Notes under the pieces: model-generated
Seen by the model: the letters and a program-made list of their open reading frames with translations, nothing else
Database searches by the model: none
What the model was told of the DNA's origin: nothing
Source of the DNA: Candidatus Parcubacteria bacterium
GTDB taxonomy: Bacteria; Patescibacteriota; Minisyncoccia; Minisyncoccales; JAGMDC01
DNA length: 64,000 bases
Direction: 5' to 3'
NCBI GenBank assembly: GCA_023130975.1
Contig: JAGMAD010000001.1
Span: 17,238 to 81,237 of the forward strand
Position numbers and translations under genes: made by a program
Shown: positions 1 to 64,000 of the stretch, piece by piece
Position numbering within the stretch: position 1 is the stretch's first letter
How the letters are laid out: each line of letters begins with the position of its first letter

Positions 1-1
1 T

Positions 2-1537
2 TTAGACCACTTAGAAAGCGGTTTTTCCCAGTTTTACAATAATTTCAATGAATTTAAGGCAATAAAAACAAAAGCGAACAAACTCAAGCAATTTATTTAT
101 AATTTCAGCTTTCGTGTTTTTAATAAAAATCAGAGAAGTATTTTAAATTTAGAAGAACTTACCAGTATTTATCACTTTCCTTTATCTCATATTGAAAGCC
201 CTCAGATTAAATGGGTTAAAACAAAAGAAGTGGCTCCACCTACTGAATTACCTTCTACGGGCCTTAATTTAATAGGCAAGGCAGTATTTCGCAGTGAAGA
301 GAAAGAGGTTTATTTTGCAACAGAAAACGACAGACGCCGCCATTGTTATATCATTGGTCAAACCGGAACTGGTAAGTCATCCTTGTTAAGAGAAATGATC
401 CGTCAGGATATAGAACAAGGCAAAGGGGTAGCTGTAATTGACCCTCACGGTGATTTAATTGAAGATACTTTAGCCAATATTCCAAAAGAAAGAGCTGAAG
501 ATGTGATTTTATTTGAGCCGTTTGATTTAGAGAGGCCTTGTGGATTAAATATGCTGGAATGGGATACGCCTGAACAAAAGGACTTTGCTGTTTCTGAAAT
601 GATTGCTATTTTTTCTAAGCTTTTTCCTCCAGAAATCATTGGTCCTATGTTTGAGCATTATATGAGGAATGCTATGTTGGCTTTAATGGCAGACAAGGAT
701 AATCCTGGCACTTTGGTGGAAATTCCCAGAATTTTCACTGATGATGATTTTATGAAGGAGCGGTTAGAAAAAGTTAAAGACCCCTTAGTCAAGCAATTCT
801 GGTTAAAAGAATGGGCTCAAACAACCGGCGAGACAAGGTCAGATATGCTTGGCTATGTTGTTTCCAAGGTTGGCAGGTTTGTTGAAAATGAAATGATGAG
901 GAATATTATCGGCCAGTCCTTTTCTGGGTTTGATTTAGCAAAGATTATGGATGAAGGAAAAATATTCTTAGCCAATTTATCAAAAGGACAAACAGGTGAA
1001 ATGAATAGTTCTTTATTGGGTTTGATTTTGGTCTCAAAAATGCAGCTTGCAGCAATGAAAAGAGGAAAAATGTCAGAAGAGCAGAGAAAAGATTTTTATT
1101 TGTATATTGATGAGTTTCAGAATTTTACTACTGACACTATTGCTACTATTTTGTCAGAGGCAAGAAAATACCGCTTGGATTTAATTTTAGCTCACCAGTT
1201 TATTCCTCAATTAACTGAGGAAATTAGAAATGCCGTAATCGGAAATGTGGGCACTATTGCTGCTTTCAGAATCGGAGCCACTGACGCTGAATTTTTGGAA
1301 AAGCAGTTTGAACCAGAATTTTCTCGCTATGATTTAGTCAACCTTGATAATTTCCAGTTTATTGTTAAGATGATGATAGAAAACAAGGTTTCTAGTCCGT
1401 TTAAGGTAAAAACCATTAAACCAATCAGTGGCAATCCAAAAATTGTAGAACCAGTTAAAAAAATCTCCAAACTAAAATACGGCAGACCGCGAGCCCTGGT
1501 GGAGAGAGAAATTATGGAAAGGTCGAAACTTTATTAA
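2..1537 (+). CDS. VirD4/TraD-like type IV secretion coupling-protein family ATPase (5' end outside window)
   Basis: Frame is open from nt 2, with no stop upstream of the tracked GTG at 230. Walker A GQTGTGKSS, Walker B LYIDEFQNF, ILAHQ motif. FtsK/HerA-superfamily T4CP-like. Confidence 0.6.
   Translation, partial: LDHLESGFSQFYNNFNEFKAIKTKANKLKQFIYNFSFRVFNKNQRSILNLEELTSIYHFPLSHIESPQIKWVKTKEVAPPTELPSTGLNLIGKAVFRSEEKEVYFATENDRRRHCYIIGQTGTGKSSLLREMIRQDIEQGKGVAVIDPHGDLIEDTLANIPKERAEDVILFEPFDLERPCGLNMLEWDTPEQKDFAVSEMIAIFSKLFPPEIIGPMFEHYMRNAMLALMADKDNPGTLVEIPRIFTDDDFMKERLEKVKDPLVKQFWLKEWAQTTGETRSDMLGYVVSKVGRFVENEMMRNIIGQSFSGFDLAKIMDEGKIFLANLSKGQTGEMNSSLLGLILVSKMQLAAMKRGKMSEEQRKDFYLYIDEFQNFTTDTIATILSEARKYRLDLILAHQFIPQLTEEIRNAVIGNVGTIAAFRIGATDAEFLEKQFEPEFSRYDLVNLDNFQFIVKMMIENKVSSPFKVKTIKPISGNPKIVEPVKKISKLKYGRPRALVEREIMERSKLY
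1465..1537 (+). repeat. Copy 1 of a 73-nt duplicated gene tail (present 3' end of the ATPase gene)
   Basis: ctccaaactaaaatacggcagacc ... gagagagaaattatggaaaggtc recurs at 2470-2542. Differences within the shared codons are synonymous (ccg cga gcc ctg gtg vs cca aga gcg tta gtg). Confidence 0.85.
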
Positions 1538-1652
1538 AGTTTAATTGTAAGATTTAGCAGTGTTGTTTGCACTTTTCTTATAAAATAAATTCAAAAATGC
1601 TTAGGAAGTATGAACAGCACTAAGATTTCTTACAGTTTAATTTACAAAAATT

Positions 1653-2396
1653 ATGAAAAGCAAAAAAGAGAAAATAAAAATAGGACATGAAGGACTTGAA
1701 CAGGAGATTTCGGAAATCAAAGAAGGCGCAATAGAAAGAGAAGAATACGCAATTGATACTGTGGAATATCTTCCAAGAAAAGAAAGGAAACAAGCAAAAG
1801 AGAGAATAGAAGTTGCAGTAAAAAAAGGTGCGTACAATGAATACAATAAATGTATTGAGAGATTAAAAAAGGGCGAGATATTTACTGAAACTTCTTTAGA
1901 CATAGGTTCGGTAGTAGAAGATAATAGAGAAAGGGCAGGAAAGATAGCAGAGATGTTTAATTTTGATCGTAGTAAAGTTCGAGAAACAGCAAAGTTAAAT
2001 CCTGATATACAATACAAACACGATATCGAAATAATTAGAAAGGGCGCAGGAGATAAAATATTCGAGACGATAATTGAAAGAACAAAATTATTGGCAAAGG
2101 ATTTTGGTTTGCCGATAGGTGAATTAGAAGCGGCGATAAAAGAAGGTGCTCCTATCAAATATAGAAAACTTTTAGAATCCATAATAGAAGATCCATTTGG
2201 AATAACAGAAGAAGGGATGGAAAACTGTAAAGAATTTGCAAGAAAATATGGTCTTGACGAAAATGAAGTTGGAAATGCATATGAAAGAGGCATTATAAGA
2301 AAAGCATCACATTCATCAGAAAAAACGAATAGCACCCTCAAAGAAGATAAAAAGGAATTAAAAAAGGTCAGAGAACAATTAAAAGGAGAACATTGA
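1653..2396 (+). CDS. Hypothetical Lys/Glu-rich repeat protein (cargo of the segment between the duplicated gene tails)
   Basis: 247-aa ORF with internal ~35-aa repeats ending in K/E-K-G-A (VAVKKGAYNEY, IIRKGAGDKIF, AAIKEGAPIKY, YERGIIRKA). No recognisable family. Confidence 0.5.
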   Translation: MKSKKEKIKIGHEGLEQEISEIKEGAIEREEYAIDTVEYLPRKERKQAKERIEVAVKKGAYNEYNKCIERLKKGEIFTETSLDIGSVVEDNRERAGKIAEMFNFDRSKVRETAKLNPDIQYKHDIEIIRKGAGDKIFETIIERTKLLAKDFGLPIGELEAAIKEGAPIKYRKLLESIIEDPFGITEEGMENCKEFARKYGLDENEVGNAYERGIIRKASHSSEKTNSTLKEDKKELKKVREQLKGEH

Positions 2397-2469
2397 TCCT
2401 AAGTTTTCTGAATTTGAATTTTTTCTAGGGGAATTTAGTTCTCACGCATTATGTGTTGGTAGAATATCA

Positions 2470-2542
2470 CTCCAAACTAAAATACGGCAGACCAAGAGCG
2501 TTAGTGGAGAGAGAAATTATGGAAAGGTCAAAATTAGGATAA
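2470..2542 (+). repeat. Copy 2 of the duplicated gene tail (orphan 3' end, encodes SKLKYGRPRALVEREIMERSKLG*)
   Basis: In-frame homologue of the ATPase C-terminus with its own stop, 25 nt upstream of the next gene (2567). Confidence 0.85.
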
Positions 2543-2566
2543 GATAAATTTTGGATTCATATTAAG

Positions 2567-3361
2567 ATGAAAAATTCATTTGAAAGACCGAAAATTGAGT
2601 ATCCTGAGAAAGGAAAAGAGGACCAAGGATATATAGAAAAATTAAGCAATTTTTTAAAAGAAATAGCTGAAAGTTTAAGAACAGAAAAAGTACCGGTGGA
2701 TGACGATTGTCGCATTGATATGGATGTTTTTAAAGATATTTATAATGTAGAGAAAGATAAGAAATCAATTCAGAGAGCTGAATCTAAATGGTTAGGGTAT
2801 GAAGATCTAAACGAAGAAGAAAAAAGAGCAGAAAAATTAAAACATACAGGAGAACAATTAGAAATGCTCGTTACAGCTATTCTTGGTAAGTTCTTAGGAA
2901 AAGATTTTATTGTTGTGCGTTCTTCTCGCTATGATGATATAAAGAATCAAATTGATAATTTAATATTAGAAAAAGAAACTGGAAACGTAATTTGCGCTTT
3001 TGATGAAGTAGGAGAGAGCAGAGGACCAAGGTTTGAAGAAAAGAAAGAAGCAATTTTAGATAAAGATAGGGAACAAGGAGGAGTTTTAAAATATGGTTTA
3101 AAAATTGAAAAAGGGGAATTAAAATTAGACCCACAAAAAAATATCCCGGTTTTCTACTTAGCTTTAAAAGAAGGGTTGATCAAAAAAGGAGTCAAAGAAT
3201 TTATTCCTTCTTCTGAAGACAAAAGTGATTTTGAAGATAAACTATTTGAGCATTTTAAGACCTCTATTTTATCTCAAATTTCTGCTTTGCTATTAGAGCT
3301 AAAATTAAATCCAGAGATAGAAAAACGTATTTCTTACTTTGAAGAAGTTTTAAAAAAATAG
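2567..3361 (+). CDS. Hypothetical protein
   Basis: 264-aa ORF in tight spacing with its neighbours. No motif I recognise. Confidence 0.5.
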   Translation: MKNSFERPKIEYPEKGKEDQGYIEKLSNFLKEIAESLRTEKVPVDDDCRIDMDVFKDIYNVEKDKKSIQRAESKWLGYEDLNEEEKRAEKLKHTGEQLEMLVTAILGKFLGKDFIVVRSSRYDDIKNQIDNLILEKETGNVICAFDEVGESRGPRFEEKKEAILDKDREQGGVLKYGLKIEKGELKLDPQKNIPVFYLALKEGLIKKGVKEFIPSSEDKSDFEDKLFEHFKTSILSQISALLLELKLNPEIEKRISYFEEVLKK

Positions 3362-3367
3362 AAAAAT

Positions 3368-5251
3368 ATGAGTAAAGGAGAAAGAAGATTAGAAAAAAAA
3401 ATTCTTAAAGAGATGCAAGAAGTGGGCAAAAAAACGGGCTGGGATGTTTCGGTTGAAAAAGTTGAAGAGGATAATGTTACAAATAAAACAAAAGAAGAAC
3501 TAAAAAGGTCGGAAAAAAAAGATGAAAATAATAATAACAAAAATATGGGAAAACAAGAAAAAGGAGAAAAAATAGCGGATAAAGAAATAAATAAAGATAG
3601 TATGTCAAAGGAAGAACAAGATGAAATACTGGAAGCGAGAAAAAAAGAAGCGGAGAAAGGAGAAGTAAAAGGAAAGAAAGAAAAAAGAGAAGTAGAAGAA
3701 GTAAAACCTGAAAAAATTACTCGTCCCTGGGAAGAAACAGCAGAAAGGGAAGAGGTTCGATTGTATGAAGAATTTACTAAAAAATTTGAATTAGAAAAGG
3801 AGAAGAAAGATCATATTGAAAAGGTACTTCAAACAGAGACAGATGAGAGAAGAATTGAATTTGCTGTAAAATGGTTTGAAGAGCATAGAGAAGAACTCGA
3901 AAAGAAAGGCATATCTTCAGAAGTCGAACTTTCAAAAGATAGAATGGCAGAGATAGCCATTGAAAAAGGTGCATTTAAGGATTTGGAAACAAATAAAAAA
4001 TATAAGAGGGATTTGGAAAATATAGAAAATATGTATGCCATGAGGAAAGATTTTGAAAAGGGAGTAGAGTGCCCGATTGAAAGCCAGTTTGCAATTTTAC
4101 ATACCTTAGACAAAAGAGCAAAGAGTATTAGAGATGAAATACAAGAAATGGAAAAAGCAGGAAAATCAGATATAGAAAAAGATGAAAAGAAAAATGAATT
4201 AGATGATTTATTAGAAGATAGAAAAGAATTGGCTGGAAAAATTAAGGGTTTAGATTTAGATAAGATAGCTGAAGAAAGAGTGGGACCCTTAGAAGGACAA
4301 GATTCTTATATTGAAAGATTAACAGATGAAAGAAAGCAAGGAGAAGAATTTTGTAAAAAGTGTAATTTAGTATTGGGCAAGGAAATGACTTTTGGAAAAT
4401 GGAAAGATATGGGTAAATTTGACAGAGACAGAATAAAAAAAGAATTTGAGGACAGTCTCGCGAAGATTAAAAAAAGATTAGAAGAAGCATATCCAAAGAA
4501 AATGATGACCGTGGACGATGAAAAGATATTGGCTTTAATGAATGCAGGATATAATGTGGAAGAAGTTAGATTAAAAGGACTTTCATTGGAAGGATTATTC
4601 GGTAGAGTTGAACTTAAAAAAACTGATGGAACAATAGAGAAAGTAAAATATAAAGAATTTTCAAAATTCGTTGAAGAAAAAGTAAGAAATTACGACCAAG
4701 CAATTGAAGACAAAGCAAAAGAAGAATTAGGAAGTGAATGGAAAGAAATGAAACGAAAGCGTGAAGAGAAAATAAAAGATGAGATAGAAAAAGAAATAAG
4801 CACTATGGTAGAATCTCCAGAAAAAGCAGCTGGAGGAATAGAGGCTTTATTTGATAGTATTAAGGGAAGGTTAATTAATGAATATTTAGAAAAAGGAACC
4901 AAAAAAGAAAGAAAAACTGCTGAGGAAATAGAAGAATTAAAAGAATATGAAAAAAAAGGAAAGATAAAAGATCCTTATAGGTTTATGTCCGAGGTTATTG
5001 AAAGAAAAAAAGGCCTTGATAAAATAAGCGGTGATATGGAAGAGGACCCTGGTTTTATTGAAGAATATCTTAAAAATAGCCAAAACATAGAAACATCTGA
5101 AGATGACATTATACGTTTTATTGAAAGTCAAGAAAAGCAGGGGATAAATTTAGGAGAAATAGTAAAATCAGAAAAGGGACTTTGGGATTATTTTGAAGAA
5201 TTAGTAGCATATGTTTTAGGGCTTGAAAAAAAAGAAGAAAATAAAGAATAA
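3368..5251 (+). CDS. Hypothetical large Lys/Glu-rich coiled-coil-like protein
   Basis: 627-aa ORF with extreme K/E content. Contains AEIAIEKGAFKD, resembling the KGA repeats of ORF 1653-2396. Antisense ORFs here are low-complexity mirrors. Confidence 0.55.
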   Translation: MSKGERRLEKKILKEMQEVGKKTGWDVSVEKVEEDNVTNKTKEELKRSEKKDENNNNKNMGKQEKGEKIADKEINKDSMSKEEQDEILEARKKEAEKGEVKGKKEKREVEEVKPEKITRPWEETAEREEVRLYEEFTKKFELEKEKKDHIEKVLQTETDERRIEFAVKWFEEHREELEKKGISSEVELSKDRMAEIAIEKGAFKDLETNKKYKRDLENIENMYAMRKDFEKGVECPIESQFAILHTLDKRAKSIRDEIQEMEKAGKSDIEKDEKKNELDDLLEDRKELAGKIKGLDLDKIAEERVGPLEGQDSYIERLTDERKQGEEFCKKCNLVLGKEMTFGKWKDMGKFDRDRIKKEFEDSLAKIKKRLEEAYPKKMMTVDDEKILALMNAGYNVEEVRLKGLSLEGLFGRVELKKTDGTIEKVKYKEFSKFVEEKVRNYDQAIEDKAKEELGSEWKEMKRKREEKIKDEIEKEISTMVESPEKAAGGIEALFDSIKGRLINEYLEKGTKKERKTAEEIEELKEYEKKGKIKDPYRFMSEVIERKKGLDKISGDMEEDPGFIEEYLKNSQNIETSEDDIIRFIESQEKQGINLGEIVKSEKGLWDYFEELVAYVLGLEKKEENKE

Positions 5252-5253
5252 AT

Positions 5254-5466
5254 ATGATTAATCCATTTATTACTAATCCAGCATTAAGAGGCCTTATTAA
5301 GAAACTCAAGATTGATTCAGAAAGAAAGACCGCTTTACTTGAAAAGCTTCCCCGATTGGATGAAGAAGAAAGATTAAAACTATTTGAGACCTTAAAAAAG
5401 ATATTTCTTTTAGATTTAGAGGAAAAACGCGCGATAGAAAGAATCAAAAAATACTGGAAAAAATAA
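5254..5466 (+). CDS. Hypothetical small protein
   Basis: 70-aa ORF starting 2 nt after the previous stop. Confidence 0.4.
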   Translation: MINPFITNPALRGLIKKLKIDSERKTALLEKLPRLDEEERLKLFETLKKIFLLDLEEKRAIERIKKYWKK

Positions 5467-5502
5467 GTTTTTTATTAAATTACTATTAAGATTGTTTTCA
5501 TA

Positions 5503-6549
5503 ATGGCTGATTTGTTTTTTGTTTTAATAATAGTTTTAGTTGTAAGTGGGGGAGTGATACTCTCGGTTTTTTTGATTAGAAAAGAACTAAGGTTATTAAA
5601 AGAAAGAAAAGAAGATGAGCCGGTTTTAACTTTGTTTCAGCAGGAATTAAAAGAAATTCGTGACGAAATAAGAAAATCTGGGGATAAAAGCATGGAATCT
5701 CTTCAAAGCCAATTAAAAGAAAGCAGCAAAATTGTTAAAGATGTTACGAGTCAGTTGGAAAAAATCCACAGCGACCACAAGCATGTTTTGGATGTAAAAT
5801 CCCAATTAGGGAAACTAACAGATGTATTGGCTAATCCAAAGCAAAGGGGAATTCTAGGCGAGTATTTTTTAGAAACCCTATTAAAAAATGTTTTTCAGCC
5901 AAATCAATACAAGCTCCAGTATCAATTTAAAGATGGTGAAATTGTTGACGCAGTAATTTTTATAAAAGACAAAATTGTTCCAATTGATTCCAAATTTTCT
6001 TTGGAAAATTATAATAAAATTTTAGAAGAGAAAGAACCGGCCCAAAGAGAAAAATTGGAAAAAGTATTTAAGCAGGATTTAAAAACCAGAATTGAAGAAA
6101 CAGCTAAATATATTAGGCAAGACGAAGGAACAATGGATTTCGCTTTTATGTTTATACCGTCGGAGGGCATCTATTACGACTTGCTCATTAATCAAATTGG
6201 TGCTATAAAGATAACTACCTATGATTTAATTGAATACGCCTTTAAAGAAAAGCATGTAATTATTGTTTCTCCAACTTCTTTTTACGCTTATTTACAAACC
6301 GTGCTTCAGGGTTTGCGCGCCTTACAGATAGAAGAATCAGCCAAGCAAATTAGAAAGCAAGTAGAAAAACTTCAAAAACATTTATTAAATTATGACAGTT
6401 TTTTACAAAAACTGGGAAACAATCTTAATACCACAGTCAATACTTATAATCAGGCCTACAAAGAATTTGCTAAAATAGATAAAGATGTGGCTCAATTAAC
6501 AGAAGGAGAAAAAACCATTAAACCATTAGAAATAGAGAAAACAGAGTAA
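5503..6549 (+). CDS. rmuC: DNA recombination protein RmuC
   Basis: N-terminal TM helix, long coiled coil, then a RmuC nuclease-like core (RGILGEYFLETLL, DAVIFIKDKIVPIDSKFSLENY, FMFIPSEGIY). Confidence 0.85.
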   Translation: MADLFFVLIIVLVVSGGVILSVFLIRKELRLLKERKEDEPVLTLFQQELKEIRDEIRKSGDKSMESLQSQLKESSKIVKDVTSQLEKIHSDHKHVLDVKSQLGKLTDVLANPKQRGILGEYFLETLLKNVFQPNQYKLQYQFKDGEIVDAVIFIKDKIVPIDSKFSLENYNKILEEKEPAQREKLEKVFKQDLKTRIEETAKYIRQDEGTMDFAFMFIPSEGIYYDLLINQIGAIKITTYDLIEYAFKEKHVIIVSPTSFYAYLQTVLQGLRALQIEESAKQIRKQVEKLQKHLLNYDSFLQKLGNNLNTTVNTYNQAYKEFAKIDKDVAQLTEGEKTIKPLEIEKTE

Positions 6550-6551
6550 TT

Positions 6552-6863
6552 ATGTTTGCAGTAATTAAAACTGGTGGAAAACAGTATATTGTTGAGCCAG
6601 GAACTAAACTAAAAATAGAGAAACTTGATACAAAAGAGGAAAAAGAGATAAAATTTTCCGAAGTTTTACTTTTAGAGAAGAATAAAAAGTTGGAAATTGG
6701 AACACCTTTTATTAAAGGAGCTAAAGTTATTGGAAAGGTTTTAAAACAGGACAAAGCAAAAAAAGTAATTATTTTTAAATACAAGGCAAAAAAAAGATAT
6801 AGAAAAAAAACCGGCCATCGCCAGCCATTCACTGAAATAGAGATAACAAAAATTGAGGCATAA
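6552..6863 (+). CDS. rplU: 50S ribosomal protein L21
   Basis: MFAVIKTGGKQYIVEPG ... HRQPFTEIEI, the canonical L21 signature. Confidence 0.95.
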   Translation: MFAVIKTGGKQYIVEPGTKLKIEKLDTKEEKEIKFSEVLLLEKNKKLEIGTPFIKGAKVIGKVLKQDKAKKVIIFKYKAKKRYRKKTGHRQPFTEIEITKIEA

Positions 6864-6884
6864 ACAAAAAATAGTAATAACAAA

Positions 6885-6914
6885 AACAGCGGAGATTGTA
6901 TTTCCGCTGTTTTG
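6885..6914 (+). terminator. Intrinsic terminator after rplU
   Basis: aacagcgga-gattgtatt-tccgctgtt hairpin followed by a T run. Confidence 0.7.
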
Positions 6915-7064
6915 CTATTGACAAATAGTTCCATATATGTTATGTTTTAAGTATAAAATAGTTCTTTGAAATAAATATATAAAAGGAAGGGAAAAGAAAT
7001 TCACCTCCTCTTTAGCTAATTAAAAATTACAATAAGTTGGTTAAAGAGGGGGTGATGAAAAAAG

Positions 7065-7340
7065 ATGGTTGTTAAAAAAACAAAACTCTTGAGAAGAGAT
7101 CGATGGGAAGGTGACGAGAGAAGTACTAATGGTACAGTGTACGTAGATTTTGGAAACGGACAATATATTGAACTCATTCAAGGGAAAATGGCAAAAAGAT
7201 TTGATCATTTTTCCAGAGACGAAAGAAATAAAGTAATAGCTGACGTAGAAAAACAGATAGATGATCTTGGGCCGGGTAATTGTCCACCTGTGTATAGACA
7301 TCTGTTGTACGAGTTGAAACATGGAAAACCACCAAAATAG
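7065..7340 (+). CDS. Hypothetical small protein (purine-rich accessory mini-gene)
   Basis: 91-aa ORF with SD agagggggtg 10 nt upstream. Own promoter TTGACA-17-TATGTT at about 6919-6947. Composition differs from the neighbours. Confidence 0.5.
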   Translation: MVVKKTKLLRRDRWEGDERSTNGTVYVDFGNGQYIELIQGKMAKRFDHFSRDERNKVIADVEKQIDDLGPGNCPPVYRHLLYELKHGKPPK

Positions 7341-7444
7341 GTGATTTGCTATATCTGCAATAATAGACAAAAAATTTCCCTTCCTTTTTTTCTTTTTTCT
7401 AATTCATAAAAGTTTGTGGGTTAGAAAAAGGAAGAATTAATTTG

Positions 7445-7476
7445 TCACAAAATCCAGCGATTGCTGGATTTTGTGA
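7445..7476. terminator. Perfect 14-bp hairpin between the mini-gene and recR (possible bidirectional terminator)
   Basis: tcacaaaatccagc-gatt-gctggattttgtga. Flanking U runs are weak. Confidence 0.5.
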
Positions 7477-7477
7477 T

Positions 7478-8125
7478 TTATCTCCGGGTTTCTAAGGCAG
7501 AAGATAGAGTTTCCTCGTCAGCGTATTCCAATTCACCACCTACGGGCAATCCACGACCCAGCCGCGTCATCTCCTTGCCAAGCGGCTTTAATAACCTTTC
7601 TAAATATAAAGCAGTGGCTTCGCCTTCAGTCGTAGGATTAAAAGCAATAATGATTTCTTGAAAATCAGCTCCAGAAAGACCAAATTTTTCTGGATTTTTT
7701 ATTCTTTCAACAAGTTCTTCAGCTCTTAATTTTTTGAGAGCGTCTCTTTTGAGTTTAGAAACAGTTCCGCCTAAGATAAAGTAAAGACCCTGATATTTTT
7801 TAGTTTTTTCAAGAGTAATTAAATCAGTTTCTTTTTCAACAATACAAAGCAGGTTTCTATTCCTGGTCTTGTTTTGGCAAATCGGGCAAAGAGTTCCTTC
7901 AGTATTTGTTGCTTCAAAAGGATTAAAGCAAAAAGAGCAAATTTTTATGCTCTTTTTCAGATTGGAAATAGAATCTAAGATTTTTTTTATTTCTTCTTCC
8001 GGCAGCCGCATTAAATAAAAAACAAAACGAGCCGCGGTTCTGGGACCCACAGTCGGAAAACGGGAAAATATATCAATAAGTTTTTGGATGGATGGAGGAT
8101 AATTATTCATACTCGGATTCGCCAA
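7478..8125 (-). CDS. recR: Recombination protein RecR
   Basis: FPTVGPRTAARFVFYL HhH motif, C4 zinc finger (CSFCFN...CPICQN), Toprim region. Confidence 0.95.
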   Translation of the reverse strand: MANPSMNNYPPSIQKLIDIFSRFPTVGPRTAARFVFYLMRLPEEEIKKILDSISNLKKSIKICSFCFNPFEATNTEGTLCPICQNKTRNRNLLCIVEKETDLITLEKTKKYQGLYFILGGTVSKLKRDALKKLRAEELVERIKNPEKFGLSGADFQEIIIAFNPTTEGEATALYLERLLKPLGKEMTRLGRGLPVGGELEYADEETLSSALETRR

Positions 8126-9494
8126 GTTCTTCTTTTTCTGATTTTTCTAAGTTTCTAAAACTGACCCTTTGCTCGTCAAAATAAAGCTCAACCTTACCTG
8201 GCGGACCATTACGATGCTTGGCAATAATAATATCAGCAATGTTTTTTCGCGCAGTATCAGGCCTGTATTTATCTTCCCGATGGATAAACAATACTACATC
8301 CGCATCCTGCTCGATGGCTCCGGTTTCGCGAAGGTCTGATAAACGAGGAATTTGAGGAGAACGTTGCTCAACTGCTCTGGATAACTGGGATAGAGCCAAA
8401 ACTGGAATTTCTAATTCTCGAGCTAATCCTTTTAAAGAACGGGAGATTTCAGTCATTTGTTGAACCATAGTCACATTTATATTTCTTGGCTCCATAAGCT
8501 GGAGGTAATCAACAATAATCAAGCCCAGCCCTTTGTCTGCCTGTAAACGTCTGGCCATGGCTCTCATTTGAAGAATATTAGAAGTGGCAGCGTCATCAAT
8601 AAAAATAGGTGCTTCAGATAGAACTCCTAATGATTGCTGGATTCTGGAAAAGTCATTATCTTCCCCCTGACTGGAGAGACGGCCGGTTCTAAAACGCCAT
8701 AAATCAACATTGGCTGTGCTGGCGATTATTCTGTCTACCACCTGGTCTTTGGACATTTCTAAACTGAATATTCCTACTGGAATTTTATGGTGAAGAGCAG
8801 CATAGCGGGCAATATCCAAAGCCAAGCTTGATTTTCCTAAAGATGGCCTGGAAGCCAAAATAATCAGGTCAGATTTTTGAAGCCCAGCCAATTTGTTGTC
8901 TAAATCAATAAAGCCGGTAGGCACCCCTCTAATTCCGCTTTTTTGTTTTGAAAGAGCATCTATTCTTTCAAATGCTTCTTCTAAAGTATCTTTTACTTGC
9001 ACAAAGTTTTGAGAAAGTGATTTTTGGGCAATGCTAAAAATTCTTTTTTCGGCATTATCCAGCAAGACATCAACATCATCTGTTTCGTTATAGCCCATTA
9101 AGCCGATTTCATAAGAAGCGCTTATCAAATCTCTTAAAATTCTTTTTCTCTGGACGATACTGGCGTAATTAAAAACATGAAGGGCATTGGGAACAGAGTT
9201 TATTAATTCAGTCAAATAGCTGTTTCCTCCAATATTTTCTAATTGCTCTTTTTCCTTAAGACGGCTGGAAACAGATAGCAAATCAACCGGCTCTCTTCTT
9301 TCAAAAAGCTCTGCCATTACTTGATAAATCTGCTGATGGGTTCCTTGGTAAAAATCTTTTGACTGAATAAAATCTACCACCTTAACAATAGCGTTTTTAT
9401 CAATCATTAAAGAACCGAGCAGGGACTTTTCTGCTTCTATGTTTTGAGGCGGAAGTTTGTCCGGTAATTCATTTTTAGAAATATCTCCGTTCAT
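8103..9494 (-). CDS. dnaB: Replicative DNA helicase DnaB
   Basis: PQNIEAEKSLLGSLM N-terminal domain, Walker A SRPSLGKSS, IIVDYLQLM, RecA-like C-terminal domain. Overlaps recR by 23 nt. Confidence 0.95.
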   Translation of the reverse strand: MNGDISKNELPDKLPPQNIEAEKSLLGSLMIDKNAIVKVVDFIQSKDFYQGTHQQIYQVMAELFERREPVDLLSVSSRLKEKEQLENIGGNSYLTELINSVPNALHVFNYASIVQRKRILRDLISASYEIGLMGYNETDDVDVLLDNAEKRIFSIAQKSLSQNFVQVKDTLEEAFERIDALSKQKSGIRGVPTGFIDLDNKLAGLQKSDLIILASRPSLGKSSLALDIARYAALHHKIPVGIFSLEMSKDQVVDRIIASTANVDLWRFRTGRLSSQGEDNDFSRIQQSLGVLSEAPIFIDDAATSNILQMRAMARRLQADKGLGLIIVDYLQLMEPRNINVTMVQQMTEISRSLKGLARELEIPVLALSQLSRAVEQRSPQIPRLSDLRETGAIEQDADVVLFIHREDKYRPDTARKNIADIIIAKHRNGPPGKVELYFDEQRVSFRNLEKSEKEELGESEYE

Positions 9495-9686
9495 GTTTTC
9501 AATATAACTTATCTAAAAATTTTGTAAATCTTGACAGAATTTTATTAGTGTGCTACTATTTTAAATAGTTCTTAAAAACCAAAAAGGAGAATTTTCAGAG
9601 GCAGGAATTTGGTTGAAATAAGTTTTTTACCAGATTCCTGTTTCTGAGAAAAATTGGAGCAGAAACAGGTAAAAAGGAGATGAAAA

Positions 9687-9851
9687 ATGGTAAAAAAAGG
9701 AAAATTGGTAAGGATATCTGAGGAGATGGCCTTAATCAAAGCAAGAGAGCTTATCTCTGGAATATATCGCGGAGATAAAAGAGTGTATTCTGATACAGAA
9801 GAAACAGAAGCGGAAGAAATTTCAGGAATAGCAGGTATAAAGAAAGTATAG
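9687..9851 (+). CDS. Hypothetical small protein (54 aa, below ORF-track cutoff)
   Basis: ATG preceded by aaaaaggaga. Downstream of promoter TTGACA-17-TACTAT (9531-9559) and a structured leader. Confidence 0.3.
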   Translation: MVKKGKLVRISEEMALIKARELISGIYRGDKRVYSDTEETEAEEISGIAGIKKV

Positions 9852-9870
9852 GAAAATCAGGAAAAGAAAA

Positions 9871-10191
9871 ATGAGACGAGGAGAGAAAAGAAGAGAAAGA
9901 GAAATTTTGAAAACTCGGAGGAACATAAGGAGTTTTCTGAGAAAAATAGAGAGAAACCTTCAAAATGTCTCTTTGGTAGATGAAAAAAAAGGGTTAAAAA
10001 TCTCCAAAGAGGGAAATGGTTGGGCAGTCAAAAAAGCAGATATCGTTGATATCGAAATTGCTCCCCTAAAAAAAATAGGAAAAAGCTCTTTCCCTGTAAA
10101 GTTCACTTCGTTAGTAGACCTCGAAAAAGAGGTCAAAAGCGAAGAAGTAATAAATTTTGGAAAGTTCTTAGAAAAAGCAAAGATAATATAA
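9871..10191 (+). CDS. Hypothetical protein
   Basis: 106-aa ORF, purine-rich, with a basic N-terminus. No recognisable family. Confidence 0.4.
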   Translation: MRRGEKRREREILKTRRNIRSFLRKIERNLQNVSLVDEKKGLKISKEGNGWAVKKADIVDIEIAPLKKIGKSSFPVKFTSLVDLEKEVKSEEVINFGKFLEKAKII

Positions 10192-10210
10192 GGGATACAC
10201 TATGGTCCCT

Positions 10211-11332
10211 TTATTTTTTTAATATTTCTCTAAATGCCTTAATTACTTTTTCTAAATCTTCTTTATCAATAGAAAAAGTAGAAAGTTTGAAATGCTTGGT
10301 AAGGCCTGGTTTTATTCCTGTTATTCCTCGTTTCTTGAGTTCGTAATGCAAGAAAAATCTCCCTTTTGGATGTTTTAATGAAATTTTATAAAATGGCTCT
10401 GCTTTAAAAAATATTAAATCGTGTTTATGGGGTTTATCGCCTATTTGTTTCAGGCCTAATTTCTCCATTTCTTTTGAAAACCATTGGGCTTTTTTCTTTT
10501 CTTTTTCCCAATTTTTGACTCTTTCTAAAACAGCAGGGAATGAAGCCATTAAAGTAGCCATAGCTGTTCCTCTTAATTCAGAACCTAAAAATTCTATTTC
10601 TTGTTGAGGATAGATTTTTGATTTTCTCAAGATGATTTTTTCCCATTTTTTATCCATACCCAAGACGCCAATAGGTCCGGAGGAAGCCATTGATTTTTGG
10701 CCTGAACCAATTATGAAGTCAGCTCCAAGCTCCTTCATAGAAATTGGCATTCTTCCCACTGCATAAGCCCCATTGATTAAATACGGAACCTGGTATCTTT
10801 TGACAATCTCTCCCAATCTTTTGGCATCCGGTAAATTCCCATAATTTCCATCAGGATAAGTTAAAAGAACCAGGGCTGGTTTATGTTTTTTGATTAAGTC
10901 CTCATAATCCTCTACATTTATTTTATATTCCGGCTCTCCAGAATTTGGAACTTCAACAACTTTTAAGCCAGTCCTTTCAGCTGCTATAATGGTGGTATAA
11001 TGTCTGTTTCCATCAACAAGTATTGTCTTGCCTGGTTTTGCAATGGAATGTATTACATTAAATATGCCTTCCCTTACTCCAAGAGTAATTCTAACAATAT
11101 CTGCCCCCAAAAATTTTGGCATGGTTTCCTGAATAAATTCTTTAATTAAAGGCATTTCCATCAGTTCTAACCCAGGACTAAGATCATAGATAGAATATCC
11201 ATCACCAAACTCAACCAAGGCCTTTTCTGCCACCTTAGTTAATTCTCCTCCTTTCTGGATGGGATTTAAGTTAATCAATCCCTTATTCTTTCTTTCTAAT
11301 TTCTCAAATTTTTTGAGATTTTCATTAGTCAT
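10211..11332 (-). CDS. pscS: O-phospho-L-seryl-tRNA:Cys-tRNA synthase (SepCysS) homologue, cysteine-free
   Basis: Full-length similarity to archaeal SepCysS as recalled (INLNPIQKGG, GDGYS, VRITLGVREG, LLTYPDGNYGNLPDAK, NGAYAVGRMP, PLP-Lys motif GSGQKSMASSGP, TLMASFPAVLERVKNW, YELKKRGITGIKPGLTK). Overlaps sepS by 8 nt. Confidence 0.85.
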   Translation of the reverse strand: MTNENLKKFEKLERKNKGLINLNPIQKGGELTKVAEKALVEFGDGYSIYDLSPGLELMEMPLIKEFIQETMPKFLGADIVRITLGVREGIFNVIHSIAKPGKTILVDGNRHYTTIIAAERTGLKVVEVPNSGEPEYKINVEDYEDLIKKHKPALVLLTYPDGNYGNLPDAKRLGEIVKRYQVPYLINGAYAVGRMPISMKELGADFIIGSGQKSMASSGPIGVLGMDKKWEKIILRKSKIYPQQEIEFLGSELRGTAMATLMASFPAVLERVKNWEKEKKKAQWFSKEMEKLGLKQIGDKPHKHDLIFFKAEPFYKISLKHPKGRFFLHYELKKRGITGIKPGLTKHFKLSTFSIDKEDLEKVIKAFREILKK

Positions 11333-12752
11333 TTTTCTCTATTTCCATATCCACAAAAATAGGACCCCTAACATCAATCTTTTTGTTTTTTGAGGTGATA
11401 AATTTTTCCATTACTTTTTCTAATTCCAAATTAATTGACGGCAAAGTATCAGCTATTTTTATGGTATGCCTGCCAAAAGATTTCTTTTCAGCCAGCCAAG
11501 CGAACAAATTGGAAATCGCTTCTATGTAACTGTAGACCTTAATTCCTTTTTGAACCTCTTTTTGAAACTTTTTATCATTTTTATTTATTCCTAAAATATT
11601 TCCTTGATAAACATAGACAGTATTTAATCCGGCCGGTCCCAACAGTTTTTTATTGGTCTCGGGTTCGCTGATAAAAATTTTAACATCCTGATCCTTATAA
11701 ATTAGAAATTTTTGGGGACCAATTTCATCTTTGTATTTCAAAATGGCTTTTTCAATTTTTTTCTTTAATACTTTGCCTATTTTTGTCTTTGGCTGTTTTT
11801 TTAATTTAATATGAGAAGCAATTTCCTTATCATTAAAGACAGAAGAGGCATAAAATTGGGGATAAACCAATTTCCGAATATCAGTTATATTTTTTTTAAG
11901 CATGGCGAGCCGTTCCACCCCAAAGCCAACATTGAAAACCGGGTAGGGGATATTGTAATTAGACAAACTTATCGGAGAGTATAGCCCGCCATCTCCAACC
12001 TCTATGTTTTTATCTTTCTGTTTCACAAAAACTTCAAATTCTGTTTCCGGGGCGTAATAATTTGATGTCGCTGTTTTGGTTTCAAAGATAACTTTTGGAA
12101 AACCCATTTTTGAGAGGATTTTTTTTGTTAGGATTTTGCCTTCATTTAAATCAAGCTTTTTATCAACAACCACCAAAGAAGCGCTTAGGGACTCGTAAAG
12201 ATGCAAAGAATCTTGCTGCTGTTCTCTTCTAAATTTACTTCCGATAGAGAAAAGCTTTAAGGGAAGAATGTTTTTCTTGATGAGAGAGTTAATGGTCAGA
12301 AACCAAGCAGCAGTCATATGGGAACGGAGAACAGATTTTGTTGGTATTGGCTTTAATTTTTTGAGTTTTGGGAATAAAGTTAAAATCTCTGTTGCTTTTT
12401 CTGCTTTTATTTTTAACTTTTTGACCATTTCTTCAATCAAGTTATCAGCCTCTATCGTCCCTTTTTTAAATTCACGGAAGATTTTTTGAAGCTCTTTAAC
12501 ATCAATATCGGCAATTTTTTTTATCTCTCCAATGGTTTTTTTGGATATCCCAAGTTCGGGGATAGGAAGACCAGCTAAATAAAAACTCCTATTTAAAATA
12601 AGAGGAGCTTCGGCTCCATATTGCCTGTAAACATCTTTTTCCTGAATAATTGAAGGGTTTATTATTTCTTCAAACCCATAATCAAGAAAAACTTTTCTAA
12701 ATTTTTCAGTTAGCTCAATAACAGAATGTGGCTTACCTTTTTTTCTTTTCAT
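11325..12752 (-). CDS. sepS: O-phosphoserine--tRNA ligase (SepRS)
   Basis: Near-collinear with M. jannaschii SepRS as recalled (FYLAGLP, FKKGTIEADNLIEEM, LRSHMTAAWFLT, LPLKLFSIGSKFRREQ, YYAPETEFEV, GLYSPISL, NVGFGVERLAM, VYPQFY, KKLLGPAGLN..VYVY.GNI, IDVRGPIF). Start moved to the ATG at 12752 because the tracked extension runs through the tRNA-Cys gene. Confidence 0.9.
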   Translation of the reverse strand: MKRKKGKPHSVIELTEKFRKVFLDYGFEEIINPSIIQEKDVYRQYGAEAPLILNRSFYLAGLPIPELGISKKTIGEIKKIADIDVKELQKIFREFKKGTIEADNLIEEMVKKLKIKAEKATEILTLFPKLKKLKPIPTKSVLRSHMTAAWFLTINSLIKKNILPLKLFSIGSKFRREQQQDSLHLYESLSASLVVVDKKLDLNEGKILTKKILSKMGFPKVIFETKTATSNYYAPETEFEVFVKQKDKNIEVGDGGLYSPISLSNYNIPYPVFNVGFGVERLAMLKKNITDIRKLVYPQFYASSVFNDKEIASHIKLKKQPKTKIGKVLKKKIEKAILKYKDEIGPQKFLIYKDQDVKIFISEPETNKKLLGPAGLNTVYVYQGNILGINKNDKKFQKEVQKGIKVYSYIEAISNLFAWLAEKKSFGRHTIKIADTLPSINLELEKVMEKFITSKNKKIDVRGPIFVDMEIEKND

Positions 12753-12753
12753 A

Positions 12754-12824
12754 AGCCGGGAGGGAGAGTCGAACTCCCTTGAACCGGTCTGCAGCCGGCC
12801 GCATATCCGTTCTGCCATCCCGAC
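12754..12824 (-). tRNA. tRNA-Cys (anticodon GCA)
   Basis: Hand-folded cloverleaf. Acceptor GUCGGGA/UCCCGGC, U8, D stem GCA(G)/(A)UGC, anticodon arm GCCGG-CUGCAGA-CCGGU, 4-nt variable loop, T arm GGGAG-UUCGACU-CUCCC, discriminator U73. CCA is not encoded. Confidence 0.85.
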
Positions 12825-12864
12825 CTGTTTTTTTTATTATATCTAATATAAGCAATTCTTTCAA

Positions 12865-12961
12865 CCCCCATACCATAACAAGGATAGGCGAATTCGCAAA
12901 GCGAATTCGCTAACCCGCCAAACCCTTTGGGTTTGGCGGAAATCCTTGTTTGGTGTGGGGG
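12865..12961. mobile_element. GC-rich palindromic MITE-like element, family 1, intergenic copy (97 nt)
   Basis: Termini CCCCCATACCATAA / TTTGGTGTGGGGG. Extended stem ACAAGGA/TCCTTGT. Two inner hairpins (gcgaattcgc x2; ccgccaaaccc-ttt-gggtttggcgg). Flanked by direct tcaa/tcaa. Confidence 0.6.
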
Positions 12962-13010
12962 TCAACCCCGAAACCTTGTCAAGACAGGACAATTTTGATA
13001 ATATGAACTA

Positions 13011-13607
13011 ATGAAAAAGACAGATATTATTGTAGCTCTTGTTATTGGAGAGCTAATTGCTTTATTAAGTTTCGGCATTTTAAAAAATCTTGGCTTGGAA
13101 GCAAAACTGTTATATTGGATTTGGCCTGTTTTCCTGCCTGTTTTTTGTTTGACCTGTCTTTATATAGCTCATATCTTAAGCCAGAAAATAAAAGTATTCT
13201 GGCAATTGGCTAAATTTGTCTTAGTAGGAGTATTAAATACAGTTATTGATTTAGGGATTTTAAATTTTTTAATGTTATTTTCAGGAGTTGTTTTGGGCCC
13301 ATATTATTCTTTATTTAAAGGAATTTCCTTTATTGCGGCAACAATAAACAGTTATTTTTGGAATAAATTCTGGACATTTGGAAAGAAAAAAACTGTTAAA
13401 CCCAAAAAAGAATTTTTACAATTCTTTATTATTAGTGCTATTGGTTTTGCAATAAATGTTGGTACTGCTTCTATAATAGTAAATTTAGTCGGCCCTCAAT
13501 TCAATTTGAATTTGGCTCAATGGGCGAACATAGGAGCAATTAGTGCTTCTTTTGCCGGATTAACCTGGAATTTCCTCGGCTACAAATTCATCGTCTTCAA
13601 GAAGTAA
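13011..13607 (+). CDS. GtrA family membrane protein
   Basis: Four TM helices. FVLVGVLNTVIDLGILNFL and C-terminal WNFLGYKFIVFKK are typical of GtrA-like proteins. Confidence 0.8.
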   Translation: MKKTDIIVALVIGELIALLSFGILKNLGLEAKLLYWIWPVFLPVFCLTCLYIAHILSQKIKVFWQLAKFVLVGVLNTVIDLGILNFLMLFSGVVLGPYYSLFKGISFIAATINSYFWNKFWTFGKKKTVKPKKEFLQFFIISAIGFAINVGTASIIVNLVGPQFNLNLAQWANIGAISASFAGLTWNFLGYKFIVFKK

Positions 13608-13647
13608 TTTAAAAATTTAAAATTATAAAATTAAAAATTCTTATTAT

Positions 13648-14784
13648 ATGTCCTTAGCTCTATATCGAAAATACAGGCCCCAGACCTTTAAAGAAATCGT
13701 TGGTCAGGAACATATTGTGAAAACCCTGACCAATGCCATTGCTTCAGGAATGATTTCCCATGCTTATTTGTTTTCCGGTCCTCGTGGCTCTGGAAAAACT
13801 TCAGTTGCTCGGCTTTTGGCAAAAGCAGTGAATTGTGAAAATCTAACATCTAATATCCAAAATCAAAAATCCAATTTCGAGCCCTGCAACCAATGTTCCT
13901 CCTGCTTGGAAATCAAACAAGGTAAAGCCATAGACCTTATTGAGATTGATGCCGCTTCCCATCGGGGAATTGATGAAATAAGAGAATTGAGAGAGGGCAT
14001 CAGGTTTGGACCGACAAAATCAAAATACAAAGTATTTATCATTGATGAAGCGCACCAATTAACACGAGAGGCAGCCAATGCCTTATTAAAAACCTTGGAA
14101 GAGCCGCCATCCTATGCTATTTTTATTTTAGCTACTACAGAAATCCATAAAATGATTCCTACGATTATTTCCCGCTGCCAAAGATTTGATTTTCGCAAGT
14201 TAACATTGGAAGAGATTATCAAAAGATTAGAACTCATCTCTAAAAAAGAAAATGCCAGGATTGAAAGACCTGCCCTAGAGCTAATTGCCTTAAATTCTGA
14301 AGGAGCAATCAGGGACGCTGAGAGTTTGTTAGACAGGGTTTTGACTTTTAAATTAGAAACAAAAGAAGAAATAAAAGCAGAAGAGATTAAAGACCTCTTG
14401 GGATTGGTAGAAATAAATCAAGTTAGTAAATTTGTTGAACTGATTTCCCAGAAAAAAGCAGCTGAAGCAGTGGATTTTTTAAACAACCTCATTAACAGAG
14501 GACAGGATATCCAGGAATTCAGCCGGGCATTAGTAAATTATTTAAGACAGGCATTGATTTTAAAAATAAGCGGAGGAAGAGGAGAGAATAATCCGCTCAT
14601 CACTGGCTTGACTAAAGAAGAAATCCAGAACCTTGAAAAGCAAGTAGAGAAATTTACAGAACAGGAGCTTCAAAAAATCATCAACCTTTTTTTACAGGCC
14701 GAAAACAGAATTAAATACTCATCTATACCTCAATTACCTCTGGAATTAGCAATCGTAGAAATAGTTGGAGAAGAACAAAAATAA
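13648..14784 (+). CDS. dnaX: DNA polymerase III subunit gamma/tau (short form)
   Basis: LYRKYRPQTF..VGQEH, Walker A GPRGSGKTS, zinc module CNQCSSC, DEAHQLT, SRCQRFDF. Confidence 0.95.
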   Translation: MSLALYRKYRPQTFKEIVGQEHIVKTLTNAIASGMISHAYLFSGPRGSGKTSVARLLAKAVNCENLTSNIQNQKSNFEPCNQCSSCLEIKQGKAIDLIEIDAASHRGIDEIRELREGIRFGPTKSKYKVFIIDEAHQLTREAANALLKTLEEPPSYAIFILATTEIHKMIPTIISRCQRFDFRKLTLEEIIKRLELISKKENARIERPALELIALNSEGAIRDAESLLDRVLTFKLETKEEIKAEEIKDLLGLVEINQVSKFVELISQKKAAEAVDFLNNLINRGQDIQEFSRALVNYLRQALILKISGGRGENNPLITGLTKEEIQNLEKQVEKFTEQELQKIINLFLQAENRIKYSSIPQLPLELAIVEIVGEEQK

Positions 14785-14789
14785 AAGAT

Positions 14790-14860
14790 TGCCGGGTCGT
14801 CTAATGGTAGGACAACAGCCCTTGGAGCTGTCTATTTAGGTCCGAATCCTAACCCGGCAG
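14790..14860 (+). tRNA. tRNA-Gln (anticodon UUG)
   Basis: Hand-folded. Acceptor UGCCGGG/CCCGGCA (U1:A72), discriminator G73, D arm GUCU-AAUGGUA-GGAC, anticodon arm ACAGC-CCUUGGA-GCUGU, T arm UUAGG-UCCGAAU-CCUAA. CCA is not encoded. Confidence 0.8.
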
Positions 14861-14873
14861 CAAACTTCAAGCC

Positions 14874-14899
14874 GCCTCGCCAAGAAGGCGATTTTTTTT
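14874..14899 (+). terminator. Intrinsic terminator after dnaX / tRNA-Gln
   Basis: GC hairpin (tcgcc-aagaa-ggcga) followed by T8. Confidence 0.75.
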
Positions 14900-14976
14900 G
14901 TTTGGTCTTGACTTTTGTTGTTTTTAAAATTAGTATTGAAAATACAGCACATAATATATAAAAAAGAGGTGAGAAG

Positions 14977-15516
14977 ATGAGAAAAGAAATAAGAAAATTT
15001 GTTTTTGGGGCTTTAAGAACAGGTATTCTACTATTCATTGGGATAGGAATATTTGGTTGGGCGATAGATTTAATATTAAAGGGAAACAGTCTTTTTTTAG
15101 GATTAATTCCTGGCTGGCAGAGTCAACAAATATTTGTCAAAGCAGGTCTTGGGCTTCTGCTCTTAATAGTCATGGGAGCAGTCATAAACTCCTTGATGAG
15201 CAAGGGGAAGCAACACTGGATTTTGGGAAGATTGACTTCAATAGGACATCTTTCAGAAAACCTATTGAACGCTCAGGTAGTAGGGATTGAGGTATTTCCC
15301 GGAAAGTATCTTTTGGGCTTTACCAATAAAGAAGTGATTTCCAACCCTAAAGTCAATCTTGTTCCAGTAATGGTCCCGAACACGCCTGTTCCCCTTACCG
15401 GATTTACCTTTTTGGTAGAGAAGGAGTCCTTGAAAGAAATTGAAATGAAGCCCCGTGAAGCATTTGCTGTATTGGCAAGCGGAGGATTTTTAAGAGAATA
15501 TTTGAGAAAAGCTTAG
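14977..15516 (+). CDS. DUF502 family membrane protein
   Basis: Two N-terminal TM helices plus the conserved PNTPVPLTGFTFLV..EIEM..EAFAVLASGG block of DUF502/COG2928. Confidence 0.75.
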   Translation: MRKEIRKFVFGALRTGILLFIGIGIFGWAIDLILKGNSLFLGLIPGWQSQQIFVKAGLGLLLLIVMGAVINSLMSKGKQHWILGRLTSIGHLSENLLNAQVVGIEVFPGKYLLGFTNKEVISNPKVNLVPVMVPNTPVPLTGFTFLVEKESLKEIEMKPREAFAVLASGGFLREYLRKA

Positions 15517-15753
15517 AATTTTTTATTCTAAGCTTATTTTTTTTAATTCAAGTTATCCCTAATTGGGTCTTGACACGATTTTTGAAACCTATAAAAAGAG
15601 CATAGACAAAATCTAACTATGCTCTATTTTTTTGTCAAGGGGCTTGAATTTTATTTCCTTCAAGTTTATACTATAATAAAAGATAAGTCCTATCTTTAAA
15701 AAGGTCGAATTAAGAGAAAAAATACGTTTTATAAAATTAAAACAAAATATAAA

Positions 15754-16665
15754 ATGAAAAAAATTATTGCTATTCTTTTAAGCACAGGTATTTTATTCAC
15801 TGTTTTATGTGCGCCTGTTTTTGTTTCAGCCACAACATCAAATAATTCTTCTGCGCAGGAACTTATCCAGACATTACAACAGCAGATTGAAAAGTTAAAA
15901 GCCCAGATAGAAGCATTAATTACACAGATAGAATCATTAAGACAAGCAAAGTTAGAAGCAAGGGAGACGACCAAAGAGATTAAAGGAACCTTAAAACTAA
16001 TCAGACATTTACGTCAGGGCATGAGTGGTGAAGATGTTAAGCTGTTGCAGGAAGTATTGGCAACAGACACAGATGTTTATCCTGAAGGACTGGTTACAGG
16101 ATATTTTGGCCCATTGACAAAAAATGCAGTAAAAAGATTTCAAAAAATAGCAGGCATTGAACAAGTTGGACTAGTCGGACCAAAAACATCAGCCAGGATT
16201 AATGAATTGCTTCTTGTGGGTGCAGGTAAATCCGGTAAAGTGCCGCCCGGTCTTTTAATTGCTCCAGGAATTAGGAAAAAAGTTGACCTTGAACTTCTTA
16301 AGCCATTACCTGGACAGAAACTTCCTCCTGGTATTGCTAAAAAATTGGGTGTAATTGGAGAAGACATTACACCGCCTGTTATTTCAAATGTTACAGCAAG
16401 TAACATTACCGGTATTTCAGCCGAAATTACTTGGACCACTGATGAGGAAGCAGACAGCAGGATCTGGTATAGCACGATATCTCCGCTTGTCACTACAACT
16501 GATTCAACCCTGGATGCAATCTCTACTGATCTTGTGTTAGATCACGAAATCACATTATCTGATCTTTTCCTGGATACTATCTACTACTTTATAGTAAATT
16601 CTACTGATGAAGCGGATAATAATGAAATCAGCGAGGAAGAAACATTTACTACACTTGCAGAGTAA
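15754..16665 (+). CDS. Secreted protein with peptidoglycan-binding domain and Fn3-like C-terminal domain
   Basis: Signal peptide, coiled coil, PG_binding_1-like block (GEDVKLLQEVL..GYFGPLTKNAVKRFQ), then ISNVTASNITGISAEITWTTDEEADSRIWY. Confidence 0.75.
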   Translation: MKKIIAILLSTGILFTVLCAPVFVSATTSNNSSAQELIQTLQQQIEKLKAQIEALITQIESLRQAKLEARETTKEIKGTLKLIRHLRQGMSGEDVKLLQEVLATDTDVYPEGLVTGYFGPLTKNAVKRFQKIAGIEQVGLVGPKTSARINELLLVGAGKSGKVPPGLLIAPGIRKKVDLELLKPLPGQKLPPGIAKKLGVIGEDITPPVISNVTASNITGISAEITWTTDEEADSRIWYSTISPLVTTTDSTLDAISTDLVLDHEITLSDLFLDTIYYFIVNSTDEADNNEISEEETFTTLAE

Positions 16666-16698
16666 AAAGAATACCTGACTCCGCAGTTATGACTTCTA

Positions 16699-16836
16699 GC
16701 CCGAGGCAACCTTGTTCTGAGCTCGTCCTGAGCTCGTCGAAGGACTGCCTCGGGCTTTTGTTTTTCATTGATAAAAACCCAAAAATGAGTTAAATTAAAA
16801 GAATGGAGGAAAATAAAAACAGAATAAAAGATTTAG
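16699..16836 (+). repeat. Duplication copy A: GC terminator hairpin, radC promoter and first 11 radC codons
   Basis: gcccgaggc...gcctcgggcttttgttttt, then attgataaaaacccaaaaatgagttaaattaaaagaATGgaggaaaataaaaacagaataaaagattta. Matches 17523-17671. Confidence 0.85.
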
Positions 16837-16861
16837 CGAAAGTTAAAAAATATTTAAAAAT

Positions 16862-17386
16862 ATGGCGACACAAGATTTAGCTAAAAAACCTAAAGACCAA
16901 ATTTATTACGCTTTTATTGATAGCCAGAATCTAAATTTAGGCATCCAAAGTTGTGGCTGGAAATTAGATTTTGCCAGATTTTATATTTATCTTAAGGATA
17001 AGTATAAAGCGGAAAAAGCGTTTTTGTTTATTGGTTATGTTGCCGGCAATGAGGCACTATACACCTTTCTACAAAAAACAGGATATATTGTTATATTTAA
17101 GCCAACATTAGAATACAAAAAGGACGATGTAGTGCATACCAAAGGCAATGTTGACGCTGAATTAGTTTTACACACAATGATAGAATACCCAAATTATGAT
17201 AAAGCGGTTATCGTTTCTGGCGATGGTGATTTTCACTGCTTAATTGAATATTTAGAACAAAAAAGAAAATTGGGACGAGTTATTATTCCGAACAGAAAGA
17301 GTTATTCTCAGCTTCTCTGGAAATTCAAAAAATATATGGATTTTATGAATAATTTAAGAAATAAACTTGAAAGACACAACAAATAA
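16862..17386 (+). CDS. NYN (LabA-like, PIN-superfamily) domain protein, copy 1
   Basis: YAFIDSQNLNLG, FLFIGY, GNVDAELVLHTM, VIVSGDGDFHCLIEYL. Paralogue of 21828-22346. Confidence 0.8.
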   Translation: MATQDLAKKPKDQIYYAFIDSQNLNLGIQSCGWKLDFARFYIYLKDKYKAEKAFLFIGYVAGNEALYTFLQKTGYIVIFKPTLEYKKDDVVHTKGNVDAELVLHTMIEYPNYDKAVIVSGDGDFHCLIEYLEQKRKLGRVIIPNRKSYSQLLWKFKKYMDFMNNLRNKLERHNK

Positions 17387-17440
17387 AAAAAGGGGTGTCG
17401 CTTTAAGGACGAAACCTTAAAGACTTTTCCCCTTCGTGAT
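17385..17440 (-). ncRNA. Candidate ~55-nt hairpin RNA convergent on NYN copy 1
   Basis: Bounded by the promoter at 17447-17474 and a hairpin plus U run (GAAGGGG..CUUUAAGG-UUUCGU-CCUUAAAG..CCCCUUUUUUU). Start is approximate. Confidence 0.4.
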
Positions 17441-17446
17441 ATATTA

Positions 17447-17474
17447 AGTATAGCAAACTGACACCCCTTGTCAA
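17447..17474 (-). promoter_or_regulatory. Sigma70-like promoter TTGACA-16-TATACT on the minus strand
   Basis: -35 at 17469-17474 and -10 at 17447-17452, read on the minus strand. Confidence 0.5.
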
Positions 17475-17522
17475 GTGGAAAATTACACTTAACCAAAAAA
17501 GAAAATAAAACTTGAATTAGTT

Positions 17523-17671
17523 TGCCCGAGGCGATTGCCTCGGGCTTTTGTTTTTGATTGCTATTGAGTACCAAAAAAACCTGTCCTGAGCCTGTCGAAG
17601 GAATTGATAAAAACCCAAAAATGAGTTAAATTAAAGTAATGGAGGAAAATAAAAACAGAATAAAGGACTTA
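17523..17671 (+). repeat. Duplication copy B: terminator hairpin plus the functional radC promoter and 5' end
   Basis: TTGATA (17604-17609), 17 nt, TAAATT (17627-17632), 6 nt, ATG 17639. Differs from copy A by two synonymous changes in the 11 shared codons. Confidence 0.85.
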
Positions 17672-18325
17672 CCCAAAGTAGAACGGCCGAGAGAGAAATT
17701 AATTTTGAAAGGGCCCGAAAATTTAAAAGATGAAGAACTTCTGGCAATTTTGCTTCGGACTGGCAGGGAAGGCAAAAATGTTTTAGATTTAGCCAAGCAG
17801 ATTTTGAATAAACATTCAAAAAAGCGTTTTTTGAAGATGAGATACGAGGATTTAATAAAAGTGAAAGGAATAAACGAAGCCAAGGCCTGCACAATTCTCG
17901 CCAGTATGGAATTAGTCAAAAGAGCCTTAAAAATCCAGGATGAAACCTTACCAATTATTAATTCTTCTAAAGATGTAATAGCTCAAGCCGTTTATTTGAG
18001 AGATAGAACTCGCGAACACCTAATGACTATTTATCTCAACGCTAGAAATGAGATGGTTTGGAAAAAACAATCGACATTTATTGGCACTTTAAATACCAAT
18101 TTAGTTCATCCCAGAGAAATTTTTCAAGAAGCTTTAAAACACAATGCCGCCTCAGTAATTTTAGTCCACAATCATCCTTCAGGAGATAGCGAGCCATCCC
18201 AAGATGACTTAGAAATAACAAAGAGAATTATTGAAGCCGGCAAAATAATGGGCATAGATGTTTTAGACCACATAATCATCACCAAAACCAAAGCATTCAG
18301 CTTCAAAGAAAAAAAGTTGATATAA
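17639..18325 (+). CDS. radC: RadC-like JAB/MPN domain protein
   Basis: IKDLPKVERPREKL N-terminus, HhH region, JAMM motif HNHPSGDSEPSQDD. Confidence 0.9.
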   Translation: MEENKNRIKDLPKVERPREKLILKGPENLKDEELLAILLRTGREGKNVLDLAKQILNKHSKKRFLKMRYEDLIKVKGINEAKACTILASMELVKRALKIQDETLPIINSSKDVIAQAVYLRDRTREHLMTIYLNARNEMVWKKQSTFIGTLNTNLVHPREIFQEALKHNAASVILVHNHPSGDSEPSQDDLEITKRIIEAGKIMGIDVLDHIIITKTKAFSFKEKKLI

Positions 18326-18360
18326 TAAACAAAATCCAAAACTAGAAATATATTAAAACT

Positions 18361-18717
18361 ATGTCAGATATAAAAAACCTAACAGAAAAAATCATAAAAT
18401 TCAGGGATGAACGCGATTGGAAACAATTCAATAATCCTAAAGATGTGGCTTTATCTTTACTTTTAGAAGCAACGGAAGTTTTGGAACATTTTCAGTGGAA
18501 GAATCCAGAAGAAATTGCAGAATATATAAAAACCAACCAAAATGAAATTGGGGAAGAATTGGCTGATGTTCTGTATTGGATTTTATTGATGAGTCATGAT
18601 CTCGAGTTGGATATCTTAGATGTGCTTGAGAAGAAAATTCAAAAAAATCAAAAAAATATCCCATTAAGAAAGCCAAAGGTAATCACACTAAATATAATAA
18701 ATTGTAACTATGCGTAA
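18361..18717 (+). CDS. MazG-like all-alpha nucleotide pyrophosphohydrolase
   Basis: FRDERDWKQFNNPKDVALSLLLEATEVLEHFQW ... GEELADVLYWILLMS (EExxE...D metal-binding helices). Confidence 0.8.
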   Translation: MSDIKNLTEKIIKFRDERDWKQFNNPKDVALSLLLEATEVLEHFQWKNPEEIAEYIKTNQNEIGEELADVLYWILLMSHDLELDILDVLEKKIQKNQKNIPLRKPKVITLNIINCNYA

Positions 18718-19855
18718 TATATTTATACTTTATATGCCGCCGGGTAACAGTGAAGTAATGGTACACTATGAAGATACTATTAAGAATAAAGTTCCGCAGG
18801 AACGGATCTTTAAGTATTTGGATTTTAATTTACAAAATAGGTTAAAAAATGTTTTTAGTAACAGATCTATTGCTGTGTGGGGATCTAGAGATTCTAGTGC
18901 TAATCGTTCGCGTTTCGAAAAAATGCAAATAGGGGACGATATATTAATCGTAGAGGGCGAAATAATCAAACTGATGGGAAAAGTGGCAGCCAAAGTAATT
19001 AGCCCTAATTTGTCGTGCGAGCTTTGGAAAAATTTAAGAGGGGAATCAACAGAGGGATGGAACCTTATTTATTTTATCGCTAACCCACTTGAGATTAATC
19101 TACCATTCAATGAATTTAAGAAGATATTTGGTTACAAACCAAGTTGGAACTTGCGTGGTTTTACGAATATTTCTGATGATAGGCTTGAGGAATTTTATGA
19201 TAAATATGATGACCTTTATTCAATTTTGCAAAAGATAAAAGGCGGAGAAAAAATTGAACAAAAACTTGAGCCAGAGTTTATCAGGGAAAAAGAAATAGAG
19301 AAAACCAGATTAGAGACGGAAGATATAGATGACATTCTGAATAATAAGGAACTCTCCGAACATATAAAAATGCAATGGAAGCTTATCCGACTTGGGTTGA
19401 AAGCTGACTCCAAGGTTTGGATTCCACGAAATGATCAGTCAAGAATAGAAAAGCAATTTGGCTTTAGGGATTTTGAGAAACAATTTGCATCTGGTATAGA
19501 TGTACCTGTGCAATATGTTGAGAATATTGATGTGGTGTGGAAGGAGGAATTTCGTATCCATGCAGCCTTCGAAATAGAGAATACAACTGCAATATATTCT
19601 GGCTTACTTCGTTTTTCTGATTTAAAAATTATAGCCCCTAACAGCCCGTATCCATTGTTTATAGTGGCTCCATTATCAAAGAAGAACCGTGTTTTTCAAC
19701 AAGTGAAGAGGCCGACATTCCGAGAACTTGGCTTTGACAAGGAAGTGCGTTACCTTGCTTATGAAGTAGTTAATGAAATTGACAAGTTTTTTGATAAATC
19801 AAAGAAGGGACTAAATGTTGAATTATTAGTAGGCAAGTCGGAAAAGGCAAGCTAG
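18710..19855 (+). CDS. Hypothetical protein, possible modification-sensing nuclease (weak call)
   Basis: Overlaps mazG-like by 8 nt. The N-terminal half looks like a small beta-barrel (AVWGSR...GDDILIVEGEIIKLMGKV). The C-terminal half has IDVVW...AAFEIENTTAIYSGLLRFSDL, reminiscent of a restriction-endonuclease-like core. No firm family. Confidence 0.3.
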   Translation: MRNIFILYMPPGNSEVMVHYEDTIKNKVPQERIFKYLDFNLQNRLKNVFSNRSIAVWGSRDSSANRSRFEKMQIGDDILIVEGEIIKLMGKVAAKVISPNLSCELWKNLRGESTEGWNLIYFIANPLEINLPFNEFKKIFGYKPSWNLRGFTNISDDRLEEFYDKYDDLYSILQKIKGGEKIEQKLEPEFIREKEIEKTRLETEDIDDILNNKELSEHIKMQWKLIRLGLKADSKVWIPRNDQSRIEKQFGFRDFEKQFASGIDVPVQYVENIDVVWKEEFRIHAAFEIENTTAIYSGLLRFSDLKIIAPNSPYPLFIVAPLSKKNRVFQQVKRPTFRELGFDKEVRYLAYEVVNEIDKFFDKSKKGLNVELLVGKSEKAS

Positions 19856-19937
19856 CTAATTAGCTAGCTGTTTTAATTTGTAGTTTTCACTAAGCGTCTG
19901 CAAAAAGGTCAAAGAATACTAAAACCAGATTGATAAA

Positions 19938-19997
19938 ATGGTATATAAACTTTACGGCTTAACAAAGGAGAAAATTAAAATTGTTGAGCAAAAATAA
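19938..19997 (+). pseudogene. Orphan C-terminal tail of a type IIG/RM-type DNA methyltransferase-like gene
   Basis: Encodes (QIDK)MVYKLYGLTKEKIKIVEQK*. This is the stereotyped ..lVYeLYGLTeeEIkiVE end of such enzymes, preceded by in-frame stops. Confidence 0.5.
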
Positions 19998-20046
19998 AAA
20001 GATGAATAAGGAGTTTTATAATTTTTAAATAATTAAAATAAAATTT

Positions 20047-21726
20047 ATGGCTACTTATCAAGATTTTTCTTTAATTAAAAAAGAGGTTGAGTTTGTTAAA
20101 AAAAGAAATGATATAGATAAATTATCTATGGCTTTTATTTTTATGGTCCTAGAGAAATTATATCCAGATATAGAACCTTTTGAGAATATTACTGATGACA
20201 CAAGAGATTTAAGTGTAGATGCTTATTATATTGATAAAAATACGAAAACAATAAATATTTTTCAATTCAAATATACTGAAAATTTTAATACAGCAAGAAA
20301 TAAAAACGCTTTAAAAGAAAAAGAAATAAACGATTTTATTATAAAATTAAAGTATATTTGGGATAGGGACGAGGAATTTATTAAAAAAGCAAATCATAAA
20401 TTAAAAGACGCAATTAAGGAAATTTGGTCAGCATTTGAAGATGGATATACTAAAACAAATATTTACTTTGTTTCTAATTATAAAGATACAATTAATGGAG
20501 GAAATATTAAGGAAATTCAAAAAAAACTTAAAAATGAATTTAGAGGAAAATTAAAAATATTATCTTTAAATGATTTAATAAAGGTTTTTATAAAAGAAGA
20601 GTTTTCTCCAGTAGATATTAAATTACAGTTAAAGGGTAAAAATTACTTTGAAGAATCAACCGGTGATGTCAGAGCGTTGATTTCAGAAGTAAATGCGTTA
20701 AATTTTTTAAAATCAATTTTAGATGAAAATGATAATTTAATTGAAGATGTGTTTAATGAAAATATTAGGGTTTATTTGCGTTCCAATACAAAAATAAATA
20801 AACAGATATATAATTCTATTGAAAGCAAAAGTAATTATAAATTTTTTTATTACAACAATGGCATTACTGCTATTTGTGATAATTTTGAACACAATTTTTC
20901 TGATAGTCCAATTGTTAATATGGATAATTTTCAAATTGTTAATGGTGGCCAAACAATGCATGCTATTTACGAAGCCTATAAAAATGGATTACAGGATAAT
21001 GTAGGAAATATTTATTTACTTTTAAGAGTTTATGAGGTTAAAAAAAATAGGGAAATTGGTCAAGATATAGCAAGATTTACAAACACTCAAAATCCTGTAA
21101 AAAATAGAGATATAATGTCAAATGATATGATTCAGGTTAAATTACAAAAAGAATTAAGAAAAGAAGGATTTTTTTATGAAAGGAAGAAATACGAATTCAG
21201 AGATCAAAAAATTGGTAATGATAAAAAAGTAGATGCAGAAAAATTAGGACAATCAATCCTTGCTTTTTATATTGACAAACCGGGTTCTGCCAAAAATAAG
21301 AAGCAAGAAATTTTTGGAAATTTTTATAATAGTATTTTTGATGAAAGCAGAATAAATAGCGATTTTGTTCTATTACCCTATCTTTTATATAAAAAGATAG
21401 ATAACGATGTTAGAGAATTTAAAGTAGAACTAAAAAGATTAGAAAAGGCGGGAAAAACGGAAAAAATGAAAACAAAAATAGAAAGAAATGGATTTTTAAA
21501 TTATGCACATTATTATTTATTATTTACATTAAAAGTATTAGCTGATAAGAACAACATTTTGTTTGAAAAGGCAAATATTACAAAAATATTTGAGAATTAC
21601 AATAAGGCAAAAGATATATTACGTAAGATAGTTGATAAGGAAAAAAAGAATCCAAAATTTTCCATGCCCTATCTTTTTAAAACAGACGATCTTGTAAAAA
21701 AGATAAAAGACAAAATTGATAAATAG
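20047..21726 (+). CDS. AIPR (abortive-infection phage resistance) family protein
   Basis: YYNNGITAICD and FQIVNGGQTMHAIY blocks as I recall for the AIPR family. 559 aa, very AT-rich. Confidence 0.55.
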   Translation: MATYQDFSLIKKEVEFVKKRNDIDKLSMAFIFMVLEKLYPDIEPFENITDDTRDLSVDAYYIDKNTKTINIFQFKYTENFNTARNKNALKEKEINDFIIKLKYIWDRDEEFIKKANHKLKDAIKEIWSAFEDGYTKTNIYFVSNYKDTINGGNIKEIQKKLKNEFRGKLKILSLNDLIKVFIKEEFSPVDIKLQLKGKNYFEESTGDVRALISEVNALNFLKSILDENDNLIEDVFNENIRVYLRSNTKINKQIYNSIESKSNYKFFYYNNGITAICDNFEHNFSDSPIVNMDNFQIVNGGQTMHAIYEAYKNGLQDNVGNIYLLLRVYEVKKNREIGQDIARFTNTQNPVKNRDIMSNDMIQVKLQKELRKEGFFYERKKYEFRDQKIGNDKKVDAEKLGQSILAFYIDKPGSAKNKKQEIFGNFYNSIFDESRINSDFVLLPYLLYKKIDNDVREFKVELKRLEKAGKTEKMKTKIERNGFLNYAHYYLLFTLKVLADKNNILFEKANITKIFENYNKAKDILRKIVDKEKKNPKFSMPYLFKTDDLVKKIKDKIDK

Positions 21727-21827
21727 GAGGTGAAAAAGGGATCAGGAACCTTTTTATAAATTAATGAATGCTGAAGAGTTAAAAGCAAAACAAAAGATTA
21801 AAGAATTAATTAAATTTAAATAAAATT

Positions 21828-22346
21828 ATGGAAAAACAAGAAAGCAATTTTGCGTTTATTGACAGTCAAAACCTTAATTTAGGAATTCAAAACTTGGGCT
21901 GGAAATTGAATTACAGAAGATTTAGAGTTTATTTAAAAGAGAAATATAAAGTATCTATAGCTTATTTGTTTATCGGCTATATTCCAGCTAATCAAGACTT
22001 ATATTCTTCATTGCAAGAAGCCGGGTATGTTTTGGTTTTCAAGCCGACGTTGCCTGATAAGAATGGAGAGGTAAAGGGTAACGTGGACGCAGATTTGGTT
22101 TTACAGGTAATGATTGATTATAAGAAATATAACAAAGCTATAATTGTTACAAGCGACGGAGATTTTTATTCTTTAGTTAAATATTTATACAAAAATGATA
22201 AACTTAGATGCGTGATAAGTCCATATATTAAAACTTGTTCGGTTTTGTTAAAAAAAACAGCTAAAGAAAAAATTGTTTTTATAGAAAATTTGCGTAAAAA
22301 ACTTGAATATAAAATGAAAAAGCACCGCGTAAGGACAAAACCTTAA
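21828..22346 (+). CDS. NYN (LabA-like) domain protein, copy 2
   Basis: FAFIDSQNLNLG, YLFIGY, GNVDADLVLQVM, IIVTSDGDFYSLVKYL. Collinear with copy 1. Confidence 0.8.
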   Translation: MEKQESNFAFIDSQNLNLGIQNLGWKLNYRRFRVYLKEKYKVSIAYLFIGYIPANQDLYSSLQEAGYVLVFKPTLPDKNGEVKGNVDADLVLQVMIDYKKYNKAIIVTSDGDFYSLVKYLYKNDKLRCVISPYIKTCSVLLKKTAKEKIVFIENLRKKLEYKMKKHRVRTKP

Positions 22347-22370
22347 AAGGTGCTTTTTCGTATGTATTCT
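22316..22370 (-). ncRNA. Candidate ~55-nt hairpin RNA convergent on NYN copy 2
   Basis: Promoter at 22377-22404, then GAAAAAGCACC-UUUUAAGG-UUUUGU-CCUUACGC-GGUGCUUUUU. Overlaps the last ~10 codons of the NYN gene antisense. Confidence 0.4.
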
Positions 22371-22376
22371 ATTATC

Positions 22377-22404
22377 AATATAGCAAACCACAGACCTTTG
22401 TCAA
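22377..22404 (-). promoter_or_regulatory. Sigma70-like promoter TTGACA-16-TATATT on the minus strand
   Basis: -35 at 22399-22404, -10 at 22377-22382. Same layout and same flanking gtttgctata as at 17447-17474. Confidence 0.5.
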
Positions 22405-22454
22405 GAGGTGAAATAAATAACCAAAATTTAGGCTGAAGTTGAGGGAAATTTAAA

Positions 22455-22709
22455 ATGTTTATGGTAAAGAAAAATTCTCAAGCTTATACAATAAAGATTT
22501 ATTGTATGAAATGCAAAACTCTTCTTTATAGATACAAAAAGGAAGGACAGGGACATTTAGTAAAATGCTATAAAGATGGAATTATTGAAGATAATACAAA
22601 AGGGGATTTGAAATGTCCTAAATGTAAACAGTTATTTGCAAGAGAAGCTATGTACCATAATCGGCTGGCTAACAAAATAATTCAAGGAAAAGTTTATGTA
22701 AGAAGATAA
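22455..22709 (+). CDS. Hypothetical zinc-ribbon protein
   Basis: CMKC...20 aa...CPKC four-Cys ribbon in an 84-aa basic protein. Confidence 0.45.
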   Translation: MFMVKKNSQAYTIKIYCMKCKTLLYRYKKEGQGHLVKCYKDGIIEDNTKGDLKCPKCKQLFAREAMYHNRLANKIIQGKVYVRR

Positions 22710-22758
22710 AAAAATTTAAAAACAAGGTTGAAGAATTATTATTTGAGGAATTAAATTT

Positions 22759-23304
22759 ATGGAAAATCAAGAAAAAAGAATTTTTCTAATCGGGATTTTT
22801 GGGGGAATAATAGGGGTATTTTTGGTTTTTGCAGGAATTATTTGCTTTTTCGTTTCAATGGAAAAGCTGCACACTATTCAAGTTAATTGTCTGCCTGAAA
22901 AATCAGTTGAAACAAGAAACATTAGCTGCGAGATTTTAGAAGTTAAGGAAATGGGAGACATCCTAAAAGCAGCAGAGATAGTGTCTCCACCTATTAATGA
23001 AGAGGAACTAAAAAGAATAAAAGATTTGAAAACAGAAGGAAAGTTTGTAAAAGTAAAAGTGAAAGTTCTGAATAAAAGAAAGGATTCAATTAATCTTTCA
23101 GCCACTTATTTTATTGACGGAGAAGGAAGAAGATTTACTGCTTCCTATCAAGCCAATTATTGGCTGTCGGAAGAGGAGAAGTTTAGTGGAAGCATTCTCC
23201 CAGATACGGAAAAAGAGTTCGCCAAAATTTTTGAAATTTCAGAAAATTCTGCTCTGGCTAAGTTGAAAATAAAGTTTTATCGCCAAACAAGAATATTTGA
23301 TTAA
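22759..23304 (+). CDS. Membrane-anchored DUF4352-like protein
   Basis: N-terminal TM helix. Ig-like domain pattern FVKVKVKVLNKRKDSINLSATYFIDGEGRRF. Confidence 0.45.
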   Translation: MENQEKRIFLIGIFGGIIGVFLVFAGIICFFVSMEKLHTIQVNCLPEKSVETRNISCEILEVKEMGDILKAAEIVSPPINEEELKRIKDLKTEGKFVKVKVKVLNKRKDSINLSATYFIDGEGRRFTASYQANYWLSEEEKFSGSILPDTEKEFAKIFEISENSALAKLKIKFYRQTRIFD

Positions 23305-23772
23305 TCAAGAAATAAGGTTGTCTGTATTTTTTGATAAAAAAAAGAAAGGATGCTAGAGAAGGCATCCTTATAATAATAACGATATAATATCATTCATTCG
23401 GTGAAAACCTCTGGCTGGTTCCCAATTCTCCCTCCGCAACATTCGGAGGAAAGGCCAAAGACAAACTTCTTAATAATAAATGTGAGTACAATATATAAGG
23501 AAATGAGTGAAATAGATGAAAAAGATAAAAAGAAAATTAAGAAGTTTTTTAGTGAGCCCGCAGTTAAAAATTGTAATGAACTATGTAATGAACTATCCTC
23601 TATCAATTAGATGGTGTCTAACTGATAGAGGTTGAGAAAAAGATTTCTTTTTCCTTTTCTCTCCATTTCCATAATAGCACAATAGATTTTCTTGTCAAGG
23701 GCTTTTTGTGAAAATTCAAAAATCGCGAGCCACTCTTTTGCCCACGACGATTTTTTGGTAGAATAGGATAAT

Positions 23773-25017
23773 ATGTCATTTGAACAAAAACTTAAAAAGT
23801 ATGCCGAAGTTATTGTAAAGATTGGACTCAATCTTCAACTAAACCAGCGGCTTTTTATAAAGGCAGATATTGAGGCAATACCACTTGTCCGTCTTGTCAC
23901 TGAATATGCCTACAAACAAAAATCTAAATTGGTTAGTGTTATTTTTGAAGATAAAAGTTTAGATTTAATTAGACTCCGAAATAGCAAATATAATTTTTTA
24001 AGAGAATATGAAAAATGGAAAGTGGAACTATTAATAAAAGCAATTAAACGCGGCGATTCGATTTTAAACATCATTTCACCTAATCCCGAGCTATTTAAAA
24101 ATATTAATCCTAAATTAATCACTACTCTTAGAGAATTAGTATATAAAGATACTTCTGAATATCAAAAATATTTAATAAAAAATGAAATAAATTGGTGTAA
24201 AGTAGCGGTTCCAAATTCTTCCTGGGCAGAAAAAGTATTTCCTAATCTCTCGCAAAAAAACCAGTTGTCTGCTCTATGGGATGAGCTTTTCGAAGTATCT
24301 CGCATCAACAATCCTAATCCTGTCTTAGCTTGGAAAAGACATATTTCTGAATTATCTATAATAACTGATTATTTAAACAGAAAACAGTATACCTCTCTGG
24401 AATTTATTTCGCCAAGCACTAATTTAGTTATTGGTTTGTCTAAAAATCATGTCTGGGCTGGTGGAGCAGTTGAGACAGAAAAAAATCGAAAGATAAGATT
24501 TAGCCCAAATATACCAACAGAAGAAATTTTTACTTTACCTCATAGAGAAAAAGTCAATGGCGTAGTTACTTCTTCAAAACCATTAAATTATGGAGGGGTT
24601 TTTATTGAGCATTTTTCTCTTACCTTTAAAAATGGAAAAATAATAAAAGTAAAAGCTAAGAAAAATGAAAAAATATTAAAAAGAATTATAAAAACTGACG
24701 AGGGCTCCTGCAGATTAGGCGAAGTAGCCTTTGTGTCAAACAGTTCACCGGTTTCCAAATCTGGATTAATTTTCTACAGCGATCTTTTTGATGAAAATGC
24801 AGCTACCCACCTTGCGTTAGGCAAGGCCTTGAGAATTAATATTAAAAACGGCGTTAAGATGTCGGAAAAATCATTTTTAAAGGCCGGAGGCAATATCAGC
24901 CTAATTCATGTTGATTTTATGATTGGCTCAAATAAAATGGATGTCTTTGGTGTTAAAAAAGATAAAAAGATAGAGCCAATTATGAAAAAAGGTGAATGGG
25001 TTTTAGATATAAAATGA
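23773..25017 (+). CDS. Aminopeptidase, M29 (AmpS/PepS) family
   Basis: KYAEVIVKIGLNLQ N-terminus, EEIFTLPH, GEVAFV, AATHLALG, IHVDFMIG metal-site blocks. Confidence 0.85.
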   Translation: MSFEQKLKKYAEVIVKIGLNLQLNQRLFIKADIEAIPLVRLVTEYAYKQKSKLVSVIFEDKSLDLIRLRNSKYNFLREYEKWKVELLIKAIKRGDSILNIISPNPELFKNINPKLITTLRELVYKDTSEYQKYLIKNEINWCKVAVPNSSWAEKVFPNLSQKNQLSALWDELFEVSRINNPNPVLAWKRHISELSIITDYLNRKQYTSLEFISPSTNLVIGLSKNHVWAGGAVETEKNRKIRFSPNIPTEEIFTLPHREKVNGVVTSSKPLNYGGVFIEHFSLTFKNGKIIKVKAKKNEKILKRIIKTDEGSCRLGEVAFVSNSSPVSKSGLIFYSDLFDENAATHLALGKALRINIKNGVKMSEKSFLKAGGNISLIHVDFMIGSNKMDVFGVKKDKKIEPIMKKGEWVLDIK

Positions 25018-25559
25018 ATAACAAAGAAGAAAAAATTTTAAATACTATCAAAGAGTTTTATAAAAAATTGCCAAAATTTCCAGATGGTAGAATTGATTAT
25101 TCAAATGCTGATATTGCTCCAGTGATAACTGTTTTTGTAAAATACAAAGACAAGATTCTTTTATTAAAACGAAGCGATAAAGTGCGTACATACCAAGGAA
25201 AATGGAACACTGTTGCTGGTTATTTAGACGAATTAAAACCAATGCGCGAAAAAGCATTAGAAGAAATTCAAGAAGAGTTGAAAATTAATAAAAACAACAT
25301 TTTATCGTTTCATATCGGAGAAACTTATAGATTTAAAGATAACAAAGTGAATAAAAACCTTGCCTTTGGCAAGAACTTTGTTTCTCGCTTCGCTCGAAAT
25401 AAGACCTGGATTGTCCATCCTGTTTTAGTTGAACTAAAAAAGTTGCCAAGGATAAAATTAGATTGGGAGCATACAGAATATAAATGGATTAAGCCGAAAG
25501 AGCTGAAGAAATTTGATATAGTTACTAATCTTGAAAAAAGTTTCAAAAAAGTAGCATAA
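25014..25559 (+). CDS. NUDIX hydrolase
   Basis: Nudix box [26 protein letters not shown]. Start set at the ATG overlapping the upstream TGA (ATGA). Confidence 0.8.
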
Positions 25560-26026
25560 TGGATACAATGAACAAAAGTATTATAATAATTATAGTAATC
25601 ATTACTGTTGCAGGCGCTGGTTTTTGGTTTTATAACTGGCAGAGCCAAAGCCAGAATCAGGGCCAAGAGACAGAAGAGAAGGAACAGGACGAAATAAAAG
25701 AGGAACAGATTAAAATAGAGATTTTAAAACCAGGAACTGGCAAATTAGCTGATGTTGGCAATACAGTGGTTGTTCATTATACAGGCACATTTGAGGACGG
25801 AACAAAGTTTGATTCAAGTTTGGACAGAGAACAGCCGTTTATTTTTAAATTAGGAGAAGGACAGGTGATAAAAGGCTGGGAACAGGGGATTTTAGGAATG
25901 AAAATTGGCGAAAAGAGGAAATTAACAATTGGTCCGGATTTAGCTTATGGGAAAATGGGCATACCCGGAGCCATACCGCCAAATGCAGTTTTAATCTTTG
26001 AAGTCGAGCTTTTAGAAATTCAATAA
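25559..26026 (+). CDS. FKBP-type peptidyl-prolyl cis-trans isomerase, membrane anchored
   Basis: [18 protein letters not shown]...[29 protein letters not shown]...[10 protein letters not shown]. Confidence 0.9.
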
Positions 26027-26031
26027 TTAAA

Positions 26032-26727
26032 TTGATGATTTTAGAAAAAATGAACTACCTTGCCCCAAGGCGCAAGGTATCTCTTCGGGCAAGTTCTTTC
26101 GGCGGCTTTCATTCCCGCCGCTTGCGACGGGATATTTTCGCCACCGAAATAAAAAATAATTTATTCTTTTGTTCAGTTATAATAATATTTGTTATTTTCT
26201 TTTTAATTGACCTAATAATAGGAGATTCTCAATTATTTTTAATAATAAATAAAAAAATTGCCAATCCTTATTTGGATTGGATAGTTATTTCTATATTTTA
26301 CCCTTTATTTTCTCTTTTATTTATTGTTCCTTTAATTTGTCTTTTTAAAAAAGAATGGAGAAGAGCAAGTTTGATTGCTTTAATCTCTGGGCCGCTGAGT
26401 TATATTATAGGTGATTTTCTTAAAATTTTAATTGCCAGACCTCGACCATTTGAAGTTCTTTCTGTCAATTTATTAGGTCCTTGGCATACCACTAGTTTTT
26501 CCTTTCCTTCTACTACTACTGCCTTAGTTTTTGGCTTAGCTCTTCCATTTTTGATTTATAAAAATAAGTTTGCAGGTTTGCTTATCCCTATTTCTTTTTT
26601 AGTTGGATTTTCTGTAATTTATACAGGGTTTCACTTTCCCTTAGATGTAATGGCTGGCGCAATTCTTTCCTTAGTGCTTGTACTTTCTCTATCTATTTTT
26701 CTGACGAAGTTTAACATCAAAAAATAA
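26032..26727 (+). CDS. PAP2-family phosphatase (start uncertain)
   Basis: KILIARPRPF, SFPSTTTA, GFHFPLDVMAG PAP2 motifs. The first ~40 codons are the translated family-2 repeat element. Confidence 0.75.
   Translation: MMILEKMNYLAPRRKVSLRASSFGGFHSRRLRRDIFATEIKNNLFFCSVIIIFVIFFLIDLIIGDSQLFLIINKKIANPYLDWIVISIFYPLFSLLFIVPLICLFKKEWRRASLIALISGPLSYIIGDFLKILIARPRPFEVLSVNLLGPWHTTSFSFPSTTTALVFGLALPFLIYKNKFAGLLIPISFLVGFSVIYTGFHFPLDVMAGAILSLVLVLSLSIFLTKFNIKK
26050..26154 (+). repeat. GC-rich hairpin repeat, family 2, copy a (~105 nt)
   Basis: atgaactaccttgcc..cgggcaagttctttcggcggctttcattcccgcc..ccgaaataaaa. Aligns with 31512-31592 on the same strand. Confidence 0.7.
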
Positions 26728-26875
26728 TTAGTTAGGAATCATCTCTATTTTTTAATATGTCTTTGCTTACTAAAAAAATAAAAATTAAGTGGTGGCTGGC
26801 AATTTTGATTTACCTTCTTTTTGTTAGTTTGATTATGTTATTAGAAATTTTAATAATAAAATAGAAGAAAAATCT

Positions 26876-27727
26876 ATGAAAAAATCTCTCTACGTAATCA
26901 ATTACAGAGGAGAAAGAAAGCCGTTTTCTTTAATGAAGGTCTATCGGGGCGCCAGGAAAGTGGGCGCCTCAAGAGAATTGGCTCAAGAAATTAGTCGAAT
27001 TATTCAAAGGGAAGCCTATCCTGGCATTAAAACCTTAGAGATTTTTGAAAGGATAAAAGAACTTTTAAATCGCCAGTCCCTTAAATTGGGAATAAAATTT
27101 TCTCTAAAAGAAGGAATGAAAAAATTGGGGCCCAGCGGTTTTCCCTTTGAGAAATTTATTGGAGAAATTTTCTTCAGACAAGGATATAAAGTTAAATTAA
27201 ATCAATATCTTCAGGGTCATTGTTTGAAATATGAAATCGATTTTTTAGCCAAAAAAGGAAATCTGGTTTATGTTGGCGAGTGTAAATTTAGATCTTTATT
27301 GGAAGAAGGAAGAGTCCACTCAGAAACCGCTTTGGCTTATTGGGCTAAAACTTTAGACCTAAGAAAAGGAAACATATTTGAGAAAAAAGAGTTTAATGGT
27401 TTTAATGTAAGGCCTATTTTGGTTACTAACGCTAAATTTTCCAAGGCAGCGGCTGAATATTCAAGATGCGCAGGGATTGAGCTTTTGGGCTGGAAATGCC
27501 CTAAATCAGGAGGTCTGGAATATATAATTGATAAAAACGGTTTTTATCCTGTAACTATTTTGCCTTCTTTAAAGGAAGGTTTGGTTGACGTTTTTATTAA
27601 AAGAAAAATGATTTTAGCAAAAGATGTTTTAAAAATTAATCCTCAGAAATTTTCAAAGCAAACAGGAATTTCTGAAAAAAACTTAAATTCTTTAATAAAA
27701 GAAGCTAAAATTTTATTTGAAACATAA
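26876..27727 (+). CDS. ATP-cone domain / Mrr-like restriction endonuclease domain protein
   Basis: N-terminal ATP-cone (VINYRGERKPFSLMKV...), then a PD-(D/E)xK core (FEKFIGEIFFRQGY...EIDFLAKKGNLVYVGECKFR). Confidence 0.65.
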   Translation: MKKSLYVINYRGERKPFSLMKVYRGARKVGASRELAQEISRIIQREAYPGIKTLEIFERIKELLNRQSLKLGIKFSLKEGMKKLGPSGFPFEKFIGEIFFRQGYKVKLNQYLQGHCLKYEIDFLAKKGNLVYVGECKFRSLLEEGRVHSETALAYWAKTLDLRKGNIFEKKEFNGFNVRPILVTNAKFSKAAAEYSRCAGIELLGWKCPKSGGLEYIIDKNGFYPVTILPSLKEGLVDVFIKRKMILAKDVLKINPQKFSKQTGISEKNLNSLIKEAKILFET

Positions 27728-27728
27728 T

Positions 27729-28748
27729 ATGGAAGAGCAACAAAGAATTCAAAAGTTTTTACAAGAATTTTCTAAAAAATTAGCGGAAAAATTTAATAAA
27801 GATTTGGATTTTATTTTGCTGTTTGGTAGTGCGGCAAGAGGGGAATGGAAAAGAGGAATAAGTGATGTAGATTTAATAATTCAGGTTAAAAAACCAGAAT
27901 TAGTGAAAGAGGTAAAAGAATATATAGACAACATATTTTGGAAATTAGATGAGAAATATGATACAAAACTCAAAGAATCCTGCTCTGTTGGTGATAAAAA
28001 AGATGAGGTTAAAAAGGCCTTAGCCAAGACCAAACTTTATGTACCCTATGAAGTTTTCGGGCCAACAGATATAGATTGGGTAAACGGCAAAATAAAGAGG
28101 AAGGACTTATTATTGGGAGCAAAGTTAGTGGCTTCCCAATCTATGCTCTTTAAGAAAATGAAATACGAAGGCAAGATTTTATGGGGAAGGGATATAAGAA
28201 AAACAATTCAGGCTAAAGCAAACTGGTGGGAGAAATTCAAAGCCATTTTAATACCATATCATATTGCCCTTTCTTCTGTTTTAGGAGCTTTATTCGTTCC
28301 AAAAATTTGCTTAAAAATGGCTGATAAAGCAGCTATTTATTCTATAGAATCTGTCTTGTTCTTTTTAGATAAACCAATCAGCAGGGGTATAAAAAAAGCT
28401 GTAGAAAAAATAGAAAAAGAAATAAAAGGAAAAGTTAGATATAAACATAGTTTCTTAGGAACTATGGAAATTGACTTAGTATTAAATTTTGATTATCAAA
28501 AATTATTGAATTTTAATTTTGCAAAAGAAGCTATAGAACTTAAATACAACTGGATAGAGCAATCCGAAAAATTTAGCAGATGGAAAACCTTGAAATTTTG
28601 TTGCCGGTCTTTGCTTTTTGTAAATGCTATGAACTGGTATGCTATATTCAAAGCAGATAGACACCGTATAATCTTAAAGCTGTTATTTGTCTTTAGGACA
28701 ATCCTATTGTTCTTAATAATCTGGTTGTATTTTCGTTATTTTAGATAA
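27729..28748 (+). CDS. Nucleotidyltransferase (Pol-beta superfamily, MNT-like) domain protein with C-terminal TM helix
   Basis: LFGSAARGEW..SDVDLII NTase motif. ATG lies 1 nt after the upstream stop. Helical C-terminal half ends in a hydrophobic helix. Confidence 0.6.
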   Translation: MEEQQRIQKFLQEFSKKLAEKFNKDLDFILLFGSAARGEWKRGISDVDLIIQVKKPELVKEVKEYIDNIFWKLDEKYDTKLKESCSVGDKKDEVKKALAKTKLYVPYEVFGPTDIDWVNGKIKRKDLLLGAKLVASQSMLFKKMKYEGKILWGRDIRKTIQAKANWWEKFKAILIPYHIALSSVLGALFVPKICLKMADKAAIYSIESVLFFLDKPISRGIKKAVEKIEKEIKGKVRYKHSFLGTMEIDLVLNFDYQKLLNFNFAKEAIELKYNWIEQSEKFSRWKTLKFCCRSLLFVNAMNWYAIFKADRHRIILKLLFVFRTILLFLIIWLYFRYFR

Positions 28749-28763
28749 TCTTGTATCAAAATT

Positions 28764-29351
28764 TTACTCGGAATTATTTTTTTGTTCCTTTTCCTTTCTT
28801 TGGACATATTGGCCTGTTTTAGTATTTATCACAATTACATCTCCTTCTTTAATAAATAGGGGAGTGTTAACTTTTGCTTTTGTTTCTAAGGTGACTGTTT
28901 TTGTGCCTGGTTGGGAGCGGCTACCTTGAACCCCGGGTGGTGCCTCAATTACTTTCAAATTCAGTTTTATTGGTAAAGAAATATTGATAACTTTGCCTTG
29001 AAACAATAAGGCCTCAATGGTTGTTTGGTGTGTCAAAAATTTAATGCTTTCTCCGATATTTTTTTCCATCAGAGAGAACCTAAAAGAAGGGTCGTTTTCC
29101 TTGGTAAAATAAAATTGGTCGCGGTGAGAAAACAAAAATTTTGCTTTAAATATTTTAATTTCAGCTTCTTCAAAGGTATCTGAAGGATGAAATGTTTTTG
29201 AAACAACGGTTCCAGTAATTAGGTTTTTTGTTTTAACTTGCAAAACGGACTGACCTCTTCCCTTGAAAAGACGAAAGGCCTCTAAAATTTCATGCGGCTG
29301 ATTATCTATAATAATATTTACTCCTTTTTCTAATTCATTAAAATTAAGCAT
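28764..29351 (-). CDS. efp: Elongation factor P
   Basis: MLNFNELEKGVNIIIDNQPHEILEAFRLFKGRGQSVLQVKTKNLITG... Three-domain EF-P. The loop tip is Arg (KGRGQS), not Lys. Start set at the internal ATG 29351, just after the upstream stop. Confidence 0.9.
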   Translation of the reverse strand: MLNFNELEKGVNIIIDNQPHEILEAFRLFKGRGQSVLQVKTKNLITGTVVSKTFHPSDTFEEAEIKIFKAKFLFSHRDQFYFTKENDPSFRFSLMEKNIGESIKFLTHQTTIEALLFQGKVINISLPIKLNLKVIEAPPGVQGSRSQPGTKTVTLETKAKVNTPLFIKEGDVIVINTKTGQYVQRKEKEQKNNSE

Positions 29352-29352
29352 A

Positions 29353-30039
29353 TTATTTGACAATTTTCCACTCAATTTTTGATTCTTTATCCGCAAACTC
29401 CAACCATTGGCCATTTTTGTCAATGACATACCACTTTCTTTTTGTGTCTGACCAAACCATTGGGTCGCCTCTATAAAATGGCTTTTTAACAACCTCTTTT
29501 GGCTTTAATCGGTCTAATTCCAACCATTTTTTAAATACTGTTTCAATGGCATAATCCAGATTTCTAGATTTCGCCCATTCAGCGACCGTAGAAATGGCTT
29601 TTTTTGCTTTTTCCATTGAACCAGCAAGTTCTAAAAGCTGCTTTGCCGGCTTGGTAAACCGGGAATAAATAATCTTTCTTTTCTTAGCATTTTGTTTGAG
29701 CTCGCCCAAACTAAGCCCTTTGGTTTGAAAATAATGAGTAACAATCTGACGGATAGCAGTTTCTTGTTTTAATTTCTCATAATATTTAATCTTGCCTTTT
29801 TTCAGATATTCTTCAATTTTATCAGCGATACTTTTCCCCACGCCTTGGATTTCTTTCAAGCCCTTAACATCTCTTTTCTTGTAAATATCAACGATATCCT
29901 CTTTTAAATTTTCCAGAGCCAAAGCGGCTTTATGATAGGCCTGCGGTTTAAAAGACACTCCTTTTATTTTCAACAGTTCTTCTATTTCGTATAATATTTT
30001 AGCGATTTTTTGATTGGTCACTTTATTGATATTTTTCAA
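29353..30039 (-). CDS. Helix-hairpin-helix protein resembling the N-terminal part of family X polymerases
   Basis: NQKIAKILYEIEELLKIKG..FKPQAYHKAALALE...LKEIQGVGKSIADKIEEYL. No palm/NTase domain. Confidence 0.6.
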   Translation of the reverse strand: MKNINKVTNQKIAKILYEIEELLKIKGVSFKPQAYHKAALALENLKEDIVDIYKKRDVKGLKEIQGVGKSIADKIEEYLKKGKIKYYEKLKQETAIRQIVTHYFQTKGLSLGELKQNAKKRKIIYSRFTKPAKQLLELAGSMEKAKKAISTVAEWAKSRNLDYAIETVFKKWLELDRLKPKEVVKKPFYRGDPMVWSDTKRKWYVIDKNGQWLEFADKESKIEWKIVK

Positions 30040-30622
30040 CTTTGAATTTGTAAATTATTATTTTTTCTGTTTGAGGGTTGATATTGGCTTTTTGACAGGC
30101 AATAGAGATTTGTTTTTCTGAAGTATCCACTCCGTCTAAGTCAGGCAAAAGCAGTCCTGATTTAAAATGAGTCCTTGGCGCAGGTTCAAAAATAACATCA
30201 GAACCAGAAGAAAAGGACTGGGATTTTACAAGGATGCCGTATTTTTTCGGATCTAATTCATTTATGCTCTTTATTAATTCTGGTTTATTCAAAATATACA
30301 CAGTATAAGATAGTTCGGGCAACTCCTGTTTCTGAATAGGGGAGAAGCGATAATCTTCAGTGGCCGCAACAATAGCATTATGAATAATTTCCTGGGCAAT
30401 ATTTTCTTTTGTCGGCAAATAAGTGCCAATACATCCACGTAAAACTCGCTTTCGCTCGTCACGTGGCGCGCCCCGCAAATTCTCATCTTTTTCAATAGTC
30501 ACAAATGTGCCAGCTTTTCGGGTCAGAAACTCTTCTGGCAAATTTTTAGACGGAGAAATCGTCTTTCTTTCTTTTATGTAATTTTCCACCGCCTTTTTGG
30601 CAAGTGAGATATATTGATTCAT
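30023..30622 (-). CDS. AMMECR1 domain protein (AmmeMemoRadiSam system protein A)
   Basis: GTFVTI...LRGCIGTY core. Adjacent to the Memo-like and radical SAM partners. Confidence 0.8.
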   Translation of the reverse strand: MNQYISLAKKAVENYIKERKTISPSKNLPEEFLTRKAGTFVTIEKDENLRGAPRDERKRVLRGCIGTYLPTKENIAQEIIHNAIVAATEDYRFSPIQKQELPELSYTVYILNKPELIKSINELDPKKYGILVKSQSFSSGSDVIFEPAPRTHFKSGLLLPDLDGVDTSEKQISIACQKANINPQTEKIIIYKFKVEKYQ

Positions 30623-30731
30623 AAAAAGTGTATTAAATGCCTGTAAATTCTTGCCTCTGGTTTTATTCTACAATGATTTTAGCAATAAAAAAAGAGGAGA
30701 ATTGTCTCCCCATATGTCTTCTATGTGTCTT

Positions 30732-31025
30732 CTATATGTCTTCTAAAGAATATAATCTATAGTTCCTGGAAAGATACCAACGATCTAGCAAAAAGAGAGT
30801 GGTGCCTAAGTAAACGAAAATCGATCCTGTCACATATAAACAAATTGTCAATCCTCTTGTCAATCCTCCAAAATCCAAAGTCCATGCTACAGCTATGAAT
30901 ATCAATCCAGTTACCATGTTAGTTACATGGTATTTTACTCTCTCTCCAATACTCATTTCCATCTTTTTTCCAGTTATCATGCTGGTTACATAATGTTTTA
31001 CTTTCTTTCCAATACTTATTTCCAT
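30732..31025 (-). CDS. Small membrane protein with internal tandem repeat
   Basis: ATG 31025 with SD aggagg. MEISIGKKVKHYVTSMITGKK / MEMSIGERVKYHVTNMVTGLIF duplicated ~21-aa unit, then two TM helices. Tracked N-terminal extension rejected. Confidence 0.5.
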   Translation of the reverse strand: MEISIGKKVKHYVTSMITGKKMEMSIGERVKYHVTNMVTGLIFIAVAWTLDFGGLTRGLTICLYVTGSIFVYLGTTLFLLDRWYLSRNYRLYSLEDI

Positions 31026-31187
31026 CTTTTTATCACCTCCTATTCTGTTTAAAACAATGCTACACGTTACGTTCCGGATAGGATTTGAATCTGCGTCTTC
31101 GGCTCGAGAAGCTAAAATACTAAACTGAACTATCACCACCGGAGCATTATTAAAGATAGCATTTTTTACGATTTGTGTCAAGCGAAA

Positions 31188-31874
31188 TTATCGTAATTTG
31201 AAATTTACGACGAGATAACCGACGCCGAAAGGGTATTCGTATGATAAAATTTCCGGCTGCCAATTTAAACCCGAGGCCTGTAAAATTCCTAAAAGAAAAG
31301 AAAAAGAGCGCAGGCCGCATTCGCCGGCCTCTGGAAAATATTCATCTAACTTCAAAAAATTTTTAATATCTTTTTTCTTTAGATATTCAATCAATGCCTT
31401 GTCAAATTTTGGACCATCAGGATGAAGACCATAAGGACCATCTTCTTTTAAGCAGTGAGACATATCACCAGAAGCGATCAGGGCATATCTCTTTTCTTTT
31501 TCCAATTTATTATGAACTACCCTGCCCTTCAGGGCAGGGTATCCCTCCGGGCAAGTTCTTTCGACGGCTTTCATCCCGCCGCCGAAATAAAACTTTTTTC
31601 CTCGTTGATAATAAAAATCAGGAGTTTTATCAGGAATAAATAATTGCCGGCTTGGAATACGTTGCTTAGGATTTAAGAAATAAAGCGGAACGTTAAAACC
31701 CCAATCAGGATGAGGAGAGGAAATAATAATATTGTTAGGATTAGATTCCTTTAATTTTTTTCCTAAAAACTCCAAATTTTCAATTGTTTTTTTAACTTTC
31801 TCTCTATCCTCTAGCGAGCCAACTTCAGGCAAAAGCAGGGGAGGATGAGGAGAAAAGCAAGCAAAAGAAATCAT
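31188..31874 (-). CDS. Memo/LigB-superfamily protein (AmmeMemoRadiSam system protein B-like)
   Basis: FSPHPPLLLPE, IASGDMSHCL, AGECGLRSF. Located between the AMMECR1 and radical SAM partners. Confidence 0.65.
   Translation of the reverse strand: MISFACFSPHPPLLLPEVGSLEDREKVKKTIENLEFLGKKLKESNPNNIIISSPHPDWGFNVPLYFLNPKQRIPSRQLFIPDKTPDFYYQRGKKFYFGGGMKAVERTCPEGYPALKGRVVHNKLEKEKRYALIASGDMSHCLKEDGPYGLHPDGPKFDKALIEYLKKKDIKNFLKLDEYFPEAGECGLRSFSFLLGILQASGLNWQPEILSYEYPFGVGYLVVNFKLR
31512..31592 (+). repeat. GC-rich hairpin repeat, family 2, copy b (~81 nt) inside the Memo-like gene
   Basis: atgaactaccctgcccttcagggcagggtatccctccgggcaagttctttcgacggctttcatcccgccgccgaaataaaa. Translated antisense as FGGGMKAVERTCPEGYPALKGRVVH. 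Confidence 0.7.
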
Positions 31875-31889
31875 AAAAATCTCTAATTT

Positions 31890-32981
31890 TTAATTTAAAA
31901 TTAAATTTAAATCTTCTTCGCATTTAGCGCATTTGCCGTTTTTGTCAAAACGTTTGATGGTATAGCCGAGCCGCTCAATTGCCAAAGTCCCGCATTTTGG
32001 ACAATAAGTGTTTTCGCTTTCTAAACCCGGCACATTACCAGTATAAACATATTTTAAGCCAGCTTTTTTACCAATTTCAAAAGCCATTTTTAATGTCTCA
32101 ACCGAAGTATCAGGTAAGTGCTGTAATTTCCAAGAAATTGTACCAGAAAATTGAGAAATATGCCAGGGCGTTTCAATACCTAACTCGTTTTTAATAAAAT
32201 TAGCGATATTTTCAAACATTTCTTTAGAATCAGTTAAGGTAGGAATGACTAAAGTTGTTACTTCTAGCCAAATGTTTTTTCCTTTCAAACGCTTTAGAGT
32301 ATCTAAAACTGGCTGTAATAGTCCGCCGCAGTATTTTATGTAAAACTCATCAGAAAAACCTTTTAGGTCAATATTCGCGGCGTCAAGATAAGGAGAAATT
32401 AAATCAAAAAGTTCTTTTGACCAAAATCCATTGCTAACCCAGACATTTTTTATTCCTTGCTTTTTAGCTAATTTCATTGTATCTAAAGCATATTCAGAAA
32501 AAATGGTAGGTGAAGTATAGGTATAAGCAATAGAAGGTAAATTATTCTCTTTGGCAATTTTAACAATTTCTTCTGGCGATAAATCTTCTCCTTCAATCTT
32601 TCCAGTCAATTGAGGCATTTGAGATATATCATAATTTTGGCAATTTGCACATCTAAAATTACATCCTACAGTGGCGATAGATAATGACTGAGTACCGGGT
32701 AAAAAGTGAAATAAAGGTTTTTTTTCAATAGGATCAATATTACAGGCAATAGCTTTGCCATAATTCAGGGCATAAAGTTTTCCATCAATATTTTCTCTCA
32801 CACCGCAAATCCCTCTCTTTCCTTGTTCAATAACACAATAATGAGCGCAATTTCGGCACTGAACAATTTTGTTCTTTAGTTTTTTGTAAAGATATGCTTC
32901 TTTCACCCCCACACCATAATAAGCACCGGCACCTTTGGTGCCAAAAGACGAAGTATGTGTTTGTTTGGTGTGGGGGTTCAT
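31890..32981 (-). CDS. AmmeMemoRadiSam system radical SAM enzyme
   Basis: N-terminal Cys cluster (CRNCAHYC..GICGVR), radical SAM CNFRCANCQN, C-terminal CPKC..CAKC ribbon. Confidence 0.85.
   Translation of the reverse strand: MNPHTKQTHTSSFGTKGAGAYYGVGVKEAYLYKKLKNKIVQCRNCAHYCVIEQGKRGICGVRENIDGKLYALNYGKAIACNIDPIEKKPLFHFLPGTQSLSIATVGCNFRCANCQNYDISQMPQLTGKIEGEDLSPEEIVKIAKENNLPSIAYTYTSPTIFSEYALDTMKLAKKQGIKNVWVSNGFWSKELFDLISPYLDAANIDLKGFSDEFYIKYCGGLLQPVLDTLKRLKGKNIWLEVTTLVIPTLTDSKEMFENIANFIKNELGIETPWHISQFSGTISWKLQHLPDTSVETLKMAFEIGKKAGLKYVYTGNVPGLESENTYCPKCGTLAIERLGYTIKRFDKNGKCAKCEEDLNLILN
32906..32976. mobile_element. Family-1 MITE-like element (71 nt) inserted just after the radical SAM start codon
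   Basis: CCCCCACACCATAA...TTTGGTGTGGGGG, flanked by direct ttca/ttca (32902-32905, 32977-32980). Confidence 0.65.
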
Positions 32982-33082
32982 TATCTTAATTATACCTTAA
33001 TTTTGAACCAATACATAATCTTGACAAAGAAAGGTTATTATGTTAATTTGTTAATAACAGTTCCTAAAATAGGAGGTTGAAT

Positions 33083-33469
33083 ATGGCAGAAAAAACAATC
33101 CAAAGCAGATTAGATGGATCTTTGAAAAAAGAAGAAGTAAACTTTCGGCAAGACGAGGTTTTTATTGCCTATACGATAATACTTTATGCAGAAGTTGGGG
33201 ATACTTGGAGAAACATTCTCAAGAGAATTTCTGAATATTTTCCATTAATAAGATACAAAAACGAGAATGGAATAAAAAATGTTCTGCGAAAAATAGAGCG
33301 GATAGGAGCAATAGAGATGAAAGAGACCTGCAATGGAAGTAAAATAACAAAAATCTCTGATGAATGCATAGAAGAATTTATAAAATTCCACAGAAATATC
33401 CTAGAGGCCCAAAGTTTTCTTGAAGAGTATTCCCTAATTATAGATAAAAAAGTGGTTTGCTTAGCTTAG
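33083..33469 (+). CDS. Hypothetical winged-helix-like protein
   Basis: ATG 6 nt after aggagg. Promoter TTGACA-17-TAATTT (33021-33049) overlaps the inverted repeat GTTATTA/TAATAAC. GIKNVLRKIERIGAIEMKE suggests a wHTH. Confidence 0.4.
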   Translation: MAEKTIQSRLDGSLKKEEVNFRQDEVFIAYTIILYAEVGDTWRNILKRISEYFPLIRYKNENGIKNVLRKIERIGAIEMKETCNGSKITKISDECIEEFIKFHRNILEAQSFLEEYSLIIDKKVVCLA

Positions 33470-33503
33470 CAAACCCTATTTTTTTTTGTTTTTTGTCCAG
33501 AAT

Positions 33504-34092
33504 TTATAATAAAACGTCTATCACCACCTTCTCTGACATCTCTTTATACCTATTTCGTATGGTAACTTCGGCCACGAATCAAACGTTTTTTCATTGCTTT
33601 CCGGTACAATACTGATGCCGCTTCTCTGATGTCTCTTGAGAGTCCAAGCGCACAAGCCATTCGGTCTATCTCAGAAAGAGCGAAAATAAGACTCCTTTCA
33701 CTAGTCATAAGTCCACTATCTCTAACTCTACGTCGCATTCTTCGAAAATCATCTCGTCCTTGAAAATCTTTAGGAAGAAGATTACTTAGTCCTTTATCAT
33801 GTATTCTATTAGTCATTGGTGCTCCGACCCTCACTCTCTTTGAGAATTGCTCAGAGTCAAAAGCCCGCCATTCCGGGCCAAGGTCTATGATATTTTCTGC
33901 TATTACCATACCACACTCAGCACAATAAAGTTCGGCGCGTTTGCGATCCAGTATTAAATCTTTAGAGCCGCATTCAGGACACTTTCTTATTCTATTTGGA
34001 CCTTCTATATTTAAGTTTTCATCATTATTATCATTATTCTGGACAAAATTACGTTTCAATCTTTCTTTAGCTTCTACACTCACTTTTATCAT
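33504..34092 (-). pseudogene. Archaeal-type transcription initiation factor B (TFB/TFIIB), internally deleted remnant
   Basis: ORF 33550-34092 encodes the Zn ribbon, B-reader and B-linker up to ..LIRGRS, then a stop. An overlapping shifted frame across that stop reads [23 protein letters not shown], the conserved TFB C-terminus. Confidence 0.7.
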
Positions 34093-34225
34093 CTCCAGTT
34101 GTTAAACAACTATTTTTCAACCATAACAATTTCTTGAAACTAAGTCAATATTTTGCTATAATTAAACCACAGTTTAATTTCAAGGTTCTGCCGAGCAAAG
34201 CAAGGCAGGTTCTTATTGTTAAGTA

Positions 34226-34783
34226 ATGAAAAGAATTTTTATTGCTATAAATCTGCCTGAAAAGATAAAAAAAGAACTTTTATCCGAGCAGGAAAAATGG
34301 CCCGAACTGCCAATTAAATGGGTAAAACCGGACAATCTTCATATTACTCTGATTTTTCTTGGTAATATTAATGACCAAGAGATTTTAGAAATTGATAAAA
34401 CTGTTAAAGGAATTACTGCACGACATCAGCCCTTTTCAATAAACTTGAATAGAATTTGCTACGCCCCTCCTAAAAAAATACCACCACGGATGGTTTGGGC
34501 AGAAGGAGAAAAAGTAAAGGAATTAGCTGATCTAAAACAGGACTTAGAAAAATCTTTAATTGATTCTGGAATTAACTTTACTCCGGAAAACAGAGATTTT
34601 AGGCCCCATATTACTTTAGGAAGAATAAAGACCTGGGAATGGAGTAGAATAGAACCAGAGGAAAGACCAGAAATAGACGAAGAAATCTCTTTAAACTTTC
34701 CAGTAAATTCTATTGAGATGATGGAAAGCCAGTTGAAACGTGGGGGAGCGGAGTATGCGATTTTAGAAAGCGTAAAATTATGA
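34226..34783 (+). CDS. thpR: RNA 2',3'-cyclic phosphodiesterase (2H phosphoesterase, ThpR/LigT)
   Basis: Two H-x-T-x motifs (LHITLIFLG, PHITLGR). Confidence 0.85.
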   Translation: MKRIFIAINLPEKIKKELLSEQEKWPELPIKWVKPDNLHITLIFLGNINDQEILEIDKTVKGITARHQPFSINLNRICYAPPKKIPPRMVWAEGEKVKELADLKQDLEKSLIDSGINFTPENRDFRPHITLGRIKTWEWSRIEPEERPEIDEEISLNFPVNSIEMMESQLKRGGAEYAILESVKL

Positions 34784-36192
34784 AAATTCACTTTATCGGT
34801 ATTGGCGGAATAGGCGTTTCAGCTTTAGTCCAGTATTATTTAGCAACAGGCGAGCAAGTTTCTGGTTCTGATTTGGTCTCTTCAGAAATCACTGAAAAAT
34901 TAAAAAAGCAAGGAGCAAAAATTTTCATTGGAGAACAAAAAGCAAAAAATTTGAATAAATATCTAGGTAGAGAAAGATTCGAATCTTTAAAAGTGATTTA
35001 TAGTCCGGCAGTCAAAGAAGATAACCCGGAATTAAAAGAGGTAAGAAAACTTGGTATTAAATCTTTGTCTTATCCAGAGGCATTAGGAGAATTAACAAAA
35101 AAATACTTTACCATTGCCATAACTGGCACTCATGGCAAAAGTACAACCACAGCAATGGCTGCTTTGGTTTTAATTAAAGCCGGATTTGACCCGATGGTGA
35201 TTGTGGGTACAAAATTAAAAGAATTTGGGAATTCAAATTTCCGAATGGGCAAAAGCAAATACTTAATAATTGAGGCCTGCGAACATGAAGAATCATTTTT
35301 AAATTATTGGCCTAAAATTGTTGTTATTACCAACATTGAAAGAGAACACCTTGATTATTATAAAAACTTAAAGAATATCTTAAAAGCTTTTGGTGAGTTT
35401 TTCTTGCATTTACCAAAAAATGGAGTGTTGGTAGTAAACAAAGATGACAAAAATATAAAAAATTTAATTTCCAATTTCCAATTTCCAATTTCCAATAAAT
35501 TTTCAATTATCAATTTTCAATTATCAAAAATATCAAAAGATGTTAAAAAATTAAAGAAAATATTAAAGGTACCTGGTGAACACAATATTTATAATGCTTT
35601 AGCTGCTTTGAATATAGCCAGAGCTTTAAAAATTCCAGATAAGGTTAGTTATCAAGCATTATCAGAATATAAAGGAACTTGGCGCCGTTTTGAGCTTACG
35701 CACGCAAAACTAAGCGAAACTAAACGCAAAACTACGCGAAAAATAATAATTGTTTCTGATTATGCTCATCATCCAACCGAAGTAAAGGCAACTTTAAAAG
35801 CTTGTAGAGAAAAGTTTGTCAAGCAGAAAATTTGGTGTGTTTTTCAGCCGCATCAATATCAGCGAACTTATTATTTATTTAATGATTTTGTTAAGGTCTT
35901 TAAAGAGGCATTAGACGAGAACTGGATTGATAAGTTAATTATTACAGATATTTATGATGTGGCTGGTAGAGAGGATAAAGAAATTAAAAAGAAGGTAAGT
36001 TCTAAAGGACTGGTTAAAAAAATAAAAGAGGGCTTGAAAAATTCTGCTGTAGCAAGAAATGTTAAACATATTTCATCCATTAACCAAACAGCGGTCTATC
36101 TAAGGAAGAATTTAGAAAGCAGAGAAATCCTAATTATAATGGGAGCAGGGGACATTTATCAATTAAGTGAAAAAATAGTTTTCCACAGGTAG
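34780..36192 (+). CDS. murC: UDP-N-acetylmuramate--L-alanine ligase
   Basis: IHFIGIGGIGVSAL, GTHGKSTTTAM, PGEHNIYNALAA, DYAHHPTE. Confidence 0.95.
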   Translation: MKIHFIGIGGIGVSALVQYYLATGEQVSGSDLVSSEITEKLKKQGAKIFIGEQKAKNLNKYLGRERFESLKVIYSPAVKEDNPELKEVRKLGIKSLSYPEALGELTKKYFTIAITGTHGKSTTTAMAALVLIKAGFDPMVIVGTKLKEFGNSNFRMGKSKYLIIEACEHEESFLNYWPKIVVITNIEREHLDYYKNLKNILKAFGEFFLHLPKNGVLVVNKDDKNIKNLISNFQFPISNKFSIINFQLSKISKDVKKLKKILKVPGEHNIYNALAALNIARALKIPDKVSYQALSEYKGTWRRFELTHAKLSETKRKTTRKIIIVSDYAHHPTEVKATLKACREKFVKQKIWCVFQPHQYQRTYYLFNDFVKVFKEALDENWIDKLIITDIYDVAGREDKEIKKKVSSKGLVKKIKEGLKNSAVARNVKHISSINQTAVYLRKNLESREILIIMGAGDIYQLSEKIVFHR

Positions 36193-36381
36193 CTATTGTT
36201 TGACAAGTTAATATGGTGTTATAATGGGATAATAAAATAATCGATTTGGGCAGATAAGGAAGCCCTTAAAAAGGTCGTAGAGTTTATCCAGCACCTTTTT
36301 AGAGTACAAGTACAATCGATGTAGAATTTAATGTTTCACCGAAAAGGTGCTTGGATTTATTAAATAATTATCTTAATTAAT

Positions 36382-36516
36382 ATGGAAACTCTTACTTGGA
36401 TAATTTTAATTCTTGTGGTAGCAGCAGTTGCCGGAGTTGTTTTGATGAAAAAAAAGAAGGGCGGAGGTTTACCTCAGGGGCCAACAAGCCAAACACCTCC
36501 GACTCCTGGAGTTTAA
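36382..36516 (+). CDS. Small membrane protein (44 aa, below ORF-track cutoff)
   Basis: METLTWIILILVVAAVAGVVLMKKKKGGG..., one TM helix, followed by the terminator at 36538-36566. Confidence 0.4.
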   Translation: METLTWIILILVVAAVAGVVLMKKKKGGGLPQGPTSQTPPTPGV

Positions 36517-36537
36517 GATATTTTCGAGATTTTTTTA

Positions 36538-36566
36538 AAGCCCTGCCTTTCAGGCAGGGCTTTAAT
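36538..36566 (+). terminator. Intrinsic terminator
   Basis: gccctgcc-tttca-ggcagggc hairpin followed by tttaatttt. Confidence 0.7.
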
Positions 36567-36625
36567 TTTAATAAAAACTTTATTTTTAATAGTAAATCTG
36601 ATATAGTAAGAAAATAGTAAAAAAT

Positions 36626-38359
36626 ATGGAAATTATTCAAGAATTCAAAATTATTTGGGAATATTTAAGAAAATATAAAAAAGCAGTTAAAAAAACTGCT
36701 ATTTTAGCTATGGTCGGAGCAACTATTACTGCTATTATTCCCTATATTTATGGTAGATTAGTAGATGCGGTTTCTATTGAAGTATTTAGCTTGGATTTTG
36801 TTTTAGCTCTTTTGGGAATTTGGGTGCTGATGAGTTTATGCTCTGCTATCTTAAAAAGAATAGTTTCTGTAAGTGCGAGTTTTACCTCTATTAATATTTC
36901 CAATGATTTAATCTGTGAAAGTTCTGAACATATTATAAATTTACCATTAAGTTTTCATAAAGAGAAAAAGGTCGGTGAAATTTTATCCAGAATTACCCGT
37001 GCTTGCGAGCGTTTACGAGAAATCATTGGATATATGACTTTTTGGATACTTCCTCAATTTTTTACCGTTCTTGTGGGAGTGACTATTTTATTTTTTGTGG
37101 ATTGGCGGTTGTCTCTCGGAGCTTTAACAATCTTTCTTCCATCTATAATAATTACTATTTACAGAACTCCTTCAATTTTAGAAGCATCAAAAAAATTAAA
37201 TGAGAAGTTTGATCAAGGCTTAGGCATTATAAACGACTCTTTTTTGAATGTTCAATCTATTAAATCTTGTGCAGCAGAATGGTTTCAAAAAGAGAAAATT
37301 GATTCCTCGTATAAGAAAGAAGTCGCTTCTGCTTTTAAAAAACTTATTATTCTTTGGCATAATACTACTTTATGCCAACAAATTATTCTCTCTTTGGGCT
37401 TTCTAATAATTTTTGGCTATGCAATTTTTCTCTTAAAAATAAATCAGATTACGAGCGGTGAGTTAATAATGTTTTTAGGATACTTAAACCTTGTCCAAGC
37501 ACCTTTATCTGATCTTCTTTATCAATGGATATCTTTCCAGCAAGGCATGACTGTTATTAAAAGAGCGAGAAAATTATTATTTATAAAACCAGAACATTAC
37601 AATTTAGAAGGTAAAATCTTAAAAGAAGTCCAAGGAAAAGTAGAATTTAAAAATGTTAGTTTTGGCTATAAAGAGAAAAATTTGATTTTGACAGATATTA
37701 ATCTTACTGCGCCAGCCGGTAAAAAAATCGCTATTGTTGGCGGCAGCGGCGAAGGAAAAACTACTTTAGTAGATTTAATTTCTCTTTATTTTATTCCAAC
37801 ACGAGGCAAAATCTTAATTGATAGTATAGACATTAAAAAATTAAATCTTTCATTTTTAAGAAAAACTATCGCTTATGTGCCTCAAGAAATAATTTTGTTT
37901 AATGATACAATTAAAAGCAATATTCAATATGGAAAACCCAATGCTTCTGAGCAGGAAATTATAGAGGCGGCAAAAGCTGCTAATGCTCATAATTTTATTG
38001 AAGCATTTCCCAAAAAATATGAGCAATTAGTAGGGGAACGGGGAATTAAGCTTTCTACTGGTCAAAAACAGCGACTGGCTATTGCTCGGGCTTTAATTCG
38101 TAACCCAAAGATTTTGATTTTAGACGAAGCCACCTCTTCATTAGATATGGAATCAGAAAGATTGGTCCAGGGGGCATTGGAAAAGTTGATAAAAAATCGA
38201 ACGACTTTTATTATCGCCCATCGCTTAAGCACTGTCCGAAACGCTGACAAAATCTTGGTCTTGGAAAAAGGAAAAATAGTAGAGCAGGGAACCCATAAAG
38301 AACTTATTAAGAAGAAAGGCAGATACTTTAAATTTTACTCGCTACAATTTAAAATTTAA
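36626..38359 (+). CDS. ABC exporter, fused permease/ATPase (MsbA-like)
   Basis: Six-TM domain. Walker A GGSGEGKTT, signature LSTGQKQRLAIARA, Walker B ILILDEATS. Confidence 0.9.
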   Translation: MEIIQEFKIIWEYLRKYKKAVKKTAILAMVGATITAIIPYIYGRLVDAVSIEVFSLDFVLALLGIWVLMSLCSAILKRIVSVSASFTSINISNDLICESSEHIINLPLSFHKEKKVGEILSRITRACERLREIIGYMTFWILPQFFTVLVGVTILFFVDWRLSLGALTIFLPSIIITIYRTPSILEASKKLNEKFDQGLGIINDSFLNVQSIKSCAAEWFQKEKIDSSYKKEVASAFKKLIILWHNTTLCQQIILSLGFLIIFGYAIFLLKINQITSGELIMFLGYLNLVQAPLSDLLYQWISFQQGMTVIKRARKLLFIKPEHYNLEGKILKEVQGKVEFKNVSFGYKEKNLILTDINLTAPAGKKIAIVGGSGEGKTTLVDLISLYFIPTRGKILIDSIDIKKLNLSFLRKTIAYVPQEIILFNDTIKSNIQYGKPNASEQEIIEAAKAANAHNFIEAFPKKYEQLVGERGIKLSTGQKQRLAIARALIRNPKILILDEATSSLDMESERLVQGALEKLIKNRTTFIIAHRLSTVRNADKILVLEKGKIVEQGTHKELIKKKGRYFKFYSLQFKI

Positions 38360-38414
38360 TGTATAGCAAATCAAAGATTTGATATATCAGACTAAAGTTT
38401 GCTATAATGAGAGA

Positions 38415-39803
38415 ATGGAACGGATATTATCTATTGAAACAACTAAATACATTGGAAAAGAGGTTAAAATAGCTGGGTGGGTGAATTCGCGAAGAGACCA
38501 CGGCAAGATTATTTTTATTGACCTTCGGGATAGTTCAGGATTGGTGCAAATGATATTTGGACAGGAATTTGAAAAAGACAAAACAGCTCAAGAAATGAGG
38601 CCTGAATGGATAATTGAAGTAGAGGGTCTCGTAAATAAAAGACCAAAAGGGATGGTCAATCCTAAACTGACTACTGGAAATATAGAAATAAAAGTAAAAA
38701 AATTAAAAGTTTTGTCTAAGGCAAAAACCCTGCCTTTTTCTATTGAAAATGATGGTTATGAGATAAATGAAGAAAAACGGTTAAAATATCGTTATTTGGA
38801 TTTAAGAAGAAATCGATTGAGAAAAAATTTGAAAACTCGCCAAAAGGTTATTCAGTTTATGCGAGATGCATTGGAAAAACAGGGATTTATAGAAATTGAA
38901 ACACCGCTTTTAACAAAATCAACACCAGAGGGAGCCAGGGATTTTCTGGTGCCAGCTCGCTTACAGCCCGGAAAATTTTATGCTTTGCCTCAAAGTCCAC
39001 AGCAGTATAAGCAGCTTTTAATGGTAGCCGGAATTGAAAAATATTTTCAAATCGCCAGATGTTTAAGAGACGAAGACCCAAGAGCAGACAGGCAGGCAGA
39101 ACATACTCAATTGGATATTGAAATGGCATTTATTAATCAGGAAGAAATTTTGGATTTGATAGAAAAACTATATATATCCATAATAAAAAAAATATTTCCG
39201 GAAAAAAGAATTACCAAAATTCCTTTTTTTCGACTCACTTATAAAAAAGCAATGGAAAAATACAAAACTGACAGACCAGACCTTCGGAGGAATAAAAAAA
39301 ACCCGGATGAATTAGCTTTTGCTTTTGTCACTGACTTTCCAATGTTTGAATGGCACCCAGAGGATAAAACCTGGGGAGCTGAACATCATCCTTTTACCAA
39401 ACCCCAAACAGAAGATATCAAAAAAATAAAAAAGAATCCAGAGAAAATTTTAGCTTTTCAATATGATTTTGTTCTAAATGGACAGGAGATTGGCGGAGGA
39501 AGTATTAGAACAACAAATTTAGATGTTTTAACTGCTGTTTTTGAGGTTTTAGGCCATAAAAAATCAGAAATTAAAAAGAAGTTCAAAAACTATTTTGAAG
39601 CGTTTAGCTATGGTGTGCCGCCTCATGGAGGGATTGCTCCAGGGATTGATAGATTTTTAGCCGTGGTCTTAAACGAACCGAATATTCGGGAAGTCATTGC
39701 TTTCCCTAAAACAGGTGACAACCGCGATTTAATGATGGATATCCCATCGGATGTAAGCGAAGAACAATTAAAAGAATTACATATTAAAACAAAAAAAAAG
39801 TAA
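38415..39803 (+). CDS. aspS: Aspartate--tRNA ligase, bacterial type but lacking the GAD insertion domain
   Basis: OB fold (GWVNSRRDHGKIIFIDLRD), motif 2 FYALPQSPQQYKQLL, CLRDEDPRADRQ, HHPFT, motif 3 GGIAPGIDR. Start set at ATG 38415, 6 nt after TATAAT. Confidence 0.9.
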   Translation: MERILSIETTKYIGKEVKIAGWVNSRRDHGKIIFIDLRDSSGLVQMIFGQEFEKDKTAQEMRPEWIIEVEGLVNKRPKGMVNPKLTTGNIEIKVKKLKVLSKAKTLPFSIENDGYEINEEKRLKYRYLDLRRNRLRKNLKTRQKVIQFMRDALEKQGFIEIETPLLTKSTPEGARDFLVPARLQPGKFYALPQSPQQYKQLLMVAGIEKYFQIARCLRDEDPRADRQAEHTQLDIEMAFINQEEILDLIEKLYISIIKKIFPEKRITKIPFFRLTYKKAMEKYKTDRPDLRRNKKNPDELAFAFVTDFPMFEWHPEDKTWGAEHHPFTKPQTEDIKKIKKNPEKILAFQYDFVLNGQEIGGGSIRTTNLDVLTAVFEVLGHKKSEIKKKFKNYFEAFSYGVPPHGGIAPGIDRFLAVVLNEPNIREVIAFPKTGDNRDLMMDIPSDVSEEQLKELHIKTKKK

Positions 39804-39813
39804 ATACATTGAG

Positions 39814-40854
39814 ATGAAAATAAAAATCTTCTTCATAGTTTTTTTAATCAGTCTGCCTTTTTGGTGGGGGATAAATGTTTTAGAGCAAAATTTAGAGAAT
39901 TTTTTCTTTTTGGAGATTGCCAAAAATAATCCTGAATTTTTTATTGCCCAGGTATCTCAATATCCTCATCAAAACATAGAAAAGGAAGGCAAGGAATTAT
40001 CAGAACAAGAATTAGAAGAAGAATTATCGGAAAACGAAAAATTATTGGAACAAGAATCAGAAAATTCAGAGATTAGCGCCCAATCAATTATCTCTGTTCT
40101 AGTTGATTCTCAAGACAAGGAAGAAATCATTTTTGAAAAAGATATTTCTAAAAAACTACCTATTGCCAGTTTAACTAAATTGATGACTGCTTTAATAGCT
40201 TTGGAAACCTATGATATGGACCAGAAAGTAATAATAAGCAAGGAAGCAATGGAACAGCCGGAAGAAAAAGGGAAATTAAGCCCAGGAGAAAATCTCTCAG
40301 TAGAAAACCTTTTACATATTATGCTTATTGAATCAAGCAATGATGCTGCCTATGCTTTGTCTGAAGGAAAAATTGTGGGACAAGAAGAATATATAGGAGA
40401 AGAGTCCTTTGTGGCAATGATGAATTTTAAAGCAAAAGAGTTAGGGCTTGAAAATACTCATTTTGTTAATTCTGTTGGCATAGGCGAAACAGAAGAGCCA
40501 AAACATTACTCAACAAGTAAAGATTTAGTAAAACTTTCTCAATATATAATGAAAGAACATCCTCAAATTTTTGAAATAAGCAGAAAAAAATCTTATGAAG
40601 TTTTAAATTCCGATGGTTCTGTCCATCATTTTATAGCATCTAATACTAATAAACTTTTAGACCTCCCTATTAAAACATGGTGGGGGATAGAGATAATTGG
40701 CTGCAAAACCGGCTGGACCCCAGAAGCCCAGGGCTGCCTTCTTTTAGTAATGAAAAAAGAAAACCAAGATGGTTATTTAATTAATGTAATCCTGGGTTCA
40801 GAAGACAGGTTTGAAGAAATGAAGAAATTAATATATCAAACAATTTCTCTATGA
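39814..40854 (+). CDS. D-alanyl-D-alanine carboxypeptidase (S11, PBP5-like)
   Basis: SxxK (ASLTKLMT), SxN (ESSNDAA), KTG (CKTGWT). Confidence 0.8.
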   Translation: MKIKIFFIVFLISLPFWWGINVLEQNLENFFFLEIAKNNPEFFIAQVSQYPHQNIEKEGKELSEQELEEELSENEKLLEQESENSEISAQSIISVLVDSQDKEEIIFEKDISKKLPIASLTKLMTALIALETYDMDQKVIISKEAMEQPEEKGKLSPGENLSVENLLHIMLIESSNDAAYALSEGKIVGQEEYIGEESFVAMMNFKAKELGLENTHFVNSVGIGETEEPKHYSTSKDLVKLSQYIMKEHPQIFEISRKKSYEVLNSDGSVHHFIASNTNKLLDLPIKTWWGIEIIGCKTGWTPEAQGCLLLVMKKENQDGYLINVILGSEDRFEEMKKLIYQTISL

Positions 40855-41912
40855 CTCTCTTTACTTTCAGTGTAGTTAAAATTTTTCTTATCTCCTCGTT
40901 CACGGCAATTATTGCCATTTTTCTGGCTCCTTTTTTAATTAAATTTTTATACAAAATCAAATTTTGGAAAAAAGAAGCCAGAACTAAAACTATTACTGGA
41001 GAGGAAGCAGAAGTTTTTTATTCTCTACATAAGGATAGGGAAGTGAGCGTGCCCAGAGGCGGCGGTTTAATAATTTGGTGCTCTGTTCTTATAGTTATTT
41101 TTCTATTTTATTTAATAAGTAAATTCTCTGACATCTGGTGGCTGAAATCCCTCAATTTTTTATCACGAGGAGAAACCTGGCTGCCTCTGTTTACTTTAAT
41201 AACTGCTTCTTTGGTTGGTTTAACAGATGACATTTTACAGGTCTTTGGAAAAGGAAAATATATTGCTGGCGGCATGGCTTTTAAAAGACGAATGCTGATG
41301 GTGATTTTAATTGGAGCAATCGGTGCTTGGTGGTTCTATAGTAAGCTGGGCTGGGATTCTATGCATATTCCTTTAGTAGGTGATTTTTCTTTAGGAATTT
41401 GGTATGTTCTTTTATTTATTATTACTATGTTGGCTTGCTGGAGCAGCGGAGTAGTTGATGGAATAGACGGTTTAGCCGGCGGGGTTTTTGCTTCCATTTT
41501 TGGCGCTTTTGCTGTTATTGCTTTTTCCCAGGGAAAAGTAGATTTAGCTGCTTTTTGTATTGCTATTACCGGAACATTGTTTGCTTTTTTATGGTTTAAT
41601 ATCCCTCCGGCTAAATTTTATATGGGAGAAACAGGTATATTGGGACTAACTACTACTTTAGCTGTTGTTGCTTTTCTAACTAATTCTTTAATCGTCTTGC
41701 CGATAATCGGCGGTCTTTTGGTAATTGAATCCGGCTCTGTTATTTTACAGCTTTTATCCAAAAAATTCCGAAAAAAGAAAATCTGGTTATGCACGCCAAT
41801 TCATCACCACTTTGAAGCCAAAGGATGGCTTCCCTATAAAGTAACAATGAGATTTTGGATTATCGGAATTGTCTTAGCCATCATCGGCACCGCCATCCGT
41901 TTATTAGGTTGA
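40851..41912 (+). CDS. mraY: Phospho-N-acetylmuramoyl-pentapeptide transferase
   Basis: GLTDDILQ, VDGIDGLAGG, PAKFYMGETG, HHHFE motifs. Ten TM segments. Confidence 0.95.
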   Translation: MTLFTFSVVKIFLISSFTAIIAIFLAPFLIKFLYKIKFWKKEARTKTITGEEAEVFYSLHKDREVSVPRGGGLIIWCSVLIVIFLFYLISKFSDIWWLKSLNFLSRGETWLPLFTLITASLVGLTDDILQVFGKGKYIAGGMAFKRRMLMVILIGAIGAWWFYSKLGWDSMHIPLVGDFSLGIWYVLLFIITMLACWSSGVVDGIDGLAGGVFASIFGAFAVIAFSQGKVDLAAFCIAITGTLFAFLWFNIPPAKFYMGETGILGLTTTLAVVAFLTNSLIVLPIIGGLLVIESGSVILQLLSKKFRKKKIWLCTPIHHHFEAKGWLPYKVTMRFWIIGIVLAIIGTAIRLLG

Positions 41913-41949
41913 CTTATTTTATTTTTTGGGTTAAAATAAAAAAGAGGTA

Positions 41950-42090
41950 ATGGACATGAACATAGAAAAGACAATAGGAACAATAATGGATTGCCTGGGA
42001 ATTGATGAAAGTTTTGAGGGCATCCAACAATGGAAACAAGTAATGCAAGAAGGACTTGAGAAACTAGAAAATGGTGAATACCGAAATTAG
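41950..42090 (+). CDS. Hypothetical small protein (46 aa, below ORF-track cutoff)
   Basis: ATG after agagg. Sits in a 356-nt gap between mraY and the MurL-like gene. Confidence 0.25.
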   Translation: MDMNIEKTIGTIMDCLGIDESFEGIQQWKQVMQEGLEKLENGEYRN

Positions 42091-42268
42091 TTTCAGAACC
42101 AGAATATAAAGAGGGTATTCTTTATCCTCTTCCTTTTTATTCAAAAAGTTGTTGACTGTTCTTCCAATTATTTTTTTGAGCAAATCAAAAAAACAAGGTT
42201 CTTAAGTGAAGCGAAAGGTTCTTATTTTTTTTGATTTCAGCTAAATTTTAGAATATAATGAAGTTATT

Positions 42269-43816
42269 ATGGAAAAAGTTGATAGATTAAGAAAAAAATA
42301 TCCGAGATTTGTTTATGAAAAATATTTTTATCAAATCTTTAAAAATGATTTAAAGATTTTTTTTGATTTTAGGATAGCTCCTGACATTAGATTTAGACCA
42401 ACAATAATTGTAAAAAATATTGACAAACAAAATTTATCAATGATCAGTGATAAATTATTAGATAATCTTGTTTTTCATTTGGGTTTAATGGAAATTCCCA
42501 GTTATTGGAAAACTACTTGCTCGCCAGAAATTGAAATTAGAGCCGGCTATTTAAATAAAGAACAAATTAAATGGTGGAAAGATTTAATTATCAATGGAAT
42601 GGGCCAATTCTTTTATGAAAATAGGATTGATTTCAGAGAGTCAAGTTTTCTAAAAATTATTTCAAATGAGCAAAAAAGCGGGCGAAGACGGACTTCGCCT
42701 GCTTCGTTCAATTTGGGCGAAGTCCGTCCTCGCTTTGTCTCGCAAAAAAATAGATTTTTAATCCCAATGGGAGATGGCAAGGATTCAATTGTTACTTTAG
42801 AGCTGCTAAAAAGAAAAAAGTTAGAGGTTAATTGTTTTATTGTTAATCCTTTTAAAGAGCATTTTAAGATTTTGAAAATCGCAGGAATTAAAAACCCCGT
42901 AATTGTAGAACGGAAAGTTGATCCAACTTTATTAGCATTGAATCGAAAAGGATTTTTAAACGGACATACGCCGATAACTGCTTTAATTTCCAACTTAGCA
43001 GTTTTTTGCGGAGTTTTATTTGGTTATGGAAACGTAGTAATGTCCTGCGAGAAAAGCGCTAATGAAGGTAATATAAAATACTTGCCCCCACACCATAATG
43101 GAGACATGCCGCTTTCAGCGGCGAAATTAGCAAGGCCAGCCCCCATTTGGTGTGGGAGTAAAGGAAAAATCATTAATCATCAATGGTCAAAAAGTTTTGA
43201 ATTTGAGGAAAAATTCCGATATTATTCTAAGAAATATTTAACAAAAGAAGTAGAATATTTTAGTTTTTTGCGTCCTTTATATGAAATTCAAATAGCAAGA
43301 TTATTCTCTAAGCTTACAAAATATTTTTCGGTTTTCCTTAGTTGTAATGAGGCATATAAAACTGCTTCTGGAACCAAAAAACCAACTGGCAAATGGTGCG
43401 GGAAATGCTCAAAATGCTTGTTTATTTGGACAATTTTATATCCTTTTGTAAAAGAAAAAGAGCTGATTAAAATTTTCAAAAAAAATCTTTTTAAAGATAA
43501 GAATCTAATTCCAATAATGAAAGAACTAATAGGGGATAGTAAATGCAAGCCACTTGAATGTGTGGGCACAAAAAAAGAAAGCTTAATTGCTTTTTACCTA
43601 TCATACAAAAAATCCATAGGTGACACCTATGGCAATTTCTATGGCAATAGTGATAATTTATCGGCTTTGTTGAAATACTTTCAAAATAAAGTTTTACCGA
43701 ATTACTCAAAATTAAAATTAGAAAATGATTCAAAAAGGATATTAAATTCATGGAATAAGCAAAATAATCTTCCTAAAAAATTTGACAAAATTTTACGAAA
43801 AGCATATTATAAATGA
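42269..43816 (+). CDS. PP-loop-like / Cys-cluster protein in the dcw cluster; candidate UDP-MurNAc-L-Ala-L-Glu epimerase (MurL-like)
   Basis: FLIPMGDGKDSIVTLELL resembles an SGGxDS-type ATP pyrophosphatase loop. GKWCGKCSKCLF is a QueC-like Cys cluster. Sits between mraY and murD. The family assignment is an inference. Confidence 0.4.
   Translation: MEKVDRLRKKYPRFVYEKYFYQIFKNDLKIFFDFRIAPDIRFRPTIIVKNIDKQNLSMISDKLLDNLVFHLGLMEIPSYWKTTCSPEIEIRAGYLNKEQIKWWKDLIINGMGQFFYENRIDFRESSFLKIISNEQKSGRRRTSPASFNLGEVRPRFVSQKNRFLIPMGDGKDSIVTLELLKRKKLEVNCFIVNPFKEHFKILKIAGIKNPVIVERKVDPTLLALNRKGFLNGHTPITALISNLAVFCGVLFGYGNVVMSCEKSANEGNIKYLPPHHNGDMPLSAAKLARPAPIWCGSKGKIINHQWSKSFEFEEKFRYYSKKYLTKEVEYFSFLRPLYEIQIARLFSKLTKYFSVFLSCNEAYKTASGTKKPTGKWCGKCSKCLFIWTILYPFVKEKELIKIFKKNLFKDKNLIPIMKELIGDSKCKPLECVGTKKESLIAFYLSYKKSIGDTYGNFYGNSDNLSALLKYFQNKVLPNYSKLKLENDSKRILNSWNKQNNLPKKFDKILRKAYYK
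42678..42743. repeat. GC-rich 66-nt hairpin insert (family 3) inside the MurL-like ORF
   Basis: Arms gcgaagacggacttcgcc (42682-42699) and ggcgaagtccgtcctcgc (42716-42733), 17/18 complementary. Flanked by A runs. Translated as GRRRTSPASFNLGEVRPRFVSQ. Confidence 0.65.
43085..43158. mobile_element. Family-1 MITE-like element (74 nt, degenerate right end) inside the MurL-like ORF
   Basis: CCCCCACACCATAA...ATTTGGTGTGGGAG. Inner hairpin gccgc-tttca-gcggc. Translated as PPHHNGDMPLSAAKLARPAPIWCGS. Confidence 0.55.
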
Positions 43817-43868
43817 AAAGAAATTGGCTATTTAGCATAAGAATATAGAGAGAAAACAGGAGAAAAAA

Positions 43869-44066
43869 ATGAATCTTGTAGAAATATTACAGGAGTTTGA
43901 GAAAGAGAGTAAGATAGAAAGAAAGCATAAAGGAAATTTGCTTCCGAGATGTGTAGATAAAGGATGGATTCGGCTGAACACAGAAAAGAATACTGCCGAA
44001 CTTACATCTAGAGGGAAGAATAGATTAGCGAAGTATAAGAGACAAAAGAATAATAGAAGGGGATGA
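43869..44066 (+). CDS. Hypothetical small basic protein (possible wHTH)
   Basis: 65-aa ORF, SD acaggag, purine-rich. GWIRLNTEKNTAELTSRGKNRL. 4-nt overlap with the next ORF. Confidence 0.4.
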   Translation: MNLVEILQEFEKESKIERKHKGNLLPRCVDKGWIRLNTEKNTAELTSRGKNRLAKYKRQKNNRRG

Positions 44067-44449
44067 TAAAAATGGCGAAAGAAATCATAGCAGATGATAG
44101 CTGGAAAAAAAATGCTGGGAAAACAATACTAGTATTGAACGGAAGAGTAATATTCGCCGATGAAGACATTAAGAAAGTAGAGAAAAGAAGGCTTTCCTAT
44201 TTTGAACCATCCCTACGATCTCAGATAGATATAGTCCGTATACCAACAGCAGAAGAGGAAGAGGAAGAGATGCTAAAAGACATCGATATGTTGTCAAAAA
44301 AATATGGGGGAATTCGTGAGGTTATCGAGATTTTCTCTAGCTTGTATGCAAAAGGAAAAATAGCACCTGAAACGAGAGTAGGTTTAGGATTTTGCAGTTG
44401 GTGGAAAAAAAAAGACAAAATAAACAAAAAAGTAAAAGATAGGGACTAA
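44063..44449 (+). CDS. Hypothetical protein
   Basis: 128-aa ORF translationally coupled (ATGA) to 43869-44066. Has an acidic E6 run. No family recognised. Confidence 0.4.
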   Translation: MIKMAKEIIADDSWKKNAGKTILVLNGRVIFADEDIKKVEKRRLSYFEPSLRSQIDIVRIPTAEEEEEEMLKDIDMLSKKYGGIREVIEIFSSLYAKGKIAPETRVGLGFCSWWKKKDKINKKVKDRD

Positions 44450-44527
44450 ATAGTTCCTCTTTTTTTTGACGATTTGAGGATTTTAAGTTATGATAAAAAA
44501 ATAAACCCTGTTAGAAATTCGTTTATC

Positions 44528-45775
44528 ATGATGAAATTAGAGGAATTAAAAAATAAGAGAATCTTGATTTTAGGTTTAGGAAAAGAAGGAATAGATAATT
44601 TCAAATTCTTGAGAAGGCTATTTCCGAATAAAGTTTTGGGATTGGCTGACAAGCAACAAGTTAAAAGTAAAAAGTTAAAAGTTAAAAGTGCAAGATTTCA
44701 TTTGGGAAAAAATTATCTTAAAGCACTGAAAAATTATGATGTGATAATTAAATCACCTGGAATACCAATTCATCTGCCAGAGGTTGAAAATGCCCTAAAA
44801 CAAGGAAAGATAATTTCCCAGACAGAAATTTTTTTTGAGAATTGCCCTGGAACAATTATTGGCATCACTGGCACCAAAGGAAAAAGCACTACTACTTCTT
44901 TAATTTACAAAATTCTAAAGGATGCTAAGTTAAAAGTTCATTTAATCGGGAATATTGGAAAACCAGTTTTATCTTATTTAGAAAAAGCAAAAGCAAACGA
45001 TATTTTTGTTTATGAATTATCTTGCCATCAATTATATAATCTCAAAAAAAGCCCTCACATCGCGGTTCTTTTAAACATTTACCCGGAGCACCTTGATTAT
45101 TACAAAAATTTTAAAGAATATATAAAAGCAAAAGCAAATATTACTCGCTGGCAGGCAAAAAACGATTATTTAATTTTTAATTCCCAAGACAAGATTGTGA
45201 GAAAAATTGCCAAAAAATCAAAGGCAAAAAAAATTCCGATTAAAGGAAAATTTAATCTCTTAAATGTATCTGCAGCCAAAGAGGTAGGAAAAATATTTAA
45301 GCTTTCTTCTAAAGAAATCGTCAAAGCGGTTAAAAACTTTAAACCTTTGCCGCATCGATTAGAGTTCGTGGGTATCTATAAAGGAATTAAATTTTACAAT
45401 GATTCTTTGTCTACTATCCCAGAAACCACTATTGCTGCTTTAGAGACATTAGGAAAAGATGTTCAGACATTAATTTTGGGCGGCTATGATAGGGGATTGG
45501 ATTTTAAAAAACTGGGCCAAAGAATAGTGAGAAGTAAAGTAAAAACATTGATTTTATTTCCAGCTACTGGTAAAAAAATTTGGACTTCTATTGTTTCTAA
45601 AAAACGGTTTAAAGCTTTCTTTGTTGATAATATGAAGGAGGCAGTAAAATTAGCTTATAAACACACCAAAAAAGGAAAAATCTGTTTATTATCGCCAGCT
45701 TCACCAAGTTTTGGTGTTTTTAAAGATTACAAAGAAAGAGGAAATTCATTTAAAAAGCACATTTCAAAAATTTGA
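44528..45775 (+). CDS. murD: UDP-N-acetylmuramoylalanine--glutamate ligase (MurD family)
   Basis: [38 protein letters not shown]. Start set at ATG 44528; the tracked TTG extension is unsupported. Confidence 0.9.
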
Positions 45776-45821
45776 TATATCAAGCTAAAGCCTGCTATAG
45801 CAAATCAGAGATTTGATATAT

Positions 45822-45849
45822 CAGAATTTTTGATATATCAAAAATTCTG
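45822..45849. promoter_or_regulatory. Perfect 28-bp palindrome abutting the ftsW -10 box
   Basis: CAGAATTTTTGATATATCAAAAATTCTG equals its own reverse complement. Followed by gt-TATAAT (45851-45856), 6 nt, ATG 45863. Confidence 0.6.
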
Positions 45850-45862
45850 TTATAATAAAACA

Positions 45863-47002
45863 ATGAAAGAGGGCTATATTCAACATCCTGATTATATTCT
45901 CTTGGGAATAACAACTACTTTAATAAGCTTGGGAATTTTAATTCTGGCTGACATTTCTGCTCCTCTTTCTCAAGAAAGATTTGGCAATAGCAGTTATTTT
46001 TTAATTCATCAAATCAAATATGGATTAATACCTGGAATTATATTGGGTTTCTTGGCTTATAAAATTTCTTTATCTTTTTTAAAAAAATGGTCCTTGGCTC
46101 TGCTTTTGCTAAATTTAATCTTTTTAGGATTAGTTTTTCTACCCGGAATTGGCGCTAATGTATGGGGAGCCTCTCGCTGGATAAATTTAGGATTTATTTC
46201 CTTCCAGCCATCAGAATTCTTAAAAGTTAGTTTTATCATCTACTTAGCTGCTTGGTTAAGCCATTCTGGTATTAAAATAGAACATCCAAAAAAGAAAATA
46301 AAGAAAGTAGTTACTGAGAAAATATCCAAAAGATTGGCTCCTTTTTTAATAATTATTGGTCTGATAAGTTTATTCTTGATTCTTCAGCCAGATATAAGCA
46401 CCTTGGGTATTATTGTTTTAGTGGCTGTTCTAATGTATTTCTCTGTAGGGACCCCTTTTTGGCACAGTGTTTTTATGGTTGTAGCTGGTTTATCCGCTTT
46501 GGTGTTTTTAGTAAAAACAGCTCCTTATAGGTTTAATCGAATTTTAGCTTTTTTCAAACCAGAGATAGATCCTATGGGAATAAGCTATCAAATAAAACAG
46601 TCGTTAATAGCTATTGGCTCTGGAGGAATATTTGGATTAGGTCTGGCAATGTCTTATCAAAAGTTCGGATTTCTGCCTCAATCAATGTCAGATTCAATCT
46701 TTTCTATATATGCTGAAGAAACCGGCTTTATTGGAAGTTTATTTTTAATTCTTCTTTTCTTATTTTTCTTTTGGCAAGGATGCAGGCTTTTCAAAAAAAA
46801 GTCAGATGAATTTTCCCGGCTTTTAACTCTAGGAATTTGCTCTTGGATTAGCATCCAAGCATTAGTTCATATTGGTTCAATGATTGCTGTTTTCCCCTTA
46901 ACTGGTATTCCTTTGCCTTTTATAAGTTATGGCGGCTCACATCTTCTGGCTGAAATGATTGGAGTAGGGATACTTTTAAATATTTCTAAAAATACATTAT
47001 GA
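45863..47002 (+). CDS. ftsW: SEDS-family peptidoglycan glycosyltransferase FtsW/RodA
   Basis: Ten TM segments. RWINLGFISFQPSEFLK, PDISTL, GLGLAMSYQKFGFLPQSMSDSIFS, LPFISYGGS. Confidence 0.9.
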   Translation: MKEGYIQHPDYILLGITTTLISLGILILADISAPLSQERFGNSSYFLIHQIKYGLIPGIILGFLAYKISLSFLKKWSLALLLLNLIFLGLVFLPGIGANVWGASRWINLGFISFQPSEFLKVSFIIYLAAWLSHSGIKIEHPKKKIKKVVTEKISKRLAPFLIIIGLISLFLILQPDISTLGIIVLVAVLMYFSVGTPFWHSVFMVVAGLSALVFLVKTAPYRFNRILAFFKPEIDPMGISYQIKQSLIAIGSGGIFGLGLAMSYQKFGFLPQSMSDSIFSIYAEETGFIGSLFLILLFLFFFWQGCRLFKKKSDEFSRLLTLGICSWISIQALVHIGSMIAVFPLTGIPLPFISYGGSHLLAEMIGVGILLNISKNTL

Positions 47003-48129
47003 AAATCTTATTCACAGGTGGTGGCACTGGAGGTCATATTTTTCCAGTAATTGCCATTACCAGAGAAATTAAAAAAATCTACAGAAATCAAAACTTAACT
47101 TTTCATTATATTGGTCCAAAAGATGATTTTGGTTCTTCTTTGCTTTCTAAAGAAGGAATTCAAGTCAAGGCCATTTTGGCTGGTAAGGTTAGAAGATACA
47201 TAGGAATAAAAAGTTTTTTTCAGAATATAATAGATATCTTATTTAAGACACCTATTGGAATTTGCCAGTCGTTTTGGTATGTTTTTGTTCTTGCTCCTGA
47301 TGTTATTTTTAGTAAGGGCGGCTATGGTTCAATCCCAGGAACGTTTTCTGGCTGGCTTCTGCGAGTGCCAATTTTTCTGCACGAATCTGATATAACAGCC
47401 GGGTTAGCTAACCAAATTTTGAGTAAATTTTCTTTGGAAATTTTTGTTTCTTTTCCAGTTGAAAAGACCAAACCATTTCCTAAAGAAAAAATGATTTCAG
47501 TCGGAAATCCTATTAGGGCTGAAATTTTAGAAGGAAAAAAGGAAGAAGCAAAAAAATCATTAAAATTAAGCGGGATAAAACCAGTAATTCTAATTATGGG
47601 CGGTTCCCAGGGAGCTCAAAGAATTAATGATAAAATTTTACAAATTTTAGCTGACCTTTTGAGGAATTTTGAAATTATTCATCAGACCGGTTCTAAAAAC
47701 TTCAAAACCGTTCAATCTGAATCTAAGGTAGTAATTCCTAAAGAATTAGAGAATTATTATCATCCCTTTGCTATTTTAGACGAAAAAACCCTGAAAAGTG
47801 CTTATGCTGCTTCAGATTTTATTGTTTCCAGGGCTGGTTCTGGTTCTATTTTTGAAATTGCTGCTTTAGGCAAACCTTCTATTCTAATCCCTTTGCAAGA
47901 GGCAGCCCAAGATCATCAATTAAAAAATGCTTATTGTTTTGCTGAAACAGGCGCTTCTATCGTTATAGAAGAATCAAATTTCACTCCCCACTTCTTTTTG
48001 GAAAAATTAAAATATTTATTTTTTCAAAGACAGAATATAAAAGATATGGCTGAGAAAGCAAAAAGATTCTCTAAACCAAAAGCAGCCAGAATCATTGCCG
48101 GATATCTTGTAGAATACCTAAAACAATAA
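46999..48129 (+). CDS. murG: Undecaprenyldiphospho-muramoylpentapeptide beta-N-acetylglucosaminyltransferase
   Basis: ILFTGGGTGGHIFP, GGSQGA, SRAGSGSIFEIAALGKPSILIP, Q..NA. Confidence 0.95.
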   Translation: MKILFTGGGTGGHIFPVIAITREIKKIYRNQNLTFHYIGPKDDFGSSLLSKEGIQVKAILAGKVRRYIGIKSFFQNIIDILFKTPIGICQSFWYVFVLAPDVIFSKGGYGSIPGTFSGWLLRVPIFLHESDITAGLANQILSKFSLEIFVSFPVEKTKPFPKEKMISVGNPIRAEILEGKKEEAKKSLKLSGIKPVILIMGGSQGAQRINDKILQILADLLRNFEIIHQTGSKNFKTVQSESKVVIPKELENYYHPFAILDEKTLKSAYAASDFIVSRAGSGSIFEIAALGKPSILIPLQEAAQDHQLKNAYCFAETGASIVIEESNFTPHFFLEKLKYLFFQRQNIKDMAEKAKRFSKPKAARIIAGYLVEYLKQ

Positions 48130-48167
48130 TCAATAATCAATGATCAATAGTCAATAATCAATAGTCA

Positions 48168-49712
48168 ATGGTTAATAACCAATCAAATAAAATTAGAACA
48201 AGAATTGCTCCTTCGCCCACAGGCCTTTTACATATTGGCACTGCCAGAACTGCTCTTTTTAACTATATCTTTGCTAAGAAGTTTCAGGGAAACTTCATTT
48301 TAAGGATTGAAGATACTGATTCGGAAAGGTCAAAAAAAGAATATGAAAAAGATATTGTAGAAAGCCTGGACTGGTTAGGAATAAAATGGGATGAATGCTA
48401 TAGACAGAGCGAGCGAATGGATATTTATGAGAAATATATTAAAAAACTATTAAAGGAAGATAAGGCATATTACTGTTTTTGCACAGAAGAAGAATTAGAA
48501 GCCCAGAAACAATACCAAATTTCCATTGGTCAAGCAGCTTGTTATTCAGGAAAATGCAGAGGTTTGCCTAAAGAGGAAATAAACAAAAACTTAAAAGAAA
48601 AAAAACCTTTTGTTGTCAGGTTTAAAATTTCTGATTCCTCTAAAAAAATAGCTTTTGATGACTTAATCAGGGGAAAAATTGAATTTGATTCCGAGTTAAT
48701 TGGGGATTTCATTATTAGTAAAGGACTAAAAAAACCTTTTTATAATTTTGCTGCTGCTGTAGATGATTTTGAAATGAAAATTTCCCATATCATAAGAGGA
48801 GAAGACCATATTTCTAATACCCCAAAACAAATTCTCATTCAACAGACCTTAGGTTTTTCCCAACCAAAATATGCTCATTTGCCTTTAATTTTAGGTCCTG
48901 ATAGGAGTAAACTAAGCAAAAGGCATGGGGCAACCGCAATTTCCGAGTACAGAGAAAAAGGCATTTTACCAGAAACCTTAATTAATTTTATGGCTTTTTT
49001 AGGTTGGAATCCAGGCACAGAAAGAGAAATATATAATATTGTCTCTTTAATCAAAGAATTTTCTTTAGAAAATGTCCAAAAAGGAGGAGCTGTTTTTAAT
49101 ATCAAACGATTAGATTATCTAAACGGCTTTTACATCCGGCAGAAATCAGATAAAAAAATAACAGAATTGTGTATTCCATATTTAATAAAAGCTGATTTTA
49201 TAGAGCCGATAGATATTGATTGTCCTGATGGAGTTAATTGCCCTGAGACCGTTTCTTTATTTGAAGAAGAAAAGCCTGAATTTAAAATAAAGGAGGGCGA
49301 CGAAATCATTGATTTTGATTATTTAAAAAAAATTGTAAAAATATATCAGGAGCGATTAAGATATTTATCAGAAATTGCTGAATTAACAGATTTCTTTTTT
49401 AAAGACAAATTAGAGTATGATAAGGATTTGTTACAATGGAAAGATATGACTGACAAAGAAGTTTTTAATACTCTTGACAAATTAGAGAAAATATTGTCTA
49501 AAATAGAAGTCAAAGATTTTAATAAAGAGAACTTAGAAAAGATTTTAATGCTTGAAGCTGAAAAAATAGGGGATAGAGGAAAACTTTTATGGCCATTGAG
49601 AGTGGCCCTGACAGGAAAAAAGGCCTCTGCGCCACCTTTTGAAATAGCGGAAATTTTAGGGAAGGAGAAAACGCTAAAGAGGATAGGGGAAGCAAAAAAA
49701 TTGATAAAATAA
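48168..49712 (+). CDS. gltX: Glutamate--tRNA ligase
   Basis: RIAPSPTGLLHIGTAR (HIGH), LRIEDTD, KLSKRHG (KMSKS). Confidence 0.95.
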   Translation: MVNNQSNKIRTRIAPSPTGLLHIGTARTALFNYIFAKKFQGNFILRIEDTDSERSKKEYEKDIVESLDWLGIKWDECYRQSERMDIYEKYIKKLLKEDKAYYCFCTEEELEAQKQYQISIGQAACYSGKCRGLPKEEINKNLKEKKPFVVRFKISDSSKKIAFDDLIRGKIEFDSELIGDFIISKGLKKPFYNFAAAVDDFEMKISHIIRGEDHISNTPKQILIQQTLGFSQPKYAHLPLILGPDRSKLSKRHGATAISEYREKGILPETLINFMAFLGWNPGTEREIYNIVSLIKEFSLENVQKGGAVFNIKRLDYLNGFYIRQKSDKKITELCIPYLIKADFIEPIDIDCPDGVNCPETVSLFEEEKPEFKIKEGDEIIDFDYLKKIVKIYQERLRYLSEIAELTDFFFKDKLEYDKDLLQWKDMTDKEVFNTLDKLEKILSKIEVKDFNKENLEKILMLEAEKIGDRGKLLWPLRVALTGKKASAPPFEIAEILGKEKTLKRIGEAKKLIK

Positions 49713-49760
49713 AAAAGAGAGGGCTTAAAAAGTGTCCTCAAATTATATTTTATATTTATC

Positions 49761-49901
49761 TCACTTAACAACAAACCATTCATAGTAGGATATTGTTAAT
49801 CCCACTGGTGCTCCGATATAACATGGTAGTCCAAAATAATCCATATTTGCACCTACTACGACACATATGACTCCTACAATTATAATCCTCAACAATCTCA
49901 T
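49761..49901 (-). CDS. Small membrane protein (46 aa)
   Basis: Promoter TTGACA-16-TATAAT (49988-50015, minus strand), SD aggagg, hydrophobic product MRLLRIIIVGVICVVVGAN... Confidence 0.45.
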   Translation of the reverse strand: MRLLRIIIVGVICVVVGANMDYFGLPCYIGAPVGLTISYYEWFVVK

Positions 49902-50086
49902 TCTTCCATACTCACCTCCTATTTCTTTTTCTTTTTCAGTTTTCTCTTAGTTTATTTTTTTTTATTACCTTCTATGAACTACTTAAGATTATACAAAATA
50001 CACTTAAAATGTCAAGCTTTTAAAGATATATATAATATAAAACAGGGCAGAATAAAAAAAAGAGGAATCACGATTTAATTCCTCTA

Positions 50087-50191
50087 TCATAGAACAATAA
50101 TTCCTATATAGGCCAGCAATAAAATAAGGAGTATTCCTCCTATGTCTATCGCAATATTTGCAATATTTTTCACAAATCCTTTTTCTATCAT
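50087..50191 (-). CDS. Small membrane protein (34 aa)
   Basis: Promoter TTGACA-17-TATAAT (50219-50247, minus strand), SD ggagg 5 nt before the ATG, one TM helix. Terminator agaggaat-taaatcgtg-attcctct plus T8. Confidence 0.5.
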   Translation of the reverse strand: MIEKGFVKNIANIAIDIGGILLILLLAYIGIIVL

Positions 50192-50204
50192 CTTAACCTC
50201 CTAA

Positions 50205-50723
50205 ATGAACTACTTAAAATTATACAAAACTATAATAATATTGTCAACCCCTGTGATAATTTGCGGCTTGATTTTGCCTCAAGTTGTTTTTGCCCAGACA
50301 ACAGTTGAAACACCGAGTACTTTTACAGAAGCCAAGGACTTTATAATAAGATTAGTTAAGCCCTTGCCCAATACTATGAAAGATATCTGGCAAAACCAAG
50401 TTCTGCCTGTATGGCGCAATATGGCAGAAAAGTTTTCTAATTGGTGGAAAACATCGGTTTTGCCCTGGCTAAAAAGTATCATGCCAACCCTTAAATCCTG
50501 GTTTAACGAGACAGCAGAATGGTTTTCAGGAATTTGGTATGAAACCATTAAACCCTGGATTAGTAATTTGTTGAATAAAATAAAAAGTTTCATTAATGAA
50601 AAAATTATTGAAAGAAAACCAGTTATTAAACAAGAATTTGAAAAAGAAAAACAAGAGATAAAACAAGAAATTCCTGAAGTCAGCAAAGGATTATGGCAGA
50701 GATTTAAAGAGCTTATAAAATAG
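50205..50723 (+). CDS. Secreted hypothetical Trp-rich protein
   Basis: Signal peptide ending VVFAQT. Repeated W-x-x-x motifs (NWWKTSVLPWLKSIMPTLKSWFNETAEWFSGIWYETIKPWI). Confidence 0.55.
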   Translation: MNYLKLYKTIIILSTPVIICGLILPQVVFAQTTVETPSTFTEAKDFIIRLVKPLPNTMKDIWQNQVLPVWRNMAEKFSNWWKTSVLPWLKSIMPTLKSWFNETAEWFSGIWYETIKPWISNLLNKIKSFINEKIIERKPVIKQEFEKEKQEIKQEIPEVSKGLWQRFKELIK

Positions 50724-50869
50724 TTATAAAATAGTGATAGATATGGCAGGGAAGAGCTTGACACAGCTATTTGGCTGTTATACTATTAATATAGATATAG
50801 TCGGACAATATAGGTAAACCGCTTATTCTTATATTCAATTTTAACGCTCTCTATATATGCCCTACAAAT

Positions 50870-51826
50870 ATGAAAAAAATAGACATTCCAATAATTAAAA
50901 CTATTTCTGATTTTTTAGATTATTGTGAAATAGAAAAAGGATTATCAAATAATACTCAAAGAAATTATAAGAGATATCTTAATAAATTTGTTTTGTGGTT
51001 GAAAATAACAAAAAAAGAAAATCTTAAACCGTACGAATTTACTGCTGATGATATTTGGAACTACCGACTTTATTTATCACGATTCCAAGATGAAAAAGGT
51101 AAATCTTTAAAGAAAGTAACCCAAAATTACTATTTAATCGCCCTAAGAGCCCTTTTAAGCTACTATACAGACAAAGATATAGTTTCCATACCAGCAGACA
51201 AAGTAAAACTGCCTAAAGACGCTAAAAAAGAAAAAACTATAAAATTTCTTAACTTAGAACAAATTGAAAAGCTTTTATTAGCACCTAATACAAAAACAAA
51301 AGTTGGTTTAAGGGATAGAACTATTTTAGAAAGCTTTTTTTCAACAGGTCTAAGAATAGCTGAATTAGTAGCTCTTAATAGAGAACAATTTAGTAATATA
51401 AAAAATAAAAAGGATTTAGAACTTTCAATTATCGGCAAAGGAGATAGTCCCAGAACAGTATATTTTTCTGAAAGAGCATTAAGTTGGATCAAAAAATATT
51501 TAGAAACAAATAAAGATGAAGAAAAAGCTTTATTCGTACATTATAGGTCACGAAAAGACGTAGATAACCGGCTTACAGCACGTTCTATAGAAAGAATGAT
51601 AAAAAAATATGCCGTATTAGCTGGTGTTCCTGTTTTTACTACCCCTCATACTATCCGTCATTCTTATGCTACTGATTTATTAAATCAAGGTGTTGACTTA
51701 AGAACAATCCAAGAATTTTTGGGACATAAAAGTATTCTTACAACCCAAATATATACCCATGTAACGAATAAACGCCTCCGGGACATTCATCGTCAATTTC
51801 ACAGCGGTAAAAAACTCAAAGAATAA
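50870..51826 (+). CDS. Tyrosine recombinase, XerC/XerD-like
   Basis: SAM-like N-terminal domain. Catalytic R...HTIRHSYAT...LGHKSILTTQIYTHV. Confidence 0.85.
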   Translation: MKKIDIPIIKTISDFLDYCEIEKGLSNNTQRNYKRYLNKFVLWLKITKKENLKPYEFTADDIWNYRLYLSRFQDEKGKSLKKVTQNYYLIALRALLSYYTDKDIVSIPADKVKLPKDAKKEKTIKFLNLEQIEKLLLAPNTKTKVGLRDRTILESFFSTGLRIAELVALNREQFSNIKNKKDLELSIIGKGDSPRTVYFSERALSWIKKYLETNKDEEKALFVHYRSRKDVDNRLTARSIERMIKKYAVLAGVPVFTTPHTIRHSYATDLLNQGVDLRTIQEFLGHKSILTTQIYTHVTNKRLRDIHRQFHSGKKLKE

Positions 51827-51854
51827 AAAACAGGGGTTAAATCCCCTGTTTTTT
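51825..51854. terminator. Bidirectional intrinsic terminator
   Basis: aaaaaacagggg-ttaaat-cccctgtttttt between convergent genes. Confidence 0.8.
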
Positions 51855-51880
51855 GGTTTTTCTTTAAATGTCGGATAATA

Positions 51881-52555
51881 TCACTTTCCGAAGCGGCGGT
51901 GGTGAAGAAAGTATTCATAAAGGGCTGTATCTAAGTCCTTTTCAGTAAAATCAGGCCAATATTTATCAAAAAAGAAAATTTCAGAATAGGCGGCCTGCCA
52001 GATTAAAAAATTAGAAATCCGTTTTTCCTTGCCAGTTCTGATAATTAAGTCAAGGTCAGCCGTCCAAAGATTTTTGGAAATTACATCTTCATTAATTTTT
52101 TCTAAAGAAATTTTCTTTTTAATTATATTTTTTATTGCCTCAACAATTTCAGCTCTGCCGCCATAACTTAAAGCAATATTCAAAATCATATTTTTGTTAT
52201 TTTTAGTAATTTTTTCAATCCTTCTTATTGCCTTTTGAAGGTCTTTAGATAATCTTTGCTTCTGACCAATAACCACAACCTTAATTCCTTGTTTGTCAAG
52301 GTCTTTAACATCTAAAATGCTCTTAATCAAATACATTAAATAATTTATTTCTTTTTTGGGCCTTTTCCAGTTCTCAGTGGAAAAAACAAATAATGTTAGA
52401 ATTTTTATTCCTTTGTTTTTAGAGGCCTTAATAATATTCTTTACCACTTCTCTGCCCTTTTTATGGCCATCAAAAACAGGCAAATTCTTCTCTTTCGCCC
52501 ATCTTCTATTTCCATCTAAAATAATGCCTAAATGATAAGGTATTTTCTTTTTCAT
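51881..52555 (-). CDS. uppS: Isoprenyl transferase (cis-prenyltransferase, UppS family), paralogue 1
   Basis: HLGIILDGNRRWA, FVFSTENWKRP, IRTGKEKRISNFLIWQAAYSE, RRFG. Confidence 0.9.
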   Translation of the reverse strand: MKKKIPYHLGIILDGNRRWAKEKNLPVFDGHKKGREVVKNIIKASKNKGIKILTLFVFSTENWKRPKKEINYLMYLIKSILDVKDLDKQGIKVVVIGQKQRLSKDLQKAIRRIEKITKNNKNMILNIALSYGGRAEIVEAIKNIIKKKISLEKINEDVISKNLWTADLDLIIRTGKEKRISNFLIWQAAYSEIFFFDKYWPDFTEKDLDTALYEYFLHHRRFGK

Positions 52556-52567
52556 TTAATTAAATAA

Positions 52568-53578
52568 TCAGAATAAAAAATCTCCTTCTATGTTAATTTC
52601 TTTTGGCAGAAGCCAGGGAAAATTGCTTCTAGAGAAATAAACTGTTTTTTTAATTATTTTTGAAAAAATAATTTTTGGCAAGAAAAATTTATTAACTTCC
52701 TTCTTATATTTTATAAAATCTGGAAAATTCTTCAAGAGAATATCAGCTGATATTAAAGACCATACCACTCCCCCGCCGGACCAGGGTTTGGTAAGACCAG
52801 TAGCATCGCCACAAAGAGTGATTTTAGAATTTTTAGGAATTATCGGCACTAATGTTTGGGGAATTATGGCTGCTTTTCTTTTCAGAAGATAAATTTTCTT
52901 TTCTTTTAAAAATCTATCGAAATAATTCTTTGCTTTCTTAAAGTCCTCCATTATCCCATATTCTATATTTTCTCCTCGAGGGATTCTCCAAATAAAACCA
53001 GAATTAGTTGCCCAGGTTTCTAGATAGTTAGAATTATCTTTTTTTTCTAAAAATCCTTGAATAGCCAAGAAAAATCGCGGTTCTGAAAGGTTTAATTCTC
53101 TTCTAATAACAGAATTTGCTCCATCGCAGCCAATAGTTCTATCAACCCCCACACCATAACGAGGACTAACTTCGTTAATTTTGGTGCCTTCAGCACCTTG
53201 TCCTCGTTTGGTGTGGGGGTCAAATTCCTTTGGAAAATCATCTATTTTATTGTTTAAAATAATTTTCGCTCCTGAATTTTGAGCTAGATGGGCCACTAAA
53301 TTATCTAATTTATAATGGCTCATTACGAAAAAACTTTTTTTAAAAATAATCTTTGAAGTTTTTCTTGGAAAGTGAATTAATACTTCTTTGATTTCATTTT
53401 GAATTAATTTCTTGCTTTCTGGAATAAAGTCAAAGATTCTTTCGCTAAAAAGGCCTGAGCAGACTTCTTTGCCTATTTTTCCTTTTTTTTCAAAGACAAT
53501 TACCTCCTCGCCTTTTTGGGAAAGTTTCCAGGCAAGATATAATCCTGTAATACCTGCTCCGACAATAACAATCTTCAT
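52568..53578 (-). CDS. FAD-dependent oxidoreductase, geranylgeranyl reductase family, carrying an in-frame repeat insert
   Basis: KIVIVGAGITGLYLA..EVIVFEKK dinucleotide fold. IGCDGANSVIRR. C-terminal CGDATGLTKPWSGGG. Confidence 0.75.
   Translation of the reverse strand: MKIVIVGAGITGLYLAWKLSQKGEEVIVFEKKGKIGKEVCSGLFSERIFDFIPESKKLIQNEIKEVLIHFPRKTSKIIFKKSFFVMSHYKLDNLVAHLAQNSGAKIILNNKIDDFPKEFDPHTKRGQGAEGTKINEVSPRYGVGVDRTIGCDGANSVIRRELNLSEPRFFLAIQGFLEKKDNSNYLETWATNSGFIWRIPRGENIEYGIMEDFKKAKNYFDRFLKEKKIYLLKRKAAIIPQTLVPIIPKNSKITLCGDATGLTKPWSGGGVVWSLISADILLKNFPDFIKYKKEVNKFFLPKIIFSKIIKKTVYFSRSNFPWLLPKEINIEGDFLF
53146..53219. mobile_element. Family-1 MITE-like element (74 nt) in frame inside the flavoprotein gene
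   Basis: CCCCCACACCATAA...TTTGGTGTGGGGG with inner stem ACGAGGAC/GTCCTCGT. Direct tcaa/tcaa flanks (53142-53145, 53220-53223). Confidence 0.7.
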
Positions 53579-53640
53579 AAAAATTAAATTAATACTAAAT
53601 TGCCTGATTTTAAAGCAAAAATAATACTTAGAGACGGTTT

Positions 53641-54336
53641 TTAAGTACCAAACCTTCTCCAGCGATTACTATATTCTTTAAGAGCTTTATCTAAATCTTT
53701 TTCTGTAAAATCAGGCCATAGTTTTTTTAAAAAAACAAATTCAGAATAAGCAATATGCCAAAGTAGAAAATTAGAAAGCCTTTGTTCTCCACCGGTTCTT
53801 ATAACTAAATCGGGGAAATGATATGTACCGGCACAAAGATGTTCTGTTAGTACATCCTCTGTAACTTTTTCAGCTGGAATTCTTTTCTCAATTATTTTTT
53901 TAACCGATTCTACAATATCCCATTTTCCACTGTAGCTTACTGCCAAATTAATAAAAAAATTTTTGTTATTCATTGTTTTCTCTTCGGCCTCTTCTATAAC
54001 ATTTATTAGAGATTTGGGTAATTTTTCTACACAACCTATAACTTTAATTTTGGTTCCTTCTGCAATAGAGTCTTTCAAAATCTCTTTAATTTTCTCTTCA
54101 AAAAAAGACATTAAGAAATCAACTTCTTCTTTGGGTCGTTTCCAGTTTTCCATTGAAAAACCCCATAGAGTTACCATTTTTACTCCTCTATTTTTGCACC
54201 AATAAGTGAATTTCTTTAGATTATTGTAAGCGGCAGAATATCCTTCGGCTAAAGAAAGATTATTTTTTCTCGCCCATCTTCTATTGCCGTCAGCAATTAT
54301 TGCAATATGGTACGGAATTTTACTGATGTTTTTCAT
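53641..54336 (-). CDS. uppS: Isoprenyl transferase (UppS family), paralogue 2
   Basis: HIAIIADGNRRWA, WGFSMENWKRP, IRTGGEQRLSNFLLWHIAYSE, RRFG. Confidence 0.9.
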   Translation of the reverse strand: MKNISKIPYHIAIIADGNRRWARKNNLSLAEGYSAAYNNLKKFTYWCKNRGVKMVTLWGFSMENWKRPKEEVDFLMSFFEEKIKEILKDSIAEGTKIKVIGCVEKLPKSLINVIEEAEEKTMNNKNFFINLAVSYSGKWDIVESVKKIIEKRIPAEKVTEDVLTEHLCAGTYHFPDLVIRTGGEQRLSNFLLWHIAYSEFVFLKKLWPDFTEKDLDKALKEYSNRWRRFGT

Positions 54337-54574
54337 ATTCTATTCTAATTGGCTCTTTTTCCTGCTGTTGAGCTACTATATATCCCATAGCAAAAGAAAG
54401 CAAAGAAATTAAGATAACACCAATTAGGAGTATTATATCTTCTTTATTCTGCTTGACAAACTGTGATAATTTTGATAACATAAAATCACGAAGCGTTAGC
54501 GAAGGGATTTTACCCCCTCCTTTTCGCGCTTGCGCAAGAGGAGGGGGTTCTCGCTCGCTATCGCTCGCTCGAAC

Positions 54575-54847
54575 ATGGCAAAGACAAAAGCTACTGGAGC
54601 AACAAAATTAGGAAGGGACTCCCAACCAAAATATTTAGGAGTTAAACTAACAGATGGCCAAAAAGCAAAAGTAGGAAATGTGATTATTCGTCAACGCGGA
54701 ACAAAGTTTCTTCCTGGAAAAAATGTCAAAAAAGGTAAAGATGATACCCTCTATGCTTTAAAAGAAGGGGAAATTAAGTTTGCCACTAAACGGAAAAAGA
54801 AATTTGACAAATCACAGAGAATTGTTAAACTTGTTAATGTATTATAG
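54575..54847 (+). CDS. rpmA: 50S ribosomal protein L27
   Basis: [40 protein letters not shown]. Start set at ATG 54575; the tracked extension runs through a GC-rich palindrome. Confidence 0.95.
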
Positions 54848-54891
54848 AAATTTGAAAATTTAATTGAAAATTTAAGGGGTGAAACAAAAAA

Positions 54892-55068
54892 ATGATAGGA
54901 AAGCAGTTATTCCAGTTGTTCTGGACCACTACTGGGTTATTGCTATCATTAGCAGCAATGATAGCAATATCTGAGTTTTGCATTCTAGTGCCAATCGTCC
55001 TCGTCGGTATATTTTATATAGTTGTGGCACTAGGTTGTGAAAGATTCAGGATAATAACAGAAATATAA
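54892..55068 (+). CDS. Small membrane protein (58 aa)
   Basis: SD aagggg, two hydrophobic helices. Terminator aggagaata-tgc-tattctcct plus T8 at 55068-55098. Confidence 0.45.
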   Translation: MIGKQLFQLFWTTTGLLLSLAAMIAISEFCILVPIVLVGIFYIVVALGCERFRIITEI

Positions 55069-55145
55069 GGAGAATATGCTATTCTCCTATTTTTTTTATA
55101 GGGCGGATTTAATTTTGAATTTTGATTTTTGACATTTGGTTTTTT

Positions 55146-56783
55146 CTAATATTTAATTTTTGAATTTTTTACGCATGCTTTCACGAATTCCCTAAACAAG
55201 GAATGTGGCTTCGAGGGCCTCGACTTAAATTCCGGATGAAACTGCACCCCAATAAAGAAAGGGTGTTTTTTTAATTCTATAATTTCTACCAAGTCCTTTT
55301 CTGGGTTCACACCAGCCATTATCATACCTTTATCTTCTAAAACGCTCTTAAACTCATTATTTAGCTCATAGCGGTGCCTATGGCGCTCAGAGGCATATTT
55401 ACACTTTCCGTATATTCTCCAGCTCTTAGTGCCTGTTTTCAGCTCACATTTATAAGCACCCAACCGCATTGTTCCGCCATATCTTTTCTCTTTTAAAAGA
55501 GCTTTTTGTTCCGGCATTACATCAATTACTGGCATTCGGCAATTAGAAGAAAATTCAGTGGAATTAGCTTTCTTTAAACCGCAGACATTTCTGGCAAATT
55601 CAATTACGGCCAACTGCATACCCAAACAAAGTCCTAAAAAAGGAATTTTTTCTTCTCGACAAAATTGGATAGCTTTTATTTTTCCTTCCACTCCCCTGTT
55701 CCCGAAACCACCAGGAACAATAATACCATCATAATCTTTCAACTCTTTTAGAGATTGAGAATCCTTCTCAAATTTTCCTGCTGATAACCAATAAATCTCT
55801 GGCTTCTTTTTATAAAACCAAGCAGCATGCTTAACTGCTTCAATTACTGAAATGTATGAATCCATTAAAGTAAATTTTCCTGTTTCAAAGTATTTTCCTA
55901 CGATACCAATCCTAACCGGCTTTTTTTTCTTTTTTATTACCTTCACTAATTTCTCCCATTTTTCTAAATTACTTTTTCTTGGATTCAAGTCAAATTTCTT
56001 TAAAATTCGGTTGCCTAAATTTTCTTTTTCAAAATTAATTGGAACTTCATAAATGGATTTAATATCAGGAGCAGAAATAATATCTTTAATATCTACATTA
56101 CAGAAAATAGAAATTTTCTTTTTTCTTGGTCTGTCTAAGGAAAAGGAAGAACGACCTAAAATAATATCTGGCTGAATCCCTGCTTCGTTTAACAATCTTA
56201 CTGCGTTCTGGGTCGGCTTTGTTTTCATTTCACCAATCATTTTAGGAACTGGTAAATAACTCACCAAAACAAAAAGAACATCTCCTGGATATTTAAGCTT
56301 CATCATTCTGGCTGCTTCCAAAAACAACATATTCTGATATTCACCTACTGTTCCACCTACTTCAATTAAAACAAAATCAGCTCTATTTTTTTTAGCTGAT
56401 TTTAATATCCTTGAAATCGCTTCATTGGGAATATCTGGCACAACCTCAACGCATCTTCCTCCATACTCTAAATTTCTTTCTCGGTTTATTACTGCCTGAT
56501 ATACCTTGCCAGTAGTAATGTAATTAATACTTGATAAGCTTTCATCTAAAAATCTTTCATAGTTTCCAAGATCTTGGTCACACTCTACTCCGTCATCAGT
56601 AACAAAAACCTCTCCATGCTCAATAGGATTCATGGTCCCGGCATCAACATTAATGTAAGGATCAATTTTGACTGCTGTTATTTTAAATCCTTTGCTCTGT
56701 AATATTTTTCCTATTGAGGCGGTAGCTATTCCTTTACCAATACCAGACATTACGCCACCAGCAACAAATATAAATTTTGGCAT
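55146..56783 (-). CDS. pyrG: CTP synthase
   Basis: KFIFVAGGVMSGIGKG, synthetase domain, GATase domain (GLCLGMQ, HRHRYE). Confidence 0.95.
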   Translation of the reverse strand: MPKFIFVAGGVMSGIGKGIATASIGKILQSKGFKITAVKIDPYINVDAGTMNPIEHGEVFVTDDGVECDQDLGNYERFLDESLSSINYITTGKVYQAVINRERNLEYGGRCVEVVPDIPNEAISRILKSAKKNRADFVLIEVGGTVGEYQNMLFLEAARMMKLKYPGDVLFVLVSYLPVPKMIGEMKTKPTQNAVRLLNEAGIQPDIILGRSSFSLDRPRKKKISIFCNVDIKDIISAPDIKSIYEVPINFEKENLGNRILKKFDLNPRKSNLEKWEKLVKVIKKKKKPVRIGIVGKYFETGKFTLMDSYISVIEAVKHAAWFYKKKPEIYWLSAGKFEKDSQSLKELKDYDGIIVPGGFGNRGVEGKIKAIQFCREEKIPFLGLCLGMQLAVIEFARNVCGLKKANSTEFSSNCRMPVIDVMPEQKALLKEKRYGGTMRLGAYKCELKTGTKSWRIYGKCKYASERHRHRYELNNEFKSVLEDKGMIMAGVNPEKDLVEIIELKKHPFFIGVQFHPEFKSRPSKPHSLFREFVKACVKNSKIKY

Positions 56784-56789
56784 AACCAA

Positions 56790-56895
56790 AATTTAATTTC
56801 TAATTTCTAATTTCTATTAAATTTCTAATTCTTTAATTTTTAATTGAAAATTTTAGAATTGAAAATTGAATGAAAATTGAAAATTGAAAATTTTA
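56790..56895. repeat. AT-rich heptamer-periodic intergenic repeat block
   Basis: (TAATTTC)n on the left, (GAAAATT)n on the right. The arms are near-complementary. Similar blocks at 48130-48185, 63163-63294, 13608-13647. Confidence 0.7.
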
Positions 56896-57345
56896 TTAAG
56901 ATTTCTCTTCAACAACTATTATTCTCACTTCTGCTTCTAAATTATGTTCAAATTTTATTTTTATTGGAAATTCACCAATTTCTTTAATTGGTTCTTCTAA
57001 ATCAATTTGTGTTTTTTTGATTTCAAAACCTAATTCTTTTAATTTTTCAGAAATCTTTTGAGGAGTTATTGATTCAAAAAACTGATTCTCTTTTCCAATT
57101 TTAACTGGAATATTCAATTCTAACCCATCTATTTTTGTGGCTATGTCTTGGAAATTTTTCAATTCTTTCTCTGATTCTTTCTTTATTGTCTCTTTTTGAT
57201 TTTCCAGCCATTTAAGATTTTTTTCTGTTGCCAACTTAACTAAACTTTTAGGAATAAGAAAATTCCTGGCATAGCCATCTGCCACTTCTTTTATTTCATA
57301 TTTCTTTCCTAATTTTTCTACATCTTGAAGAAGAATAACTCTCAT
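56896..57345 (-). CDS. rplI: 50S ribosomal protein L9
   Basis: [33 protein letters not shown]. Confidence 0.95.
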
Positions 57346-57358
57346 ATTGATTATTATA

Positions 57359-58576
57359 CTACATTTCCCTTAAAATTTCAATTGCTTTTTCTAATTGAGG
57401 ATCTTTTTCTTTTTCATAATCTTCCCTGGTCATCTCTATCTTAATATCCGGCTCTAAACCTTCATTGCTTAAAACTTCACCATTAGGAGTCAACCAATTA
57501 GCTATGGTAACTTTTAAGCTTCCTTCCCGTAATTCTTCTAATACTTGAACCGTTCCTTTTCCAAATGACTTCTCACCAACTAGCCTCACTCCCCTATTAT
57601 CTCGCAAAGCACCAGCTAAAATTTCAGAACCAGAAGCTGAACCTTGATTAATCAAAACCACTACTGGATAGGACAAAAATTTCTCCGGACCTTTTGCTTT
57701 ATAAAATTCTTGTTCTTTATCTCCCCCAAAATCCTCAATAGCTACAATTTGTCCTTTTTCCAAAAACCAGCCAGCAATATTCTGAGCCACTCCTAAATAA
57801 CCTCCTGGATTGTTTCTTAAGTCCAGAATTATTTTTTCCGCAGGAGAATTTAAAATATCTTGAGCAGCGCTTTTAAAATCGTAACTTGCTTTTTCAGAAA
57901 ACTGATAAAGTTTGATGTAAGCAATATTATCTTCCAGCCCTCCGGCTTCGCCTGGCGAGACGAGTAATTCCCAATCTAATGAAGGTATTTCTATTACACC
58001 TCTAATAATTTTTATTTCTTTTGTCTCTTCCCAATCTTCTCTATAAATAGTAAGTGAAACCTCTGTTCCTTTGGGACCCCTGATAAGTTTTACTGCTTCA
58101 TCTATGCTTATATCAACAGTTAAGGTCTCATCTATTTTCATAATCTTATCTCCGGCTCTTAATCCTGCTTTTTGGGCCGGAGTTTCTTCTAAAGGCGCAA
58201 TAACAGTTAGCTGTCCGCTTCTTAATCCTATTTCCATGCCCACTCCTTCAAATACTCCCTTGACATCCTCTTCAAATATTTTTGCTTCTTCAGGATCAAA
58301 AAAAACAGTATAAGGATCTCCTAAACTCTCCACCATTCCAGATATAGCTCCGTAAATCATTTTCTGGGAATCAAAATTTTCTGGCTCAACATACTTCTCT
58401 TGGAGAGTATTATAGACCTCCCAAAATAAAGAAAAATCTAATTCATCAGAAGGAGAAACCATTCTCTTTCCTTCAATTTCACCAAAATAATACCCAAACC
58501 CAAAACCAATCAATACAGCAATGATCAACAAAAAAAGAATTATTGATTTTTTAATTCCTGATTTTAAAAAAAGCAT
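57359..58576 (-). CDS. S41 family C-terminal processing peptidase with PDZ domain
   Basis: PDZ ([12 protein letters not shown]), catalytic block [26 protein letters not shown]. Confidence 0.85.
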
Positions 58577-58622
58577 GATTGCAATAATATTGTATCAAAT
58601 TTTTCAAAAAAAATCCACGGTT

Positions 58623-59663
58623 TTACTCAAAACATTTCATGAATTTTTGAACAATCTTTCCTAATCTTTCAGCCAAGGTTTTTACTTCAAAATGGATTAA
58701 TAAAAGAATTCCCAAGCCAGCCATAATTAAACTAAGGCATCTCACTATTAAACTAAAAGCAATTCCTGTATTTAAATTTAAACCAAAAATATCAAAGATT
58801 AAGGCCTGGCTCCATTCAAAACTTCCTAAGGCAGCGGGAATAGGTATAAAATAAACCAAATTTATCAAAGCATTAACAGATATCAACTCTTTAAAATTTA
58901 AAATACTTCCTAAAAATAATATTGTCAGCCAATAAGTTAAAATTAAAAGTAAAATCTCTATCAGAGTTAAAAAAGAAACTATAATTAATTGAATTTTTTG
59001 ATGTTTAAAAAAATAAAAAATTTCTCTCTCAATATCAGCAATCTTTGTTTTCACTCCATTTATCAGGCCCACTCTATCTAAACGAAGAAACTCAATAAAG
59101 AATGTGAAAAATCCTTTTTTATCTGGAGTTCTCTTAATTATTCGGGAATAGAAAAGACAGAAAATAATGAAACAGAAAAATATTATCCCAGAAATTATAA
59201 TTTCAAAAATAAAAGGCAAATCAAAAGAAAGAAACAAAAAGAATACTCCCAAAACAACAAAGAAAAATAATATACTTAAAAAAATGGCTTCACTTATAAT
59301 AATGGAAATGATAATTTTATCTAAAGAGGCTTTTGTTCTTTCTTTAATAATATAGGCCTTAAATGGTTGGCCTCCAGCAAAAATAACTGGAGTTAAATAA
59401 TTAATAGCGAAACCAACAGTCCGAGCTATTAAAACATCTAAAAAGGAAACTGGCGCTGAGGACTGAGTTTTGATTATAATCCTCCAACGTAAAGTTCCGA
59501 TTAAAAAACTCAGAAGCATAATCCCAAAAACAAAAAGAAACTGCCATAAAGAAATTGCTGAAACTGCTGAAATAATATTTTCAGCTCCTATTTTTTTAAA
59601 GGCAATAAAAAAAAGGATTAAACCTATTAATAAAGATAAAGAGAAAAATATAATCTTTCTCAT
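58623..59663 (-). CDS. Flippase-like / lysylphosphatidylglycerol-synthase TM-region family membrane protein
   Basis: About 8 TM helices. LIGTLRWRIII motif typical of UPF0104/TIGR00374 as I recall. Confidence 0.5.
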   Translation of the reverse strand: MRKIIFFSLSLLIGLILFFIAFKKIGAENIISAVSAISLWQFLFVFGIMLLSFLIGTLRWRIIIKTQSSAPVSFLDVLIARTVGFAINYLTPVIFAGGQPFKAYIIKERTKASLDKIIISIIISEAIFLSILFFFVVLGVFFLFLSFDLPFIFEIIISGIIFFCFIIFCLFYSRIIKRTPDKKGFFTFFIEFLRLDRVGLINGVKTKIADIEREIFYFFKHQKIQLIIVSFLTLIEILLLILTYWLTILFLGSILNFKELISVNALINLVYFIPIPAALGSFEWSQALIFDIFGLNLNTGIAFSLIVRCLSLIMAGLGILLLIHFEVKTLAERLGKIVQKFMKCFE

Positions 59664-59674
59664 ATTTATTCAAA

Positions 59675-60562
59675 TTATTCAAAAAATATCTTTTTTATTT
59701 TCTTGTGGTAAACTTTTATTTTATTGTCATAAATCAGATTTGGTAAAAGTAGTCCTTCTATTAGTGCGTCTTTGATTTTCTCTTTTCCAAACTGCCTGAT
59801 TAGTTTAAGCGGAAGCCACCAAAATATTAAAAGTAATAAAGCAGAATAAAAAAACCACCATTGAGCATCTGAATAATATTTCAATATTATTATTTCAAAC
59901 AATAATAAAGCAGCAATTAAAAAAATAAACAGGAATAAATAACTTCTTTCTTTGCCAATTTTAATTGCAGTAGTTTGCGTATTACCTAAGTCCTCTTCGT
60001 AATCCATTATTTGATGAGCTAAAAGAACATTGGCGCTCAATATAGTAAACAGAAATGCAATTGCCAGCAAGGATATATTAATCATTCCTTGAGACAAGAA
60101 TACTCCAGCTAAAAAAAGAAAAAGTCCTAATGCAAAACCATGGCTGATCATATCAATAATATTTCTTTCTTTAAGACGGATATAAGACATTGAATAAAAA
60201 GTAGCCCCAAAAATAGATAACAAAACAAAAATAAATCCAATAAAATTCATAAATAAGGATAAAGAAATAGAGATGAGTAATAATATTCCTGAAAGAGTTA
60301 AAACACCTTTTTTTGTCACAAGTCCTTGCGCTAATGGATTGCTTTTTGACTTGATTTTCTTTGGATTTTTTTTATCTATTTCTACATCAAAATAATTATT
60401 TATTACAAAAGCATAAGAAACAGTGCAGAAAGAAATAATGGCAATGAGAATGAAGTTACTTAAAGAAACATTAGTTAATATCGCTCCAATAAGCGGAATC
60501 CAGAAAAAGAATTTAACCGTATCTTTAATTCTTAACATTTTAAAATAGTTAAGGGTTTTCAT
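59675..60562 (-). CDS. UbiA family prenyltransferase
   Basis: NNYFDVEIDKKN (NxxxDxxxD) and MDYEEDLG second Asp-rich motif. Multi-TM. Confidence 0.8.
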   Translation of the reverse strand: MKTLNYFKMLRIKDTVKFFFWIPLIGAILTNVSLSNFILIAIISFCTVSYAFVINNYFDVEIDKKNPKKIKSKSNPLAQGLVTKKGVLTLSGILLLISISLSLFMNFIGFIFVLLSIFGATFYSMSYIRLKERNIIDMISHGFALGLFLFLAGVFLSQGMINISLLAIAFLFTILSANVLLAHQIMDYEEDLGNTQTTAIKIGKERSYLFLFIFLIAALLLFEIIILKYYSDAQWWFFYSALLLLIFWWLPLKLIRQFGKEKIKDALIEGLLLPNLIYDNKIKVYHKKIKKIFFE

Positions 60563-61791
60563 TTTTGAGTCAGAATCTGATTAAATTTATTTTTTAGAAA
60601 TTTATCTTTAAATAAAGCAAAATTATTTTGTGATTTATAATCTTTTTTCTTTTGAATTATTAATTTTTGGTAAAGATTAAGAAGTTTTTTTGTAGCATTT
60701 TCAACAGAATAATTTTTAGCCATTTTTCTGGCTTTTTCTGAAATGCTTCCTCTTAACTCCTCGTTGTTTATTAATTTTAGAACCTCTTTGCTAAATTCAT
60801 CAATGCCATTAGGAGCCAAAATGCCGTTTTCTCCATCTATAATAGCATTTTTTATTCCCCCAGCTTTTACGGCTACAATAGGAAGACCAGAAGCCATAGC
60901 TTCAGTAATAACAGTTGGTTGAACTTCAGAAAAAGAACTAAATAAAAAAATATCAGCCGCTTTATAAAAAGAAGGAATTTTTTCTTGTTCTATCTCGCCT
61001 GTGAATATAACTCTATTCTTAAGTTCTAATTGATTACTTTGACTTTCTAATGATTTTTTAGAAGGACCATCCCCTACTATTATAAAATAAACATCAGGAT
61101 TCTTTAAGATAGTTTTTTTAAATGACTTCAATAAAAAAGAAATGTTTTTTTCTGGAGCTAATCGAGAAACTGTTAACAGAACAATTTTATCTTCATCTAT
61201 GTTATATTTTTTCTTTATTGTCTCTTTATTTGCCTTAGAAAATCTTTCTAAATCAACTCCGGAAGGAAGAATGGTTATGGGTGTTTTCACTTTATATTTT
61301 AAAAGAGAGTTTTTAATATCTTCAGTAGGAGCAATTACAGCATCACAGGAATTAGCATAAAAAGCACGAAGTGATAGAGCAAGTGGCTTACTTATTTCTT
61401 TAGGTAAATAAGGAATATAGTGAGTGTAATATTCGTAACGGGTATGTTGGGTGAAGACCAAAGGAATATTAAACTTTTTAGCATAATACCAAGCAATCTG
61501 TCCACAAACAAAAAAATGCTGCGTATGAGCAATGTCTAAATTTATTTTCTTTATTGTTCTATTAATGCGAGAAGAAGAAATTATAGGTAAAGGATAAGAA
61601 ATTTTGTAATTAAGGTCTATTGATTTAAAACGAAAAACTCGGGGATTTTCATCTCTATATCCTGGCTGTTTGGCAGCAAAGATATAAACTTTATGGCCTT
61701 GTCTTTCTAATTCCTTTCGATAGTTCTCTATTATAGTAACAACACCACTGATTATGGGAAGATAGATATTGGTAAAAATTCCTATCCGCAT
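60559..61791 (-). CDS. Glycosyltransferase family 4 (GT-B)
   Basis: RIGIFTNIYLPIISGV N-terminus. E-x7-E region FSEVQPTVITEAMASGLPIVA. Confidence 0.85.
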   Translation of the reverse strand: MRIGIFTNIYLPIISGVVTIIENYRKELERQGHKVYIFAAKQPGYRDENPRVFRFKSIDLNYKISYPLPIISSSRINRTIKKINLDIAHTQHFFVCGQIAWYYAKKFNIPLVFTQHTRYEYYTHYIPYLPKEISKPLALSLRAFYANSCDAVIAPTEDIKNSLLKYKVKTPITILPSGVDLERFSKANKETIKKKYNIDEDKIVLLTVSRLAPEKNISFLLKSFKKTILKNPDVYFIIVGDGPSKKSLESQSNQLELKNRVIFTGEIEQEKIPSFYKAADIFLFSSFSEVQPTVITEAMASGLPIVAVKAGGIKNAIIDGENGILAPNGIDEFSKEVLKLINNEELRGSISEKARKMAKNYSVENATKKLLNLYQKLIIQKKKDYKSQNNFALFKDKFLKNKFNQILTQK

Positions 61792-61794
61792 ATA

Positions 61795-61995
61795 TTATTT
61801 TTCTATTATTCTCCAAACTTTTTCTACAAATTTATTTCTTCGAATCTTCCACTCGTATCTCATTATAAGAAGCCAAACACCAAATAAAATCAAAATACAA
61901 GGCCAAGTGATACCCCATGTTTGAGTAGTAATAATTCCCAAGTTTTTTGCCAGAAATATTACTCCTAAAAGTATTATAATTAAAGCAAATAACAT
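61795..61995 (-). CDS. Small two-TM membrane protein
   Basis: 66 aa. LIIILLGVIFLAKNLG..WPCILILFGVWLL. ATG lies 2 nt after the tRNA-Lys 3' end. Confidence 0.55.
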   Translation of the reverse strand: MLFALIIILLGVIFLAKNLGIITTQTWGITWPCILILFGVWLLIMRYEWKIRRNKFVEKVWRIIEK

Positions 61996-61997
61996 AG

Positions 61998-62071
61998 TGC
62001 GCTCAGCAGGAATCGGACCTGCAACCTTATCCTTAAAAGGGATCTGCTCTACCTAGTTGAGCTATGAGCGC
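61998..62071 (-). tRNA. tRNA-Lys (anticodon UUU)
   Basis: Hand-folded. Acceptor GCGCUCA/UGAGCGC, D arm GCUC-AACUAGGUA-GAGC, anticodon loop CUUUUAA, T arm GCAGG-UCCGAUU-CCUGC, discriminator A. CCA is not encoded. Confidence 0.85.
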
Positions 62072-62088
62072 AGCACTTCGTTAAATTA

Positions 62089-63162
62089 TTACATTCCTTC
62101 TTCTTTCAACTTTTCTAACAATTCTTTCTGTTTCCTTGTTAATCGTTTTGGTGTCTTAATTTCTAATTCTACGTACATATTTCCTTTGCCAAAACCAGAA
62201 AAATGAGGAATACCTTTTCCAGAAATCCGTAAGACCTTGCCTGATTCAGCACCAATCGGCACTTTTAATAAAATGTTTTTTCCTTCCAGGGTCGGCACTG
62301 CTACTTCATTTCCTAAAACTGCTTGGGAAAAAGAAATAGGAACTGAAATATATAAATCATCTCCTCTTCTCATAAACAGAGGATGCTTTTTAACGATGAT
62401 TCGCACATATAAATCGCCAGGACCTCCTCCTTTTTTACCGGCATCGCCTTTACCTTCAATCTTTATCACTTGATTAGTGTCTACTCCCGCCGGGATATAA
62501 ACAGTAATTTCTTCTTCTTTTTTAATTCTCCCTTCACTCTTGCAAACATTACAGGGTTTCTCCGGTTTTGTTCCTTCACCGTTGCATTCAGGACAAATAA
62601 CATAATGGGTAATTGAACCAAAAATGGTTCTTTTTATCTGCTGAACCTGGCCCGTACCCCGGCAAGTAAAACACTCTTTTACAGAAGTTCCTGGTTCAGC
62701 ACCGGTTCCCTGACAGCGAGAACAACTTACCATCTTGTAAAGTACGATTTTCTCTTTCTGGCTCTTTAAGGTTGCCTCTAATGGAATTTCAATGTCAATT
62801 TCAATGTCTCTTCCTCTTTTTAAATCTCTTTTTCTTCGGCTGTCAAATCCAGCACCAAAAAACTCTTCAAACATCTCTCCTATGTCGCCAAAACCAAAAT
62901 CTGCGCCTGGACCAAATCCAGCGCCAAAATCAAATCCCGGCTCAAAACCAGCTCCGGTTTCAAAAGTTCTGCCAAAACGATCATACTGAGCCCTTTTTTC
63001 TTTATTAGAAAGAATCTGGTAGGCCTCGTTTATCTCTTTAAATTTCTTTTCATCGCCTCCTTTGTCCGGATGGTGTTGATGAGCCAGCTTTCTATACGCT
63101 TTTTTAATTTCTTCTTGATTAGCGTCTCTCGAAACGCCAAGAATTTGGTAGTAATCAGTCAT
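62089..63162 (-). CDS. dnaJ: Molecular chaperone DnaJ
   Basis: J domain DYYQILGV...HPD, G/F region, four CxxCxG zinc motifs. Confidence 0.95.
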
Positions 63163-63294
63163 AAAAGAAAATTTTTAATTTTATAATTTTTAAATAATGT
63201 TTTAATGTTCTAATTTTTAAACAAGAATAGAAAAAACAAAAAAGTTTAAAAATTAAAAATTAGGATTTATTTATAAAATTAAAAATTAAAAATT

Positions 63295-63999
63295 TTATTT
63301 TTCCTTATATTCTCCTTCTTCTGTCCCCTTTTTCTCATCGCCTTCCTCTTTCGGCTTTTCCTGCCCGGGTTGCTGTCCCTGCCCTGACTGGGATTGACCA
63401 TACATCTGGGCGCCGATTTTCTGAATCACCTGCGATAATTCTAATGTTTTGCTTTTTATTTCATCTATATTATCACTATCTTTAAGTTTTTTCAATTCAT
63501 TAACTTTCTCCTCAATTTCTTTTTTTATATCTGCTGAAATCTTGTCGCCGGCCTCTCTCAGGGTCTTTTCAGTAGTATAGACCAAATTATCAGCAATATT
63601 GCGGGCTTCAATTATTTCTTTTTTCTTTATATCTTCTTGAGCATGCGCTTCTGCTTCTTTTTTCATTTTCTCCACTTCCTCTTTGGAAACACCGCAAGAA
63701 CCTTCAATCCTAATTGACTGTTCTTTCCCAGTGGCTTTATCCTTTGCTGAAACACTTAAAATACCATTGGCGTCAATGTCAAAGCTCACCTCAATCTGGG
63801 GAAGTCCTCTTGGTGCCGGCGGAATTCCGTCTAAAATAAATCTGCCTAAGCTTTTATTATCAGCTGCCATCGGTCTTTCTCCCTGCAAAATATGAATTTC
63901 CACTGAGGGCTGATTCTCGGCAGCCGTAGAGAAAATCTGGGTTTTAGAAGTAGGAATAGTGGTATTTTTGGAAATCAGGATAGTGTTAACATTACCCAG
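63295..63999 (-). CDS. dnaK: Molecular chaperone DnaK (C-terminal part; 5' end outside window)
   Basis: The frame stays open to the window edge (..[53 protein letters not shown]). Confidence 0.95.
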
Positions 64000-64000
64000 G

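What the first reader, a model, noticed from the sequence alone, without database searches (positions are those of the whole stretch)
31512..31592. Family-2 GC-rich repeat read antisense, in frame, inside the Memo-like gene
Seen: an ~81-nt segment (27 codons) is near-identical to 26050-26154 on the same DNA strand. It contains the hairpins accctgccc-ttca-gggcagggt and gacgg..cccgcc. The Memo-like gene is on the opposite strand and translates it as FGGGMKAVERTCPEGYPALKGRVVH. Plus-strand phantom ORFs (31394-31639, 31455-31643) read RVSLRASSFDGFHPAAEIK, the same peptide seen at the PAP2 N-terminus.
Inference: this is a nucleotide-level mobile or recombining repeat tolerated inside a coding region in either orientation.
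Basis: seen in the sequence. Interest (0 to 1): 0.6.

Follow-up and report, generated by a model that had tools for sequence, protein, structure and literature searches.

The report
Miniature hairpin transposon inside a gene
A 75-base GC-rich DNA parasite, most likely a gene-less relative of IS200/IS605 insertion sequences, has landed scarlessly and in frame inside a Parcubacteria enzyme gene, which now encodes 25 extra amino acids; the family is new but the kind of element is known.

Summary
Window 31512-31586 is exactly 75 nt (25 codons). It is present in the LigB/Memo-like gene and absent from its closest orthologues. The empty site reads TTTTAT^AATAAA, with no target duplication.

A 99-nt sister copy lies at 26050-26148, in the first codons of the PAP2 gene. 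A third copy (76 nt) lies about 1.7 kb left of the window on an overlapping contig.

Pattern scans found about 30 distinct members, 57-139 nt long, in Patescibacteria contigs. Their hairpins covary. At least seven members sit inside genes: PurL, PriA, a ThiI-like gene, a radical SAM gene, YdjM, PAP2 and Memo. They occur in either orientation and are always in frame. One 97-nt copy splits an MFS gene.

The anatomy matches IS200/IS605 "peel-and-paste" elements:
- The ends are asymmetric, with no terminal inverted repeats.
- Two similar subterminal hairpins lie on one strand.
- A native TTTAT flanks the left end.
- TTCAT closes the right end.
- There is no duplication.

So this is a new family of gene-less (PATE-like) IS200/IS605-type elements. 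No transposase was found in the DNA held. Interest is moderate.

The parts
31512..31586 (-). Copy 2 of the element: 75 nt, with its folding ('top') strand on the window minus strand. It is inserted in frame in the LigB/Memo-like gene and lacks the inner left-end hairpin.
   Evidence: It is a 75-nt gap in the alignment with empty-site loci L089 and L090 and a 25-aa gap in the orthologue alignment. The covariance model scores it 84.5 bits.
31587..31591 (-). Target motif next to the left end: TTTAT on the top strand (ATAAA on +). These bases are the host's own Phe-Tyr codons, not part of the insert.
   Evidence: The empty site in L089/L090 reads ...CAATTTTAT^AATAAATTA. The same flank occurs at 22-26 of 26 copies per position.
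31512..31516 (-). Right-end terminal motif: TTCAT on the top strand, the last 5 nt of the element.
   Evidence: GTTCAT is invariant in the copies examined, but ATGAAC was part of the search pattern. For comparison, ISGst2 has TAM TTTAT and TEM TTCAC.
31518..31541 (-). Right-end subterminal hairpin P1: TACCCTGCCC-TTCA-GGGCAGGGTA.
   Evidence: It appears in the fold. Nine of its 10 pairs show compensatory changes across the family (helix 5).
31560..31586 (-). Left-end stem P3 (TTCGACGGC / GCCGCCGAA) with a 9-nt loop. In full-length copies the inner hairpin P4 sits in this loop.
   Evidence: The stem appears in the fold. Its A.C mismatch on the plus strand is a G.U pair on the minus strand. It corresponds to helix 1.
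31188..31874 (-). Host gene: LigB/Memo-like protein of an AMMECR1 / Memo-like / radical SAM cluster. It is 228 aa with the insert and 203 aa in its orthologues.
   Evidence: Pfam LigB match. P0001 is a 100% match from a Candidatus Parcubacteria MAG, and the orthologues are 203 aa.
26050..26148 (-). Copy 1: full-length 99-nt element in the same DNA orientation as copy 2. It lies in the first codons of the PAP2 ORF, which runs on the opposite strand to the element's top strand.
   Evidence: The covariance model scores it 98.7 bits. NCBI's PAP2 start is the element's own ATG (P0241, 225 aa). Orthologues start 3-8 residues before the first transmembrane helix.
26149..26153 (-). TTTAT target motif flanking copy 1.
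26114..26131 (-). Inner left-end hairpin P4 of copy 1 (CCCGCCGC-TT-GCGACGGG). It is the candidate left-end recognition hairpin. On the top strand it is preceded by AATA(T) and followed by A(A)T.
   Evidence: All three modelled pairs of helix 2 show compensatory changes.
26032..26727 (+). PAP2 phosphatase ORF, whose N-terminal 33-39 residues are read from copy 1.

Best explanation
The segment is a decayed copy of a gene-less miniature transposable element. The element belongs to a previously undescribed family spread through Patescibacteria. Its architecture is that of IS200/IS605 single-strand ('peel-and-paste') elements, that is, a PATE-like element.

Read on the window's minus strand, a full copy is:
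TTTAT | TTCGGCGGC-GAAAATA-[hairpin CCCCGNCG..CGNCGGGG]-ATGAGA-GCCGCCGAA-AGAACTTGCCC-GAAG-GGGA-[hairpin TACCCCGCCC..GGGCGGGGTA]-GTTCAT |

Shown here:
- The element entered the Memo-like gene between TTTTAT and AATAAA.
- It added exactly 75 nt and duplicated nothing, so the reading frame continues and the protein gains 25 residues.
- Sister copies sit in other genes and between genes. They are always preceded by TTTAT-like sequence on the same strand.

Inferred:
- A Y1 (HUH) TnpA transposase encoded elsewhere binds the two similar hairpins on the folded top strand.
- It cuts after the flanking TTTAT and after the terminal TTCAT, releases a single-stranded circle, and pastes it 3' of another TTTAT.
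- Insertions into genes persist only if their length is a multiple of three and the frame used has no stop codon.
- The Memo copy has lost the inner left-end hairpin through a 24-nt deletion. It is probably immobile and fixed.
For: Insertion and empty site. There is an exact 75-nt gap against L089/L090 with no duplication. The 203-aa orthologues lack the 25 residues. A second case exists at protein level: the ThiI-like protein P0121 has exactly 33 extra residues between EQK and IKL. The ATCAA flank there is therefore host sequence.

The family.
- The genome scan gave 3 true members and the metagenome scan about 26 distinct ones.
- The model found a third copy beside the window (L093:4868-4948) and a decayed one in L053.
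- Structure: 95% of cells are paired, 14 of 24 pairs show double changes, and 0 of 500 shuffles reach the observed values; slid controls pair 34-53%.
- Folding strand: the alifold energy is -34.7 kcal/mol for the minus strand and -24.2 for the plus strand. In the stems, 21 mismatches are G.U on the minus strand and 7 are G.U on the plus strand.

IS200/IS605-type features.
- There are no terminal inverted repeats.
- The one-sided flank on the top strand reads T24 T26 T22 A24 T26 out of 26 copies.
- The terminal motif is TTCAT.
- Both hairpins share the foot CCCCG..CGGGG.
- The 4 nt 5' of each foot (AATA, GATA) fit the IS608 pairing rule with TTAT and TCAT, and 'AT' follows the left hairpin as in IS608.
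- ISGst2 uses TAM TTTAT and TEM TTCAC, and gene-less PATE-like relatives exist. TTAT is the commonest left cleavage motif.

Intragenic hosts were confirmed by Pfam. A 97-nt copy splits an MFS gene, and removing it restores the frame.
Against: - No Y1 transposase or tnpB was found in the window's small ORFs. A tblastn probe over all DNA held also found none. That probe was an IS608 TnpA sequence recalled from memory. No full-length autonomous element with these ends was seen.
- Short variants (57-81 nt) lack either the inner hairpin or the outer stem, so the left-end 'guide' assignment cannot hold for them.
- The foot of the right hairpin extends by two covarying pairs. This shifts the guide register: GGGA instead of GATA still fits 2-3 of 3 pairs.
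- Flank variants (TTGAT, TTAAT, TTTGT) are not matched by changes in the putative guide.
- The conserved core and the GAAC/GTTC stem were part of the search patterns, so their invariance proves nothing.
- Orientation relative to replication could not be tested.
Confidence: 0.7

Rival explanations
1. It is a dispersed structured RNA gene or RNA module, for example an omega-RNA-like guide scaffold used in trans by a TnpB/IscB nuclease, or another small RNA. On this view the selected function lies in the transcript, and the DNA copies are only its carriers.
For: Covariation is strong and the fold has several stems. The G.U bias favours one strand. PATE elements 'often encode omega RNAs'. The top strand of the Memo copy is the mRNA sense strand.
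Against: Rfam has no match at gathering or permissive thresholds, including IS605, HEARO and RAGATH families. Copies lie in both orientations inside ORFs and between genes. No tnpB or iscB was seen in the DNA held. G.T wobbles are equally tolerated in folded single-stranded DNA. This rival adds to the transposon reading rather than replacing it.
Confidence: 0.12
2. It is a classical MITE or Rickettsia-palindromic-element-like repeat. It would be moved by a DDE transposase, or spread by recombination, and would have nothing to do with HUH enzymes.
For: It is small, GC-rich and hairpin-forming, and it sits in frame inside genes, as RPEs do in Rickettsia (my own knowledge: Ogata et al. 2000). The same window holds a genuine inverted-repeat MITE family.
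Against: The ends are not inverted repeats of each other (TTCGGCGGC... against ...GTAGTTCAT). No target duplication is present at two empty sites. The leading AT of ATGAAC stays constant where the other flank is AC or AA, so the 2-nt ambiguity is not a duplication. The conserved flank is on one side only.
Confidence: 0.1
3. It is an intervening sequence removed from the RNA (a mini-intron), so the protein never contains the extra residues.
For: The 97-nt copy in L003 interrupts an MFS gene with a stop codon, and precise removal restores the frame. Candidate phyla radiation rRNA genes are known to carry unusual insertions (my own knowledge).
Against: Copies lie in both orientations relative to host genes. 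Every other intragenic copy is a multiple of three and stop-free in the frame used, which splicing would make unnecessary. At 57-139 nt it is far below group I or II intron sizes. There is no Rfam hit, and many copies are intergenic.
Confidence: 0.03
4. It is an ancestral protein segment, a lineage-specific loop of the Memo-like protein. The nucleotide similarity to the PAP2 region would then be coincidental or due to gene conversion.
For: The ORF is intact and the block is read through.
Against: The block is absent from all 120 listed homologues except the window's own protein. The same DNA occurs in unrelated genes in other frames and on the other strand. Its GC content is 56% in a 33% GC genome.
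Confidence: 0.01

Closest known systems
PATE-like gene-less IS200/IS605 elements and their parents (for example ISGst2 of Geobacillus stearothermophilus; IS608 of Helicobacter pylori)
   Same: The ends are asymmetric and carry subterminal hairpins on one strand. Insertion is scarless, 3' of a 4-5 nt motif that stays outside the element. Here that motif is TTTAT, identical to the ISGst2 TAM. The terminal motif differs from it at one position (TTCAT here, TTCAC in ISGst2). The spacing is similar: 16 nt from the cut to the left hairpin against 19 in IS608, and 6-8 nt from the right hairpin to the cut against 10. 'AT' follows the left hairpin. No protein gene lies inside.
   Different: There is no sequence similarity to those elements. 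The hosts are Patescibacteria. An extra outer stem (P3) closes the left end right at the boundary, and a small conserved middle hairpin is present. No cognate TnpA or TnpB has been identified. Many copies are read through as protein.
Rickettsia palindromic elements (RPE)
   Same: Both are short, hairpin-forming selfish repeats found in frame inside protein-coding genes of a reduced AT-rich genome, and both add peptide segments to otherwise conserved proteins (my own knowledge: Ogata et al. 2000, Science).
   Different: The sequence family and the host phylum are unrelated. RPEs have no defined target motif or known mobilising enzyme. Here the ends and target point to a specific transposition chemistry.
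REP/BIME elements mobilised by RAYT (TnpA-REP)
   Same: Both are GC-rich hairpins thought to be handled as single strands by an HUH Y1 enzyme encoded elsewhere in the genome (abstracts).
   Different: REPs are single 20-40 nt palindromes tagged by a tetranucleotide such as GTAG or CGTC at one end; that the tag is 5' of the hairpin is from my own knowledge. They are extragenic and often paired in inverted orientation. This element is bipartite, 57-139 nt long, carries GTAG only 3' of the hairpin on the folding strand, and occurs inside genes.
Classical bacterial MITEs (for example Correia elements, Coxiella QMITEs, and the 'family 1' element of this window)
   Same: All are small, non-autonomous and multi-copy, and they sometimes lie in frame within ORFs (abstracts).
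   Different: Those have terminal inverted repeats and target-site duplications. This element has neither.

Membership tests
IS200/IS605-type non-autonomous element (PATE-like) | The ends are not inverted repeats of each other. Subterminal imperfect palindromes lie at both ends on the same (top) strand. | tested here: met
   The ends are TTCGGCGGC... and ...GTAGTTCAT. Hairpins P4/P3 and P1 are supported by compensatory changes. The strand bias of wobble pairs is 21 to 7, and the alifold energy is -34.7 against -24.2 kcal/mol.
IS200/IS605-type non-autonomous element (PATE-like) | Insertion occurs 3' of a specific 4-5 nt target that remains outside the element, with no gain or loss of host DNA (no target-site duplication). 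| tested here: met
   The DNA empty site is TTTTAT^AATAAA. A protein-level empty site exists in the ThiI-like gene. TTTAT flanks 22-26 of 26 copies per position, on one side only.
IS200/IS605-type non-autonomous element (PATE-like) | The right end closes with an element-encoded cleavage motif related to the target motif. | tested here: met
   TTCAT is terminal in the copies examined, against the target TTTAT. However, ATGAAC was in the metagenome search pattern. The model-found L053 copy, which is independent of that pattern, has TTTAT there.
IS200/IS605-type non-autonomous element (PATE-like) | Guide tetranucleotides 5' of each hairpin foot pair with the cleavage motifs. | tested here: inconclusive
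   AATA with TTAT and GATA with TCAT satisfy the IS608 rule C1.G2, C2.G1, C4.G4. Against this, the right hairpin foot extends 2 bp, short variants lack the left guide, and flank variants do not covary with the guide.
IS200/IS605-type non-autonomous element (PATE-like) | A Y1 HUH transposase (TnpA) is present in the same genome to act in trans. | tested here: inconclusive
   None was found in the window's small ORFs or by tblastn over about 0.9 Mb of fetched loci. Only about 81 kb of this genome was available, so the whole genome could not be searched.
IS200/IS605-type non-autonomous element (PATE-like) | Insertion is biased to the lagging-strand template. | tested here: inconclusive
   All three copies of this genome share one orientation. 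GC skew follows gene direction, so the replication direction cannot be read from it.
Classical TIR MITE | Terminal inverted repeats and a target-site duplication. | tested here: not met
REP/BIME | A single 20-40 nt extragenic palindrome with a 5' GTAG or CGTC tag. | tested here: not met
   The element is bipartite and 57-139 nt long, it has intragenic copies, and GTAG lies 3' of the hairpin on the folding strand.
Any Rfam RNA family (including ribozymes, IS605-associated motifs and introns) | A covariance-model match. | tested here: not met
   There was no hit at gathering thresholds. In E-value mode the best hits were E = 0.11-0.13 to unrelated small RNAs.

The most novel reading that the evidence does not exclude
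This Patescibacteria family may be a 'coding-compatible' peel-and-paste element. Its modal length of 99 nt (33 codons), its roughly four of six stop-free frames and its scarless excision would let it sit in essential genes (priA, purL, thiI-like) as a reversible in-frame insertion. Its conserved middle module (P2 plus CGAAAGAACUUGCCC) could be an omega-RNA-like scaffold that recruits a TnpB/IscB-type nuclease in trans to re-install excised copies. That would be a miniature guide-RNA transposon living inside open reading frames.
Probability: 0.1. Interest if true: 0.7.

Novelty: new member of a known kind. Interest (0 to 1): 0.42.

Why it matters
The element explains a class of odd GC-rich peptide inserts in conserved proteins of candidate-phyla-radiation bacteria. 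Annotators currently read these as real protein sequence. In PAP2 the inferred insertion even supplies the start codon that NCBI annotated.

The family also gives a defined sequence and structure model for finding such inserts. It predicts a TTTAT-targeting Y1 transposase in these tiny genomes, and possibly a TnpB-type nuclease with a TTTAT TAM.

Because IS200/IS605 excision is scarless, gene interruptions by intact copies could be reversible. This can be tested with population metagenomes.

The kind of element (PATE) and the phenomenon (in-frame selfish repeats) are already known, so the advance is incremental.

Tried and rejected
- **tRNA, tmRNA and Rfam.** The window holds only three ordinary tRNAs. 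Nothing matches at the element, even in permissive mode.
- **Intron or bulge-helix-bulge idea.** The flanks of the Memo copy (UUUAU/AUAAA) are complementary, but the flanks of the other copies are not. Both gene orientations occur. Rejected.
- **TA or AT target duplication.** TA is impossible given the empty site. AT is an alignment ambiguity only, because ATGAAC stays constant where the other flank is AC or AA.
- **Integron attC and REP resemblance.** The motifs do not fit.
- **Transposase hunt.** Pfam scans of 20 window ORFs found none. A tblastn search with an IS608 TnpA sequence recalled from memory found only noise, E > 2. This probe is weak.
- **Replication-strand test by GC skew.** The skew tracks gene orientation. 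Inconclusive.
- **AlphaFold2 model of the Memo-like protein with insert.**
  - The mean pLDDT is 57.6. Residues 96-121 (the insert) score below 50 and are coil.
  - Residues 56-93 also score below 50. The model therefore cannot show that the insert is a surface loop.
- **Enrichment of multiples of three among copies not embedded in ORFs.** 9 of 22 by my tally from the lengths, which is not different from one third. In-frame lengths inside genes therefore reflect survivorship.
- **Covariation between flank variants and the putative left guide.** None seen.

Full report
**Source and setting.**
- The window is 33% GC.
- Its LigB/Memo-like protein is identical to a protein of a Candidatus Parcubacteria metagenome-assembled genome (P0001).
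- The gene at 31188-31874 on the minus strand lies between an AMMECR1 gene and a radical SAM gene.

**Checking the observation.**
- Window 31512-31577 and 26050-26115 are 83% identical on the same strand. The similarity resumes at CCGAAATAAAA after a 24-nt indel.
- A 26-nt core occurs exactly twice in the window and never in 100 shuffles.
- A covariance model scores the two copies 98.7 and 84.5 bits. The next hit in 64 kb, with filters off, scores 16 bits.
Both strands fold better than shuffled sequence, the minus strand more so: z = -4.6 and -5.3 against -3.8 and -2.1.

**The insert is 75 nt and scarless.**
- The twelve closest orthologues include three that are 89-91% identical outside the block. 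They are 203 aa and lack exactly FGGGMKAVERTCPEGYPALKGRVVH.
- The DNA of one such orthologue was fetched (L089 and L090, Minisyncoccales). It reads ...CAATTTTAT^AATAAATTAGAA. The window reads AAGTTTTAT[75 nt]AATAAATTGGAA.
- So the insert is 31512-31586. The following ATAAA (TTTAT in the gene's sense) is the host's own Phe-Tyr codons, and nothing is duplicated.
- A 2-nt 'AT' ambiguity is not a duplication. The AT of ATGAAC is invariant even in copies whose other flank is AC or AA.

**A family across Patescibacteria.**
- A 19-mer scan of one genome per species gave three true members, from a Parcubacteria MAG, a Saccharibacteria MAG and an unclassified MAG. It also gave three chance hits in high-GC genomes.
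- A gapped pattern scan of metagenome contigs gave about 26 distinct true members among 82 hits. The rest were unrelated genes.
- The model then found a decayed second copy in L053.
- It also found a third copy (76 nt) belonging to the window's own organism, on an overlapping contig about 1.7 kb left of the window start (L093:4868-4948).
- That makes three copies in about 81 kb, all in one orientation.
- Sizes run from 57 to 139 nt, with a mode of 99.

**Structure.** On the plus strand the consensus reads:

ATGAAC-[P1 TACCCCGCCC..GGGCGGGGTA]-TCCC-UUCG-GGG-CAAGTTCTTTCG-[P3 GCGGC..GCCGC, enclosing an optional P4 ATCCCCGNCG..CGNCGGGGTAT]-CGAA

- The host flank ATAAA follows the consensus.
- On a model-based alignment of 28 distinct copies, 95% of cells pair. 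Fourteen of 24 pairs show changes on both sides, and no shuffle in 500 reaches the observed values. Slid controls pair only 34-53%.
- P1 (9 of 10 pairs) and P4 (3 of 3 pairs) carry most of the compensatory changes.
- The GAAC/GTTC stem and the core never vary. Both were in my search patterns, so this says nothing.
- The folding strand is the window's minus strand. The alifold energy is -34.7 against -24.2 kcal/mol. Of the stem mismatches, 21 are G.U on the minus strand and 7 are G.U on the plus strand. Some of these are shared by descent.
- Rfam has no match at any threshold.

**Genomic contexts.**
- At least seven copies lie inside genes and are read through:

| Host gene | Locus | Insert length | Strand read as sense |
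|---|---|---|---|
| Memo-like | window copy 2 | 75 nt | top |
| PAP2 N-terminus | window copy 1 | 99 nt | bottom |
| PurL | L001 | 57 nt | bottom |
| PriA | L012/L054 | 135 nt | bottom |
| YdjM-like | L015 | 99 nt | bottom |
| ThiI-like | L033/L070 | 99 nt | bottom |
| Radical SAM/SPASM | L042 | 99 nt | bottom |

- These contexts rest.
- For the ThiI-like protein, the orthologues show an insertion of exactly 33 residues between EQK and IKL. The ATCAA flank there is therefore host sequence, and again nothing is duplicated.
- For PAP2, NCBI's annotated start is the element's own ATG. Orthologues begin 3-8 residues before the first membrane helix. A pre-insertion N-terminus MMILEK|IKNNLFF fits them.
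- One 97-nt copy (L003) splits an MFS transporter gene into two ORFs, and deleting it restores the frame.
- The remaining copies are intergenic or at gene ends.
- Among copies not embedded in ORFs, multiples of three are not enriched: 9 of 22, from the lengths. In-frame lengths inside genes therefore reflect purifying selection, helped by a modal length of 33 codons and about four of six frames free of stops.

**Mechanism.** Read on the top (minus) strand, a full copy is:

TTTAT | TTCGGCGGC GAAAATA [P4] AT GAGA GCCGCCGAA AGAACTTGCCC GAAG GGGA [P1] GTTCAT |

- The upstream flank is T24 T26 T22 A24 T26 of 26 copies at positions -5 to -1. In both cases where an empty site could be compared (one TTTAT, one TTGAT), that flank is host DNA. 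The downstream flank is merely T-rich.
- This is the signature of IS200/IS605 single-strand transposition as described for IS608:
  - It acts on the top strand only.
  - It inserts 3' of a tetranucleotide that is not part of the element, without gain or loss of DNA.
  - The left cleavage site lies 19 nt 5' of the left hairpin.
  - The right cleavage site lies inside the element, 10 nt 3' of the right hairpin.
  - Four-nucleotide guides sit 5' of each hairpin foot (PMC3201880).
- Here the corresponding distances are 16 nt and 6-8 nt.
- Both hairpins share the foot CCCCG..CGGGG, and 'AT' follows the left hairpin as in IS608.
- AATA with TTAT and GATA with TCAT satisfy the IS608 pairing pattern C1.G2, C2.G1, C4.G4.
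- Geobacillus ISGst2 uses the same target motif, TTTAT, and a terminal motif TTCAC. It has gene-less PATE-like relatives mobilised in trans (PMC10055086). TTAT is the commonest left cleavage motif in a survey of such elements (PMC9956272).
- I therefore read the family as PATE-like IS200/IS605-type elements moved by a Y1 TnpA encoded elsewhere.

**Caveats.**
- No TnpA or TnpB was found in the DNA available.
- The guide assignment is only suggestive. The right hairpin foot extends by two covarying pairs. Short variants lack the left guide. Flank variants are not matched by guide changes.
- The replication-strand bias could not be tested.

**The Memo copy itself.**
- Compared with copy 1 it lacks 24 nt, comprising the inner left hairpin (P4). 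The third copy also lacks P4, but with different deletion end points.
- Hairpin loss therefore looks recurrent, and these copies are probably immobile fossils. This is an inference.
- A structure prediction was too weak to place the 25 residues on the fold.

**Comparison and novelty.**
- In how it works, the element is closest to PATEs of the IS200/IS605 family.
- In its effect on proteins, it is closest to the Rickettsia palindromic elements.
- It is not a TIR MITE, because it lacks inverted ends and a target duplication. It is not a REP. It is not in Rfam.
- It is a new sequence family in a phylum where, as far as two full-text searches show, such elements have not been described. The kind of element is known.

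**Verdict.**
- The mechanism is assigned with about 0.7 confidence.
- Interest is moderate.

Noticed in passing
window 12867-12965, 32905-32979, 43086-43157, 53146-53222: A second, unrelated GC-rich repeat ('family 1') with true terminal inverted repeats ACCCCCACACCATAA / TTTGGTGTGGGGGT and a variable hairpin-rich middle. The copy at 32905-32979 supplies the start codon and about 25 N-terminal residues of the radical SAM gene. That gene's L089 orthologue lacks this N-terminal block (299 aa against 363 aa overall, part of the difference being C-terminal).
   Followed up: partly
window 30431-30494 (AMMECR1 gene 30023-30622, minus strand): The AMMECR1 protein carries about 12 extra GC-rich-coded residues (..NLRGAPRDERKRV LRGCIG..) that its L089 orthologue lacks. 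They contain a CCACGT...ACGTGG inverted repeat and a repeated LRG. All three genes of the AMMECR1 / Memo-like / radical SAM cluster therefore carry a different small GC-rich insert.
   Followed up: partly
Proteins P0025, P0099, P0089, P0073, P0022 (Memo-like orthologues); P0122, P0130, P0150, P0187, P0195 (ThiI-like orthologues): Other lineages carry independent inserts rich in Ala, Pro, Gly and Arg at other positions of the same proteins. These include a recurrent ..SPKGEGG.. block after GRHF in the ThiI-like family. In-frame GC-rich inserts appear widespread in Patescibacteria proteins.
   Followed up: no
window 26039-26049 and L093 4858-4868: Copy 1 and the third copy share the same 11 nt beyond the right end (TTTTAGAAAAA before ATGAAC; TTTTTCTAAAA on the top strand). 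In copy 1 this is followed by a TCAT. It could be chance, or co-mobilised flank from use of an alternative downstream end motif.
   Followed up: no
window 33550-34092 (minus strand); L089 7944-9053: A TFIIB-like protein (TFIIB zinc ribbon plus cyclin-like repeat, by Pfam) is encoded in these bacterial genomes. It is 369 aa in L089. The window has only the equivalent of residues 15-194, so the gene looks truncated.
   Followed up: partly
window 30906-31031 (ORF 30732-31181, minus strand): A tandem 63-nt duplication (86% identical) lies inside a 149-aa ORF with no Pfam match, located between the AMMECR1 and Memo-like genes. L089 has an unrelated 274-aa ORF on the other strand at that position.
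   Followed up: no
window 16767-16843 and 17603-17679; 1465-1528 and 2470-2533: Two pairs of 64-77 nt direct repeats, 91-92% identical. The first pair lies just upstream of a NYN-domain gene and a RadC gene, and may be shared 5' regions or promoters. The second pair lies at or near the ends of neighbouring ORFs.
   Followed up: no
window 51881-52555 and 53641-54336 (minus strand): Two paralogous undecaprenyl-diphosphate-synthase-like genes (about 75% identical DNA) flank an FAD-oxidoreductase gene. A family-1 repeat copy lies inside that oxidoreductase ORF.
   Followed up: no

Follow-up and report, generated by a model that had tools for sequence, protein, structure and literature searches.

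A probable MITE-like palindromic element inserted in frame at the start codon of a radical SAM gene in a Parcubacteria genome, and its relatives across Patescibacteria/CPR

The DNA analysed here is a stretch of 64,000 nt from a Candidatus Parcubacteria bacterium, referred to below as the window. Near its middle lies a gene for the radical SAM enzyme of an AmmeMemoRadiSam system (31890..32981, minus strand; 363 aa, including a 25-aa extension). The gene begins with its original ATG (32979..32981, minus strand), identified from the DNA layout and the open reading frame (ORF), which is kept upstream of a palindromic element of 71 nt with perfect ends (family 1, copy (b); 32906..32976, minus strand), identified from its DNA layout and fold. 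The element sits between two sense copies of a duplicated TGAA target, of which empty sites hold one copy only. The upstream TGAA (32977..32980, minus strand) overlaps the start as A-TGAA, and the downstream TGAA (32902..32905, minus strand) runs into AGAAGC (K-E-A-Y). The coding (minus) strand therefore reads A-TGAA-element-TGAA-AGAAGC. The plus-strand order is TTCA (32902-32905), CCCCCACACCATAA...TTTGGTGTGGGGG (32906-32976), TTCA (32977-32980) and T (32981), the last being the complement of the A in ATG. The arrangement of a 71-nt element between direct ttca repeats after the ATG, as given in a preliminary description made from the sequence alone, was confirmed.

The ends of copy (b) are perfect inverted repeats of 11 nt (CCCCCACACCA / TGGTGTGGGGG), which enclose an inner stem and a single small hairpin (GGCACC-AAA-GGTGCC). 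The copy folds well beyond its shuffled versions (z = -4.3 to -4.7). Because element and duplication together make up 75 nt (71 + 4), or 25 codons, without a stop codon, the radical SAM gene stays open over 363 aa, as previously described, with an N-terminus of MNPHTKQTHTSSFGTKGAGAYYGVGV followed by KEAYLYKK. The sense-orientation peptide of the element is (N)PHTKQTHTSSFGTKGAGAYYGVG(V); if translated, it would read NPHTKQTHTSSFGTK... The last G of the element and the TG of the duplicated target form a junction GTG (32904..32906, minus strand), a possible alternative start giving (M)KEAYLY. A putative -10-like box, TATAAT (32989..32994, minus strand), ends 7 nt before the ATG.

Most orthologues lack the additional residues. 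In 100 of 120, the 25-residue insert is missing, the start is MKEAYLYKK-like and 16 residues come before the CxxCxHxC motif, in keeping with the earlier proposal that excision restores a canonical N-terminus. Five relatives (L119, L120, L123, L124 and L125) are element-free at the DNA level. Their orthologous sites contain a single TGAA or TGAG (ataGTGAAAGAAGCC, gtgATGAAGGAAGC, ataATGAAAGAAG, ATGATGAAAGAGG, aatATGAGGGAGG), with the consensus (A/G)TGAA(A/G)GA(A/G)G, against ATGAA-element-TGAA at occupied sites. At the level of sequence, insertion with a 4-bp duplication is thereby shown for the radical SAM site. The preliminary description had held that element-free orthologues with the same 25 residues would speak against an insertion. 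Extra residues do occur in P0017, P0060 and L145, but all three genomes carry the element itself and are therefore not element-free relatives. A search of JGI metagenomes for an empty allele of the same genome gave no match.

Three further copies lie in the window. Copy (a) (12865..12961, no strand assigned; 97 nt) is intergenic, 40 nt from tRNA-Cys, and flanked by TCAA/TCAA; its outer stem encloses two inner hairpins, with a DNA fold of -44 kcal/mol. Copies (c) and (d), each of 74 nt, are inserted in frame and add exactly 26 codons to their host genes. Copy (d) (53146..53219, minus strand) adds 26 aa (DPHTKRGQGAEGTKINEVSPRYGVGV) to an FAD-dependent oxidoreductase between sense flanks TTGA/TTGA and, as at site (b), the target tetramer is found once in empty alleles and twice in occupied ones. 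Copy (c) (43085..43158, plus strand) adds 26 aa (PPHHNGDMPLSAAKLARPAPIWCGSK) to MurL, a protein that ranges from 447 to 603 aa across its family. Its flanks are CTTG/TAAA, with the element and TAAA added after CTTG. This mismatch is ancestral. The relative P0248 likewise has CTTG...TAAA, and the flanks of both cannot be a decayed duplication. The 10-mer terminus (at most 1 mismatch) occurs eight times in the window, as four inward-facing pairs. Since shuffled sequences contain a mean of 0.54 and a maximum of 3, these termini are not due to chance. A covariance model (R1) detected no further degenerate copies in the window.

Beyond the window, a family scan retrieved at least 139 copies, which lie in 115 genome stretches and represent many CPR lineages. 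A covariance-model search recovered the same set. Further copies, including ones with matching flanks, thus exist both in the window (4 in all) and elsewhere, as the preliminary description had anticipated. The common design, found across Patescibacteria/CPR, is T-N-N-A, CCCCCACACCA...TGGTGTGGGGG, T-N-N-A (family termini CCCCCACACC...GGTGTGGGGG). The ends form an 11-bp perfect terminal palindrome, and the interior is variable and modular, and always self-complementary. Copies are 27-113 nt long and cannot encode a transposase, and the dominant subfamily lengths (68, 71, 74, 80 and 83) are all 3n+2. Both orientations are found across the whole family. Scattered clades have the element at the same sites, and presence or absence varies among close orthologues. 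Searches of the literature on palindromic, MITE or in-frame elements in Patescibacteria/CPR, and for the terminal sequence, found no published description, and the family is apparently undescribed so far.

The flanks point to a relaxed T..A target, with tetramers that include TTTA, TTCA, TAAA, TCAA, TTGA, TGAA and TATA. Among the matches listed, 50 of 138 copies (~36%) have the same 4-mer on both sides, against 9.3 expected and a shuffle maximum of 20, and among these copies the excess is seen at 4 nt only. Exact 4-nt repeats include the rare tetramers CAAG, CATG, TCCG and CGAA, and in tandem arrays exactly one tetramer is shared. Non-identical flanks are frequent yet keep T..A, and pairs such as TTTA/TGAA recur, which the insertion model does not account for. 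With only ~36% identical flanks and a mismatched copy (c), simple duplication does not explain every copy. The transposition-type insertion with 4-bp duplication proposed earlier thus stands for the radical SAM copy, where empty sites have a single TGAA or TGAG, but does not extend to every member of the family. The flanks were also considered as an extension of the stem; however, inverted flank pairs are at chance level (14 observed, 14.4 expected).

About 30% of the copies listed lie within ORFs. Among the copies listed, (L+4) mod 3 equals 0 in 38 of 40 within long open frames, all stop-free, whereas intergenic-like copies are distributed evenly over the three classes (23/24/21), with no frame bias. 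In a second test, which assigned the reading frames on each side of the element independently, the frame is kept in 37 of the 47 listed copies with coding flanks. The ten exceptions comprise four antisense shadows, four gene junctions and two others (L049 and L115) that were left uninspected. Taken as a statistic of sequence, these counts show a frame filter acting only on in-gene copies. Part of the in-frame signal may nevertheless reflect the active copies themselves rather than a site-by-site filter, because the dominant lengths are all 3n+2. Since genic copies are almost all 3n and stop-free and intergenic ones are not, the elements appear to be translated, not spliced or bypassed, which agrees with the idea of a tolerated in-frame extension first put forward for the radical SAM gene. 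In AlphaFold models, inserts contain the sole internal low-confidence segments of their host proteins. The low-confidence stretches are residues 1-21 of the radical SAM enzyme and 120-140 of the FAD oxidoreductase (insert 120-145), both with a pTM of 0.85. Judging by its model, the radical SAM enzyme apparently takes no harm from the 25 added amino acids.

For the 74-nt subfamily, compensatory changes support a fold into a T/Y-shaped hairpin. Paired cells make up 93.8-97.4% of its alignment, a share that sliding the partner lowers to 40-58%. In 13 pairs both sides have changed, and none of 500 shuffles reaches the observed values. The co-variation shows that this predicted single-strand fold is maintained through compensatory changes. 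The stem has a conserved bulge of one base, and relative to this stem the interior is found either way round (5 of 21 copies). Conservation of the element interior is 87.8%, against 60% at synonymous sites and, together with the co-variation, hints at a possible function beyond selfish persistence. Erosion of the hairpin inside genes was considered and rejected, as genic and intergenic copies are equally stable (p = 0.48). In Rfam searches, only tRNAs reached the gathering score; permissive scans gave 18-bit matches to miRNA-like hairpins, for which thresholds are 76-90.

Together, these observations are best explained, with good confidence, by a non-autonomous, MITE-like palindromic mobile element that entered TGAA at the start codon and kept the gene open. 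The family is small and non-coding, with shared terminal inverted repeats (TIRs) and with target duplications relative to the empty sites at (b) and (d). The element would enter the tetranucleotide TGAA overlapping the start (A-TGAA) and leave a second TGAA behind. Mobilisation would occur in trans, by an enzyme cutting T-N-N-A with a 4-bp stagger, for which the best guess is a DDE transposase of the IS1380/piggyBac type. IS1380 elements in ISfinder have CC ends and 4-5 bp repeats. Pfam searches of all window ORFs of at least 180 aa yielded only a Xer-type tyrosine recombinase, and no transposase lies beside solitary termini. When 1130 ORFs from 111 loci were clustered all against all, only housekeeping families emerged, without a recurrent neighbouring enzyme. 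No autonomous IS or DDE transposase bounded by the same termini was found in the ~1 Mb examined. Pairs of termini 130-4000 bp apart were screened for an autonomous copy, and the sole candidate (L105, 2110-3572) has a gene for RNase J between its termini. Viral contigs gave no match that would indicate carriage by phages.

Given the same insertion, translation of the radical SAM gene could begin at either of two codons. Most likely the original ATG is used, and the enzyme carries a disordered N-terminal tail of 25 residues. Start at the junction GTG (32906-32904), with the element in the 5' leader or in a short upstream frame and the ancestral N-terminus retained, is possible but less expected. 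It is the start of the NCBI annotation (P0001, 338 aa), and L121 has an ATG exactly at the junction through a change in the last base of the element. Moreover, L069 has no upstream ATG and L128 carries the element out of frame, so that both must restart at or after the junction, and the element peptide is not conserved as a protein (between the window and L122, 6 nucleotide changes alter 4 amino acids). However, the GTG lies inside a 12-bp G/C-rich stem, and of 11 distinct genes that begin with ATGAA-element-TGAA, 10 have the element stop-free and in frame with the upstream ATG, which would be needless were restarting usual. The surroundings of the gene also bear on the choice. No Shine-Dalgarno (SD) sequence precedes 40 of 42 long ORFs, and TATAAT-like boxes are also present in L145 and L122. 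Essentially unused SD sequences and a -10-like box 7 nt from the ATG suggest that the mRNA of the radical SAM gene has no leader or a very short one, and leaderless mRNAs require a 5'-terminal AUG. From these features we infer a preference for the upstream ATG. That the element is instead spliced out of the mRNA or passed over during translation, through intron-like excision or programmed translational bypass, is most improbable. Elements are compact and strongly folded, and one yeast mitochondrial system provides a precedent, in which GC-rich hairpin inserts are bypassed in AT-rich genomes. Such a process would place no constraint on frame or stops, yet copies in genes are 3n and free of stops, those between genes are spread evenly over the length classes, and none of the eight frame exceptions inspected (L049 and L115 left out) has coding sequence resuming in a shifted frame across the element. 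A BHB-type intron or an archaeal origin, prompted by TFIIB-like and SepRS genes, was also rejected, since the homologues are from Parcubacteria and the inserts are translated.

How the element moves, and whether it serves its host, are separate matters. Transfer as single-stranded hairpin DNA by a Y1/HUH enzyme (as for IS200/IS605-derived PATEs or REP/RAYT) in place of staggered cutting by a DDE enzyme is rather unlikely. The right tetramer would then belong to the element and the left one would be the recognised target, their similarity mimicking a duplication. Such transfer would suit the conserved T/Y-shaped single-strand fold with its one-base stem bulge, the differing flanks that retain T..A, the tandem arrays and the placement of element plus TAAA after CTTG in copy (c). 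It sits poorly with termini that are perfectly symmetric 11-bp inverted repeats, with copies in both orientations, with exact repeats of rare tetramers and with tetramers that occur once in empty and twice in occupied alleles at (b) and (d); moreover, no Y1 transposase lies near any copy examined. Still more doubtful is a structured module that benefits the host and is kept by selection, whether as a 5' mRNA hairpin tuning translation or stability or as a protein-binding DNA cruciform. Three helices are kept by compensatory changes, even within one orthologous insertion (ACAAGC/GCTTGT in L122, ACAATC/GATTGT in L121), the interior is better conserved than third codon positions, hairpins are equally stable within and between genes, and the 71-nt subfamily stands at start codons in one orientation (8/8). 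Against this, copies occupy unrelated genes, loops, N-termini and spacers, are patchy among close orthologues, occur family-wide in both orientations and match no known RNA family, and repair or templating can keep palindrome arms matched without selection.

The MITE-like reading can be set against known systems. Rickettsia palindromic elements (RPEs; Ogata et al. 2000/2002), described in a 2024 review as ~100-150 bp and restricted to Rickettsia (PMC10969869), are in the same account small palindromes of reduced genomes of host-dependent bacteria, with many in-frame insertions in unrelated housekeeping genes and translated, fold-compatible peptides. As with the CPR elements, no identified transposase accompanies them in that account (PMC10969869). 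Unlike RPEs, the CPR elements are 27-113 bp long, end in invariant C-rich/G-rich termini of 11 bp, lie between T-N-N-A tetramers with a significant 4-bp duplication, and are spread across a superphylum. Their termini and peptides are presumably also unlike those of RPEs. Since taxon, length and termini all differ, the CPR element is an analogue of RPEs and not a member. Bacterial MITEs (Coxiella QMITE1/2, PMC5896051; Correia, ERIC and Nezha) are similarly non-coding and multi-copy, with TIRs, direct repeats and hairpins, and are now and then fused in frame to host ORFs (PMC5896051). In contrast to typical MITEs (100-400 bp), the CPR elements are much shorter, have 4-bp T-N-N-A rather than TA or variable 2-11 nt repeats, a modular, always-paired interior, a very wide host range and no known parent IS.

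The piggyBac/IS1380 elements share with the CPR elements a 4-bp T..A duplication (TTAA in piggyBac) and CCC...GGG-type ends (PMC7351741; PMC10813416). On excision, piggyBac carries four flank nucleotides as overhangs, and the donor is repaired seamlessly (PMC7351741; PMC10813416). By analogy, excision of this kind could be the source of non-identical flanks and of patchy occupied and empty sites, although the CPR target is a relaxed T-N-N-A and piggyBac is eukaryotic. REP/BIME sequences, with their Y1 enzyme RAYT, are likewise short GC-rich palindromes beside a tetranucleotide, often in arrays, and are likely to work as folded single strands (PMC3733652). REPs, however, have GTAG or CGTC tags, are extragenic, make no target duplication and come with a RAYT gene (PMC3733652). 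The CPR elements have T-N-N-A flanks and a 4-bp duplication, lie within ORFs in ~30% of the copies listed and have no recurrent neighbouring enzyme. The terminal hairpins of parvoviruses and AAV are T-shaped, with an outer stem around two small hairpins, and exist in flip and flop orientations. The CPR elements resemble these in shape and in their two interior orientations, as a structural analogy only, since they are chromosomal inserts without a replication-origin context or a Rep gene.

In-frame palindromic repeats had been believed frequent in Rickettsia alone, and the 2024 review only speculates on their presence elsewhere (PMC10969869). The CPR elements would extend an RPE-like phenomenon to another, very large reduced-genome radiation, with one element design across many candidate phyla. 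Speculatively, they may belong to a hairpin-transposon superfamily across CPR that reaches Omnitrophota, includes the sister types CCCCGCACC, CCCCCTCC, CCCTCCCA and the YPVK...FNRV type, and is moved by an enzyme with piggyBac-like chemistry. Its members would then share T-N-N-A targets, hairpin intermediates that carry the flanks, and seamless excision. If so, the 3n+2 in-frame design would be a major and still active source of extended protein loops and N-termini in ultra-small bacteria and, in the one start-codon subfamily, an orientation-specific 5' hairpin or peptide tag might modulate expression. The hunt for the mobilising enzyme is directly testable, owing to clean empty and occupied sites, a T-shaped fold supported by co-variation and a defined T-N-N-A target. 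CPR protein lengths vary through such inserts, as in MurL, and element-derived segments will turn up in the alignments, phylogenies and predicted structures of CPR proteins. Gene callers are also at odds on starts, the same radical SAM gene being given as 338 aa (NCBI) or 363 aa.

Copy (b) of the family-1 palindromic elements, which sits at the start codon of the AmmeMemoRadiSam-system radical SAM gene, has exactly the layout given in the preliminary description, the coding (-) strand reading A-TGAA-element-TGAA-AGAAGC. On the + strand, a left TTCA flank (32902-32905) is followed by the 71-nt element (32906-32976; first CCCCCACACCATAA, last TTTGGTGTGGGGG), a right TTCA flank (32977-32980), and a T at 32981. 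The host ORF (31890..32981, -) is open and 363 aa long, has the N-terminus MNPHTKQTHTSSFGTKGAGAYYGVGV-KEAYLYKK, and is part of an AMMECR1/Memo-like (LigB)/radical SAM cluster in a Candidatus Parcubacteria MAG. Excision had been predicted to restore a canonical N-terminus, and comparison with orthologues bears this out: 100 of the 120 best have the short form, with exactly 16 residues before CxxCxHxC and a MKEAYLYKK-like start. Because start prediction may pass over the element (as when NCBI begins the same gene, P0001, at GTG, giving 338 aa), empty sites were verified on DNA and not on protein calls alone. Five relatives verified in this way carry a single TGAA or TGAG, which upholds insertion with a 4-bp duplication at this site: L123 (host protein identity 90%; gtg-ATGAAGGAAGC), L119 (89%; ata-GTGAAAGAAGCC), L120 (87%; ATGATGAAAGAGG), L124 (82%; ata-ATGAAAGAAG), and L125 (79%; aat-ATGAGGGAGG).

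A homologous element occupies the identical position in three other lineages (L122/P0060, L121/P0017, and L145). In a neighbour-joining tree of 41 host proteins, the occupied genes included (the window's, P0060, and P0017) fall in three separate clades amid unoccupied relatives, a pattern compatible with recurrent insertion at a hot spot or with an old insertion and exact losses later on. Conservation is higher inside the element than in the surrounding gene: between the window and L122, identity is 87.8% in the interior, 78.9% in the coding sequence, and 60% at third codon positions. In one stem pair both bases have changed, ACAAGC/GCTTGT in L122 corresponding to ACAATC/GATTGT in L121.

The window contains eight family-1 termini (at most one mismatch), arranged as four pairs that face inward, compared with 0.54 in shuffles, which excludes chance. 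The further copies anticipated by the preliminary description are the intergenic copy (a) (12865-12961), copy (c) within MurL (43085-43158), and copy (d) within an FAD-dependent oxidoreductase (53146-53219). Elsewhere, a paired-termini scan of one genome per species, covering at least 115 stretches, yielded at least 139 non-redundant copies; their lengths span 50-113 nt and peak at 68, 71, 74, and 80. Bare forms of 27-38 nt are hardly more than terminal arms; interiors vary among copies and are always self-complementary, and tandem elements, spaced by exactly one tetramer, are frequent. Hosts among the matches listed are overwhelmingly Patescibacteria/CPR, including many Parcubacteria groups and contigs labelled Saccharibacteria, Doudna-, Moran-, Woese-, Uhr-, Falkow-, and Kerfeldbacteria, among others; a few contigs bear the label of Omnitrophota or of another phylum. 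Copies outside Patescibacteria by label are L053, L063, and L064 (Omnitrophota), L041 and L055 (Planctomycetes), L015, and L027; those in L041 and L063 have flanks in common. Such contigs could reflect real spread to Omnitrophota or mis-binning.

Single-strand folding of all four window copies far exceeds that of shuffled sequences (z -4.2 to -11.7). The 74-nt subfamily, clearly homologous across genomes, forms a T/Y-shaped hairpin supported by covariation. Its outer and inner stems are 97.4% paired across 21 copies, compared with 46-58% when the partner is slid, and contain 26 double-sided changes (6.6 ± 2.0 in shuffles; reached by 0 of 500). Adding the two small GAA/AAA-looped hairpins (14 copies) gives 93.8% paired cells and 13 pairs with changes on both sides, in 36 cells as against 11.1 ± 2.6. 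Relative to the stem bulge, 5 of the 21 copies have their interior the other way round. Hairpin stability is equal for genic and intergenic copies, and no Rfam family matches the element.

Family-1 copies share a T-N-N-A consensus on both sides. Flanking 4-mers are identical in 50 of the 138 listed copies (9.3 expected; no more than 20 in any of 5000 shuffles), and the matched pairs also include rare tetramers, for example CAAG, CATG, TCCG, and CGAA. Lengths of 3 or 5 nt give no such signal, and inverted flank pairs occur at the chance rate. The proposed 4-bp target duplication is thus real, given this excess, and at the same time an incomplete account, given copy (c) and the recurrent mismatched pairs such as TTTA/TGAA. 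Copy (c) consists of 74 nt plus TAAA added after CTTG, and its flank mismatch is ancestral, since a 58%-identical MurL (P0248) reads CTTG-el1-CTTG-el2-TAAA at the same site. In piggyBac transposition, the excised element bears four flank nucleotides as overhangs and donor repair is seamless (PMC7351741); IS1380 is a prokaryotic relative (PMC10813416). Chemistry of this type would accommodate both the duplication and the mismatched flanks. It is no more than a lead, since searches of the window, of the surroundings of solitary termini, and of neighbours in 111 loci revealed no transposase.

Functionally, family 1 behaves like Rickettsia palindromic elements (PMC10969869) and other in-frame bacterial MITEs (PMC5896051), and is best filed as in-frame palindromic MITE-like elements. 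It lacks the features that define REP/RAYT elements and those that define bypass or intron-like inserts. Literature searches found no published description of such repeats in CPR/Patescibacteria, or of the terminal sequence. What distinguishes the family is its broad distribution, covariation-supported fold, and defined T-N-N-A target.

Reading frames indicate that family-1 elements inside genes are translated. When lengths are tabulated modulo 3, as had been suggested, element length plus four is a multiple of three in 38 of the 40 listed copies within open frames (extending 50 codons or more to either side), while intergenic-like copies divide 23/24/21. Because this test demands one frame across the element, it was repeated with side frames chosen independently, and 37 of 47 cases were continuous. 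The ten others comprise four antisense shadows of genic copies, four gene junctions, and the uninspected L049 and L115; coding sequence resumes in a shifted frame in none of the eight inspected. Orthologue alignments place exactly 26 extra residues at KEF/DRTIG for copy (d) and at KYL/GK for copy (c). The FAD oxidoreductase site is occupied in three other orthologues, two with a different interior. AlphaFold models built on orthologue alignments (pTM 0.85 for both radical SAM and FAD oxidoreductase) have their sole internal low-confidence segments in the inserts (radical SAM residues 1-21; FAD 120-140, insert 120-145). Frame use is uneven (xPHT...GVGV 27, PPH...WCGG 11, xPTP 2); xPTP is rare because the flank tetramer is read there as the codon TNN, a stop in the commonest targets (TAAA, TGAA).

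At start codons, which are a hot spot, ATG-AAx supplies the favoured target TGAA. Start-proximal copies beyond the window occur in TsaD-like (L100), GT2 (L069, L128), prepilin, FolD-like, UppS-like, and other genes. Exact ATGAA-element-TGAA matches from metagenomes (22 stretches) gave 11 distinct genes in which the upstream region is short and the ORF downstream long. Seven contain the 71-nt subfamily of copy (b), in one orientation throughout, its N-terminal product on unrelated proteins being MNPHTKQxHTSxFGAKG...YGVGV. Stop codons were rejected as the cause of this bias, as the reversed window copy is also stop-free in that frame.

Translation of the radical SAM gene might instead begin at the GTG at the element junction (32904-32906, -). 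This codon is the start in the NCBI call, an ATG has evolved at the junction in L121, and a junction restart is obligatory in L069, which has no upstream ATG, and in L128, where the element is out of frame. Read-through from the original ATG is nevertheless rather the likelier course: in 10 of the 11 analogue genes the ATG frame continues through the element into the gene without a stop, 40 of 42 long window ORFs lack an SD, and a TATAAT-like box lies 6-10 nt upstream of the ATG in many genes, this one included. Such boxes suggest widespread leaderless or short-leader mRNAs in the window.

Sister families with other C-rich/G-rich termini exist. One member (L119 259-328, TAAA-CCCCGCACC...GGTGCGGGG-TAAA), inside a close relative's MurL gene, was detected by a covariance model and missed by the terminus pattern. 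An intergenic element (54515-54560; TTTA-CCCCCTCCTTTTCGCGCTTGCGCAAGAGGAGGGGG-TTCT) has C5...G5 termini resembling family 1 and probably represents another sister family. A second palindromic GC-rich family, with GGGCAAGTTCTTTCGNCGGCTTTCAT(T)CCCGCCGC in common, has one copy in frame in the Memo/LigB gene and another in a PAP2-like ORF (31514-31587 and 26058-26147). The window's Memo/LigB has 228 aa, that of L119 and L120 203 aa. All three cluster genes seem to carry in-frame extras, since AMMECR1 (30023..30622) is 199 aa compared with 187 aa in close relatives and contains a GC-rich stretch (30441-30489, NLRGAPRDERKRVLR). A palindrome with 18-nt arms (GCGAAGACGGACTTCGCC/GGCGAAGTCCGTCCTCGC; 42670-42745) sits in frame within MurL, at a place where length is hypervariable among orthologues; MurL proteins run from 447 to 603 aa. 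Further in-frame inserts occur in radical SAM (P0007, P0008, P0009, P0080, P0097), FAD oxidoreductase (P0154, P0187), and MurL (P0264) orthologues. One type, YPVKS...QFNRV, corresponds on back-translation to the palindrome TACCCTGTTAAA/TTTAACAGGGTA; this and a second, YPS(I/G)A.GG(D/E)ER(K/M)F, are further element families that have hit these genes elsewhere along their length.

The gene for tRNA-Cys (12753-12825), with copy (a) 40 nt upstream, clusters with those for a SepRS-like synthetase (11325..12818) and a SepCysS/SepSecS-like protein (10211..11332), which would give this CPR bacterium the indirect Cys-tRNA pathway. Terminator-like hairpins at 16696-16761, with additional loop sequence, and 17516-17553 have a common stem (GCCCGAGGC/GCCTCGGGC) followed by TTTTGTTTTT. 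An AIPR (abortive-infection-type) protein (20047-21726) in the lowest-GC stretch (0.24 at 20-22 kb) may mark a small defence island. The bacterium also encodes a TFIIB-like protein (33550-34092; zinc ribbon plus partial cyclin repeat) that looks truncated, at 180 aa compared with 294 aa in L119. The FAD oxidoreductase with copy (d) is geranylgeranyl-reductase-like, and undecaprenyl-diphosphate-synthase-family paralogues lie on both sides of it (51881-52555 and 53641-54336).

Follow-up and report, generated by a model that had tools for sequence, protein, structure and literature searches.

Within the 64,000-nt stretch of DNA analysed here (the window), positions 53146-53219 are a miniature, non-autonomous, gene-less copy (copy D) of a mobile palindromic element family, family-1, that is specific to Patescibacteria (CPR). 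Copy D resides in frame in a flavoprotein gene and belongs to a new, CPR-wide instance of in-frame selfish palindromes; the original observation was real and had been read correctly. Full-length members of the family enclose a single small GIY-YIG gene, and we consider it probable that the miniature copy was moved by the GIY-YIG protein of such members, and that the surviving copies are those which lie in frame and are translated within a tolerant loop.

Copy D and its host gene

Reading of the sequence bore out the preliminary description of a 74-nt element with family termini, an inner stem, and tcaa on both flanks. On the + strand, positions 53142-53223 consist of tcaa CCCCCACACCATAACGAGGAC...GTCCTCGTTTGGTGTGGGGG tcaa, the full layout being tcaa-CCCCCACACCATAACGAGGAC TAACTTCGTTA ATTTT GGTGCCTTCAGCACC TT GTCCTCGTTTGGTGTGGGGG-tcaa. 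The termini, CCCCCACACCA and TGGTGTGGGGG, are inverted repeats that match perfectly over 11/11 nt, and together with a 9-bp inner stem (ACGAGGAC/GTCCTCGT) they extend the pairing to approximately 20 bp, interrupted by one bulge (the T at position 12) and enclosing an interior of two small hairpins. Folded as RNA, the copy reaches -46 to -49 kcal/mol (z of about -8 against shuffles), and as DNA -29.5 kcal/mol (z of -9.2). Copy D has no ORF of its own, and its 74 nt offer no room for a mobilising enzyme. G+C content is 32.7% for the window versus approximately 51% for the elements. At the gathering threshold, Rfam models identified only three tRNAs in the window, while a permissive scan of the element returned weak generic hairpin matches only. 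A role as terminator or promoter was considered and rejected, a single weak antisense terminator-like match being found.

Table 1. Positions in the window of the four family-1 copies, the target duplication of copy D and its host gene.
Feature	Positions	Strand	Context or basis
Host gene, 336-aa FAD-dependent oxidoreductase, geranylgeranyl-reductase-like fold	52568-53578	-	Pfam, AF2, fold match, orthologues
Copy D, 74-nt family-1 element	53146-53219	.	Sequence reading, folding, stem covariation
4-bp target duplication, left copy	53142-53145		tcaa on + strand, TTGA on gene strand
4-bp target duplication, right copy	53220-53223	.	
Copy A, 97 nt	12865-12961	.	Intergenic, tRNA-Cys / GtrA-like gene; flanks tcaa/tcaa
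Copy B, 71 nt	32906-32976	.	5' end of AmmeMemoRadiSam ORF 31890-32981 (-); flanks ttca/ttca
Copy C, 74 nt	43085-43158	.	In frame (PPHHNGDMPLSAAKLARPAPIWCG) in 515-aa MurL-like ORF 42269-43816 (+); flanks cttg/taaa

Eight occurrences of the terminus motif were counted in the window, compared with 0.16 expected from shuffles, and these delimit four elements (Table 1). At copy B, an insertion also present at two further loci (L059 and L060), the ATG of the radical SAM gene overlaps the duplicated 4-mer. The peptide PHTK...GTK...YGVGV, which had been noted as common to the product of copy D and the N-terminus of this radical SAM protein, is correct on sequence. Copy C adds exactly 78 nt despite its unlike flanks, and its site is empty in the orthologue at locus L001, which has exactly 26 residues fewer.

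The host protein of copy D matches the Pfam families DAO, FAD_binding_3, and NAD_binding_8, its AF2 model (mean pLDDT 84) finds its best PDB fold match in the geranylgeranyl-reductase-like 3oz2, and its gene is neighboured by UppS-type prenyltransferase genes, one on each side. The ORF reads ...DDFPKEF-DPHTKRGQGAEGTKINEVSPRYGVGV-DRTIGCDGANSVIRR, with the element-encoded DPHTKRGQGAEGTKINEVSPRYGVGV placed between ...PKEF and DRTIGCDG. Copy D adds 78 nt corresponding to 26 stop-free codons, and the element plus one copy of the duplication specify residues 120-145.

Among 1534 homologues, the closest orthologues are 310 aa in length, that is, 336 minus 26. The orthologue P0002, which shares 90% identity with the host protein outside the insert, is encoded at two loci (L001 and L002) that carry the empty site GAATTTGATAAG with a single TTGA, where the gene strand of the window has GAATTTGA-(74 nt)-TTGATAGA. 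The single TTGA at these loci, compared with two in the window, indicates that the locus gained 74 nt and a second TTGA. The claim of an in-frame insertion accompanied by a 4-nt target duplication is thereby confirmed by 310-aa orthologues that possess an empty site and lack the 26 residues in the orthologue alignment. Furthermore, removal of the element and one tcaa leaves GAA TTT GAT AGA, as had been predicted, and the closest orthologue reads GAATTTGATAAG at the corresponding place. Homologues with a segment at this position were limited to P0003, P0021, and P0013, and in each of these the DNA reveals family termini; a segment in homologues without the element was not found. A search of JGI metagenomes for the exact joined-flank 26-mer, representing the empty allele of the window's own lineage, identified no match.

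The placement given in the preliminary description, with the substrate domain on one side of the insert and GxDGxxS on the other, is approximately correct, the end of the insert being one residue short of the strand that runs into G150-x-D152-G153-x-x-S156. In the AF2 model, pLDDT falls below 50 for residues 118-141, flanked by well-modelled strands, and this low-confidence stretch of the predicted model, on which surface exposure would depend, is compatible with a loop and goes no further. Core positions 112-119 of the family alignment likewise bear inserts in approximately 12 of 120 aligned sequences. The insert is probably translated as a surface loop.

Size, flanks and reading frames of the family

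Our family set comprises 201 distinct copies, 85 from the window and genome-derived loci and 116 from metagenomes. Searches with an exact-termini pattern identified 67 genome loci in approximately 40 Patescibacteria MAGs, with hosts including Nealsonbacteria, Paceibacterota, Staskawiczbacteria, Wildermuthbacteria, Minisyncoccales, and others, as well as more than 120 metagenome loci with family termini. Two matches were placed in 'Gammaproteobacteria' bins and are probably mis-binned; one of these copies shares termini and flanks with a Parcubacteria copy. With respect to a phage vector, the same pattern identified no family copy in viral contigs.

Among these copies the termini are near-invariant and the interiors wholly different, the latter nearly always folding into an inner stem with a hairpin or two, whose loops are often of the GAA(G)/TTCG type. 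Conservation of the inner stem through compensatory change is indicated by 96.5% of cells being paired, as opposed to 41-55% when the partner is slid, and by 86 double-sided changes versus 21.5 in shuffles; the unbiased stem test comprises pairs 16-21 only, as three pairs beside the termini served to orient the sequences. Exact matches between the two 4-bp flanks were found for 42/85 copies, compared with 7.6 by shuffling (maximum 16), and for 65/115 metagenome copies, compared with 10.1 (maximum 19). Nearly all copies have Y-N-N-R flanks at both ends, and the flanking 4-mers differ among copies while agreeing with each other within a copy.

Approximately half of the copies lack an exact flank match and still retain Y..R at the outer flank positions. 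This retention is not predicted by simple decay of a duplication, and counts against the explanation that we prefer.

Copy lengths lie mostly between 67 and 97 nt, with peaks at 68, 71, 74, and 77 nt, such that length + 4 is divisible by three for 127/201 copies (57/85 and 70/116). Roughly a quarter of the family (53/201, from 28 + 25) resides inside long ORFs (50 or more open codons both before and after the copy), and the frame is kept in all 53. The genes concerned include those for UvrA (two in-frame copies in one gene), MnmA, MurL, IscS, and the AmmeMemoRadiSam radical SAM enzyme. The frame encoding PHTK...YGVGV is read in 36 of the 53 in-ORF copies; the TAA of the left terminus always stops one frame, and in five copies ...TPTP* forms the end of the host protein. 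A family-level adaptation to open frames was also considered and found to be weak: 51-62% of frames are open, compared with 45-48% when interiors are shuffled, and this openness is mostly a by-product of the G+C content of about 51%. For host proteins, a word-index peptide search returned no match and an exhaustive search (34 aa) returned four, two of which were spurious translations of a repeat or CRISPR; the others were a 66-aa fragment with the element-encoded peptide and a cysteine desulfurase with an insert.

Full-length members and the mobilisation of the family

In the metagenome set we identified a 304-nt element (locus L137, positions 2680-2983) with family termini and TTGA/TTGA flanks, in which an ORF for an 85-aa GIY-YIG protein (positions 2701-2955) fills the gap between the halves of the inner stem. 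Six further homologues, 69-92% identical, were sampled in six other neighbourhoods, bringing the total to seven. These full-length members measure 304-309 nt and are composed of the family termini, the inner stem, and one gene encoding an 84-86-aa single-domain GIY-YIG protein (PF01541). In 7/7 neighbourhoods, e.g. between rplJ and rplL or beside infA, the ORF lies between family termini, with the left end 23-28 nt before the ATG, the right end no more than 23 nt past the stop, and the ORF always oriented the same way with respect to the bulged T. In Patescibacteria, homologues with a length of 84-86 aa number more than 540. Across 23 aligned GIY-YIG sequences, residues Y5, Y16, G18, R26, H30, N31, E50, R61, and E62 are invariant, with Y5, Y16, and G18 representing the canonical GIY-YIG Tyr/Gly positions and the others being polar; among solved structures, the protein is most closely related to 1zg2 and 1ywl, both UPF0213. 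In the 64-kb window, tblastn identified no GIY-YIG homologue.

Dispersed family copies do occur in assemblies that possess a full-length copy. In one such assembly, JAJYNK01, a 159-nt copy (L039:1807-1965) matches a 309-nt full-length member (L214:573-881) at 24/24 nt of the left end and 44/44 nt of the right end, the right match taking in the last codons of the ORF, and fragments of the ORF also match. Judged by these matches, the shorter copy derives from the 309-nt one through internal deletion. The pair exhibits the classical relation of autonomous element to deletion derivative, and shorter copies of the family arise from full-length members by internal deletion.

The association of gene and termini suggests that the GIY-YIG nuclease is the mobilising enzyme. 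In the mechanism that we propose, the nuclease of full-length copies would recognise the folded or extruded hairpin formed by both termini, and its cuts would move full-length and miniature copies alike, with host ligation and repair completing the process. Insertions would land at many T-N-N-A sites in genomes with a coding density of approximately 87%, and those surviving would be stop-free copies, with length + 4 divisible by three, that fall in tolerant loops. In the flavoprotein, the insert would be transcribed and translated, would form a loop, disordered or at the surface, immediately ahead of the strand leading up to the FAD motif GxDGxxS, and is probably near-neutral for the enzyme. 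Such selective survival of insertions would lead to different family members occupying the same flavoprotein loop in different lineages. GIY-YIG nucleases act on DNA by hydrolysis, and strand transfer is not known from them; this hydrolytic chemistry counts against a role of the protein in insertion with duplication.

Terminal inverted repeats with a short target duplication are also the classic mark of DDE cut-and-paste transposition, and the family could be an ordinary MITE driven by an unseen DDE-type IS with the same termini, in which case the GIY-YIG ORF would be a passenger such as a homing-endonuclease gene. Termini starting with CC and a 4-bp duplication, which we take to recall IS1380/piggyBac-type elements, add to this reading, as does the observation that related small GIY-YIG genes elsewhere lie between other repeats or beside tRNA fragments, and are thus mobile on their own account. 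Against it, a survey of approximately 1.3 Mb of CPR loci, which covered family termini separated by 170-4000 nt as well as GC-containing inverted repeats (15 nt or longer) at a spacing of 500-3500 nt, revealed no IS-sized terminus pair, the 304-nt element described above being the sole long pair, and no transposase domain was detected among 54 window ORFs scanned with Pfam. Furthermore, the fixed spacing and orientation of the ORF in 7/7 contexts look like those of an integrated unit, unlike a random nested insertion, and we regard a DDE-driven origin as improbable. A further alternative concerns the fate of the 78 nt, which might go untranslated if the hairpin were excised from the transcript or if ribosomes skipped from one TTGA repeat to the other. 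Ribosome bypassing has precedents in T4 gene 60 and in mitochondrial 'byp' elements, and both the high stability of the hairpin and the identical 4-mer flanks, as potential take-off and landing sites, would suit it. Neither removal nor bypass calls for an open frame or for a length that is a multiple of three, yet both are found in 53/53 in-ORF copies, and among Rfam families, ribozymes, and introns no model matched the element. The decayed copy at locus L072 (P0013), moreover, has lost its fold (z of -0.6) and remains in frame, which speaks for translation of these segments and against their removal. Frame conservation and this decayed copy both point to translation of the insert, and we consider removal or bypass very hard to credit.

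The history of the flavoprotein site itself admits two readings. P0003 (locus L003) harbours the same 74-nt subtype as copy D, at the same TTGA, with the same TTGA flanks and in the same orientation, and this correspondence could reflect a single old insertion in a common ancestor with P0003, followed by precise loss from P0002, P0004/P0006, P0005, and P0007, for which a hairpin between 4-bp direct repeats provides a good deletion substrate. The gene tree, in which P0001 pairs with P0002 and P0003 with P0007, would however demand at least four precise losses as opposed to two gains. Conserved residues of copy D and the L003 insert share identical codons at 21/21 positions, compared with 164/238 (69%) outside the insert, and copy D is about equally close to a copy in an unrelated gene at locus L032 (92%) and to that of L003 (89%). 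In addition, locus L071 (P0021) has a different, 59-nt family member at the same position, so that the site has been hit repeatedly; L072 retains a decayed relative of this member, again at the same position, and locus L074 a 29-nt remnant elsewhere in the flavoprotein gene. As read from these sequences, separate lineages have received insertions at the same site from two or more distinct family members. Together, the tree, the codon identity, the closeness of the L032 copy, and the L071 member favour repeated independent insertion into a tolerant loop, and a single old insertion appears unlikely, if far from negligible.

Relation to known elements

Palindromic elements that lie in frame in genes and are translated have been described in Rickettsia as RPEs of approximately 100-150 bp (Ogata et al. 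2000, 2002, via PMC10969869). The RPE-like behaviour proposed in the preliminary description, namely that of a repeated in-frame palindromic element, holds given the empty site and the frame-keeping copies. As far as the accounts summarised in that source extend, the two systems share a reduced, AT-rich genome whose unrelated housekeeping genes harbour in-frame palindromes, segments thought to lie at the protein surface, and no classical transposase. RPEs are, according to the same accounts, confined to Rickettsia, whereas the hosts of family-1 are Patescibacteria. Family-1 differs further, relative to what is summarised there, in its mostly 67-97-nt copies, sharp 11-nt termini, 4-bp duplication with empty sites, and gene-carrying parent.

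A closer parallel to the full-length members is provided by the Ssn family (cd10448) of site-specific ssDNA nucleases, single-domain GIY-YIG proteins accompanied by dispersed SRM/NTS hairpin repeats, and the authors of that study themselves remark on the IS-like architecture (Chenal et al. 2025, PMC11893778). In both systems a small single-domain GIY-YIG protein (approximately 85-94 aa) is encoded by a gene bracketed by inverted repeats that are dispersed in the genome: the 84-86-aa family-1 protein agrees with the roughly 90 aa of an Ssn nuclease, and its gene is flanked by inverted copies of a dispersed repeat in 7/7 contexts. By this analogy, the architecture of family-1 resembles that of Ssn nuclease/repeat units. 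Unlike SRM repeats, the ends of family-1 pair together and delimit bounded units with a 4-bp duplication and empty sites, and the family also includes miniature derivatives and frequent in-frame residence (53/201).

MITEs that fuse to ORFs include QMITE1/2 of Coxiella (PMC5896051) and intragenic ERIC and BOX (PMC10969869). These are likewise short, non-autonomous, and provided with inverted and direct repeats, some lying in frame or supplying C-termini or stops, but they are 150-400 bp long, mostly intergenic, species-restricted, and derived, or assumed to be derived, from DDE insertion sequences. Family-1 exhibits the MITE-type features of terminal inverted repeats, a duplication with an empty site, and a longer gene-carrying element, the gene of the latter being no known transposase.

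In the literature on CPR palindromic, MITE, and RPE elements and on GIY-YIG inverted-repeat or transposon units, no description of family-1 was found; a 2024 survey of such genes mentioned, without analysing them further, GIY-YIG ORFs located in CPR rRNA genes within insertions other than introns (PMC11270868). The minimal GIY-YIG-encoding parent element is apparently an undescribed feature. Tentatively, and with slightly less than even confidence, we suggest that family-1 represents an unrecognised class of prokaryotic DNA transposon, whose sole gene encodes an Ssn-like GIY-YIG protein acting on its own hairpin and whose miniatures have remodelled many CPR housekeeping proteins. If so, its empty sites, duplications, and deletion derivatives would constitute direct evidence of transposition for an IS-like Ssn architecture of which the only account to date is that of a domesticated pair of repeat and nuclease. 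With a substrate of 74 nt and a protein of 85 aa, the family also offers a tractable system for studying the movement of such elements and for asking whether Ssn-type GIY-YIG nucleases are, or were, transposases. In-frame protein-coding palindromes, treated to date as a peculiarity of Rickettsia, now extend across a huge, unrelated radiation of reduced genomes, and in family-1 are backed by clean empty sites and a candidate mobilising gene. Annotation and structure prediction for CPR are affected as well, with many proteins bearing 20-30-residue inserts of selfish origin, and the presence or absence of family-1 copies could mark strains in metagenomes.

Several other kinds of palindromic repeat were compared with the family. 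With a variable centre, a single extrahelical base, and conservation of ...AAC/GTT..., the elements are suggestive of attC sites; an attC-like reading was rejected, there being no arrays, no integrase, and a duplication. Palindromic elements derived from IS200/IS605 have no terminal inverted repeats and no duplication, and insert 3' of a fixed tetranucleotide. Family-1 departs from them in its inverted-repeat termini and its variable, mutually matching flanks. REPs, which are extragenic and without target duplication, bear a GTAG or CGTC tag and are associated with a RAYT (Y1) transposase flanked by the repeat. Family-1 shares with REP/REPIN-RAYT systems the spread of hairpin repeats alongside a single-copy nuclease gene flanked by repeats, and differs from them in having termini that start with CCCCC and 53/201 copies in long ORFs. 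A link to Y1/RAYT enzymes was likewise discarded: the hairpin on either side of the Y1_Tnp gene at locus L001 is another one, GGCGAAG-N5-CTTCGCC, and no family-1 terminus lies within 20 kb of this gene.

Family-1 copies in host genes and at a putative tRNA

The flavoprotein gene that hosts copy D (window 52568-53578, minus strand) is bracketed by two paralogous UppS-type cis-prenyltransferase genes (51881-52555 and 53641-54336), which share 75% nucleotide identity across 140 nt (repeat D1); the sister genome carrying the closest flavoprotein orthologue (L001) has a single such gene. For the radical SAM ORF, the opening codons are ATG-AAC-CCC-CAC (window 32972-32981), and the ATG partly coincides with the 4-mer that copy B duplicated. 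As the same overlap is conserved in L059 and L060, the N-terminus of the protein may have been provided or displaced by copy B.

Two family-1 copies, both in frame (AGPHTKRGQGTKGTQIGKASPRCGVGAG and SPPHHNEDKAPLAPELAKPVLVWCGGK), were also observed in a UvrA gene of a Nealsonbacteria MAG (L007 4017-7118), which contains additional Arg/Ala-rich inserts besides this pair. A full-length family-1 variant (L211 573-885), with termini CCCCCACACTAATTGAG and CTCAATTAGTGTGGAGG and flanks cgtg/cgtg, is directly followed by sequence that resembles a tRNA gene at its 5' end. Given that GGAGGCGTG is present on both sides, the first bases of this putative tRNA may be supplied by the right end of the element.

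Inserts and repeats of other families

In-frame insertion into genes also appears to be carried out by other element families. In the sister genome, the MurL orthologue (L001 19262-20932) lacks copy C, in contrast to the window gene (42269-43816), and possesses five different in-frame inserts, G+C-rich and 7-24 aa long (e.g. GPPASATPARSDAATSGKPKALRAG and SYPACPERSRRELAEG), all absent from the window gene. Both copies of a second repeat family lie within ORFs, one at the N-terminal end of a PAP2 protein, the other in a Memo/LigB-like protein.

Repeats and nuclease or transposase genes
Feature	Location	Details
Second repeat family	window 26050-26115 (PAP2), 31512-31577 (Memo/LigB-like)	ATGAACTACCYTGCCC...GGGCAAGTTCTTTCGRCGGCTTTCAT; copies 83% identical; internal hairpins
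77-nt repeat	window 16767-16843, 17603-17679	92% identical; upstream of NYN-domain gene and of radC
63-nt tandem duplication	window 30906-31031	within small ORF 30732-31025
Y1_Tnp (RAYT-like) gene, 247 aa	L001 4438-5279	inverted hairpin copies GGCGAAG-N5-CTTCGCC on flanks
Distant small GIY-YIG genes	L148 1718-1903, L038 1321-1506, L175 1399-1590, L162 843-1061, L101 9191-9388	40-55% identical

The five distant GIY-YIG genes were found to be bracketed by tRNA fragments that occur in duplicate or by other inverted repeats (e.g. ATCCCGTTAGAGA/TCTCTAACGGGAT in L101), which suggests the existence of additional element families sharing the nuclease-between-repeats architecture. The Y1_Tnp gene of the sister genome, which has a homologue at L044 7663-7998 (52% identical), forms a REP/RAYT-style unit unrelated to family-1.

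Unusual genes elsewhere in the window

Side by side at 10211-12825 are a SepRS-like class II synthetase (PF01409 and SepRS_C domains), a SepCysS/SepSecS-family enzyme (PF05889) and tRNA-Cys(GCA), an arrangement that looks like the indirect Cys-tRNA pathway, here in a bacterium of the CPR. A 180-aa ORF (33550-34092) strongly matched the TFIIB-type zinc-ribbon (PF08271, E 2.5e-18), which is unusual in a bacterium.
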